A model generated the notes under the pieces. That model did not search any database and was not told the origin of the DNA. It was given only the letters and a program-made list of their open reading frames with translations. A program made the position numbers and the translations under genes. Positions 1 to 64,000 of a stretch of 64,000 nt of DNA are shown here, one piece after another. How positions within the stretch are numbered: the first letter of the stretch is position 1; the number at the start of each line of letters is the position of its first letter. Source of the stretch: the human T2T-CHM13v2.0 reference genome, Homo sapiens; the NCBI RefSeq assembly GCF_009914755.1, contig NC_060929.1. One strand, written 5' to 3'.

Positions 1-56
1 AAGGCTACAGTGAGCTATGATTACACCACCGCACTCCAGCCTGTCTCAAAAAATAC
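1..56 (+). mobile_element. Alu 3' end fragment, cut by the window edge
   Basis: aaggctacagtgagctatgatt...gcactccagcctgtctcaaaaaa matches the Alu right-arm end and A-tail. Confidence 0.8.
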
Positions 57-59
57 AAA

Positions 60-2600
<2,541 letters not shown>

Positions 2601-4315
2601 TTTATCTAAGTTATTAGTGTATTCAGGAAATTGCCAGTATATCAGCATTTTGAGGAAATTAATAAAAATTTTAATCCTAGAACAAAACATTTTTTTCGCT
2701 GAATTGAGAGAAACTAAAGCTACCATTAGTATAGTTGCATAGTATTTCCTAATATTTCTAAATAATTCTATTTAAACAGCATTTCATTCTACTATATTTG
2801 TATTTCTTACCTTTAGGCCTATTTAATATAAATAAAAGAAAATGTCTCTTTAAGGCCACAGGAAGCTGTTGTGAAAAGAGGCAGTTTTTCCTTATGTGTC
2901 TGTGGAGTATTATACTTGAAAATTAAAATAATTGACCATATATCATGGTTTGTAATAAATCACTGAGTCATCTACAGTAATTCTATTACATTATTTTCAG
3001 TGAGCTAAATGAATTAAGATGACTTGTATTATTAAAAGGGTGTGATTTAGACACTACGCATAATAGAAGCTAATAAATTATATTAAAGACCTGCTTATTT
3101 GGTTTTATCTAGCAAAGACATATCTTCTACAAAGGCACTAAGTTTCATTTTCATGGATCTGCATATAGAGATCATTTTGAAATTTTTACAGTTTTTAAAG
3201 GAGCCCATTTAATATTTCATCTCTTGATTCATCATCTTAAAATCTTATACAAATCACACTCCAAATATATATTTGATTATGCAGTAGAATTAAAATAGTG
3301 ATCCAAATATTGGAGAATTATTCCCCATTCATTCTCCTCTTCCTCAAGCAGAAAATTAATGGTTATTGAAATGAAAAGCTTCAGTAATGGAAATATGACA
3401 ATTTTGAGTTTATAATACACATTTCTTATGGTTTTATTAAACATAGAAAGTCACAAAATAGTCGTTTAGTAAAGAAGACAATCAATAGATTAAAAGAGCA
3501 TCATGACCTTTAGTCATATATTGAAACAGATCATTATTTATTGCTCACTCTACTTTGTGTCAAATTATTATTTCAGTATAAGTTTGTTACTCTGTTTTAT
3601 GAATGTAAAAATACCTAGGGCATACTCAGTAAGTTGATAATTCTAATTTTATTCTACCTTCTAGGAAGTCATCATCTACTAGAATAAGATATAAATGTGC
3701 AGTCAAGTTAAATAAATAAAACTAAATATCTTAATTTGGCCTTTCTGCTAACATCCAGCTAAATGAGCAGGTGTGGAACAAAATAATGTATGATTGATAA
3801 TGCCTTTACCTGAAGTAATTATATAGATCTAATTTTCTAATGCTTAGCACAGTACTTTGTACATAATAGATGCTCAAGTATTTTTTAAAGGGTCTTTTTT
3901 ATTTTAGGATAGTTTTGGATTTATAGAAAAGCTTTGAAGATAGTACAGGGAGTTCCCAAATGCTCCACACGTAGTCTTCTGGATTGTTCATATCTTACAT
4001 TAGTATGATACATTTGTCACATTTTATGAACCAATATCAATACATTATTAATAGTATTTATACTGTATTCAGATTTATTTAGTTTTTACCTAATAAGTCT
4101 TTTTTTTGTTGTTTCAGAATCTCATCTAGGATACCACATTACAATTAGTTGTCATGTCTCATTAGGTTCCTCTTGGCTGTGACAGTTTCTCAGACTTTCT
4201 CTGTTTTTGATGACCTTGACAGTTTTGAGGAGTACTGGTTAGTTATTTTGTAAAAGGCCCCTCAACTGAGATTTGTCTGATGTTTTCCCCATGATTAGAC
4301 TGGGCTTATCGGTTG

Positions 4316-4938
4316 TGTCATGGGTTCCCAAAACTACTGTATTTGATGATTCACTAAGAGGACTCATAGAACTAAGCATGAATTCATACTTCCAGCTATG
4401 TTTTTTTTTAATTATACTTTAAGTTTTAGGGTACATGTGCACAATGTGCACGTTAGTTACATATGTATACATGTGCCATGTTGGTGTGCTGCACCCATTA
4501 ACTCATCTTACAACAAAAGGATATAAACCAACATCAGCAAAGGGAGGGGGTACATGGGGGTGAAATCTGGAGGAAACCAGGTGCAAGCTTCCAAGAGTTC
4601 TCGCCCCATGGAGTTACACAGAATGTGCTAAATTCCCTCAACAGTAAGTTATGACAACAGGTGTGAAATGCTGTGCACCAGGAAGGTCATTATAGACTCA
4701 GTAGCTAAGGTTTTTATTGGGAGCTGGTCACATAGGTACCCACTGTCTGACACATACCAAAATTCCAAACTTCTGGAAGGAAAACAGGTGTTAAGCATAA
4801 ATCACATTGTAGTTTGGGCACAGTGAGTCACTATTATCAATTAGGATGATGGGAGCTCTCCCAAAATTCAAGTTTCTGGATGACACAAGGGCCAGCCTTG
4901 TAAATGAAGACAAATATGCTATGTTATCTCTTCTCTGC
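4316..4938. mobile_element. MER21-like solo LTR
   Basis: Begins tgtcatgggttcccaaaactac...gatgattcactaagaggactca and contains ggaggaaaccaggtgcaagcttccaagag, as recalled for the MER21 family. Confidence 0.65.
4401..4507 (-). mobile_element. Very short L1PA 3' end fragment inserted in the LTR
   Basis: ttattatactttaagttttagggtacatgtgcacaatgtgca...cacccattaactcatc-type L1PA 3' terminus. Confidence 0.9.
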
Positions 4939-5087
4939 ACATGAGTTTCGGGGAGGAAGACTACAGAGATAAAATGCCATTCTTTATTAGAAGAATACAT
5001 ACTATCAACATGAGTTATCACTGTTGATGTTAACTTGAGAATGTTTTGTAACAGAGGAAAAATAATTGTCACACTTACATATCCCTT

Positions 5088-5535
5088 ACATTAGTTTTCT
5101 ATTGCTGCTATAACAAATCACTATAAACATTGGTTAAAATAACACAGTTTTATCATCTTATAGTTCTGAAGGTCACAAATCTGAAAATGGGCCTTGTGGG
5201 GCTGATATCAATATGTTGACAGGGTAGTATTTCTTCTGGAGGCTCTATAATAGAATCTGTTCCTTTCTTTTTCCAGCTTCTAGAGTCTACCCTCATTTCT
5301 TGGCTTGTGGCCCCCTTCCAGCCATATGGCATCACTACAACTCCTATTTTCTTTCATCACATCTTCTTTCTGACCCTTTAAGGACCCTTGTGATTACATT
5401 GGGTCTACCTGAATAATCCAAGGTAATTTTCCCATCTCAGGGTCCTTAACTTAATCATAGCTGCAAAGTCCCCTTTCCCATGTAAGGTAGTACATTCACA
5501 GGATCTTAGATTAGGACCTGGACATCTTTGGGGAG
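5088..5535 (-). mobile_element. MaLR MLT1 (C/D-like) solo LTR
   Basis: ttagttttctattgctgctataacaaat...aggacccttgtgattacattggg...attaggacctggacatctttgggg. Confidence 0.85.
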
Positions 5536-5579
5536 TCATTATTCTGCCTGCCTCACCTTTCTGGATGCCAGTTATTTTT

Positions 5580-5755
5580 CTGAGTGCATTATTTCATTTA
5601 ATTTGACACAATTTTAGAGATAATTTCTATTATTATCCCTATTTTATAGATGGAGAAACTGAGTCTCTGGTTAAATAACTTCCCTAGGCCTACAAACCTA
5701 GTATGTGATAATAGACCTGTGTCCCAAAGTTTGTGCCCTTAACCATTATTCCACA
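5580..5755. mobile_element. MIR SINE
   Basis: Core motif attattatccctattttatagatggagaaactgag. Confidence 0.75.
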
Positions 5756-6171
5756 GCCTTTCAAGAAAGAAAGTTTTTCTCCCACATATTTTATCTTTTT
5801 TTTTGATGATTCAGAAAACATTTTACTATCATATATCTTTATTCTTCATTCATCCTTTCCTTCATGTAACTAATGATCACTTGGTAGTTTACTCTTTGCC
5901 AGAAACTGTGTCAAGTATTGAGGATACAACAATGAATGAAATATCATCGCTTCCTGGAAATGGAAGTAGAGGGGGGGAGACACGTGAATTTCAGTAATCA
6001 TTTTCTTGGGTATTTGCAGAAATGCCATATTGTAGAGAATTTTGGACAGCAGTTTACTTAATATGGGATTGCTTTGGCCAAGACCTTGAGATGCAACTGC
6101 GAATTCTAAAGTAGTCACAAAGGAGCAAGCATGATTGGCTCTGTTAGATTTTCTTCAGTTGATCTAGGTTG

Positions 6172-6173
<2 letters not shown>

Positions 6174-6214
<41 letters not shown>
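6174..6214. repeat. (GT)n microsatellite
   Basis: About 20 GT units seen directly. Confidence 0.98.
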
Positions 6215-6217
<3 letters not shown>

Positions 6218-6840
6218 ATACATATTTATATCTCAAGTTATTCCAGGGTCAAAAACTATTGAAAGGAAGAGAGGTAAACAAAAGGAATTTAAAGAGGTTT
6301 AGACTTGAGTTGATAGAGTCCTTGACAAAGGATTTATTAACAGCAGCAAAGAAAATTCTGATGGATGTTATAGAGGGAAAGACAGCTGATTTCAGTGGTT
6401 GCCAGGCCAACAAAGGTAGATAAAGAACCATACTGGGAGAGAGAAAATATTTTGATCCTATGCTGTCCAACACCTAATATAGGCCCTGGCAGTAAAATGG
6501 TATAAATATTTATGTCCAAGTAATGTTTAGTTCATTTATATAGCTTTTCTTACCCTGCTATTGAGAGAATGAGAGTTTTGATTACGAGCAAGGGGGAAAG
6601 AGAATGGGAGGGAGAAGTTGTAGTGGTGAGGTGATGACAGCAGGTTAATATTTAATGAGCTTTATTGTATGCTAGGTACAGTGGGAGGTATTTTACTTGC
6701 ATTACCAGATTTACATGAGCTACTAGGTCACTGGAGTATAGGAAAGGTCTGAGAAAAGAGCACTGACGTCCTCAGGCACTGGGGGGAAATGTCAGTTGGG
6801 AGGTAGGAGAACAGCAAAGATGCATGCTGTCTTTCCCAAG

Positions 6841-7182
6841 TGCTGTGGTTTGAACATGTCACCTCCAAAATGCATATGTTGCCTATGTGATAGTATTCAC
6901 AGATGGGGCCTTTAAAGGATAATTAGGCCTGAGGACTCCTTCTTCATTAATGGAATTAAAGCCCTTTTGAAACAGGCTGTATACAGTGTTCGGCTAGCTT
7001 GCTCTCTTACCCTTCCACCTTCTGCCATGTGAGGATGCAGCAAGGAGGCCTTCACCACACCAAATGCTGGTCCCTTGACCTTGGGCTGCTGGCCTCCCAA
7101 ACTGTGAGAAAATCATTTTCTTGTCTCAATAAATTACCCAGTCTTGGGCATTCTGTTACTAGCAACCCAAAAGGAATAAGAT
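6841..7182 (+). mobile_element. MaLR MST-type solo LTR
   Basis: tgctgtggtttgaacatgtc...gccatgtgaggatgcagcaagga...aaattacccagtct...ttctgttactagcaac. Confidence 0.85.
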
Positions 7183-7398
7183 GCTAAGTTTTATGTAAAG
7201 CCAGCTTGTTAGGGGAAAAAATCAGAATCATCAGCTAGTCTCAGAGTAGTAACACACACAGAAAACTGGAACTAACCATTTTGGTCTGAGCTTAGTGCTA
7301 GCTGTGTTTGATGAATAGAACTAGGTGATGGCTTCAGCTCTTTTGGCCTTACGCATAGGAAAAACTATCTTTTTTTCATTCTAAATCTGCACATTTGG

Positions 7399-8260
7399 CC
7401 CGGCCGCCCCGTCTGGGAAGTGTGGAGCGCCTCTGCCCAGCCGCCCCGTCTGGGAAGTGAGGAGCGCCTCTGCCCGGCCGCCCTGTCTGGGAAGTGAGGA
7501 GCGCCTCTGCCTGGCCGCCCATCGTCTGGGATGTGAGGAGCGCCTCTGCCCAGCCGGCCATCGTCTGGGATGTGAGGAGTGCCTCTGCCTGGCCGCCCTC
7601 CGTCTGGGAGGTGAGGAGCGCCTCTGCCCGGCCGCCCTTCGTCTGGGAGGTGAGGAGCGCCTCTGCCTGGCTGCCCCGTCTGGGAGGAAGTGAGCGCCTC
7701 TGCCTAGCCGCCCTGTCTGGGAGGTGAGGAGCGTCTCTGCCCGGCCGCCCCGTCTGGGAAGTGAGGAGCGCCTCTGCCCGGCTGCCCCGTCTGGGAAGTG
7801 AGGAGCGCCTCTGCCTGGCCGCCCCGTCTGGGAAGTGAGGAGCGCCTCTGCCTGGCCACCCTTCGTCTGAGATGTGAGGAGCACCTCTGCCCAGCCTCCC
7901 TTTGGCTGGGAGGTGAGGAGTGCCTCTGCCCGGCCGCCCCGTCTGGGATGAAGCGAGCGCCTCTGCCCGGCCGCCCCGTCTGGGAAGTGAGGAGTGCCTC
8001 TGCCCGGCCACCCCATCTGGCCACCCCATCTGGGAAGTGAGGAGCGCCTCTGCCCGGCTGCCCCGTCTGGGAAGTGAGGAGCGCCTCTGCCCGGCCGCCC
8101 CTTCTGGGAAGTGAGGAGCGCCTCTGCCCGGCCGCCCCGTCTGGGAAGTGAGGAGCGCCTCTGCCTGGCCGCCCCATCTGGGAAGTGAGGAGCGCCTCTG
8201 CCTGGCTGCCCCATCTGGGAAGTGAGGAGTGCCTCTGCCCGGCTGCCCCATCTGGGAGGT
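7399..8260 (+). repeat. SVA VNTR, roughly 22 units of 37-40 bp
   Basis: Tandem GCCTCTGCCCGGCCGCCCCGTCTGGGAAGTGAGGAGC and variants. Confidence 0.95.
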
Positions 8261-8795
8261 GTACCCCACAGCTCCGAAGAGGCAGCGACCATCGAGAACG
8301 GGCCATGATGACAATGGCGGTTTTGTCGAAAAGAAAAGGGGGAAATGTGGGGAAAAGAAAGATCAGATTGTTACTGTGTCTGTGTAGAAAGAAGTAGACA
8401 TAGGAGACTCCATTTTGTTCTGTACTAAGAAAAATTCTTCTGCCTTGGGATGCTGTTGATCTATAACCTTACCCCCAACCCCATGCTCTCTGAAACATGT
8501 GCTGTGTCAACTCAGGGTTAAATGGATTAAGGGCGGTGCAAGATGTGCTTTGTTAAACAGATGCTTGAAGGCAGCATGCTCGTTAAGAGTCATCACCACT
8601 CCCTAATCTCAAGTACCCAGGGACACAAACACTGCTGAAGGCCGCAGGGACCTCTGCCTAGGAAAACCAGAGACCTTTGTTCACGTGTTTATCTGCTGAC
8701 CTTCTCTCCATTATTATCCTATGACCCTGCCACATCCCCCTCTCTGAGAAACACCCAAGAATGATCAATAAATACTAAAAAAAAAAAAAGAAAAA
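7399..8795 (+). mobile_element. SVA retrotransposon, SVA_A-like, 5'-truncated within the VNTR
   Basis: GC-rich VNTR (7399-~8260), then HERV-K-derived SINE-R with old-subfamily sequence (cagctccgaagaggcagcgaccatcgagaacggg). AATAAA at 8767-8772, A-tail 8777-8795. No CCCTCT hexamer or Alu-like domain. Confidence 0.95.
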
Positions 8796-8857
8796 ATTTT
8801 TGTTGTTTTAAGCCACATTTGTGATATTTTGCTACAGCAGCCACAGCACAGATATAG
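8796..8857 (+). mobile_element. MLT1 LTR 3' end at the start of the transduced segment
   Basis: ttgttgttttaagccacatttgtgatattttgctacagcagccacag resembles the MLT1 U5 terminus. Confidence 0.7.
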
Positions 8858-9941
8858 CTGGTAACAGAGTTCTTTAGCCTCCAAAATACAAGCCTGGGGT
8901 AAATAACTATTGAATTTGGCCACATGGAAATCAGGAAGAATGTAATAAGCATCATCGATGGATGGGATGACCTGGGAGATCGTGGCAAGTTTAAAGCTAA
9001 TTGGAAGTTGGCAACCAAAAAGTCCTGTCTTGCAAATTGCCAGGAAATTGCCAAGAAAACCTTTAGAAAACATGATTAAAGATGGAGAAACCCGGCTGAC
9101 TCCCTGGTTTCTGAAGAGGTGCTTAGGCATTTAAATGAGACTGACGAGACTTCACACTGTACCCTTCAGAAGGGCAGACACTCACGAGATCGTCAACCAC
9201 GGCTCCCTCGCTGGGAGGCAGACACAGAGCTGGAGGCAGCGGCCACAAACTAGGTGGGCAGAGAGGCGTCAGCATCGGGACTTGCAGGAGGCCCTGGGAA
9301 GGAACAGGCAGCGGTGGGGCCTGGACAGCCTTGGGGAAAGGAAGTTACTTGGAGGAGACCAGGGGCTTGCATTTGGGCCAAAACCAAGGACGAGATCAGC
9401 TGGTCCCAGGGAACTCTGGAGCCCAGCACCCCACCATGGGTGCAGGGGCCTGACAACCCAACAGAAGGCTGTGGGTACCGGGCACCAGCCTGTGGGGGGT
9501 CTGAAGGCTGCTGCCCAGCCACACATGTCCTGGTCCCGAACAAAGGGTTCAAGAGGCACCTGGAGCCCCGCCCTCCTCAGAGCAGCCTCTTAGCCTCAGC
9601 TGGTTGTTGGCCTTTGGTCACCCCACATGCCCTGACAGTGGGGCCTGGCCTCAGAAAGGGGCCCCTCCATTTGTACTTTCTATCTGATCCTTGACACAGT
9701 GCTAACACCAAAGACCAAACCCGAATCTTGGTTCACATACTCTGCAAAGAAATGACTAAGACTAGTTCTTCTGGAGGTCAGTTTTAGAACATGTTTATTC
9801 TAACTTAATTCTGCCTTATCTCTGTGCACCAAGAAAACTATCTGCACATGTGTAGTAAAATGTGAAGGTACCTTCATTTTGTTTGTACACTAAACTTTTA
9901 AGAAATATCTCACTTTTAAAATAAATAAATAAATAAAAAAT
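8796..9941 (+). other. 3'-transduced sequence (~1.1 kb) carried by the SVA, ending in a second (AAAT)n/A tail
   Basis: Lies inside the TSD aaatctgcacatttgg (7383-7398 and 9942-9957). Tail aaaataaataaataaataaaaaat at ~9918-9941. Confidence 0.9.
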
Positions 9942-10342
9942 AAATCTGCACATTTGGTTTTATTTACCATGTCAACCAAGATGTACACTGCCAACCTGTT
10001 TTTCTCTCTCATTGCTCCATGTCTGCCCTTACCCATTTTTAAAACCATAGTCACTTGCTGGTAGTGCTTCCTTGTCCTGCCTTGTCCCATGTGGAGATGC
10101 AAATCTCACCTACTCCTCTCACGTGTGGAGACCTTACAATATCAGCCTCCATGTGCCCCCAAACTTGGGAGGTACCTGGAATCCTCTCCTTGGCTCAGCA
10201 TACCAACTGTAATTATCACCTGGGATTCCTTTTTACAAAGTAATATTTTAAAGTTAATATTTAATCTTAGAAGCAATATAATAGTGTCAGAGGGCTGAAA
10301 ACTGAAAATATATGTAAGCATCAATCATTAGGAGGCCAAATT

Positions 10343-10663
<321 letters not shown>

Positions 10664-11026
10664 CTATGAAGGGGAAGGAGAATGTAATCTGGAATGCTAT
10701 TAATTATGTTTTATTTCTTAAGCTGGGCAGTATTATCACAGATGTTATTTTCTGTTCTATTTTATGTCTCCAGTATTTTGTAAAACGTTAAAAAAATCAT
10801 TATAAGTCATTACCCTAATATTATACCCTTTTTATTCATTTCTTGGTGCAGAAGCTTAGATCACTCACCTTTGTTCTCCTTGTAAAGCCAGAGGGAAAAT
10901 CTCCAACAGACCATATAGCCAAGTATTATTTTACCTAAGAGGCCCAATTTCAAAATAATGCTTTTAAGATAATCTATCAGAATAAAAATTGAATGATAAT
11001 CCATGACCAAAACTTTCTATTACTGC

Positions 11027-11335
11027 TTTTTTTTTTTTTTTTTTTTTTTTGAGACAAGGTCTCACTCTGTCACCCAGGTTGGAGTGCAGTGGCGTGATCT
11101 CGGCTCACTGCAACTTCTGCCTCCTTAGCTCAAGTGATCCTCTCACCTCAGCCCCCCAAGTAGGTGCAACTACAGGCACACATCACCAAGCCCAGCTAAG
11201 TTATTGTGTATTTTTTGTAGAGATGCGGTCTCACTATATTGCCCAGGCTGGTCTTGAATTCCTGGACTCAAGTGACTCAGCCACCTCAGCCTCCCAAAGT
11301 GCTGGGATTACAGGCTTGAGGCACTGCACCTGGCC
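11027..11335 (-). mobile_element. AluJ
   Basis: Antisense dimer with long T tract, flanked by aaaactttcta repeats. Confidence 0.92.
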
Positions 11336-11469
11336 TAAAACTTTCTACTAAAAAATAATTACATATCTGTGCTGTCCTGAAATATGCTATTTAGCTCTTA
11401 AATTCTGTACTTTTGTGACCCTCTCTGAAGTGCTGGTTTATTAACGGTGAAATGGATCATCTTGTTTTT

Positions 11470-11487
11470 CAACACTAGAGGGCACCA
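11470..11487 (+). promoter_or_regulatory. Candidate CTCF-binding motif
   Basis: caacactagagggcacca versus the core CCASYAGRKGGCRS, with one mismatch at the first C. Confidence 0.4.
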
Positions 11488-12336
11488 AATTCTCTTCTAG
11501 AGCAAAACAATCAATGTTTTCCACCAAAGAACTTCATTTACTAGGGTAGAATATGGATTGGTATATTTTCAGTCGTTTGATAACCAAAAACGTAAGAGAT
11601 TTTGTGCTTTATGATAAAGGGTTTAGAGAATCATAGTAAGGCTTTCTCTTGCTATGAATCTGTCTCTAGCTAAGAATCTGTCAATGCTTTTGCTAAACTG
11701 CTTTTCAGGAACATTTATTGTATGTTTGTCCAGAGGGAATAAAACAGCTACTCTGGGTTAATGCTTGGGATAACTTATTTTTAAGGGTTAGGGTTAGACA
11801 CATCGTTTATTCTGGTTTTAAGTTTCAGGTAGCATGTGCAGTTTTCTGAAAATAGGCATTTCCCCTAAATTCAGGATAAAATCAATAGCCGGTATTGTGC
11901 TTCAGTGTGAATTGGGGTGCTGGTAGAGAGGAGTGAAATGATGTTAGCTAGTAGGTTACAGTGAGCCATTCATATACATTGATGTTTAGCAGAGTTTCTT
12001 AACTTGGGTTTGATAAATCATCCTTTTATTCTTCAATAAAAGTGATTGGAACAAGGTCACACCAGTCAATGACTTCTTGTCACTAATTATACCTTTTTTT
12101 GTCCAATTAAAACATTTAAAGATATTTTTGCATTGTACATTAAATTATTTCTGGTTGCTGAATTTTTCTCCTTTTATCTCTAGCCACAACAATGGGTAGT
12201 CTATTTAGGTTGTCTAATCTGTAGGAAATACAAATGAGGCAACTTCTATAAAGCAGCAGCATAATCCAGTGAGATAAATGCCAAGCATGTATTTTAAGGA
12301 AATGAAGGTACTAGCACTCTCTGTGTACTTTGATAC

Positions 12337-12835
12337 TATGTTCATTTGCTATTGCCACTGTCACAAATTACCACAAATTAAGTTGTTTAAAACACACACA
12401 TTTATTACAGTTCTGTAGGTAAGAAGTTGGAAATGGTTGTCATTGGACTAAAATCAAGGTGTTAGCAGGATTGCATTTCTTTCTGCAGGCTCCAGGGGAG
12501 AGTCTGTTTTCTTGCCTTTTCTGGCATCTAGAGTCTGAACCTTGGCTCATACAAAACTTCCATATTCAAAGCCAGCAGTAGCTGGTTGCATCTTTCTCAC
12601 AATGTCATCTCTTTGTTTCTGACTCTTGTGTCTTCTTTTTCCTCATTTAAGGACCCTGTGATTACACTTGGACCCACCCACTTCAATCATGATAATCTCC
12701 TTATTTTAATGTCAACTAGTTAGCAGCCTTAATTCCATTTGCAATCTTAATTCCCCACTGCCATTTACAGGTTCCAGAGATTAGGATGTGGGCCTCTTTG
12801 AAGTGGGGAGGGAAATATTATTCTGCTTACCACAG
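12337..12835 (-). mobile_element. MaLR MLT1D-like solo LTR
   Basis: ctattgccactgtcacaaattaccacaaa...aaaatcaaggtgttagcagg...aaggaccctgtgattacac...attctgcttaccaca. Confidence 0.85.
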
Positions 12836-14384
12836 ATAGTTTTGGTGGAATTCTTGAGTCAGGCCAACCTTGAAAGAGAAGAGGTAGCTACTATTTACAG
12901 GTCTTGACAGCTTCTAGAAAAATTAGTGTTTTCTCTAACTTTCTTTGGAATTTCCACATTATTCACTTCTCTAGTTTTTCTTGGGGTTCTGAAAGTGAGT
13001 ATGGGTTCTAGGAGGTATAATTCATTAATTATGTATCCACCATTAGTATCATAATTTGACATAAATGATCAGATTGGTCCATTGGGTCTTGCCTAAGTAG
13101 CATAAAGGGCAATTAAGTTTAGATGGCAGAGCTGGATCAAGAAAGGTAAAAGGCACAAGGCATTGTTTGAAAAGGTTCAGTGGGCTCTGAAAAGAGAAAG
13201 CTGCATGAAAGCAAGGGCTGCTTAGGTAAAAGGTATGGCACTAAAGATAATATTGACCTACCTCACAGTGTTGCCTGGAGCCAATCTGAGTAAAGAAACA
13301 TTAGACAATAAATCACATCTTCTTGGTACATAAATAACACATATGTAGCACAAAGCTATGCCAAGATCTTCAGACTGCTAGGGTCCATTTCAGTCCATAG
13401 AAATAATGGCATTCACAGACTAGAGGTTTATTAATGACAAAGACAATAGATTTCATTTGGGATGCCTGTGTGTGTGAGGTTTTTACACTTACTAATGAGC
13501 AAAGTGCCCTGAAAATCCAGTTTTCCTCATGTTATTTTGAATAAACTAAGTATATGTGCCACACACTCTTTATTTATCCTCAAATGGTGCAAATTTAATG
13601 AAAACTGGATGCCACAAACTTGCTGAGTTTGATAAGGAAGAGTTGTGCTCTCTTTCGGTTAATTCGTTAGTTATATAGGTCCCAAATCATTATGCGAAAT
13701 ATTGAAGCCAGAAGTTTGAGTTAGCCTTTAAACTTTAATCAGTAATAGTTTGGGGAATAGTGTATGTTGTGACATGTTTAAGATTCTCTTCTTACTCAGA
13801 AGCTAATTGCTGAATTTTGCTGTACCAGCAATCTCTGGAGAATTCTGTGCCATCTCCTTGATGCAGTGCTATCATCTCACTTATATTAGGTGAATGCGTT
13901 TATTATTGGGGTTAAGCTTAAGGAAGAAAGAAAATAAAGCAGTGTTCCAGAGCAAAAAGCTTTTGCAGCCACTACAGATATTTATGAGTCAAAGAGTAGT
14001 GCTCCCCTTAGCACACTTGAAATTATAGGAAAATGTTCCTTTATTTTAAGTGACCAGTCTTTGTGTTAGGCTATTTTGCTTTTTAGTAACACTTAGATTT
14101 TATTACAGTTTGGGACTACACACTTGAGAAGTCAAAAGTCTTTGACTGCTTGATTGGCACCTAATAGTAACTGTTGTCATACTAAGTGCCAGACGTTTCC
14201 TGTCTATTAGATAGTAATAAATACTGAGAATGTAATGGCTTCACCTTTATAAGGGTCGCAGAGCATAAGGGTTTATATTTCTAGCCTTTTGAAAGAGATT
14301 TACCTTAGGAACATATTTAGGGAAGAGATGGATATTTTAATCTCTTTGGATTGGTTTCTTTATGCCTTAAAGGAATGTGTAGTG

Positions 14385-14640
14385 CAGTGGTTCTCAAATG
14401 TTCATCTGTGGACCAGCTGCATCAGAATCACTAGGGGAGTTTTTTTACAATTTCTGCAGACATTGTAAGTGTTATAAGTCTGGGATAGGCCCCAGACAGT
14501 TTTTTTGTTTGTTTGATTCAAGGCTGGAGTGTAGTGGTGTGATCAGAGCTCACTGCAGCCTTGAACTCCTGGACTCAAGTGACCAGACAATTTGTATAAG
14601 CACGCTGGTTAATCCAAGTGTGTAGCCAGGCTTGGTAACT
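14385..14640. mobile_element. MER5A-like hAT-Charlie MITE with a short antisense Alu fragment inserted at ~14500-14582
   Basis: cagtggttctcaaa...gcatcagaatcact. The Alu piece aggctggagtgtagtgg...ctcaagtga is flanked by ccagaca repeats. Confidence 0.7.
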
Positions 14641-14854
14641 CTTACATGTTTGTTCAAAAGTTTAGGAGAATATTTCCTCCTTTATGTTACTAGACTAATG
14701 TCTGTCAAAAGTCATAAGATTGATATTGAAGAATGAAAATGAATAAACCTTCTTAAATGGTATGCCACCTCTAAAGGATTGACTTCAAAAATATTTTTAC
14801 GTGGGAGTCAAAAGAATGGCAATAATGATAGATAATAACAGCAGTAGTAACAAA

Positions 14855-15375
14855 AACAATAAACATTTACATAGTGTCTACTGTGTGCCAGGTACTGCTC
14901 CAATCCCTTTGGATATATTATTCACTCAATGTTCAAGGCAGCCTGTAAGGTGTTTACTTTATTATTGCCATTTTACAGATGGAAGTTAGATATTTTGTCT
15001 GGGGTCACCAAACTAGTAAGTGATGAAGCTTGAAATCAAACCTTGGCCATGAGGCTTAAGAAGTTGTGCTCTTAACCAATATGCTCCATCCTCTGCATAT
15101 CTCATGATTTGGTTATGCTGTGGAGGTCCATAATGAGAAGCAACATAGTTAAGTTGGCTTAAACCATGGGCTTTTGAGGCAGACACTGCACAGCACTGGC
15201 AAAGGAATCATTTAGGTGAATTAATTACCCTTTCTGGGGCTTAGTTTTCTCATCCAAAAAAATGGAATGTAAAATATATTACTATAAGGTTGTTGGTAAG
15301 ACTAAATTAAGAAATGTTTACAAAATGTTGAACACATGGATCTTACATAAGTACCCAATCATTGGTAGCTATAAT
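14855..15375. mobile_element. Two MIR SINEs in opposite orientation
   Basis: Cores ccattttacagatggaag at ~14970 and ttagttttctcatccaaaaaaatgg at ~15240. Confidence 0.7.
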
Positions 15376-15779
15376 TATTTTAAGTGTTAAAGCATTAGAC
15401 AGTCAAGAAGCCTAAAAAATGAAAAATTATTGGCAAACAGGACTGTCTAGAATGCATTGGCAGGTTAGATTTCAGCAGTTATAGGACTGTGTAGCAAATA
15501 CAACAGCCAACATAAATAATTTTAAGGAAGCTAGAAATGAAAGAAATTAAAAATTAACGAGAAATTAATTACCATTGAGAAACATAATTACAAATGACAA
15601 AAAGGGATGGCTTTTGCTTATGGACTATATACGTACATTCTTTCCTAATTATCATGGGAATTGTGTGCAAGCCACTGAGAAGAAGCTATAGACCAATGTG
15701 TATTGAGTAATATACGCCAAAATCTATGAAGGAAACTGATAGGATTGGGAGCTGGAAGAAGACAAAAATTTGGCCACTG

Positions 15780-15880
15780 TGCCCATGGAGTAGCCATTGT
15801 TTTATTCCTTTACGGCCCTAACAAACTTGCTTTCACTTACTCTGGGGACTTGCCCCAGATTCTTTCTTGTGCGAGGTCCA
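15780..15880 (+). mobile_element. MER41-like LTR fragment (R/U5 part)
   Basis: atggagtagccattgttttattcctttac...aaacttgctttcactt...ttctttcttgtgcgaggtcca; same motif as the copy at 55460-55515. Confidence 0.7.
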
Positions 15881-16297
15881 TTTAAAAGAAAAAGAAAAAT
15901 TCAATAACCTTTCTGAAGATTGCAGAGTCACAGAGTGTTAGAACTGGAAAGGAACACTATGCCTGGTTCTTCTTCACTGCCACTAGAATTGAGACCCACT
16001 GCCCTAAATAATTTCCTAGTATTCCAGATGAATGCCCTGGTCTGGTTCAGAAAACTTATCATACTACATGGCTTGTAAGTTGGAGAGAGGCAGTATAATA
16101 TATTGGAAAGAAAGTTAGAAATGTCAGTAGTTTGATATTGGAGTCCTAACTCCCCTGGTGATTTAGCTGTATGCTCTTGTGCAACATGCTTAATTCAGCT
16201 GTCTTGGTTTCTTCTGTGTGTTTACTACCTTGTCCACAGAAACTAAGAAATAAATCTCATTTTTTTTCCTGTTAAAAACGAATTAAAGTTTACTAAC

Positions 16298-16995
<698 letters not shown>

Positions 16996-17092
16996 TACCC
17001 CTTCTTATTTTACCTTAATTCTACATAATGTTTTTGTTTAAGATATTCCTTTAAAGGGCTATGCCATAATGTTAAGCAAAAAACAAAGCAGG

Positions 17093-17400
17093 GGACTGGT
17101 GGGGTAGCTCACACTTGTAATCCCAGTACTTTGGGAGGCCAGGGCAGGAGGATCACTTTATCCCAGGAGTTTGAGACCAGCCCTGGCCATGTACCAAGAC
17201 CCAGTTTCTACAAAAAAACAAAAATAAAAAAATTAGCTGGGCATGTTGGCCTGCACTGTAGTCCCAGCTACTCAGAAGTCTGAGGTGGGAGGGTCACTTG
17301 AGCCTGGGAGGTCAAGGCTGCAGTGAGCCATGGTTGTGCCACTGCACTCCAGCCTGAGCAACTGGGCAAGACCCTGTCTCAAACAAACAAACATAAAACA
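17093..17400 (+). mobile_element. AluJ
   Basis: Diverged dimer flanked by caaagcagg repeats. Confidence 0.9.
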
Positions 17401-17746
17401 CCAAAGCAGGCTATATGAGTATCTTTACAGATAATTAAATCATTGATCACAATCAAAAGAATTGCAAGAAAACATATCAAAGATTTACAAAGATCTTTTT
17501 TTCTACTAAATACTTAAAATAAGCATGAATTTCTTTTATTACAATAAATAAACAACACTGTTTCCCCTTAGGATAAATATATACATTTGCCAAGGTAGCC
17601 ATACTCTCAGATGGGTTTTCACATTCATTTTGTGAAAATAGCTATTCTCATACTGATACTAGATCCACCTACAATTCCAAAGTTTTCTAGGATAGACAAC
17701 ACCGTATTGAAGTTCTTACCACTTTTCCTGAATTTCTATCTAAATT

Positions 17747-20138
17747 CCAAATCTCATCTCAAATTGTAATCCCCACGTGGGAGGGGATTACAGGGTGGGA
17801 CCTGGTGGGAGGTGATTGGATAATGGGAGTGGATTTCCCCCTTGCTGTTCTTATGATAGTGAGTGAGTTCTCACAAGATCTGGTTGTTTAATGTGTCTGG
17901 AGCTTCTCCCTTCTTTCTCCTGTCACCATGTAAGACATGCCTTACTTCCCCTTTACCTTCCACCATGATTGCAAGTTTCCTGGGTCCTCCCTAGCCATGT
18001 GGAACTGTGAGTTAATTAAACATTCTTTCTTTACAAATTACCCAGTCCCAGGTAGTACATTTATAGCAGTGTAAGAAAAGACTAATACAGAGAATTGGTA
18101 CGAGCAGAGTAAGGTACTGCTATAAAGATAGCCTGAAAATGTGGAAGCAACTTTGGAACTGGGTAATAGGCAGAGGTTGGAACAGTTTGGAGGGCTCAGA
18201 AGAAGACAGGAAGATGTGGGAAAGTTTGAAACTTCCTAGAGCCTTGTTGAATGGTTTTAACCAACATGCTGATAGTTATATGGACAGTGAAGTCTAGGCT
18301 AAGGCTGAGTTGGTCTCAGGTGGAGATGAGGATCTTACTGGGAACTGGAGTAAAGGTCACTTTTGCTATGCTTTAGCAAAGAGACTGGCAGCATTTTGCC
18401 CCTGCCCTAGAGATCTGTGGAACTTTGAACTTGTGAGAGATGATTTATGGTACCTGGCAGAAGAAATTTCGAAGCAGCAAAGCATTCAAGAGGTGACCTG
18501 GTTTATTCTGAAAGTGTTCAGTTATATGCATTCACAAAGAGATGGTTTGAAATGGGAACTTATGTTTAAAAGGGAAGCAAACTATAAAGATTTGGAAATT
18601 TTGCTGCCTGACCATGTGGTAGAAAAGAAAAACCCATTTTCTGAGGAGGAATGCAAGCCCACTGCAGAAATTTGCATAAGTAATGAGAAGATGAATATTA
18701 ATAACCAAGACAATGAGGAAAATATCTCCACGGCACGTCAGAGATCTTTGTGGCAGCCCCTCCCATCACAGGCCCAGAGGTCTAGGAGGGAAAAATGGCT
18801 TCGTGAGCCATTCCAGGCCCCCTGCTGCTCTGTGCGGCTTCAGGCCTTGATGTCCTGTGTCCCAGCTGCTCTAGCCCCAGATGTGGCTAAAAGGGGTCAA
18901 GGAACAGCTCAGGCTGTTGCTTCAGAGGGTGAAAGCCCCAAGCCTTGGCGGCTTCCACATGGTGTTGGGCCTGTGGGTGTGCAGAAAAGAATTGAGCTTC
19001 GAGAACCTCCACCTAGATTTCAGAGTATATATGGAAATGCCTGGATGTCCAGGCAAAAGTCTGCTGCAGGAACATAGCCCCCATGGAGAACCTCTACACA
19101 GGCAATGCAGAGGGGAAATATGGGGTTGGAGCCCCCACACAGAGTCTCCACTGGAGCACTGCCTAGGGGAACTGAGAAGAGGGCCACTGTCCTCCAGACC
19201 CCAGAATGCTAGATCCACTGACAGCTTGCACCTTGAGCTTGGAAAAACCACAGGCATTCAGCGCCAGTGTGTGAAAACAGACACAGGGGCTGTACCCATT
19301 AGATCCACAGGAGCAGAGCTGCCTAAGGCTGTGGGAGCCCACTCATTGCATCAGCATGCCCTGTATGTGAGACCTGGAGTCAAAGGAGATGTTAGAGCTT
19401 TAAGATTTATTGACTGCCCGGCCAGGTGTCAGGCTTGTATAGGGCCTGTGTCCTCTTTTTTTTTTATTTTTATTTTTGGCCAATTTCTCCCATTTGGAAT
19501 GGGAACATTTACCCAATGTTGTACCCCAATTGTATCTTGGAAGGAACAAACTTGTTTTTGATTTTATAGGCTCATAGGTGGGAGGGACTTGCCTTGTCTC
19601 AGATGAGATTTTGGAATTGGACTTTTGAGTTAATGCTGGAATGATTTAAGACTTTGGGGGATGGCTGGGAAGGCATGATTGGTTTTGAAATGTGAAAGGG
19701 ACATGAGATTTGGGAAGGGCCAGAGGCAGAATGATATGGTTTGGCCGTGTGTCCCCACCGAAATCTCATCTCAAATTGTAATCCCCACGTATTGAGGAAG
19801 AGATTGGGTGGGAAGTGATTGGATCATGGGGGTGGATTTCTCCCTCACTGTTTTTGTGATAGTGAGTTCTCTTGAGATCTGGTTGTTTGATAAATGTCTG
19901 GCACTTCTCTCTCTCTCTCTGTCTCTCTCTCTCTCTTTCTCTTCCCCACCAACCCCGCTTTCACTCTCCTGCTGCCATGTACAATGTACCTTTCTTCCCC
20001 TTTACCTTCCTCCATGATTGCAAGTTTCCTGGGGCCTCCCTAGCTATGTGGAACTGTGAGTTAATTAATCCTCCTTTCTTTACAAATTATCCAGTCTCAG
20101 GTAGTATCTTTATAGCAGTGTGAGAACAGACTAATACA
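17747..20138 (+). mobile_element. MaLR provirus (MSTA/THE1D-like): 5' LTR ~17747-18089 lacking its first ~25 bp, internal region, 3' LTR 19732-20138
   Basis: Two homologous LTRs (aaatctcatctcaaattgtaatccccacgt...gactaataca). Internal region starts aattggtac; a purine tract precedes tgatatggtttgg. Confidence 0.92.
18139..19561 (+). pseudogene. MaLR internal ORF remnant
   Basis: MWKQLWNWV...GNWSKGHFCYALAKRLAAFCPCPRDLWNFEL... matches the THE1/MST internal ORF. In-frame TAG at 18295 and 19075; frameshift near 19172. Confidence 0.8.
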
Positions 20139-21005
20139 GTCTATGAACTTGACGAGTTTTAGATACCTCATATAAGTGGAACCATACAGTATATGACTTT
20201 CCATGACTGGCTTATTCACTTAGCATAGTGTTTCAGTGTTCAACCATGTTTTTGCATATTGCAACATTTCCTTCTTTTTTTAAGGCTGTATAGTACCCAT
20301 TATATGTTTATCCCACATTTTCTTTATGCATTAACCTGTTAATGGACATTTGGGTTGTTTCCACAAGTTGCCTAGTGTGAATAGTGCTACAGTGAACATA
20401 GGAAATCTAATATCTATTTGAGATCCTGATTTTAATTCTTTTGGAGAAATACTCGAGTGGGATCACTGGATCATATGGCAGTTCTATTTTTATTATTTAA
20501 AGACCCTTTATACTCTTCTCTATAGTGGCTATACCATTTTTCATTATCATCAACAGTATGCAGGGGTTCCCTTTTCTCCACACCCTCACTAACATTTGTT
20601 GTCTTTTGGTTTCTTTTGGTAATAGCCATTCTGATAGGTGTGAGGTGATATCTCACTCTGGTTTTAATTTACATTTCTCTGTTCATTAGTGACATTCAAA
20701 ATTTTTATATACCTGTTGTTCATTTGCATGTCTTCTTTGGAAAAATGTCTATTCAGTCCTTAGCCCATTTTTAAATTGGGTTATTTTTTACTACTGAGTT
20801 GTAGGAGCTCCTTATATACTTTGGAGATTAACCCCTTATCAGAGATATGGTTTGCAAATATGTTCTCCCTTTCTATAGATTACCTTTACACGCTGTTGAT
20901 TGTTTTCTTTGCCGTATAGAAGTTGTTTGAGTTTGATTAGTCCCACTTATTTATTTTTGTTTCTGTTGCCCATGCTTTTGTTGTCATATTCATGAAATCA
21001 TTCCT
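20139..21005 (-). mobile_element. L1MA/MB 3' region
   Basis: gatacctcatataagtgg...tggcttattcacttagcata; minus-strand ORF MRYHLTPIRMA corresponds to the ORF2 C-terminus. Confidence 0.85.
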
Positions 21006-21287
21006 AAGGAGACCCTGAAGTTCTTAACATTCAATAATCTCATTTCATCACTCTGAGATATTAGTTTAACCATGAGGTGGATGAAATGGCTAATAATTTT
21101 GAGGAATAATTTTATAATGATGATTCATGCTTTATGGGTGTTTTGTCTGATTTTGCTTTTGGAAAATTTATCATTTCTTCTTCTAGTTAAATATAATTTT
21201 TAAGGAAAGTATTTGAGTATTATTTTGACCCATGTATATGGTTCTCCCAGCAGCACCTTAGATGTAGGTACTTTATAAATAGTATAC

Positions 21288-21443
21288 TTCAGGGCTTGCT
21301 ACTCAAGGTGGGATTCATAGATAAGTGGCATTGGCATCACCTGAAAACTTGTTAGAAACATACGTACCTACTGAATTATAATCTGCATGTTAATACATTC
21401 CCCAGGTGACTCATATGCTCTTTAATGTTTGAGAATCATTGCT
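21288..21443. mobile_element. MER5A MITE
   Basis: ctactcaag...ggcatcacctgaaaacttgttagaaa...tccccaggtgactc...gtttgagaatcattg. Confidence 0.75.
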
Positions 21444-21615
21444 TTCAGCTGTTTTGTTCTCAGCTTATTTCAGCTTTATAGACAGCTTACTTTGCTCCTA
21501 GTAGTAATTGCTTTTGCTGCACGTTACATTTTCCTGTCTGCTAGTAGATAATGCACTTTTTTGGAAGAGCTTGCTTTTTAAAATGTGTCTGGTTTGAAAC
21601 AAGAATGGAGTAGTC

Positions 21616-21645
21616 TATTTCAAAAGACAATTGTCTTTTGAAATA
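21616..21645. repeat. Perfect 30-bp palindrome with no spacer
   Basis: TATTTCAAAAGACAA|TTGTCTTTTGAAATA. Confidence 0.95.
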
Positions 21646-22759
21646 ACGTTTCTCAGTTGAGTTAAGAGCTGTTGTATTGATTATGGCATTTTAGAGGTAG
21701 CTGAATTATTAATTTGGCTTCATTTGGCAGATAGAACAGTTTAAAATCAGCGATTTTATGAAACATGGTGTTTTATGTCATGAGTCTGTTATCATTGTCT
21801 TAAATATATGCTAGTGCTAATAAATATATCTCCTTGGATATAAATAACGATCATCTTAAAAAATAAACATTACCTTCATCTGAAAATGGTTACTTTGCAA
21901 ATTCATTGTTTCAGGGGAACAGATCTGTACCTTAAATGACAAATGTCATAAAAGTTCTACTTGGCATTACAATTGTTTGCTAAATATAACAAAATGTATT
22001 TTTATGTTACCTTTCCAAATCTTTAATTAAATGTCTAATGTACTGCTCACCTATATACAGGTATTCCTCACTATTTAAACTCAGGAACCAAATGGGTTTG
22101 AACATATTTTCAGAAATACACATTTGCCCTATGTATTCTTGCTCTTCACTCTCTGAACTCATTAACTGAGGAACCAAATAGATTTGAATAGGAAGGGTTC
22201 CCCATGTCCTTCTTCTGCACAAACCATCAGCATAATAGATATCCATAGACTATAATATATAACAGCATTTCATTGTTTGCTTTTCTCAAAATCTTAACAA
22301 AATGTTCTCATAGTATATTAAATATAGAAATGCCCTATTAACCATATCTTCTTTTTGAAGACTCAAAATGCAGATCAGTATAATAAAGGCTGCAGTAGGT
22401 CCTCTATGAATTAAATCTGATAAAATTTGCTTTATCCAGCATTTTTCACACAACTATATGACAAGGATTAGCAGGCCATATGCCTAAATGAGGAGGACAT
22501 AATATATTTATAATAGAGTCTATGAAAGCCTTACCTAATATGAACCTCAGATTCCTTAAAATCATTACTAAACTTTGTTATTGCAGTTAAACATGCTAAC
22601 ATGTGTACCTGATATGCAGTCATTGGTTTTAGCTTCACAGTGGAAATTGGGTGACAGAGTTACTTCAGCACTTTTAACCATGATGATTCCCTAAAAGTGT
22701 GGTTTTACAATATCCTGTGATATGCCCTCTCAGGTGGCATCACTGATTACTTACCCCCT

Positions 22760-23135
22760 CATTCACTCTCCTATACCTATAATCGTCTTCTCACCATCTT
22801 CCTAGCATACCAAACACTTACTGTTTCTTCTGCCTGGAAGGCTCTGCCCTGAGGTATCCACATAAGTCCCTTACCTCATTCACATCTCTACTCAAATGTC
22901 ACTTCCTTAGAAAGACCCTTATTAGACTACCCTTTCTGAAGTAGTGACCTACCTACCTTACATCTACATTCTTAATTTCTCTACTTAGTGTGGTTTTTCT
23001 TCATAGTACTTATTGCCACCTAATACATATTTTAATCTTTTTCTACCCTACTGGACTATAAACCTCACAAGAAAAAGGTGTTTTGGGTTGTATTTACTAC
23101 TGTACAAATAATAATTCAATGTTATTGAATGAATG
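22760..23135. mobile_element. L2 3' fragment
   Basis: tctgcctggaag...tctctactcaaatgtcacttcc...gttattgaatgaatga. Confidence 0.7.
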
Positions 23136-23244
23136 ACATTTTATTAAGTATATATAAATGAGATTCATATGTTGGTCTCTCCCAGTTGTATTTTTAACAT
23201 TAGATACATGATTTGGAACTATGCAAATATAATACAAATACAAT

Positions 23245-23673
23245 AGTGGAAGACATTGTTAGTTCACTAACTTAGCACCTATTTCCAGCCTCCTTCTTTG
23301 CCTGCCTTTACTGTAGAAGACCCCTTCCCAAAAAACAAAGACACAAATTCTAAATATTTTACTCATTTTGCCAGTCTCCTTGTAGCTAGGATTGACTGTG
23401 TGTCATTATTCAGATCAGTGAGAAATAAGCAGACATCTGCTGGGGTCTTCTGGGAAAGCTTTCTCTTATGTACAAAAGGGACAGATGTGGCTGATCCAGA
23501 CACCTTTTCTTTCTGTCTTAAACAAGAACCCATTGCCTAAACCTGTGGAAGCCAGTCTTGCAGCCTACAAGTTCAGACATTTTAGTACATAAGGAAATGA
23601 ACCCCAATTTATTTGAGCTGCATATGATAACTTATTCTATTTATTGCATTTGACAGCTTTCTTAACTAATACA
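23245..23673 (+). mobile_element. Old MaLR/ERVL-type LTR
   Basis: gccagtctccttgtagctagg...ttcttaactaataca terminus. Confidence 0.5.
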
Positions 23674-26224
23674 AAAGTCTTTGGGAGGAGGGTATGCTCA
23701 GTATTTGGCACACAGTAGATGAGTCTTATACATCAATTTGAACAACTATCTGTGTACTAAAATATCTTCATAAGAGCTAAGGAAACCAGGTGAAAAGCTG
23801 TAGTACTTGGTTGTAGCACAATAATAATATTAATTTTAAAAAGACTCATTGAAGAGGGTAGGAAGGACAGTTTTTCATTACCCACATTACTCCTCCGCAA
23901 ACCCTAGGCAGCACAACACAGAGAGAGATACTGTTTTCCTGGGGGAAAAAGAGGGAAGTGAGCACAAGACTTTGCCATGGATGCTAACACCAGGCCCACC
24001 ACAGCATTCAGCAGAACCCCACAGCCCCATGTTCCAGGCTGGTACTCACTGACAGATCCTCTAAAACCACCCTCAAGCTTACATGGTTGACTTAGTCTCT
24101 AGTCCTCCCACCCTCCTGCACTGGACTGATTCCACTGGCCTCAGGTTCCAGAAAGCCCTCAGTGGCAGGCAGCTCTCAGAGGCCCCAGCCTTCTGACACA
24201 ATCCAGTGCTATGCTGTTTACATCTGTCCTGGGTTTCAGCCCTACCCTACTGCCATGTCTGCCATATTGGGCTCTGGGCTTCTGTCAGCCCTACACTGAT
24301 CGTGGCTGCTTCTGGCACCCCAGCACCACCTACATCTGCCACAGAGCTTTCCCAGACAAAGCCAGTCTGTGAAGACTGGAATAAGTAACTCCTACTTCAG
24401 CTGTGCAGAGATCAGTGCATGAGAACAGAGATCAAGAACAATCAGAGAAATGTAATATAACCAGATGGACAACATAAGGTGTCAGTGACCCTAATTAAAT
24501 GCATGTATGAAGTGCCTGACAACTCAAAATCACTGTTTTTAAGAAGCTCACTGAACCTCAGAAAATACAGAGAAACAATTAAAAAAACTGAAGGAAACTG
24601 TAAGTGACCAGGACGAGAAATGTAATAAGGTGAAGTAATAATACTATAATCAAAACAGATATTTTGGAGCTGAAAAGTTTTGGGCATCATCAAAAGAACA
24701 AATCTTCAAGTTATAGGAGTTCAAGAATGAGAAGAGAAAGATAAAGGGAAAGAAAGCTTATCTAAAGAAACCTTTCAACCTGGAAAAAGATGTAAATAAT
24801 ACAGGTAAAGGAAAGACAAAGATCTCGAATCAGATTCAATCCAAGTAAGACTGCCTCAAGACATATAATAATCACATTATTGGGATCCCAGATTGAAGAT
24901 GGCCGAATAGGAACAGCTCCGGTCTGCAGCTCCCAATAAGATGAACACAGAAGGTGGGTGATTTCTGCATTTCCAACTGAGTTACCCAGTTCATCTCACT
25001 GGAACTGGTTAGAGAGTGGGTGCAGCCCACAGAGGGTGAGCCAAAGCAGGGTGGGGCATCACCTCACCTGAGAAGCACAAAGGGTCAGGGAAGTCCCTCC
25101 CCTAGCCAAGGGAAGCGTGAGGGACTGTGACTTGAGGAACAGTGCACTCTGGCCCAGATACTACACTTTTCCCACAGTCTTTGCAACCTGTTGACCAGGA
25201 GATTCCCTCAGGTGCCTACACCAACAGAGCCCTGGGTTTCAAGCACAAAACTGGGTGGCCATTTGAGCAGACATTGAGCTACCTGCAGGAGATTTTTTTT
25301 CATACCACAGTGGCACCTGGAATGCCAGTGAGACAGAACCGTTCACTCCCCTGGAAAGGGGGCTGAAGTCAGGGAGCCAAGTGGTCTAGCTCAGTGGATC
25401 CCACCCCCATGGAGCCAGCTAAGATTCACTGGCTCAAAATTATTGCTGCCAGCACAGCAGTCTGAAGTTGACCTGGGACTCTCAAGCTTGGTCAGGGGAG
25501 GGGTGTCTGCCATAACTGAGGCTTGAGTAGGCGGTTTTCCCCTCATAATGTAAACAAAGACGCCTGGAAGTTTGAACTGGGTGGGGCTCACTGCAGCTCA
25601 GCAAAGCTGCTGTAGCCAGACTGCCTCTCTAGATTCCTTCTCACTGGACAGGGCATCTCTGAAAGAAAGGCAGCAGCCCCAGTCATGGGCTTATAGATAC
25701 TTCTATACTCCCATCACCCTAGGACAGAGCAGCTGGGGGAAGGGGTGGCTGTGGGCACAGCTTCAGCAGACTGAAACGTTCCTGCCTGCCAGCTCTGAAG
25801 AGAGCAGCGGATCTCCCATCACAGTGCTCAAGCTCTGCTAAGGGACAGACTGCCTCCTCAAGTGGGTCCCTGACCCCCGAGTCTCCTGACTGGGACACAC
25901 CTCCCAGCAGGGTGGACAGACACCTCATACAGGACAGTTCTGGCTAGCATCTGGTGGGTGCCCCTCTGGGACAAAGCTTCCAGAGAAAGGAACAGGCAGC
26001 AATCTTTGCTGTTCTGCAGTCTTTGCCAGTGATACCCAGGCAAACAGGGTCTGTAGTGGACCTCCAGCAAACTCCAGCAGACCTGCAGCAGAGGGGCCTG
26101 ACTGTTAGAAGGAAAACTAACAAGCAGACAGGAACAGCATCAACATCAACAAAAAGGACGTTCACGTAGAAACCCCATCCAAAGGTCACCAACATCAAAA
26201 CCGAAGGTAGATAAATCCACGAAG

Positions 26225-27246
26225 ATGAGGAAAAAACAGGACAAAAAGGCTGAAAATTCCAAAAACCAGAATGCCTCTTCTCCTCCAAAGGATCACAACT
26301 CCTTACCAGCAAGGGAACAAAACTGGATGGAGAATGAGTTTGATGAATTGACAGAAGTAGGCTTCAGAAGGTGGGTAATAACAAACTCTTCCAAGCTAAA
26401 GGAGCATATTCTAACCCAACGCAAGGAAGCTAAGAACCTTGAAAAAAAGAGAAATTGCTAACTAGAATAACAAGTTTGGAGAGGAACATAAATGACCTGA
26501 TGGAGCTGAAAAAAAACAGCATGAAAAGTTTGTGAAGCATACACAAGTATCAATAGCCAAATCAATCAAGTCGAAGAAAGGATATCAGAGATTGAAGGTC
26601 AACTTAATGAAATAAGGTATGAAGACAACATTAGAGAAAAAAGAATGAAAAGGAACAAACAAAAGACTCCAAGAAATGGGACTATGTGAAAAGACCAAAC
26701 CTACATTTGATTGGTGTACCTGAAAGTGACGGGGAGAATGGAACCAAGTTGAAAAACACTCTTCAAGATATTATCCAGGAGAACTTCCCCAACCTAGCAA
26801 GACAGGCCAACATTCAAATTCAGGAAATACAGAGAGCACCACAAAGATATTCCTCAAGAAGAGCAACCCCAAGACACATAATCCTCAGATTCACCAAGGT
26901 TGAAATGAAGGAAAAAACGTTAAGGGCAGCCAGAGAGAAAGGTCGGGTTACCCACAAAGGGAAGCCCATGAGACTAACAGTGGATTTCTCTGCAGAAAGC
27001 CTACAAGCCAGAAGAGAGTGAGGGCAAATATTCAACATTCTTAAAGAAAAGAATTTTCAACACAGAATTTCATATTCAGCCAAACTAAGCTTCATAAGCA
27101 AAGGAGAAATAAAATCCTTTACAGACAAGAAAATTCTGAGAGATTTTGTCACCACCAGGCCTGCCTTACAAGTGCTCCTGAAGGAAGCACTAAATATCGA
27201 ATGGAAAAACTGGTACCAGCCGCTGCAAAAACATACCAAATTGTAA
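26225..27246 (+). pseudogene. L1 ORF1p, disrupted
   Basis: MRKKQDKKAENSKNQNASSPPKD... and KRPNLHLIGVPESDGENG...; frameshifts and stops present. Confidence 0.9.
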
Positions 27247-27337
27247 AGGCCATCAACACTATGAAGAAACTGCAACAACTAATGACACTGTGAAGAAACC
27301 ACATCAACTAACAGGCAAAATAACCAGCTAGCATAAT

Positions 27338-30300
27338 AACGACAGGATCAAATTCACACATAACAATATTAACCTTAAATATAAATGGGCTAAATGCCCT
27401 AATTAAAAGACACAGACTGGCAAATTGGATAAAGAGTCTAGACCCATCAGTGTGCTGTATTCAGGAGACCAATCTCACATGCAAAGACACACATAAGCTC
27501 AAAACAAAGCAATGGAGGAATATTTAACAAGCACATGGAAAGCAAAAAAAGCAGGGGTTGCAATCCTAGTCTCTGATAAAACAGACTTTAAACCAACAGA
27601 GATCAAAAAAGACAAAGAAGGGCATTACATAATTGTAAAGGATTAATGCAACAAGAAGAGCTAACTATCCTAAATATATATGCACCCAATATGGGAGCAC
27701 CAAGATTCATAAAGCAAGTTCTTAGAGACCTACAAAGAGACTTAGACTCCCACACAATACTAGAGGGAGACTTTAACACCCCACTATCAATATTACACAG
27801 ATCAACGAGACAGAAAATTTACAAGGATATTCAGGACTTGAACCCAGCTCTGGACCAAGTGGATCTAATAGACATCTACAGAACTTTCCACCCCAAATCA
27901 ACAGAATATACATTCTTCTAAACACCACATAGCACTTATTCTAAAATCGACCACATAATTGGAAGTAAAACACTCCTCACCAAATGCAAAATAATGGAAA
28001 TCATAACGAACAGTCTCTCAGATGACAGTGCAATCAAATTAGAACTCAAGAAACTCACTCAAAACCACACAACTACATGGCAACTGAACATCCTGTTCCT
28101 GAATGACTACTGGGTAAATAACAAAATTAAGGCAGAAATAAGAAAGTTTTTTGAAACCAATGAGAAAAAAGACACAATGTCAACATACCGGAATTTCTGG
28201 GATGCAGCTAAAGCAGTGTTTAAAGGGAAATTTATAGCACTAAATGTCCACAGGAGAAAGTGGGAAAGATCTAAAATCGACACCCTAACATCACAATTAA
28301 AAGTACTAGAGAAACGAGCAAAGAAATTCAAAAGCTAGCAGAAGACGAGTAATAACTAAGATTAGAGCAGAATTGAAGGAGAAGAGACACGAAAAACCCT
28401 TCAAGAAATCAAGGAATCCAGGAGTTGGTTTTGTGAAAAGATTAACAAAATAGACTGCTAGCCAGACTAATAAAGAAGAAAAGACAGAAAAATAAAATAG
28501 ACACTATAAAAAATGATAAAGGGGATATCACTAGTGATCCCACAGAAATACAAACTACTATCAGAGAATACTATAAACACCTCTATGCAAATAAACTAGA
28601 AAATCTAGAAGAAATGGATAAATTCCTGGACACATACACCCTCCTCAGACTAAACCAGGAAGATATTCTATCCCTGAATAGACCAATAACAAGTTCTGAA
28701 ATTGAGGCAATAATTAATAGCCTACCAACCAAAAAAAGCCCAGGACCAGATGGATTCACATCTGAATTCTACCAGAGGTACAAAGAGGAGCTAGTACCAT
28801 TCCTTCTGAAACTATTCCAAACAATAGAAAAAGAGGGATTCCTCCCAAACTCATTTTATGGGGCCAGCATAATCCTGATATCAAAACCTGACAGACACAC
28901 AAGAAAAAAGGAAAGTTCAGGCCAATATCCTGATGAACATCTATGAGAAAATCCTCAATAATATACTGGTAAACCGGAATCAGCAGCACATCAAAAAGCT
29001 TACCCACCACGATCAAGTCAGCTTCATCCCTGGGATGCAAGCCTGGTTCAACATATGCAAATTAATCAATGTAATCCATCACATAAACAGAACCAATGAC
29101 AAAAATTACATGATTATCTCAATAGATGCAGAAAAGGCCTTCAGTAAAATTCAACACCACCACTTCATGCTAAAAACTCTCAATAAACTGAGTATTGATG
29201 GAACATATCTCAAAATAATAAGAGCTATTTATGACAAACCCACAGCCAATATCATACTGAATGGGCAAAAGCTGGAAGCATTCCCTTCGAAAACCAGCAC
29301 AAGACAAGAATGCCCTCTCTCACCACTCCGATTCAGTACAGTATTGGAAGTTGTGGCCAGGGTAATCAAGCAAGGGAAAGAAATAAAGAGTGTTCAGATA
29401 GGAAGAGAGGAAGTCAAATTGTCTCTGTTTGCAGATGACATGATTGTATACATAGAAAATCCCATCGTCTCAGCCCAAAATCTCCTTAAGCTTATAAGCA
29501 ACTTCAGCAAAATCTCAGGATACAAAATCAATGTGCAAAAATCACAAGCATTCCTATACACCAATAATAGAAAAACAGCCAAATCATGAGTGAACTCCCA
29601 TTCACAATTGCTTCAAAGAGAATAAAATACCTAGGAATCCAACTTACAAGGGATGTGAAGGACCTCTTCAAGGAGAACTACAAACCACTGCTCATGGACA
29701 TAAGAGAGGACACAAACAAATGGAAGAACATTCCATGCTTGTGGATAGGAAGAATCAATATCGTGAAAATGACCATAGTGCACAAAGTAATTTATAGATT
29801 CAATGCTATCCTCATCAAGCTACCATTGACTTTCTTCACAGAATTAATAAAACTACTTTAAATTTCTTATGGAACCAAGATGGAGCCTGAATATCCAAGA
29901 CAATCCTAAGCGAAAAGAACAAAGCTGGAACTATCACGCTACCTGACTTTAAACCATACTACAATGCTACAGTAACCAAAACAGCATGGTACTCGTACCA
30001 AAACAGATATATAGACCAATGGAAGAGAACAGAGGCCTCAGTAATAATGCCACACATCTAAAACCATCTGATCTTTGACAAACCTGACAAAAACAAGGAA
30101 TGGGGAAAGAATTCCTCATTTAATAAATGTTTTTGGGAAACTAGCTAGCCATACGCAGAAAACTGAAACTGGACCCAATCCTTACACCTTATACAAAAAT
30201 TAACTCAAGGTGGATTAAAGGCCTAAACGTAAGACCTAAAACCATAAAAGCTCTAGAAGAAAACATAGGCAGTACCATCCAGGACATAGGCGTGGGCAAA

Positions 30301-31105
30301 GACTTCATGACTAAAACACCAAAAGCCGTGGCAACAAAAGCCAAAATAGACAAATGGGCCTAATTAAACTAAAGAGCTTCTGCTCAGCAAAGGAAACTAT
30401 GATCAGAGTGAACAGGCAACCTACAGAATGGAAGAAAATTTTTGCAATCTATCCATCTGACAAAGGGCTAATACCCAGAATCTACAAAGAACTTGAACAA
30501 ATTTACAAGAAAAAAACAACCTCATCAAAAAGCAGGCAAAGGCTTTGAAAAGACACTTCTCAAAAGAAGACAACAAATGTGCAGCCAACAAATATATGAA
30601 AAAATGCTCATCATCACGGTCATTAGAGAAATGCAAATCAAAACCACAATGAGGTACCATCTCACACCAGTTAGAATGGCGATCATTAAAAAGTCAGGAA
30701 TCAACAGATTCTGGAGAGGTTGTGGAGAAATAGGAATGCCTTTACACTGTTGGTGGGAGTGTAAATTAGTTCAACCATTGTGGAAGACAGTATGGCGATT
30801 CCTCAAGGATCTAAAACCAGAAATACCTTTTGACCCAGCAGTCTCATTGCTGTGTATATACTCAAAAGATTATAAATCATTCTATAAAGACACATGCACA
30901 CATATGTTTATTTGCAGCACTATTCACTATAGCAAAGACTTGGAACCAACCCAAATACCCTTCAGTGAAAGACTGGATAAAGAAAATGTGGCACATATAC
31001 ATCATGGAATACAATGCAGTCATAAAAAAGGGTGAATTCATTTCCTCTCCAGGGACGAGGATGAAGCTGGAAACTATCACTCTCAGCAGACTAACACAGG
31101 AATAG
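27338..31105 (+). pseudogene. L1 ORF2p (endonuclease/reverse transcriptase), disrupted
   Basis: LNIYAPN and GDFNTPL (EN), [16 protein letters not shown] (RT), HCWWECK. Multiple breaks; the start codon appears mutated to ACG. Confidence 0.92.
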
Positions 31106-33509
31106 AAAACCAAACACTGCATGTTTTCACTCATAAGTGGGAGTTGAACAATGAGAACACATAGACACAGGCAGGGTAACATCACACACCGGGGCCTGTC
31201 AGGAGAGGGTGGCTAATGGAGGGATAGCGTTAGGAGAAATACCTAATGTAGGTGACGGGTTAATTGGTGCAGCAAATGACCGTGGCATGTGTATAGCTAT
31301 GTAACAATCCTGCACATTCTGCACATGTATTCTAGAACTTAAAGTATAATAAAAAAAGAAAAAATAAGCTCACTGTCAAAACTTAAAGACAGAGAGGATT
31401 CTAAAAGCAGCAAGAGAAAGAAGCAAATAACTTGTAAGGGAGTTTCCATAAGGCTAGCAGCAGGCTTCTCAGCCGAAACCTTACAGGCCAGGATAGAGTG
31501 GGATGATTTAGTCAAAGTGCTAAAGGAAAATACACTATTGTGAATACTATACTTAGAAAAGCTGTCCTTCACAAATGAAGGAGAGAGGAGGCTTTCCCAG
31601 ACAAACAGAATCTAATGGAATTACCATCAAATCTGCCTTATAAGAAATGCTAAAGGGACATTCTGCCAACAGGAGACTAACTTGACTTCTAAAGACACAT
31701 GTAGGCTGAAAGTGAAGGGATAGAAAATGATATTCCATGCAAAGGGAAACCAAAAGTGAGCAGGAGTAGCTATACTTATATCAGATAAAATAGACTTTAA
31801 TTCAAAAATTGTAAAAAGAGAAAAACATGGTCATTATGTAATGGCAAAGGGGTCAATTTAGCAATCCTTATAATAGTTGTACATATATATGCACCCAATA
31901 TCTTAACACCTAAGTATATAAAGTAAATATTAACAGATCAAGTGGGAGAGATGAACTGCAATACAATAATAGTATGGAACTTCCACACTTGATTTTCAGC
32001 AAAGGACAGATCATCCATCAATAAGGAAACATAAAACTTAAACTACTCTAGATCAAATGGACTTAACAGGCATATAGGAAACATTTTATTCAACAGGTGC
32101 AGAATACACATTTTTTTCTCAACTGCACATGGAACATTCTCCAGGATAGTATAAATGTTAGGCCACACAACAAGTCTCAACACATTTTTAAAAATTGAAA
32201 TACTATTAAGTGTCTTCTCTGTCCATGTAGTGTAAAACCAGAAACCAATAATATGCTGAACTTTAGAAAATTTACAAATACATGGAAGTTAAACAATGTG
32301 CTCCTGAACAACCAATGGGTTAGTGAAAAAATTAAAAGGGAAATTTAAAAAATTGTTGTGGGATACAGCAAAAGCCATTATAAGAGGGAAGTTTGTAGCA
32401 ACAAATGTCTACTTCATAAAAAAGAACAGAAATCTCAACCTAGCATTGAACCTCAAGGAACTAGAAACAAGAACAAACTAAACCCAAAGTTAGTAGAAGG
32501 AAGGAAATAATATCAGGGCAGAAATCAATGAAATGTACACTAGGAAAATAATAGAAAAGATCAACAATACCAAATATTGGGGGTTTTTTTAAAGAGAAAA
32601 TCAACAAACCATTAGCTGGGCTAACAGCAGAAAATGAGAAGACTCAAATAAATTTAATCAGAAATGAAAAAGGAGATATTACAACTGATAAAACATACAG
32701 AGGATCATAAGACACTATTATGAACAATTATACACCAACAAATTGGATAACCTACAAGATATGGATAAATTCCTTTATGCATACAACCTACCAAGCCTAA
32801 ATCAGAAATAAAAAGTGTCCCATCAAAGAAAAGCCTAGGACCTGATGGCTTCACTGCTGAATGCTACCAAATATTTAATGAAGGACTAATACCAAATCTT
32901 CTCAAACTGATTCAAGAAATTGAAGAGGAGGGAATACTTTCAAACTCATTTATAATGCCACAATCACCCTGACATCAAAGCCAGACAGACACACTACAAT
33001 AAAAAGAGAAAACTACAGTCCAATAAAGCTGACGAACATAGATGCAAAAATCCTCAGTAAAATACTAGCAAACTGAAGTCAACATCACATTAAAAAGATC
33101 ATTCACTATGATCAAATGGTATTCATCCCAGGGAAGCAAGTGTATTTCAACATACATAAATAAATAAATGTGATACATCATGTTAACAGAATGACAGAAA
33201 AAACATATTCTTTTGATATAGAAAAAGCATTTGAGAAAATTCAACATTTTATGATAATAGCTCAACAAATTAGGTATACAAGGAATTTATCTCAACACAA
33301 CACAGACCATATTTGACGAGCCCACAACTAACATCATACACAATGGGGAAAAAGTGAAAGCTTTTGCTCTAAGATTTGCAACAAGACAAGAGTGCCAGTG
33401 TCACCACTTTTTATCGTTACCATACTGGCGACCCTAGCCATAGCAATTAGGCAAGAAAAAGAAATGAAAGGAATTCAAATTGTCCCTGTTTGCAGATGAC
33501 ATGCTTTTT

Positions 33510-33777
33510 GAAATTAATTAGTTAGCTAGTTAATTAATTAATTTTTAGAGGTAGGGTCTCATTCTGTTACCCAGGCTGGTGCCATCATTAGCTCACTGCA
33601 GCCTGAAACTCCTGGGCTCGAGCAAGCCTCCTGCCTCAGCCTTCTGAGTGGGTAGGACTACAAGCATGTACCACCACACCTGGCTAATTTTTTTAATTTT
33701 TTATATTGTAGGCATAGGATACTGTGTTACCCGGGATGGTCTGGCCTCAGGCAATCTTCCCACCTTGGCCTCCCAGG
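33510..33777 (-). mobile_element. AluJ with small deletions, inside the L1MA ORF2
   Basis: agggtctcattctgttacccaggctgg...ctcctgggctcgagcaagcctcctgcctcagcc. Confidence 0.85.
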
Positions 33778-36700
33778 TGACGTTGCCTTATACACAGAAA
33801 ATCTTAAAGACCCCATAAAAAACTTTTGAACTAACAAAAGAATTCAGTAACGATACAGAATACAAAATCAACATTTAAAAACTAGCATTTCTACACACAG
33901 TGAACTATCTGAAAAACCAGTAAAAACAGCCCCATTTACACTTGCTACAGAAAAAAATACCTAGAAATAAGTTGAACCAAGGAGGTGAAAGATCTGCACA
34001 CTGAAAACTATAAAATATTGATGAAGGAAATTGGAGAAAAAGACAAATAAGTGGAAAATATCTCATACACATGGATTGGATTTTAAGTGTCCATGCTATA
34101 CAGAGTGTTCTATAGATTTCACAAAAATACAAAAAAAATCCCTAATATTTATATGAAACTAGAAAAGATCCCAAACAACCAAAACAATCTGGAGCAAAAA
34201 GAACAAAACTACCTTTCTTCAAAATATACTACAGATCTATAGCAACCAAAACCACATAGTACTAGCATAAAAACAAACACATATACCAATGGATCAGTAT
34301 AGAGAGCTCAGAAATAAATCCATGCATGTACAGCCAGCTGATTTTCAACAAAGGTGCCAAGAACACACAACAGGGAAAGGCCAGTTAGGGGAGGGGGAAG
34401 TTGAGGAGATATTGGTCAAAGGATACAAAATTTCAGTTAGGAGAAATTAGTTTAAAAGATACATCATATGACATGGTGGCCATAGTTAATAAATTGTATT
34501 TTTGAAAAATGTCAGGAGAGTGGACGTAAAGTGTTCTCACCACAAAAATGATAACTGTGAGGTAATACATATATTAATTATCTAGATTTAGTCATTTCAT
34601 AATTATATATACTACAAATAATCATATTTTGCATAGGGAATACATACAAGGTTTTTTGTCAATTAAAAAGAAACCAGAGCCTGGGAAGATGGCAGGTCTC
34701 ATAGAAATGCCATCTTTCAGTTCCAGCTGTTAAGTATACAGATGGATGGGCATGAGGACAGCTGCCCAGAATGTAGTGGTCCTGAGCATGGAAAACTAAA
34801 CTTCCTGTGCCTCAAAGAGATCAAGGACATATCTGAGAAGAAAACAGTGGATCTAAAGAGGCTTCATGACATGGGGGTTGGAAGCCTTGTGGAACACAGG
34901 TTTTAGTAGTAGATGCTGGGGCACAGTGATGAGGACGATGAAGGGCAGGTTAGATCTCAGCAGAGCCAGTATTAACAGAAGACATTCATGAACCATTCAC
35001 CACCATCACCATCACCACCCCCCGCCCCAGCACACACACACCTCAAATGACCTCATTCATGTTTGCTCTGTACCTCCCCGAGAGTGATCAAGGATGGGAT
35101 AAAGGAAGGAAAAGATACAAGGAGAGAATCCTGAAACTATTTACCACTAAAAAACTGAGTTTTAAACTATAAGCCAATGATTTGCCTTGAAGATTGTTGT
35201 CCTAGTCTACACAGAGAAAATCAGAGCTAAATAAACAAATTACGTCCCCTTGCTAAGAAATCATTACATTTCTGAGTTTGTCAGCTTTGAAATTCACACT
35301 TGCTAGACTTAAACATTTATGAAGCTATGAACCTTCATTCTATGAGTTTTTCTTAATTCCAAAAACTAAGGCATGTCAATGAAGTTTCTATCTCCTGTAA
35401 AATAGAAGAAATTTGTTAGCTGAGCTTTCAATTTCTATGAATTTTTCACATTGTTTATATCCCTCTTGTCATTTAACCATCACAACTAGTGTTCTCTGTA
35501 AATTATTTCAATACTAATATTTATTTTTCTTCAAAGGCCAAATAAATTAAAAACTTTAAATTTTCACAGGTTTCCCGTTTTGGAGAAATAAAATTTGATC
35601 CCCTGTAGTTTAATATTTTGCTACCAAAATATCACTGAGATTGAAATTTTTCAATCTGTAAAAATCTGATTTAGTTTCTCTGGTTCCTCGTTTTTTGTGC
35701 TTCATTCCATTAAACTGTTAAAGACAATAGAGTCTCAGGAGTTTTATGCACAGGCAAAACTGAAATCAGTAAGATGTTGACATAAATAATATAGTTAGTA
35801 CTAGAATAACTTTCATTTTTTTCTTGAGTCTTTATCCTGAAAGTGCTTGTAATAAGTGGAGTTCCTTCATTATAACCCCAAGGTCACCTATAAAAGCTCT
35901 GAATTAAAGTAATATCGGCATATTAAACTTTTAAACAAACCTGATATGTGGTAGTCTAAGAGATCAAGCAGCTTAGGATGGCCATTTTAGAACATTATCT
36001 TGCATATAGTAAGCATTTAATAAATACTAGCTATTTTATTAAAAGTGAACTTATTTTTTATATTAAATTTACCCTTACCACTAAAGGGTGGACCCTCTCT
36101 TCTCTAACTTCACATATATGTAATGATCACCTAAACATTTGGATATCCTGAGCTTGCAAACTAGGCCTTAATTTCACTATTTCAACTCTGATAAACAGAA
36201 ATTATTTAAAAATTCTATTCATTCACATAAAAGGTTGAAAAATCAAGATTATGAAGGCAAGTTGTTTTTAAGGTTAAAGACAGCTAAAATCTCTAGGAAG
36301 CTAAACCTTTCAAGTCCACCTTTAGCTGTTTTAAGATGCTAGTTAAGAAGCAATGTTGGAATGCTGACAAATGGAGCCTGATGACAGGATGAAAATGAAG
36401 ATTGTGGAAGTGGTGTTTCATCTAATAATTCCTCTTCCTCAGAGATTGGCAGAACCATATTGGTGCCTTGTTTCTGGTAATGTATGGCTCTTCAAACAAG
36501 AATTGTTTATTTCTTCTTTTGTTTAAATAACAAAAAAGTATTTTATGCCTTGGGGAGATCAGGAAATCTCTGGCATTTTGCAACATGCTTTTTATAGAAT
36601 ATTATGTTTAAAAATTTAGGAGATTGGGGCTGGAGAAAAATGAATTTATAAATGGACATCAAATAAATTGAGTTTTGTAATGAAGCAATCATAAAGCAAG

Positions 36701-37302
36701 CCATACTATTAATAAAAATATAGATAGGGACAGTCTCTTAAGATTATCCATTCTTTTTATATAATCTTTTTATTTGGATATTGTGTATCAAAATGGACTT
36801 AGCTAATTATAGAGTAGGCGAAGCTTATTCTATCTTTGCATAAAATAATATGCCTAAGGAAATGTATAGAACAACAGTGCAGGAGACTTTCATTCCTGTT
36901 TTTCTCCAGCCATTAATACTAAAAGGTAACTTTCTGGATTCACAGGTTTATGAGGGTGCTTAGAAAGACATTTGGTCAGTACATCTGAGCCATTTGAAGT
37001 GATATCTGATATCTTTCTCTTTGGGGGAGGAGAGCCCCATTTTCTTAGAAGAACAACCTCCAGTTGTTCCTTACTACATTTTCCCCACAAGCAAATCACA
37101 TTCTCCATATTTCTAAAGAAAGATCACAATTGTTTTGAACTAACTTTCTTAAAAACATTTTTTAAGATAGTAGCCATGAGGTGATTCTGAATCTTAATTT
37201 TTTAAAAAAATTATTAAACCATTATCTAAAAAATGTTGACATTGGTTAAAGCTTCACAATTCTTGGTATATTTTATTTATCCAGCATTTCTGAACACTTT
37301 CT

Positions 37303-39975
<2,673 letters not shown>

Positions 39976-39989
39976 AACACTTTCTGTGT

Positions 39990-41060
39990 GTCAGATACTC
40001 TTCTCAGGGCCACGGAAACAAAGAAAAGGACATAGTGCTTGCTGCCTAGGAAAGCTGAGAAGGAGATAAAGGAAGTGATGACATCCTAATTTGGCCAGTG
40101 CCATAAAAGAAGGAATAACAGCAAACTTTGCATGGGAAAGGCAGAGGGTCAGAAGGGATTTCTTCATGAGAGTCCTTACATGAAATCTTGTGGGACAGTC
40201 AGGAGTTGACAAGTGAGGCTGAGAAGAGAGAAAGGAGAGTGTATGGCCTTCCAGGGACTAACCACATGTTCTTGTAACATTGGTAGAATGAATATGGGGA
40301 CACTTATGACTGGATATCAAGGTAGGAAGTATGTAGAGACCAAAACTAAAAGACCATTTTGTGCCTTACAAGGAAATTTAAAAAAAGATTAAGAAAGACC
40401 TAGTAAGGTTGTGTTTTGAATTCAGTCTGGCAGAAGTATGGAGGATGAATGTGGGAAGGGAGGTGGATAAGGTCAGAGAAACTAGTTAGAAGTTATTCTG
40501 GTAAGAGAGGTTGAGTTACTGAACCAATAAAATGATATGATGCATTGACAAATTTGAGAGAGACTGAGTCCCAGCAGAATTTGGCAGCTAGTTAGATATA
40601 ATGGTTGAGAGTGAGAGAGAATAATTAAGGTTTTTTTTCTTTTAGATGAATGGGGGTGCTATTCCCTTGGATTGTAAAGGAACAGTTTTGGGAGGGCAGT
40701 GAAGCAAGGAATGCTAGACATATTGAGATTGACATGCCTGTGGGGTGTGAGATATATAGGTAGATATATTGAACAGTTGGCTTTATACATATGTATGTTT
40801 AGAGTTTAGAAGATAACTCTGGGCTGAGATATACTTTGAAAAACATTTTCTCTTAGATAATAACTGATTAGTCATAGGTGACAAGTGAGTAGTTTAATGG
40901 AAGGAGAGTGGGTAATGTGAAAAATGAAAAGACTTGTAGATACAGCTTGTGGAACACCATCATTAAGGGATGGAATAAAGAAACAAGAGGTGTTAGGCTA
41001 GGCAGTGCTTGTCAGAGAGTAGGTTGTTTGAACTTGAAAGCCAAGTAGGTAGGATATTTT
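39990..41060. mobile_element. Degraded L2
   Basis: Purine-rich sequence with L2 motifs (gacatattgagattgacatgcctgtgg, tctgggctgagatat). Confidence 0.6.
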
Positions 41061-41738
41061 TAAGTGATAGCAGACAAGAGGACAGCAGTGGGTAGGAGAA
41101 GAAGCTTATATAGCCACATGTGAGTATATTGTTTGTTTGTTTGTTTGTTTGTTTTTGTCCTCAGAGGTAGAAGAGCACTAATTTGAAAGAGGAATTAAAT
41201 GGGGCGGGAGTGGGTGGAATACTAACCACCTCCTTTCTCTTGAGGAACATGCTGTTGGAGGAGCCATCTTTCATAAGAAGGCTGTATAAGTGATGTGCTG
41301 GGGAGGAAAAGGTTTCATGCAAGGCAAGGAAATATCTGCATGTCTGAAGAGGCTGAGAATCCCGACAGTAAGGGGATGCCCAGGGCATGTTGGAAAGGGT
41401 TTTGGGGGGAACAGTGAAAGAATGATTTGGAAAGAGCAAAGTATGAGGGTGATTTTTTGGAAGAGATCAGTGTCTAGAGAAGCAGAATACTCTGCTCTAA
41501 GCCTGTTCTGATTTAGAGAGATTTCCTTAGTCATCAGACTTGATCCTGGGAAAACTAGTCAAGTATAGACCTTGTGATGTTCAACTCACACAGCTTAGCT
41601 CTGTATCTACTCACCAAGACTTCTTAGAGACTTACTCCTATTGTCTGAACTTTAATACAGACATAACTTGTTTTTTCAAATTTAAGTTAGCATTTTGTTT
41701 TATGATTATAAGAGTACTATATGCTCTTATAAAATTCA

Positions 41739-42047
<309 letters not shown>

Positions 42048-42754
42048 TTCAAACCCTATGAAAAGAAGAAAAATCTTTGACTATCCTAATCATCCTAGCA
42101 CCAAAAAAGCAATTATTATTATTTTAGGATGTCCTCATTTCTTATTGACTTTATACATACACAATTTTATATACTCACAAATAAATGTACAGATATAATA
42201 GTACGTATCTATAGGCACATATGTAATTTACATATTTATACATATTTATGCATATAGATATTTCGCCCAACAGACGTAATGTGACATAGTCTTGTGAACT
42301 GTTTTCCCCCTCAAATTAATGGGCCCTCGTGGCAGTTTTTCTAGGTCTGTGATTTACATCATCATTTTCAGTAGCTACACAATATTTTATTTTACGGTTA
42401 TGCAGTAGTCTCTGTAATTATCCTTCTATTAATGAATTTTAAAAATTGCTTCCAGTTTTTTATTGTAACTGATTTTAGAGTTATTTGTAAAAGAATAGTC
42501 TTTCTTTTGAAGTAAATTATTTCATATTTAAGAAAGAAATTAATTTCTTCAATATTGGGTTAAAAGTCTTGGATTTCATGACAGATGCTATCTGAGTAGG
42601 TCATGTTACTTCTGTATCTTCAGTTTTCTCATCTGTGAAATTATCTATTAATTTAGAATAACCAATCCCTCAATTCCTTTCAGCATTGACACTTAGGTGG
42701 ACTTGCCTATTTCTCTCTGTTGATGACTACTTCTAGAGAGGTAATTAAACATAT

Positions 42755-42975
42755 TTGCACAGAGCAAAGGCCTTGGAATCAAATCAATTTAGGGTTGAAC
42801 CATGGTTCTACAACTAACTGGCTGTATGAGATCTTCAGCTTTGTTTAACATCTCATCTCTGAGCCTCAGTTTTCTCATATGTAAAATGGGAATGTTAATC
42901 CCTGTCTTAAAAGACTGTGGTAGGGTATTATATACAATTTTCTTAGCACAATGCTTTCCACATAGTAAGTACTAT
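42755..42975. mobile_element. MIR
   Basis: ctctgagcctcagttttctcatatgtaaaatgggaat. Confidence 0.8.
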
Positions 42976-45362
42976 TGTTTATATTGTTGTATGTTCTTTC
43001 CGTCATGAACAAATCATCTAGCTTAGTTCAGTTTCCTCTTTTTTTTTTTTTTGGCTGTATTTTGGGTTGGATTTAATCCAACAGTCATGCTCATACTGAA
43101 TGCAAACAAGTATTTTAATGTTCCAAATAGGAAAAAACCTAAAGAAGATACATTTCTTTGATGTCATACAGATTTATTTAAGCACATGCAGAAATAGTAG
43201 ATTTAACAATTTTGGCTTTCTAGTTCTGTTGTAAATCAGAAATCATTCACTGATCATTTGGCATATCATATCTACGTACAACATCAGCCTTGGAGAGAAG
43301 TGACTCTTCATTTGTCAGTTTTATCCTTTTGGATTCAGATTAAGCCAACATTTTCATTCAGGAAAAAGAGATTATAAATGGTGGCTATACCATTTTTGCA
43401 AATTCATGTCAACCTAACAAGGCTTAATTTCATTTCCTAGCATCCACCTTTCAACACAGAAAATCCTCAAGCCTGGGTAATCCTGATGAGACAATCTTAG
43501 CCTTGCTTTGATAAAGCACCTGCGAAATTGGACTGGGTTAAAGAATGGTATCGCTACTTCTTTCAAAAAAATTTTTTAAGTGTCCTTTTACATATTCCTA
43601 ATACCAATGCCTTTCATTCATTGGGTTTCAGAATATTTTAAATATTTCCTATGAGGTTATAGGATGTTATTTATTTTTGAAAAAAATATCTCTTATCACA
43701 CACAGTGAACTCACTGACCCTCTCCCTACCTTCGTTGTGTTTCTTTCTGAAAATGCTATTATCTGGTTGAATGTTACAAACATATGTTTTAAGTAGGGAT
43801 TTCTTTTGAGTCTCTTATAAATCAATATCAGGTGGAAAGAAACAAAGCTGCTCAAGTGAGAACAACCAAAGGCTATTTATTCAGAATTTGCTGTAGCTAA
43901 GGAGTCATCCACCATCACTTGCGTTTGGTGTTTGGCAGACCCTCAAAGGCAGGCAGATGAATGAGAACGTTTTATAGTGGAAAAAAGTGAAAGCTGTAGG
44001 TATACCTCGATTGGATTCTGTTGGCATGGGGAAGCTTTAGGAGTTAATACAAGTTCAGAGTCTTATTGACCAGAACAAAGCTATATTGTTACTGACTTCA
44101 TGGCCAGTATTATCCCTGTTCTCAAGAACTTCTTGTGAAGTATCATTTTATTGTTATACTTACCAAATAATTTTTTGCATTTAGATGACTTTGGGCAGCT
44201 TTTACACCTGAGGGAGGATTCCCCCTGTGATCTTCCTTTGCAGTGGTAACTTACTAAGGGGATACAAATTGCTTTAATCAAATAGGAAGATTAAAGGGGT
44301 AAATAATATATATATTTCAAAGCTAGATATAAATCTTGAATTATCCATTCTTTAAGATTACTTTCTTCCCTTTGTTATATACATAAATAAGTAAAAGCAG
44401 TTTGGGGGAATCAGGAGAATGACAAGACCATCAATTAATGCATCTGTGTGTCATCTATGCACTGGGCACTGTGCTGGATGCCTTTCATATACCAACTTGT
44501 ACATTGCTCATTTCGTATTTCAAAATCGGACAGCCTTAGCACCACTCTTTGAATCTAAGGAATTTTTAGAAATTGATCACCCGTCTCTTTTACCATGGCA
44601 TAGAGTCCAAACTACCAATGAGTGTGAATTTGAAATATGTGTGATTTACCAGTAACAGGCTGTTAAATAATGAAAAAATCCTCAGTTAATTTCTTCATAT
44701 TGCCTAAATAGGGAAAAATTGAGACTGTTAATTTTCAGAAACACAGTGCCACTGATGAATGAGAAACATGCACTCATTCAAGAGACTTTTCCCTGAGTTG
44801 CAGAGGATTTTTGGTTTTTTGTAATTCTCATGTAGAAAATTCATTTTGGCCTTATTTATTTTGAGCATTAAAGTCCTCAAAAGGGGCTCCCCAACATTTT
44901 TGTGAGCCACAGGTACTTTTTATTTTCCCTCTAACCTTCCCTACGTTCTCCAAAGGAATATTTGTGGTATACTGACAGTGATGTCTCTGCCTAACCAAAA
45001 ACTCCCACTGCAAAATATGTGCTTCTGTAGAAGATGCTGGTTCAAATATCCTGTTCTCTAGGAGTCCCAACAAGATGTAAAATAGAAGTGAATATAATGG
45101 CCACAAATATGGTGTAGCATTATAGCCAGACAGATTTAGAAATAAGTCCTGGCCCTAAAACTTCTATCTCTGTGATACTGAATAAGTCACTTGTCGGAGA
45201 ATGAGTTTCCTTGAAGGGAGCATGATAAGGATATTCAGGGGATTAATAAAATTCTGTTTATTTATTCACCTGGTTGGTGGTTAGTCTGGTGTTTACAGTT
45301 TGTTAGAATTCATTGTGCATTTGTGAATTTTCTCTATGTGAGTAACACTTCAATTAAAACAG

Positions 45363-45545
45363 CAGTGTGCTGGGGAATATTTCTCCAGTGAGAAGCCCCA
45401 ATTTGTAACACTTGCCGGTCTCCATGGTGTAAATATTCTCGCCACACCTGAATTCATTAATATGAAATCACTGAATGAAGAGTTGGGAAGAGATGTGCAC
45501 ATTTAGCTCTTTTGAGTTAGTATGAGTTGTCTCTAGCACATCCCT
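45363..45545 (-). mobile_element. MER63A-like hAT MITE
   Basis: ccatggtgtaaatattctc...gagttgggaagagatgtgcac...ctagcaca. Confidence 0.7.
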
Positions 45546-46318
45546 AGATAAAATATGTTTAAAAGAAAATTAACTATGTAATGAACCTTTTAACTGTGTT
45601 ATTTTTTAACTTCCTTCAGATTTTGCTTAGCTGTTTTGAAGTGAAAAAGCAATTGACGGAATGGCTTCATGAAAACCTGTTTTTTAATGTAAAATACTTG
45701 TTTCCTCAGCTGCACAAAATTGAATTTTTCATAATCCATAATTCATGACAAAACATCATTGATCCACATATTAATTTTATTTTACCTAATTTACTTACTT
45801 GGTTTTTTTAATTTATTATTTGATGAAGTCTTGTGAACCCACTGCCTAACTCAAAAACTAGAACAGCCTTAGTCACATCTATTTTTTATTTCGTTTTAGT
45901 TACTTTAGTTACATCACATACACACTTGCATACAGATGTGCAATCAGTATGTTTAGTCTTGTCTATTTTTGACTTTTACATAAACAGCTTAGTGTTTTGG
46001 GCTAATGTTTTGATTTAACCTTGTGTTACTAAGATTCACCTATATTGTTAGTTTTCAAATTTAGTTTATTCATTTCCATGGCATAATTCTACTGGCCTTT
46101 TACCTAGTGTTTGCTGTGGCCTGATTTACTTCAGTCTCCATATAGTAGTCTAACTTTCCTCAAAAGCAGGTATGTTGTGCTTTGTTTTGGTCCCCTTTTT
46201 CACAATTTGATGGATTATGAAATCTCTCTCCTCTCTTTTCCCTTATTGCCTTCTATCCAATATACATGTTCTTTGGCAAATGAATGTGTTTTCCCCAAAA
46301 TAGGTCATAAGAAACATC

Positions 46319-48346
46319 TTTTTTTTATTTCTTTAAGTTCTGGGATACATGCGCAGAATGTGCAAGTTTGTTACATAGGTATACATATGCCATGGTGGTA
46401 TTCTGCACCCATCAACCCATCATCTAGGTTTTAAGCCCCACATGCATTAGGTATTTATTCTAATGCTATCCCTCCCCTTGCCTCCCACCCCCGACAGGCC
46501 CCAGTGTGTGGTATTCCCCTCCCGGTGTCCATGTGTTCTCATTGTTCAGTTCCCACTTATGAGTGAGAACATGCAGTGTTTTGTTTTCTGTTCCTGTGTT
46601 AGTTTGCTGAGAATGATGGTTTCCAGCTTCATCCATGTCCCTGCAAAGAACATGAACTGATTCTTTTTTGTGGCTGTATAATATTCCATGGTGTATATGT
46701 GCCACATTTACTTTATCCAGTCTATCATTGATGGGCATTTGGGTTGGTTCCACATCTTTGCTGTTGTAAATAGTGCTGCAGTAAACATACATGTGCATAT
46801 GTCTCTATAGTAGAATGATTTATAATCCTTTGGGTATATACCCAATAATGGGATTGCTGGGTCAAATGGTATTTTTGGTTCTAGATCCTTGAGGAATTGC
46901 CACATTGTCTTCCTCAATGGTTGAACTAATTTACACTCCCACCAACAATGTAAAAGCATTCCTACTTCACATCCTCTCCAGCATCTGTTATTTCCTGACT
47001 TTTTAATGATCACCATTCTAACTGGCTTGAGATGGTATCTCATTGTGGTTTTGATTTGCATTTCTCTAATGACTAGTGATGATGAGCTTTTTTCATATGT
47101 TTGTTGGCTGCATAAGTGTCTTCTTTTGTAAAGTTTCTGTTCATGTCCTTCGCATACTTTTTGATGAGGTTGTTTGTTTTTTCTTGTAAATTTGTTTAAG
47201 TTCCTTGTAAATTCTGGATATTAGCCCTCTGTCAGATGGGTAGATTGCAAAAATTTTCTTCCATTCTGTAGGTTGCCTGTTCACTCTGATGATAGTTTCC
47301 TTTAATGTGCAGAAGCTCTTTAGTTTAATTAGATCCCATTTATCAATTCTAGCTTTTGTTGCCATGGCTTTTGGTGTTTTAGTCATGAAGTCTTTGCCCA
47401 TGCCTATGTCCTGGATGGCATTGTCTATGTTTTCTTCTATGGTTTTTATGGTTTTCAGTCTTACGTTTAGGTCTTTAATCCATCTTAAGTTAATTTTTGT
47501 GTAAGGTGTAAGGGAGGGGTCCAGTTTCAGTTTTCTGCATGTGGCTAGCCAGTTTTCCCAACACAATTTATTAAATAGGGAATCCTTTCCCCATTGCTCA
47601 TTTTTGTCAGGTTTGTCAAAGATCAGATGGCTGTAGATGTGCGGTATTACTTCTGAGGCCTGTGTTCTGTTTCATTGGTCTATATTTCTATTTTGGTACC
47701 AGTACCATGCTGTTTTGGTTTCTGTAGCCTTGTAGTATAGTTTGAAGTCAGGTAGCGTGATGCCTCCAGCTTTGTTCTTTTTGCTTAGGATTGTCTTGCT
47801 AGACAGGCTCTTTTTTGGTGCCATATGAAATTTAAAGTAGTTTTTTCTAATTCTGTGAAAAAATGTCAGTGGTAGTTTGGGAATAGCATTGAATCTAAAT
47901 TACTTTGGGCAGTATGGCCATTTTCACGATACTGATTCTTTCTATCCATGAGGATGAGATGTTTTTCCACTTGTTTGTGTCCTCTTATTTCCTTGAGCAG
48001 TGGTTTGCAGTTCTCCTTCAAGAGGTCCTTCACGTCCCTTGTAAGTTGTATTCCTAGGTATTTTATCCTCTTAGTAGCAATTGTGAATAGGAGTTCACTC
48101 ATGATTTGGCTCACTGTTTGTCTATTATTGGTGTATAAGAATGCTTATGATTTTTGCACATTGATTTAGTATTCTGAGACTTTGCTGAAGTTGTTTATCA
48201 GCTTAAAGAGTTTTTGGGCTGAAACAATGGGGTTTTCCAGATATACAATCATGTTATCTGCAAACAGAGACAATTTGACTTCCTCTCTTCCTATGTGAAT
48301 ACGCTTTATTTATTTCTTTTGCCTGATTGCCCTAGGCAGGGCAATC
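46319..48346 (-). mobile_element. 5'-truncated L1PA (about L1PA7-8)
   Basis: ctttaagttctgggatacatgcgcagaatgtgc 3' end; minus-strand ORF2 C-terminal fragments. Confidence 0.93.
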
Positions 48347-48923
48347 TTAATATGTGTCAATGCCACATAGAAAAGAAATGTGTGTGGGATTCTATGAGGG
48401 TTGCCAAGGAAGTTCTGTTACTAGCAAAACTGAGAGTTGAAAGTGACACCAGGTTCACATTTAAATATCGAATTCATTTATTGGTTATAACTATAATAGT
48501 TATAATATACAGGCTTCTTCTTTTATAAAGTTATTACCATTATAATGTATATCTCTTGTATGTAATTGAATGGAAAAATTGTTGCTAAGGGAATGACCCC
48601 AGAATATTATAGGCTACTAGTAGCCAGAAACATGTGTTTGCACTAAAAGGGATATTGCTCACTCAAGATAATTACCTGTTATCAAAATTTCATCACTGTA
48701 TTTCTTCGAATTGTAGGAAAAGACATAAGGTGGCTTTATGCTACAAGTTTAACTGCTCTAAGCAGATTTTAAAAGAAAATCTTGTAACAATCAAAATTTA
48801 AATAATGCAGGGTAAAAAACTATTAATTCAAAATTAAGGGGAGGGAGTAGAGAGTAGGTGTAAATCGAGAAAAGGACAGGACAGATAGATGTGTATTTAT
48901 TTATATATAAAACAATAAGACCT

Positions 48924-49257
48924 CAGTCCCTTATTACAGTTCCAAAATTCAAAAACTACTGAAAGCCAAAAGTTCAGGAGTTTTCATAATTCACTTATTT
49001 GCAAAACCTGTACTGTTCTGAATGTATGTGGCAGCAAAACCTGACTTGAACTATTTGTTGCTTGGATTTATTCTACTTAGCATATATTTTCATATTTTTG
49101 CTGAAGAAATATTAGTATGTTTAATTTTAGGATGCTGCATCAGACTGTGGTGAGACATTATATCATATTCAGCTTCTCTACCTGTCTGAAATTTTAAAAT
49201 TTCTGAATTCTGAAACATCTCTGATCCTAAGGGTTCTATTAACAGATGATAAACTGT
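48924..49257. mobile_element. Tigger-like DNA transposon remnant
   Basis: cagtcccttatt...ttccaaaattcaaaaa at the start and ttctgaattctgaaaca...aaactg at the end. Confidence 0.5.
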
Positions 49258-49280
49258 AGTTAAGAAATTTTTCGCCCAGA

Positions 49281-50160
49281 CCATGGTTTCTTAACCTGTT
49301 TTGTACCATCAGTCTCTTTGGCAGGCTGTTAAAGCCTATAGATACTTTCTTTAAAACAAGATTTTAAATGCATAAAATAAACTACAGGCTTAAGAAAGTA
49401 ATTACACTGAAAAAGTTTTTTTTTCACTTTGATTCTTTTATTTATTTATTTATTTATTTGTTATTATACTTTAAGTTTTAGGGTACATGTGCACATTGTG
49501 CAGGTTAGTTACATATGTATACATGTGCCATGCTGGTGTGCTGCACCCACTAATTCGTCATCTAGCATTAGGTATATCTCCCAATGCTATCCCTCCCCAC
49601 TCCCCCCACCCCACAACAGTCCCCAGAGTGTGATGTTCCCCTTCCTGTGTCCATGTGATCTCATTGTTCAATTCCCACCTATGAGTGAGAATATGCGGTG
49701 TTTGGTTTTTTGTTCTTGAGATAGTTTACTGAGAATGATGGTTTCCAATTTCATCCATGTCCCTACAAAGGACATGAACTCATCATTTTTTATGGCTGCA
49801 TGAAAAGTTTTTAAAATATTAAAACTCATGATATAGTAATATATGTGCTTCTTTATTAAGGCATTAAATAGAAGTATCTAGTTATGGCTGTAATTGTTAC
49901 TGTAAAGTCTTTGCAATGATTAGTGTAAGTAATATTGGGATATCTGCAGTCACTGGAAGTATCTTTAATTTCTGGTGACAGTGTCACAGGTAGTGCTGAT
50001 ACTGCTGTGATTTGTCTTCTACATTTATCATTGAAGGATATGATACAATTTAAATAGAGATTAGGTAGATAATTATGTTTGTAATTATTTTTCCTATCCA
50101 AGTTCATAGAACACCTCTCCCCTTGCATTTTATCCATGGGTCACAGTTTAAGAAACCTTG
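49281..50160 (+). mobile_element. MER119-like hAT-Charlie element interrupted by an L1
   Basis: TIR-like ends catggtttcttaacc ... gtttaagaaaccttg; internal tttggcaggctgttaaagcctat...aaatgcataaaataaa. Confidence 0.7.
49421..49800 (-). mobile_element. Young L1 (L1PA2-like) 3' fragment with double A-tail
   Basis: gtgcacattgtgcaggttagttac and ccatgtgatctcattg diagnostics. TSD tgaaaa(a)gttttt at 49408 and 49801. Confidence 0.92.
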
Positions 50161-51344
50161 ATTTCTTGAAACATGATTACAAATCTATTGACCATAAATA
50201 TATCTGTCTTCTTTATTAGTTTCCAATGTTTATTCATTTAGGTTCACAAGGTGGTGATGGTGAAGTTCAAATTATGCCTTTACTTTTAGCTAGCGTTATT
50301 TTAGACAGTTCCTACCTTATTTGGGTTTTACTTTACAATAGACACAGCAGCAGAGAGTGTGAATTTATAGGCTGAATTATAGTAACTACATTACTACAAT
50401 TTAGAGTGTATTCTCTTCCAGCCAGATTATAAATTAAGAGGCAATGAAATATTTTCATTTGTCTTTTCTCCTTTTTTTAGTGTCCATGACATTTCATTTC
50501 AAATAAATGAAAAAGAGATACTTTTTTTCCTTTTCTATTATAAATTTCCCTATATCTTAGGTAGAGAGAATTTGCATAGAGGGGCAAGAACCTACTTGTG
50601 TATGTATGCTCTGCTGACATTTCAACATTGACATTTCTAATACTACCAGCTAAGTGATTCCTTAACTTTTAAAATCAAAATACCCCTTATACATGGAGGA
50701 GGAGAACATACCAAAGTAAGATTTTGAATCTTTCAACTTTTAAGAACCATCTGATTAATTCCAAAGGAACCAAGGCATTCTAATTTCCTTCAAATGCAAA
50801 ATTTAATCTCTGTTGTTGCTCATCTACAGTGCTGCAGCCAAAAACCTAGTCCATCACCGTGTCATATTTGGACTGCTACATCAACCTTGGGGAACGTGTC
50901 CTGACTTCAGTCCCTCTAAACTTCTGTTAGTTTTATGCAGAGCTGCCAGCTCTTCCTTGAACATGACTTTTTATCACAAGAGCCCTTCTCTGAAACCTAT
51001 ATTGATTCATAGCACAGCATAAAAATTCTCTATCAGGAAACCCCCAACCCTCTTACTTATTACTTCTAATGTCTCTACCTTTTGTTGCATACCTACATCC
51101 AGATTGCTAGTTCCCATGTCCATACCCTTGCTCATACCATCCTTACCTCTCTTATATTCTTTCCTTCCCATCTTTAATAGTCTAAATCTCACTTCCTTTG
51201 AGGAATGATTTCAAACAGTCCATCCAATGATACATTGTTAAATTAACTCCAGCGTGCTCTAGTCACTTTTTTGGAAATGCCTTTAATATTTTATACTGTC
51301 TTCATTTATGTATTCTCCCATGGAAAATTATCACACCTCTCTTA

Positions 51345-51442
51345 TTTTGAGACAGGGTCTCACTCTGTCACCTGGACTGGAGTGCAGTGCAGTGGCACAG
51401 TCATTGCTCACTGCAGCCTCGAACTCCTGGGCCCACGCAATC
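51345..51442 (-). mobile_element. Alu/FLAM fragment
   Basis: ttttgagacagggtctcactctgtcacc...ctcactgcagcctcgaactcctgggc. Confidence 0.85.
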
Positions 51443-52124
51443 TGTTGTAATTTTAAAAGAGGAAGTGTGTGATAGTTTTGCTCTCCCTAACATTTCCCGT
51501 GATAGCTTTGTCATTGCCAGCAGCAGCACACTTGCAGCAAATTTGAGGTACTTCTTTGTTTCCATGTGCCTCATAGAATACTACCGTCTCTTTTTTTGGC
51601 ATCCCTGTGTGCCCAAGTAAAAGCCTGAAAATTATTTATTCCTTTCTATGTAGAAGTGGAAATGATTTTCAAAAAACCTTACTGAAGGCCCTGCTATGTT
51701 TGTCTGAGATAAATTACTCTTATAATAAGCCACATTTAAGCTAAGCTGTGGGACATCAGAGTAAATCACATGGCTTTGGAAATTGTGATTATGACCACAT
51801 TTATTCAGCTCTGATATTATCTTCAAACTTCAAAGTTTATTTTTGAAGTAAAGCTGATTTTCAATGGAGTACCAAACATTTTGGCATGTATTTGAAACAA
51901 TGTATTTTGGCATATGTTTGGCATGTATTTGAAATTTTGGCACGTATTTAAAACTTTAGTTCGGAACTTAAAGGTAGCCATCAATTTTCAGGCACTCACT
52001 ACAGGAAATGCTACAGGCATTCATTGCCTGGCTGAAATCCATGGGCCAGGTCAACCCAGGTCTCCATAATGCCATTCTGATATAAGTTACCTATTCTGTC
52101 TCTTCCTCCTTCCCAGTAACAATA

Positions 52125-52147
52125 ACACACACACACACACACACACA
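52125..52147. repeat. (CA)n microsatellite
   Basis: About 11 CA units. Confidence 0.95.
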
Positions 52148-52589
52148 AAAGCCTTTAGTGGATCGTAAATCAGTGTATTTCACAGAAATACATGAAAAGA
52201 TTCTAATATCTTTTCATAGAATATTTCATGGAATAAGTGGGTAAACCATTGTATTAATATTTGCCTTGTCTATTTTTATTACATTTTTAGAGGAGACTAC
52301 CGTAATTGATAACTAGCGCCACCCAAGTGAAGAGAAGTTAAATGGTAGGCTTCACTGTTACCAGATTTTACATCACCAAAGCTGTGTGGTCTATATCCTT
52401 TTATCTTCAATTTGACAGTAATTTGCTGGACCAGGAAAAGGGAAATTAATTGAGTAAATGCACTATTTATTTCCCTGTATAGTCATCTAAACAATAAGCA
52501 AACCACTGCAAAATGTTCTTACCTTCCTTCCCCAGGAATTTCAGGGATTCTGGATTATATTTGCTGAATGTGCTCATGGCCTTAAGCAC

Positions 52590-52775
52590 ATTTATTTTAT
52601 GTGCTCATGTCATGCTGTTTATGTATATAGTCTCATTTAATTCTTACAACAGTTCTGTGAGGGAAGTGGCATTCTTCCCATTGTGCTGATAAGTACATTG
52701 AGACTCAGAGAGGTTGAGTAATTTGTCTAAGATCACAAAATCTAGTAAGTGGAAAAGTTGAGAATTCACTTACAC
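52590..52775. mobile_element. MIR
   Basis: ctcatttaattcttacaacag...tgagactcagagaggttgagtaatttgtctaagatcaca. Confidence 0.8.
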
Positions 52776-53494
52776 CTTTCTGAAGCAGTATTTTTTAAGG
52801 ATTTAAAAATTTATTTCTGTATATTACCTGTAATTGCTAGCTATTTGACTATTTTGCTTCTCTCATGTAGCTTTTCAGTTACTGAGGAAAGGATATAATT
52901 TCAAAATCAGTTGCTCATATTAAATTGTATCTGAAAGGAAATTCAAATAATTTTAATGAAAACAAGAAAGTGACCAAGATATAATCACAAAATACCTGAT
53001 GTGTTTTTTGTTTATCCTGCACCATTGAAATATCAGCTTATAATCATATAAATACTTGAAATTGACTTCTTTAAATGTAATTCTTAGTCATTGATTCCTA
53101 CTAGAGTTGAAGAAAACAAAACAGAATAAAATACTTGATTTGAAGGAAACATATTTCATTTGCTTGGTAATATTTCATGTGCTTGGTAATGATTGATTTT
53201 CTGTATCTGTGTATCTGAACTAAAAGTAAATAGCTAAATTAGTGAATGTAGAAAGTAAATAAAAAACTACAACTAAGTGTGAACCAGATTATTGCATTAA
53301 ATAAAAATCACAAAGTGTACATTGTATGAATACCTACTGTTAGTATTTTCTGGCATTTTAATTAAACTGAACCCTCTTTAATGTGGAACATTTGACAGGT
53401 ATATGTTGCTATTGAATATTTAATTAATACATGTTGTCACTTTCATTTTTTATATTTTATTTGATTTTCATGACCAAAGTATGAAAAGTAATTA

Positions 53495-53725
53495 TAGTAT
53501 ATGTTGTATAACAACACTGCATTCAATAATGGACCACATATAAAATAGTCATCCCATAAGACAGTAACATTCTGTATATGTTTGTAGCCTAGGAGCAATA
53601 GGCTATATCATATATCCTAGGTGTGTAGTAGGATATACTATCTAAGTTTGTGTAAGAACACTCTATGGCTTTCACACAATGACAAAATTGCCTAACGACA
53701 CATTTCTCAGAACATATTCCATGGT
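53495..53725 (+). mobile_element. Tigger3/MER7-like MITE
   Basis: ggaccacatataaaatagtcatcccataaga...gtttgtagcctaggagcaataggctata...aattgcctaacgacacatttctcagaac. Confidence 0.8.
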
Positions 53726-55137
53726 TCTGAGAATACACCCCACAGTGGATACAATGGAGTGAATAAAATGTGACTTATCTTAGTAACATGTTGCTGACTA
53801 GCCTAAAGAGCCATAATATATCTCAAGATTATTTGTGCTTTTCTAGGAATTTTAGTTTTATTTAAAGAAACAATTAGTTGGCAATCTAGAGTAGCAGTTA
53901 TGAGTTTTTTGGTTTTTATTTTTTGTTTTCTCACTGTGACACAAATGAAGGAGGATTTCACACACATTCTCAGGAACATTCCCAGGTTTATGCACGTTTC
54001 CCACCTCACCAGCAATAACCCTTCCTCTTCTTTCCCAGTCAAAGAAGAAAATCAGAATGCAGTAAATTTAGAATATATAAAATACAATAGACTAGAAATA
54101 AGGAATTTTAAAACTAACTATTAAACACATATTGTAACTTCTCTTTCATTCAACAAATATTAAGTGAATGGCTACTACATAATAGATAATGTACTAGACA
54201 TAGAGCTTAAGGTCTAGTGAGAGTGGCACACATTAATCAAGCCCTCTTTCACAAATATGTAAAATTCAAACTATGATAAATGCTAAGAAGAAGGACACGT
54301 TTCTATGAGGACATATAAGTAGGGGACCTATTTTAGTTTGAGGAGTCAGGGAAGGCTTTCCAAATTGAAAAAGTGTCCTTTTGGCCAAGATCTAGTAAAT
54401 GAGTAGGAGTTAACTAGGTAAAGAAGTATGAGGGCCAAACATTACAGACAAACAGACCAATGTGTGCCAAGGTCTGTATCCCAGAGAAGAATGGTACATT
54501 TAAGGAAGTAAAAGAAGGACATGCTGAGGCTCAGAGGGCAATGGTATGGGTGGTGAGAGATGAAATAGATGAGGTTAGAGTGGAGTAGGAGGGACCATGA
54601 TACAGATGTTGGTCTTTAGCCTAAGAACAGTTGGAAGATATTGAAGGTTTTTAAACTATGGAGTGGCGTGATAAGAATGACAGTTTGAAAAAAAGCATTT
54701 TGACACAGTATGCAAAAATTATTAGATGCAAGAAAGGATGGTAACGAAAATTAATAGCTTATTGAAGTAGTCCAAGTGAGAGAGAGTGGTGGTTATAAAC
54801 GTAGAAAGACAGGAATGGAGAAATTCAGAGACTAGGATGAAAAGGATTTACTAAGTTGGGAAGAAATGTCAAGGATAATACCTAGGGTACTAGCTTGTGG
54901 AGCTGGATGAATTGAATTAGTTAAAGAAAATTAAAAGTAGTTTGGTTATGGAGAGAAGATTGTGAGTTCAGTATGGATGTATTGAATTGAGGTGCCTTTA
55001 AGACATCACAATGAAAATATCCAAAAGACACTTAAATGTCTAGTTTTGGAGGTCAAAAAAAAGGTCAAGGCTGGAGTACTAAATCTGAAGTTTATCTGTA
55101 TACAAATATTGACAGAAGCTGTAGGTCCATTGCCTAG

Positions 55138-55515
55138 GGTAAAGAAGCCAGCCAAAACCCACCAAAACCAAGATGGTAATGAAAGTGACCTCAGGTTGTC
55201 CTCACTCCTCATGATGCACTAATTATAATATATTAGCATGCTAAAAAACACTCTCACCAGCACCATGACACTTTACAGATGCCAAGGGAATGTCAGGAAG
55301 TTACTCTATACGGTCTAAAAAGGGAAGGAACCCTCAGTTCTGGGGGGAATTGCCCACCCTTTTCCTGGAAAACTCATGAATAATCCACCCCTTGTTTAGC
55401 ATGTAATCAAGAAATAACCATAAAAATAGCCAACCAGCAGCCCTCAGGACTGCTCTGCCTGTGAAATAGCCATTCTTTTATTCCTTTACTTCCTTAATAA
55501 ACTTGCTTTCACTTA
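55138..55515 (+). mobile_element. MER41B-like LTR fragment lacking both LTR termini
   Basis: gtaaagaagccagccaaaacccaccaaaaccaagatgg...ggaaaactcatgaataatccacc...ttaataaacttgctttcactt. Confidence 0.88.
55362..55370. promoter_or_regulatory. GAS (STAT) motif TTCCTGGAA within MER41
   Basis: Matches TTCNNNGAA at the position of the known MER41B tandem GAS sites. Confidence 0.55.
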
Positions 55516-57349
55516 AAACAGAAGAGAAAAAAAAGAGAAGGCAGCTTAAGACCAAGCATTAAGGAACTCCAACTTTATGGAAGGATAAACAAAGACATAC
55601 TTGAAGAATGAGCAAGGAGTTAGGAGAAAAGAATGTTGTATCATAAAGATGAAAAAAAAGTAACACCTATTTCAAGATATTTGAAAAAAGAGGTCAAGAA
55701 AGATAAAAACTGAAAAATATCTGTTGGCTCTAGTAACAGCAGAAAGTGGGTTGAAGAACGTTTGAAGAAGTAAGAAAACTAAGAAAAAAAGTACAGGCAA
55801 TTCATTTGATAAGTTTGGCTGTGACAGGAAGAAGAAAGAGGGAGGTCACTGAAAGAAAAGGCACAAGACTAAGAAAATTTTATTTTATTTTTTAAATGTG
55901 AGAAGCCACTAGAGACAAATTGTAGATCCAGGAAGAATTTGAAAGGAATGGTGAAGGTTTCAAAAGAGTCATATCAGAGAGCAGCTAAGTGACTTTAATA
56001 AGGTGGCCAGAAAAAAACATATTGGAATTGTTCCCACAGATTTGACACTAGAGTTGAGAACTGCCAATCTAAAAGAGTTCAATTTAGTTTAGTTATTAGG
56101 AAATTGCACAGAGCATTATGTGAAAGAGATTTTCAGAGAAGCCCTGATTTTAGTGCTGAATTGGATGATTTTTTAAAAATTATTTATAGCCCTATACCAT
56201 TCTTAGGATGTTTCAAGGAGTCTCTACCTTGTCTCTCTAAAATTAACTGAGAATCTTAACGGTTAATCATTCCATACATTTTTTTTAGTTTTCCAGTTTA
56301 CTAATTTTGTCTTCTTTAACCCAGCTTTTCATATGTAAAATCTCCATTTGGGTACTTTTTTCAAATTCACTTATTCTTTTTTATTATGTCCTGTTCTTGC
56401 CTTATCGACTATATTTCTTTTTTTAAATCTCTTAACACGCTCATTTTTAAAAGTTCCTTATATATTTCTCGGTTATATAGTCTTCAAAAGTGAATTCTTC
56501 TGGTTATATGTCTGCTTATACTTGTTCGTTGGCAGTTGATTTTCTGGCATGTTTCGTAATTTATAATTGTGAGTTTATCTTTAGTGGGCATTGTTTCTGT
56601 ATGTCTTGGCTGTTCTGAATTATGGAAGCAATTCTGTGGGGCCAGTTTTGTGTTTGATTTTCTGTGATCTTATGGCTTTTACCAGTAAAAGACTTGTTTT
56701 AATGTTATTTTCTCTGTTCAGGGTTTCCAAGCTCCTTGAGAAGTGCTAATTCAGCCTCACAGCCACAAATCGTGCAGATTTGGAGTGCTAGTTCTCCTGG
56801 TGACTCTCTTTCTATCCTTTGTCCAGAGTGACTGGCTTCTACTGTACTGTATTCCTCAGACCAAACAGCCTTCCTAGCTTGCTGCTATACATAGAGTGTA
56901 GAATTTTGACTCCTATATCTCTCTACCATAAACATCAGGGTTTTAAACCTTTTATCTAGCATTTTAATCTAATTAGCACTGGAGAAATACTTCCTGCATC
57001 AGCATGGTCCTCCATATTGACTAAAGAATTTGTGGGCTATATAAAAACTTTTCTAGTTGTTTCTTAAAATATATGGTTTGATGACTGATATGGAAGTTAG
57101 CATATGTTAGAAATCCAAAACTGTCAAATTTGGAATGTGTATAAATGCACATTTGAAGCCATATTCTGAGACTAGAATTACAAATTCTTTTGACACAACA
57201 ATGACATTTATAAAAATTTATGTTTCTTTAAGAATTAGAAATTAAAAGAATTCTGTAACATACATGTCTGTATATTTAAAGTAACTTCCATATGCTCTTA
57301 ATCACTGGTGTTTTCTGATAACCTTAATATCTAAACTTTTCCCATGACA

Positions 57350-57479
57350 TAATGTGGACTTTGTGTCAGGCATATGAAAAATAAGAATAAGATTTAGAGA
57401 ATAAGATATAGAATTCTCTAAATCTTATTCTCTAAATCTTATTCTTATTTTTCATATGCCTGACACAAAGTCCACATTA
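57350..57479. repeat. Long inverted repeat: identical 58-bp arms, 14-bp spacer
   Basis: 57350-57407 is the exact reverse complement of 57422-57479. Confidence 0.97.
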
Positions 57480-58402
57480 GTCCATAGTAGAATAAGATGT
57501 AGAGAGAAGTAGGCATCCTTCAAGTTTGTGTGTGAAGAGGTTAAATGATATAATGAAAAGAGAGGAAAGGAAATAATTTAAGAATGAATGACAGTCCACA
57601 AAGTCACATATTTAGAAAATATACTTTTTATTACTTTTAATTAAGTTATTTATACATAATACAGTGAATATAATGGGTACTTGCTGAATTAATTAATTTC
57701 TATATTAAGCCCAGTTTCTATGAGGAGGTAGAAACTAAGTCTTAATAAATACAGGGCCTTCTTCTCTCTTTTCTCCCTGGGTCTGGGTCCTAAGATTCTA
57801 GTGCCTTTGAGTGCCAGTATGTTGGCAAGGATGAATATTTGGCTTGTCTGATGCTTTCTGAGCTATAGCCCTCCAGGTCACTGTACTTTCTTTATTCTGC
57901 TAACTAAAAGATGTTTACTATTTACTCAGTACTAAATCAGTGACATCTTCTGCTACTCCCCTACCACCCTAAGCATGAGAAAATTCTGAGACCTTGCTTT
58001 CTCTTTAGAGTGTATTCTGGAAGTGGGATGAAGTGAGCTTCCCTGCTGACAAAACTCCAAACCTTATGGAATGTTCTATCCTGTCATTCTCCCACCAATT
58101 ATAAGCTGAGGCAAATATGTTGCAGAGTACCTTCCCAGAGATCCATCAGCATCTTGCCCCAACCCCATAGAATCTTTGTCTACTATGTGTTGAGCATAAG
58201 GGGATGGGGAAAAGAGGAGCAGGAAAAAGACCTTCCAAATCTATTATTTATGCTCAGAATCATGGGCTTCTGAAAATCAAAGGCCAAAAATTTAATAATT
58301 TAATTTCTTTGTTATCCACATACTGTTGTGTCATCCATTCCTTGAGCATTTTCTGCTTCTGCCTGAATGGAGAGGAAGGGTCATGGATAACCAGAACTGG
58401 GA

Positions 58403-58416
58403 ACAAAAAATACATT

Positions 58417-58463
<47 letters not shown>

Positions 58464-58494
58464 AAAAACCACATTGGTGTGTGTGTGTGTGTGT
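58403..58494. repeat. Compound (GT)n microsatellite with duplicated flank
   Basis: acaaaaa(at/cc)acattgg(tg)n occurs twice in tandem. Confidence 0.95.
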
Positions 58495-59151
58495 TTATTT
58501 ATTTTCTCCACAAAGAAACAAAGGAGAAAGGAATAAAGCAGGAAAAGAGGCCCAAGAGATTTAGTAAAGGAGAGAAAAGACTAAATGACCTCTTTATTCT
58601 TTAAAGTAATGTATGACATGCCTGTGACTGAAGATTTAACAGATCTAGAACCAGTGGACAAGTATAACGATTGTTGCTGGGGAGGCTGAAAAATGAATTT
58701 TGTTATGGAGCCATGTTCTCTCTCAGTGATAGCTCAATGGGATTTCTCACCTACCTAGAAATCAGAAACTAAGAACTTTGATTTATTAAAAAAATTTAAA
58801 AATAAATGAGGGAATACAAATCAAAATAATGTAAACTCAGGGGATATGATTATTTTAAGTCTTATAAGGAAAAAAATCAGAATTATTCTTTATAAAACCA
58901 GCGTATTTTATTCCACTCAAATGAAAATTACCTTCTGATTATTTTGCTTTCGAAATGTCTTATATTACCAACGCAAGCACCTGGTTCAGGCCCTTGATAT
59001 CCATGCCTTAATAACCCTCCTTCTGCCATTTAACACTCACAATCTTGAAGATATCTTCTCTTCATGTTTTTCTCCCTTTTTAAAGAATTAATTCATAGGT
59101 CCTACTTGCTCAGCATGTTCGCTGTAGCATCCCTAGTGCCTTGGGTATTCT

Positions 59152-59315
59152 TGCTATGGATGGAATTACATCTTCCCAAAATTCATATGTTTAAACCCTA
59201 ATCCCCAATGTGATATTTGGAGACCGAGCTTTTAAGGTTAAATGAAGTTAGGATCCTAATACAATAGGATGGGTGGTCTTAAAAAAAAAAAAGGGGAAAA
59301 AAAAAAAAAGAGACC
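59152..59315 (+). mobile_element. MLT1A/MST LTR 5' fragment
   Basis: tgctatggatggaatt...cccaaaattcatatgtttaaaccctaatccccaatgtg. Confidence 0.75.
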
Positions 59316-59719
59316 GCAGAGAGTGGAAGGAGGAACAAGTCTAAGACAGTAGGGAAGGGGAAAGGCAAGCAAAATGGAAAGAAGTAAAAGCTGAATATAA
59401 AAAGCAGGAATGAGATCATCCTGTTTATGTAAAATATGTATCTAAGTTAAAAACAAGTGGAAAAGATTGATCAATATATGCTGACTTATATTCATGGTAT
59501 GTTGGTAAGGGAAAAATAAATAAGCAGTGTACTTATGGGCACACATGCTTTTGTATTTTGTGTGAGCCAAGGAAAGGTATGAGAGGAGTTACCAATGTTG
59601 CCTCAAGGATGGTTGTTTCTGGAAGGTAGGGGCTGGGCAGGTGGGATGGAGGTGGTTATAGTGATTTTAGCTGTAAATAACAAAAACAGGATTGACAGGG
59701 GCTTGGCAAGTTGATGTTT

Positions 59720-60090
59720 ATTTTTCTCATAAGTGTAGTAGTTTCTGCAGTCAGGGATACAGACTAATTTTGTGTCTTCATTCCTTCTGTTCTCATGCAT
59801 GTTGCCTCATTTTGCAAGATGACTGACACAAATGGAAATACCAGGGACAAATCATGTTCGAGGAAGGGAAAAGGAATAGTGTCAGCTCCTTCTTCTCCTT
59901 TCATCAGGAAATCAAAAGCTTACACAGAACCTTTGAGCATACTTTTCCTTTGGTCTCATTGGCCAAAGCTGGGCCAACTCTAGCTGAAGAATGCCTAGGT
60001 AAACAACTATTTAGGCTTTCTGCATTCTATAATGGAGAATATTTTTATAAAGAAGAAGAGGGCTGGGGAAAGTATTGGTTTATCCAACCA
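59720..60090 (-). mobile_element. Old MLT1 LTR
   Basis: ttgcaagatgactg...tctcattggccaaagctgggcca motifs. Confidence 0.55.
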
Positions 60091-60883
60091 AGAGTATCTG
60101 TGACAGTTTGTTTTGCCTTAATCAGTATTATATTTCATTGTTTCATTGTTTGCTATAATGTGTTCATTTTACAGTTAGAAAATAAATGTCTAATTTAGAA
60201 CTTGCCATCACTCAACTAGTTGATCTCTCAGCCTAAAAATGTGAGATTGCTGAGTGTCGAAATGGCATGTGAAAAAGAGGAAGGAAGAAGATGGTGGAAG
60301 ACAATGGCAGGGCCTGCACTTTTAACGTAATGATCTCATCCACCGGTTAGTAATCATGATTTGGCCAGTTACCTGTAAACTGATTTACCTGATGTGTAAA
60401 TCCTTTCCCAGAGACTAGATGGCAGTTTCTCTGGACTGAGAAAGAGTGGAGATTTTTAATAGTCTCAAGAGACACAGACAGCAAGCTCTTCCAGATTCTA
60501 TTTTAAAAGATCTGTCTTGCAGTAGTAGAGAGCCTAAGTTGTACAAATTGTGAGACAGGAGGAAATGCTAAGTCCAGACAAGAGATTATGAGAACTGAAC
60601 TGAGGTGGTAACAGTGGCAAAAGATAAAGGGAGTAAAGTATAAGAAAAGTTAAGCAAGTAAAATGTACGTGAACTGATGGCTAGTGAAATGTAGAAAGAG
60701 ATAATAATGGAAGAATCTAAAATGATTACTAAATTTCCTTCTTAGATGAATAATAATTGGATCGTGGTAACAGTAATTAAGATTTTGGGTGAGGTATAGG
60801 TTTAAAGGAAAAGTTAACTTACCTTTGAACATGTTATGCCTGCCTTTGCCTGTGTGGCAAATCCACAGAGAGATGGATATCTA

Positions 60884-61021
60884 TTTATTTAAATTTTTGT
60901 AGAGATGGGGGTCTCATTGTGTTGTTGCCTAGGCTGGTCTCAAACTCCTGGCCTCAAACTGTCTTCCTGCCTTGACCTCCCAAAGTGCTGGGATTGCAGG
61001 TGTGAGCTGCTGTGCCTGGTA
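60884..61021 (-). mobile_element. Free left Alu monomer (FLAM_C-like) within L2
   Basis: Single left arm flanked by TSD gatggatatcta at 60872 and 61023. Confidence 0.88.
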
Positions 61022-61912
61022 TGATGGATATCTAATAGATAGATTAATGGTTTGGGGGTTTAGGAGAGTGGTCCCAGCCAAAGCTAGAGATTGAATCATT
61101 AGATTAACAAGTAGTGGTTGAAACCATAGTAATTAAAGATATGACTACTCAAGGAGAATGTATACTGTTAGAAATGAAAAGAACCAAGGCTGGGCCCTAT
61201 AACATACCAACATTTAATGGTTTGCCAAGGGAAAAGCCAGAAAAACAAAGAGTTAGAAGCTAAAAGGAGACTCTATTCAAGTGGCATCCCTGAACTGGAT
61301 AACTTTAAGAGATTGGCCAACAATATTAAATGCTGCAGAATTATTGAGTACAATGAGAACTAAAAATAGAGTTTTAGATATGGCAATTGGGTCACAGATT
61401 TTTGGCTATAGCAATTTTATTTTAATAGTGGGTACTGGGAAAGAATAGACAGAAGTGATCAGGAACTCTACTCTGAAGGGAAGGAAAGAAGTGACTATGG
61501 CTAGATGAAAATGTAGCATCCAGAGAGGGGTTTTTCTGTTGTTGTTTTTTGTTTGTTTTTTGTTTTTTGAATAGGAGGGATTTGTACATGTGTGTCTCCT
61601 TTAGGGAAGGCCATGTCAAGAGAGAAATGATGATCTTATTTTAAAAAAGTATTTAAAAGTATGCTTATACATAGGAAAAATCTCTAGGAAGATACATACT
61701 TAAATATTAGTAATTCTGGCTAATGGGTGTCTTTTATTTTTTCTACTTTTTTATATCAGTTAATTTTTCACAATGAATATTTATTGAGAATCTAAACACA
61801 TTTTAGACTATTTAGAGTTATCTTTAATCCTACTACATCCTATGATGAGTTAATGAAAGGTTGACTGGGTGCTTTTATTACCAATATGTCCTCAAAAATA
61901 TAGTCCATTTTT

Positions 61913-62117
61913 GGCCAGACGTGGTGGCTCACATCTTTAATCCCAGCACTTTGGAAAGCCAAGGCATGTGGATCACTTGAGGTCAGGAGTTCAAGACCAG
62001 CCTGGCCAACATGGTGAAACCCCATCTCTGCTAAAAATACAAAAATTAGCCGGGCGTGGTGGTGCACGCCTGTAGTCCCAGATACGTAGGAGGCTGAGGC
62101 AGGAGAATCACTTGAAT
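61913..62117 (+). mobile_element. AluS, 3' part deleted
   Basis: Normal Alu up to ggagaatcacttgaa, then an abrupt end with no tail. Confidence 0.9.
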
Positions 62118-62129
62118 CACCTATGTATA

Positions 62130-64000
62130 TATGAGATGGTATGTCAGTGTGGTTTTTGATTTGTACTTAATGATTAGTAATGTTGAACATTTTTTTTCAT
62201 ATGCTAGTTGGCCATGTGTATGTCTTCTTTTGACAAGTGTCTGTTCATGTCCTTTGCCCATTTTTTAATGGAGTTGTTTTTTCCTTGTTAAGTTTCTTTC
62301 AGATTCTGGATATTAGACCTTTGTTGGATGCATAGTTTGCAAATATTTTCTTCCATTCTATAGATTGTCTGATTAGTCTATTGATTGTTTTTTTGGCTGT
62401 GCAGAAGTTCTTTAGTTTAATTACATCATATTTGTCAATTTTTGTTTTTGCTGCTGTTGCTTTGTCTTTGTAATGAAATCTTTGCCAGGGCCTATGACCA
62501 GAATGGTATTTCCTAAGTTTTCTTCTAGGGTTTTATAGTTTTATGGTTTATATTTAAGTCTTGAATCCATCTTGAGTTGATTTTTATATTGTAAATAAGG
62601 TGTCCAGTGTTAATCTTCTGCTATGGCTATCCAGTTGTCCCAGTATGATTTATTGAATAGGGAGTCTTTTCCTCATTGTTTTTTTTTTGTCGACTTTGTT
62701 GAAGATCAGATGGTTTTAGGTGTGCAGCTTTTTTCTGGTCTCTCTGTACTGTTACATTGGTCTGCGTGTCTGTTTTTGTATCAGTACCATGCTGTTTTGG
62801 TTACTGTAGCCTTGTAGTATAGTTTAAAGTAGTGTGATACCTCCAGCTTTGTACCCTTTGCTTAGGATTGCTTTGGGTATTCTAACTCTTTTTGGTTCCA
62901 TATGCATTTTAGAATAGTTTTTCCTAATTCTGTGGAAAATGTCATTGGTAGTTTGATAGAAATAGCATTAAATCTGTAAATTGCTTTGGGCTGTATGGCC
63001 ATTTTAATAACATTGATTCTTTGTATCCCCTGTCCATGAGCATGGGATGTTTTTCCATTTGTATTTGTCATGTCTGATTTCTTTCAGCAGTGTTTTGAAA
63101 TTTTCATTGCAGAGATCTTTCACCTCCCTGGTTAGCTGTATTCCTAGGTATTTTTGTGTGTGTGGTTATTGTGAATGGGATTGCATCCTTGATTTCACAC
63201 TAGACTCAGACAGTGTTGGAATATAGAAATGCTGCTGATTTTTGTACATTGATTTTATATCCTGAAACTTTGCTGAAGTTATTTATCAGATCTAGGAGCT
63301 TTTGGGCAGAGACTGTGGGGTTTTCTGTATATAAAATCATATCATCCATGAAGATAGTTTGACTTCCTCTGTTATTATTTGGATGTCTTTTGTTTCTTTC
63401 TCTTGCCTGATTGCTCTGGCTAGGACTTCCAGTACTATGTTGACTAGGCATGATGAGAATGGGAATCCTTGTCTTATTCCAGTTCTTAAGCAGAATGCTT
63501 CCAGCTTTTGCCTATTCAGGATAATGTTGGCTGTGGGTTTGTCATAGATGACTCCTGTTATTTTGAGGTATGTTCCTTCAGTGCCTAGTTGCCTAGTTTG
63601 TTGAGGACTTTTTTTTTTGAGATGGAGTCTTGTTCTGTTGCCCAGGCTGGAGTGAAGTGGCATGATGTCAGCTCACTGCAACCTCTGCCTCCCAGGTTCA
63701 AGCAATTCTCCTGCCTCAGCCTCCTGAGTAGCTGGGATTACAGGTATGCGCCACCATGCCTGGCTAATTTTGTATTTTCAGTAGAGACAAGGTTTCACCA
63801 TGTTGGCCAGGCTGGTCTCGAACTCCTGACCTTGTGATCCACCCGCCTTGGCATCGCAAAGTGCTGGGATTACAGGTCTAAGCCACCGTGCCTCGCTGAG
63901 GATTTTTAACATGAAGGGATGTTAAATTTTATCAAAAGCCTTTTCTGCATCTATTCAGATGATCATGTGGTTTTTCCTTTTAGTTCTGTTTATGTGATGA
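62130..64000 (-). mobile_element. L1PA/PB (older primate L1) ORF2 region, running off the window
   Basis: Minus-strand ORF2 fragments ([24 protein letters not shown]). Confidence 0.9.
63608..63896 (-). mobile_element. AluS inserted in the L1
   Basis: Antisense dimer. TSD tgagga(c/t)tttt at 63602 and 63897. Confidence 0.93.

What the first reader, a model, noticed from the sequence alone, without database searches (positions are those of the whole stretch)
7383..9957. SVA_A insertion carrying a ~1.1 kb 3' transduction of foreign genomic DNA
Seen: the 16-bp sequence aaatctgcacatttgg directly precedes the truncated VNTR (7383-7398). It does not follow the SVA's own A-tail at 8777-8795. It reappears only at 9942-9957, after 1.1 kb of extra sequence and a second A-rich tail. 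The whole 2.5 kb is therefore one target-primed insertion, and the empty site CT/AAAT resembles the L1 endonuclease site TT/AAAA. Established: SVA transcripts can read through their polyA signal and mobilise flanking DNA (e.g. the AMAC/SLC35G copies). Inference: 8796-9917 is a copy of a distant source locus. I cannot tell whether this event is already catalogued.
Basis: partly seen in the sequence, partly recalled or inferred. Interest (0 to 1): 0.8.

Follow-up and report, generated by a model that had tools for sequence, protein, structure and literature searches.

The report
Old SVA carrying immunoglobulin-locus DNA
An old, front-truncated SVA jumping element in an RNF180 intron carried 1.1 kb of non-coding DNA from the antibody heavy-chain constant-region cluster on chromosome 14; this is an ordinary example of a well-known process.

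Summary
The 16-mer AAATCTGCACATTTGG occurs exactly twice in the window, at 7383-7398 and 9942-9957. It brackets a 5'-truncated SVA (VNTR, SINE-R, AATAAA, 13-A tail), 1,132 bp of extra DNA (8790-9921) and a second A-rich tail.

The extra DNA has three paralogs in this genome, all on chr14 in the IGH constant-gene cluster. They lie 6-9 kb upstream of the IGHE, IGHG2-like and IGHG1 exons, on the gene strand, and are 95-96% identical to the window copy. An old repeat runs unbroken across the junction point on chr14 but is cut there in the window, so copying went from chr14 to chr5.

No chr14 copy has an SVA beside it, and none lies within 200 kb. No sibling insertion exists. The window copy is an outgroup to the three chr14 copies: 3.6-4.0% against 1.2-1.9%.

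Best reading (0.7): a classical SVA 3' transduction roughly 15-20 Myr ago from a source SVA since lost. Rival (0.15): reverse-transcriptase template switch. The SVA_A label and the outgroup empty site could not be tested. This is a known kind of event of low interest.

The parts
7383..7398 (+). 5' copy of the target-site duplication, AAATCTGCACATTTGG (possibly 17 bp, starting at T 7382)
   Evidence: Exact 16-mer found only here and at 9942-9957; sequence read.
7399..8261 (+). SVA VNTR, truncated at the 5' end. No hexamer or Alu-like region precedes it.
   Evidence: Tandem Repeats Finder reports arrays at 7398-8261 with period 37/74/111. The VNTR/SINE-R join is shared with 39 other loci at 91-94% identity.
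8262..8776 (+). SVA SINE-R region, with the element's own poly(A) signal AATAAA at 8767-8772
   Evidence: Full-length matches of 96-97% to other copies; 40 scored of 2,893 candidates. Signal read.
8777..8789 (+). Internal A-run (13 A), the SVA's own tail, carried inside the insertion
   Evidence: Other SVA copies match through it, and the chr14 copies begin just after it.
8790..9921 (+). 1,132 bp copied from the chr14 IGH constant-region cluster. It is non-coding and starts with GAAAAAA inside an old interspersed repeat.
   Evidence: 95.3-95.9% identical to three chr14 copies. The unique core is found at 4 of 4 candidate places only. Direction shown.
9889..9905 (+). Weak poly(A) hexamers ACTAAA (9889-9894) and AAGAAA (9900-9905), 33 and 22 nt before the end of homology
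   Evidence: All three chr14 copies keep both hexamers, and a GT-rich stretch follows the homology end on chr14. AAGAAA is named as a weak signal in PMC12593883 (passages).
9922..9941 (+). Second, degenerate A-rich tail (TAAA repeats) that is absent from chr14
   Evidence: chr14 continues with acttggttttgtg instead.
9942..9957 (+). 3' copy of the target-site duplication

Best explanation
This is a classical SVA 3' transduction.

An SVA once sat in the IGH constant-gene cluster on chr14, in the same orientation as the IGH genes. It was inserted at the A-rich site ct/GAAAAAATTTTT inside an old repeat, a few kb upstream of a switch/constant unit. A transcript of that SVA read through the element's own AATAAA. 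It ran 1.13 kb into the flank, which holds no AATAAA or ATTAAA, and was cleaved at a weak site (AAGAAA/ACTAAA followed by a GT-rich stretch).

The L1 machinery then inserted this RNA by target-primed reverse transcription into an intron of RNF180 on chr5, at ttcattct/aaatct. Reverse transcription stopped inside the VNTR, which gave the 5' truncation. A 16-17 bp target-site duplication formed.

The event is old, roughly 15-20 Myr. The source SVA is no longer present at any of the three surviving chr14 paralogs. Either it was never fixed, or it was removed by the deletions, unequal exchange or gene conversion that have reshaped this cluster.

Shown: the anatomy, the single duplication, the donor locus, the direction of copying, and the absence of a source and of siblings in this genome. 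Inferred: read-through as the mechanism, the former source SVA, and the date.
For: - One exact 16-bp duplication brackets the whole 2.56 kb and occurs nowhere else in the window.
- The SVA parts are in the canonical order and the same orientation: VNTR, then SINE-R matching other copies at 96-97%, then AATAAA and a 13-A run. The VNTR/SINE-R join is shared with 39 other loci.
- The extra DNA follows the A-run directly and is colinear with chr14 DNA over 1,132 bp.
- It begins at GAAAAAA, the kind of A-rich site expected for the source element's own insertion. On chr14 an old repeat crosses that point unbroken: 6 of 40 scored hits are other copies that span it. The window matches only from that point on.
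- It ends 22 nt after AAGAAA and 33 nt after ACTAAA, with a GT-rich stretch next on chr14. A tail absent from chr14 follows.
- No canonical signal lies in the chr14 copies before that point.
- Loss of the source is usual. For 16% of transduction-carrying polymorphic SVAs no source was found (PMC12593883, passages).
- The IGHC cluster is a hotspot of structural change (PMC12926203, passages).
Against: - No SVA lies beside any of the three chr14 copies, nor anywhere in 200 kb of the cluster. The defining partner of a transduction is therefore missing.
- There is no sibling insertion sharing the tail, so there is no independent sign that a source at this place was ever active.
- The A-run at the start of the copied DNA would equally favour a template jump.
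- The poly(A) signals used are weak variants.
- The empty site in an outgroup could not be examined.
Confidence: 0.7

Rival explanations
1. Template-switch chimera. L1 reverse transcriptase started on a polyadenylated transcript of the IGHC intergenic region and copied 1.13 kb. At the internal A6 run its T-rich cDNA end paired with the poly(A) tail of a separate SVA RNA, and it went on copying the SVA. No SVA ever sat on chr14.
For: No source SVA lies at or near any chr14 copy, and no siblings exist. The switch point is an A-run adjoining the SVA A-run, which is the microhomology such a jump would use. A template switch between an mRNA and an SVA RNA has been proposed for an SVA-CKS1BP copy (PMC12593883, passages).
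Against: It needs an independent germline-expressed, polyadenylated, unspliced RNA from an intergenic part of a B-cell locus, and none is known to me. It is much rarer than read-through: in PMC12593883 most 3' events are read-through, and one case is assigned to switching. That case was argued from the lack of an A-tail between the parts, whereas here a 13-A run separates them. The start at an A-rich, L1-endonuclease-like site is equally what a former SVA insertion predicts.
Confidence: 0.15
2. Two separate events. A retrocopy of the chr14 RNA inserted first, and an SVA later landed exactly at its 5' end, or the reverse order.
For: Nested insertions are common in introns. The SVA part and the chr14 part each end in an A-rich run.
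Against: Each event should have its own duplication. Only one pair exists and it brackets the whole. Nothing resembling the 16-mer follows the SVA A-run, and the sequence after it (GAAAAAATTTTTG) is chr14 DNA. The junction would have to fall by chance to the very base.
Confidence: 0.03
3. The source SVA still exists but is polymorphic, or sits on an IGHC structural haplotype that this assembly does not carry. This is a sub-case of the best explanation, listed apart because it is separately testable.
For: IGHC has many structural haplotypes and genes missing from the reference assemblies (PMC12926203, passages). This assembly itself carries two IGHG4-like units.
Against: With about 4% divergence the event is old. 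An SVA polymorphism surviving that long is unlikely. The main text of the IGHC long-read survey has 0 mentions of SVA, retrotransposon or mobile element; its supplements were not read.
Confidence: 0.05

Closest known systems
SVA 3' transductions, e.g. the SLC35G/AMAC copies spread by an SVA_C (Xing et al. 2006, recalled and not readable here; named in the T2T repeat preprint 10.1101/2021.07.12.451456, passages)
   Same: The SVA's own signal and tail are internal. Flanking DNA follows in the same orientation and ends in a second tail. One duplication brackets the whole.
   Different: The cargo here is non-coding intergenic DNA and not a gene. It is a single copy with no siblings, and no source SVA survives at the donor locus.
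Transduction-carrying SVAs without a recoverable source (PMC12593883, passages)
   Same: The donor locus can be named from the cargo, but no SVA is found there. Those authors ascribe this to loss from the population or low frequency.
   Different: Those are young, polymorphic D-F1 insertions. This one is old (about 4% diverged), and its donor lies in a cluster that has since been rearranged and homogenised.
Template-switch SVA-CKS1BP chimera (PMC12593883, passages)
   Same: SVA sequence is followed by sequence of another RNA within one insertion.
   Different: That cargo is a processed, 5'-truncated mRNA with no A-tail at the join. Here the cargo is unspliced genomic-colinear DNA and a 13-A run sits at the join.
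L1 3' transduction (general mechanism; recalled, and described passages)
   Same: Read-through of a weak element signal to a downstream site, followed by target-primed reverse transcription.
   Different: The carrier is the non-autonomous SVA, mobilised in trans by L1.

Membership tests
SVA retrotransposon | Composite VNTR joined to a SINE-R (HERV-K-derived) region, a join shared across the family | tested here: met
   A probe across the join (8170-8350) is spanned by 39 other loci at 91-94% identity; 40 scored of 2,726 candidates. The 5' hexamer and Alu-like parts are absent because the copy is truncated inside the VNTR.
SVA retrotransposon | Ends in AATAAA followed by an A-tail | tested here: met
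   AATAAA at 8767-8772 and 13 A at 8777-8789. Other SVA copies match through this end.
SVA retrotransposon | L1-type insertion: a target-site duplication at an A/T-rich nick site | tested here: met
   An exact 16-bp duplication. The target reads ttcattct/aaatct. The resemblance to the L1 endonuclease consensus is recalled.
SVA_A subfamily | Subfamily-diagnostic positions in the SINE-R | not testable with these tools
   No repeat library or consensus is held. The nearest copies are only 96-97% identical and the cargo is about 4% diverged, which fits an old subfamily. A 16-bp deletion said to separate A from D (PMC5640379, passage) could not be placed against the distant HERV-K-like pieces.
Retroelement 3' transduction | One duplication brackets the element plus the extra DNA, with none after the element's own tail | tested here: met
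Retroelement 3' transduction | The extra DNA maps elsewhere and is ancestral there | tested here: met
   Three chr14 copies. The old repeat is unbroken on chr14 and cut in the window. The chr14 copies sit in blocks of 3-8 kb of wider homology.
Retroelement 3' transduction | The extra DNA ends at a poly(A) site and carries a new tail | tested here: met
   AAGAAA and ACTAAA lie 22 and 33 nt upstream, a GT-rich stretch follows on chr14, and the tail is absent from chr14. The signals are weak variants.
Retroelement 3' transduction | A source element directly upstream of the donor sequence (corroborating; often lost) | tested here: not met
   No SVA lies within 4-5 kb of any copy or in the 200 kb examined. 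Only the window spans the SVA/cargo join. For this reason the mechanism is given at 0.7 and not as proven.
Retroelement 3' transduction | Empty site, with one copy of the duplicated target, in an outgroup species | not testable with these tools
   No other primate genome is held (message). The flanks have no paralog that could stand in.
Template-switch chimeric retrocopy | The 3' part derives from an independent polyadenylated cellular RNA | not testable with these tools
   No expression data are held. The cargo is colinear with genomic DNA and holds no conserved ORF.

The most novel reading that the evidence does not exclude
No SVA ever sat in the IGH cluster. The insertion is a template-switch chimera. 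It would record an unannotated, polyadenylated, germline-expressed transcript from the intergenic DNA a few kb upstream of the IGHE/IGHG switch units, running in the sense of the IGH genes. Under either reading, the chr5 copy is a snapshot of IGHC intergenic sequence from about 15-20 Myr ago that escaped the later homogenisation of the chr14 paralogs. It can serve as a built-in outgroup to polarise gene conversion there.
Probability: 0.15. Interest if true: 0.35.

Novelty: new member of a known kind. Interest (0 to 1): 0.2.

Why it matters
As a mechanism it adds nothing new, because SVA 3' transductions number in the hundreds. Two modest points of use remain.

First, it places a former (or virtual) SVA transcript inside the IGH constant cluster, upstream of switch units, in a locus whose history is hard to reconstruct.

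Second, the chr5 copy has evolved free of the concerted evolution acting on the three chr14 paralogs. Those differ from each other by 1.2-1.9%, but each differs from the chr5 copy by 3.6-4.0%. The chr5 copy therefore gives a dated reference state for that block.

The insertion lies in sense orientation in an RNF180 intron and brings an AATAAA and a GC-rich VNTR. No effect on the gene was tested.

Tried and rejected
- **Sibling or parent copies.** The unique core (8880-9660) and a probe across the SVA/cargo join (8700-8900) found none.
- **SVA anywhere in the IGHC cluster.** Only 72-79% matches to the SINE-R part turned up at two HERV-K-like LTR pieces. These are not SVAs.
- **Empty site from paralogous flanks.** Both flanks are single-copy, so this route is closed.
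- **Donor paralog.** Informative sites split 3/2/1 among the three copies, so no donor can be named.
- **Subfamily.** Alignment to the HERV-K-like pieces gave no clean 16-bp indel, so this is inconclusive.
- **Function in the cargo.** There was no Rfam match in 7000-10400. The 152-aa ORF at 9135-9593 is private to the window copy; the chr14 copies have GTG at the start, frameshifts and stops. It is a chance ORF.
- **Ten bases of the duplication inside the cargo.** ATCTGCACAT recurs at 9840 and in all chr14 copies. In the control, 2.6% of 4,782 random window 16-mers share 10 or more bases with the insert. I treat it as chance.
- **Catalogues.** Xing 2006 (PMC1693794) and the published T2T repeat paper are not held, and the preprint's Table S13 is closed. 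Whether this event is listed therefore stays open.
- **Literature searches.** SVA + transduction + RNF180 gave 6 papers, none on the topic. SVA + IGHE + IGHG1 + retrotransposon gave 0. IGHC + SVA + mobile element gave 0.

Full report
**Observation**

The 16-mer AAATCTGCACATTTGG is present at 7383-7398 and 9942-9957 and nowhere else in the window, even with two mismatches allowed. Shuffles gave a mean of 0.13 matches, and 1 of 100 reached two. A T precedes both copies, so the duplication may be 17 bp.

Between the two copies lie, in order:
- a tandem array of 37-bp GC-rich units at 7398-8261;
- a 515-bp stretch, 8262-8776, that matches thousands of places in the genome, with the best other copies at 96-97% over the full length (40 scored of 2,893 candidates);
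- AATAAA at 8767-8772 and 13 A at 8777-8789;
- 1,132 bp of other DNA at 8790-9921;
- a degenerate A-rich tail at 9922-9941.

A probe across the array/SINE-R join is spanned by 39 other loci at 91-94%. The left part is therefore an SVA truncated inside its VNTR.

**Where the extra DNA comes from**

A search of the window's own genome with 8796-9941 found three further full-length copies. All are on contig C14 (chr14), minus strand, at 99,860,195-99,861,319, 99,925,772-99,926,893 and 100,023,596-100,024,719, with 95-96% identity. The unique core 8880-9660 has 4 of 4 candidates, namely the window and these three.

BLAST of the window element with 1 kb of flank against 10 kb round each chr14 copy matched 8790-9921 only, at 95.3-95.9%.

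Translating 200 kb of chr14 shows immunoglobulin constant exons on the minus strand. PDB searches confirm a gamma-1 type gene and IGHE (E = 1.6e-80). The other names (IgG2, IgG4, pseudo-gamma, alpha, pseudo-epsilon) rest on motifs recalled from memory.

The three copies lie about 6.0 kb upstream of the epsilon CH1 exon, 8.5 kb upstream of the gamma-2-like gene and 9.2 kb upstream of gamma-1, on the gene strand. They sit in longer blocks of paralogy. The corresponding block upstream of the pseudo-epsilon gene and of the two gamma-4-like copies lacks this stretch.

**Direction of copying**

On chr14 the sequence reads ...cccagaactct|GAAAAAATTTTTGTTG.... In the window it reads ...AATAAATACT-A13|GAAAAAATTTTTGTTG....

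A 230-nt probe across the chr14 point (160 nt upstream, 70 nt inside) hit the three chr14 copies in full. Six of the 40 scored hits are other copies of an old interspersed repeat that run across position 160/161. The window matched only 161-230. The repeat is whole on chr14 and cut in the window, so chr14 is the donor.

**The 3' end**

Homology ends at ...CACTTTT(T)AAA. chr14 continues with acttggttttgtgttttgt, which is GT-rich. The window continues with taaataaataaataaaaaat and then the duplicated target.

AAGAAA and ACTAAA start 22 and 33 nt before the end in all four copies. The chr14 copies contain no AATAAA or ATTAAA in the whole 1.13 kb. AAGAAA is described as a weak signal used by SVAs in PMC12593883 (passages). 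The other hexamer and the role of GT-rich downstream elements are recalled. This is what a read-through transcript ending at the first usable site would look like.

**The missing source**

No SVA lies within 4-5 kb of any chr14 copy or in the 200 kb examined. The only matches there to the SVA part are 72-79% hits to two HERV-K-like LTR pieces. A probe across the SVA/cargo join is spanned by the window alone. The chr14 copies cover positions 91-201 and other SVAs cover 1-97 (40 scored of 874 candidates). So this genome holds neither a parent nor a sibling.

**Relationship and age**

In a four-way alignment the window copy differs from the chr14 copies by 3.63%, 4.00% and 3.90%. They differ from each other by 1.15-1.86%. 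Private substitutions number 33 in the window copy (8 of them CpG losses) against 3, 9 and 7. Informative sites split 3/2/1, so no paralog is favoured as donor. K2P distances are 0.037-0.041 and 0.012-0.019.

With an assumed rate of 1.0-1.2e-9 per site per year (recalled), half the distance gives roughly 15-20 Myr, somewhat inflated by CpG decay. That is an inference.

[quoted passage not shown] It also fits the 3-4% distance of the SINE-R to its nearest relatives.

Orangutans already have two alpha and two or three epsilon genes (PMC12633339, passages), so the large IGHC duplication predates the split. The low divergence among the chr14 copies therefore points to later homogenisation. Gene conversion in IGHG is reported in the title of PMC6558194 (search listing only). 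The chr5 copy escaped that process, which explains why it is the outgroup.

**Mechanism**

The best reading is read-through 3' transduction from an SVA that once sat at ct/GAAAAAA in one IGHC unit, followed by L1-mediated insertion at ttcattct/aaatct in the RNF180 intron. Supporting points:
- There is one duplication for the whole unit.
- The element's signal and tail are internal.
- The orientations agree.
- The cargo starts at an A-rich site and ends at a poly(A) site.
- Loss of sources is documented: for 16% of transduction-carrying polymorphic SVAs no source was found (PMC12593883).
- IGHC is a hotspot of deletion and duplication (PMC12926203).

Against it, the source is absent and there are no siblings.

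The main rival is a template switch from an IGHC RNA to an SVA RNA at the A-run, as proposed for one SVA-CKS1BP copy. It explains the missing source, but it needs an unknown germline transcript and is the rarer route.

Two independent insertions are very unlikely, given the single duplication pair.

**Nothing functional in the cargo**

There was no Rfam match. The only sizeable sense ORF (152 aa, 9135-9593) is private to the window copy, because the chr14 copies lack the ATG and have frameshifts and stops.

**Known or new**

The class is well known. The T2T repeat preprint lists 55 high-confidence SVA 3' transductions in this very assembly, with lower bins in its Table S13 (passages; the supplement is closed). 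Its high-confidence set pairs offspring with identified parents, which this event lacks.

Xing 2006 and the published T2T paper are not held. Searches linking SVA with RNF180 or with IGHC genes found nothing on the topic. I therefore cannot say whether this particular event is in print. I file it as a further member of a known kind, of low interest.

**Limits**

No other primate genome, repeat library or expression data were available. The empty-site test, the SVA_A label and the choice between read-through and template switch remain open.

Noticed in passing
L014-L018 (C14:99,865,424-99,911,048): This assembly carries a tandem duplication of about 19.5 kb at 98.7% identity, each unit with a full IgG4-like gene (exons at about 99,876,876-99,878,553 and 99,896,474-99,898,151). 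It matches the IGHG4 copy-number variation described in PMC12926203.
   Followed up: partly
C14:99,995,708 and C14:99,883,629-99,884,990 (L027, L016): The paralogous blocks upstream of the pseudo-epsilon gene and of the gamma-4-like copies stop short of the 1.1-kb stretch, so that stretch has been deleted from at least two further units. These are places where a source SVA could have been lost.
   Followed up: partly
C14:99,947,506-99,948,428 and C14:100,003,613-100,004,374 (L022, L028): Two HERV-K-like LTR fragments, 72-79% identical to the SVA SINE-R, lie on the plus strand of the IGHC cluster. They are not SVAs.
   Followed up: partly
window 9840-9849: Ten bases of the target-site duplication (ATCTGCACAT) also occur inside the cargo, about 100 nt before its end, and in all three chr14 copies. 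In the control, 2.6% of 4,782 random window 16-mers share 10 or more bases with the insert, so this is probably chance.
   Followed up: yes
window 9135-9593 (+): A 152-aa ATG ORF in the GC-rich middle of the cargo exists only in the chr5 copy. It was created by private changes and is not conserved on chr14.
   Followed up: yes
window 10341-10449: A stretch of about 110 bp downstream of the insertion matches, at 78%, a stretch near the chr14 gamma-1 copy (L010 6683-6792). It is presumably an unrelated short interspersed repeat, and the hub's list of masked stretches of 100 bases or more does not include it.
   Followed up: no
window 8790-8840; L009 6132-6291: The first 50 nt or so of the cargo are the end of an old interspersed repeat with many copies of 75-90% identity genome-wide. 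A second, different repeat of about 90% identity lies 100-160 nt upstream of the junction on chr14. Neither family was named, because no library is held.
   Followed up: partly
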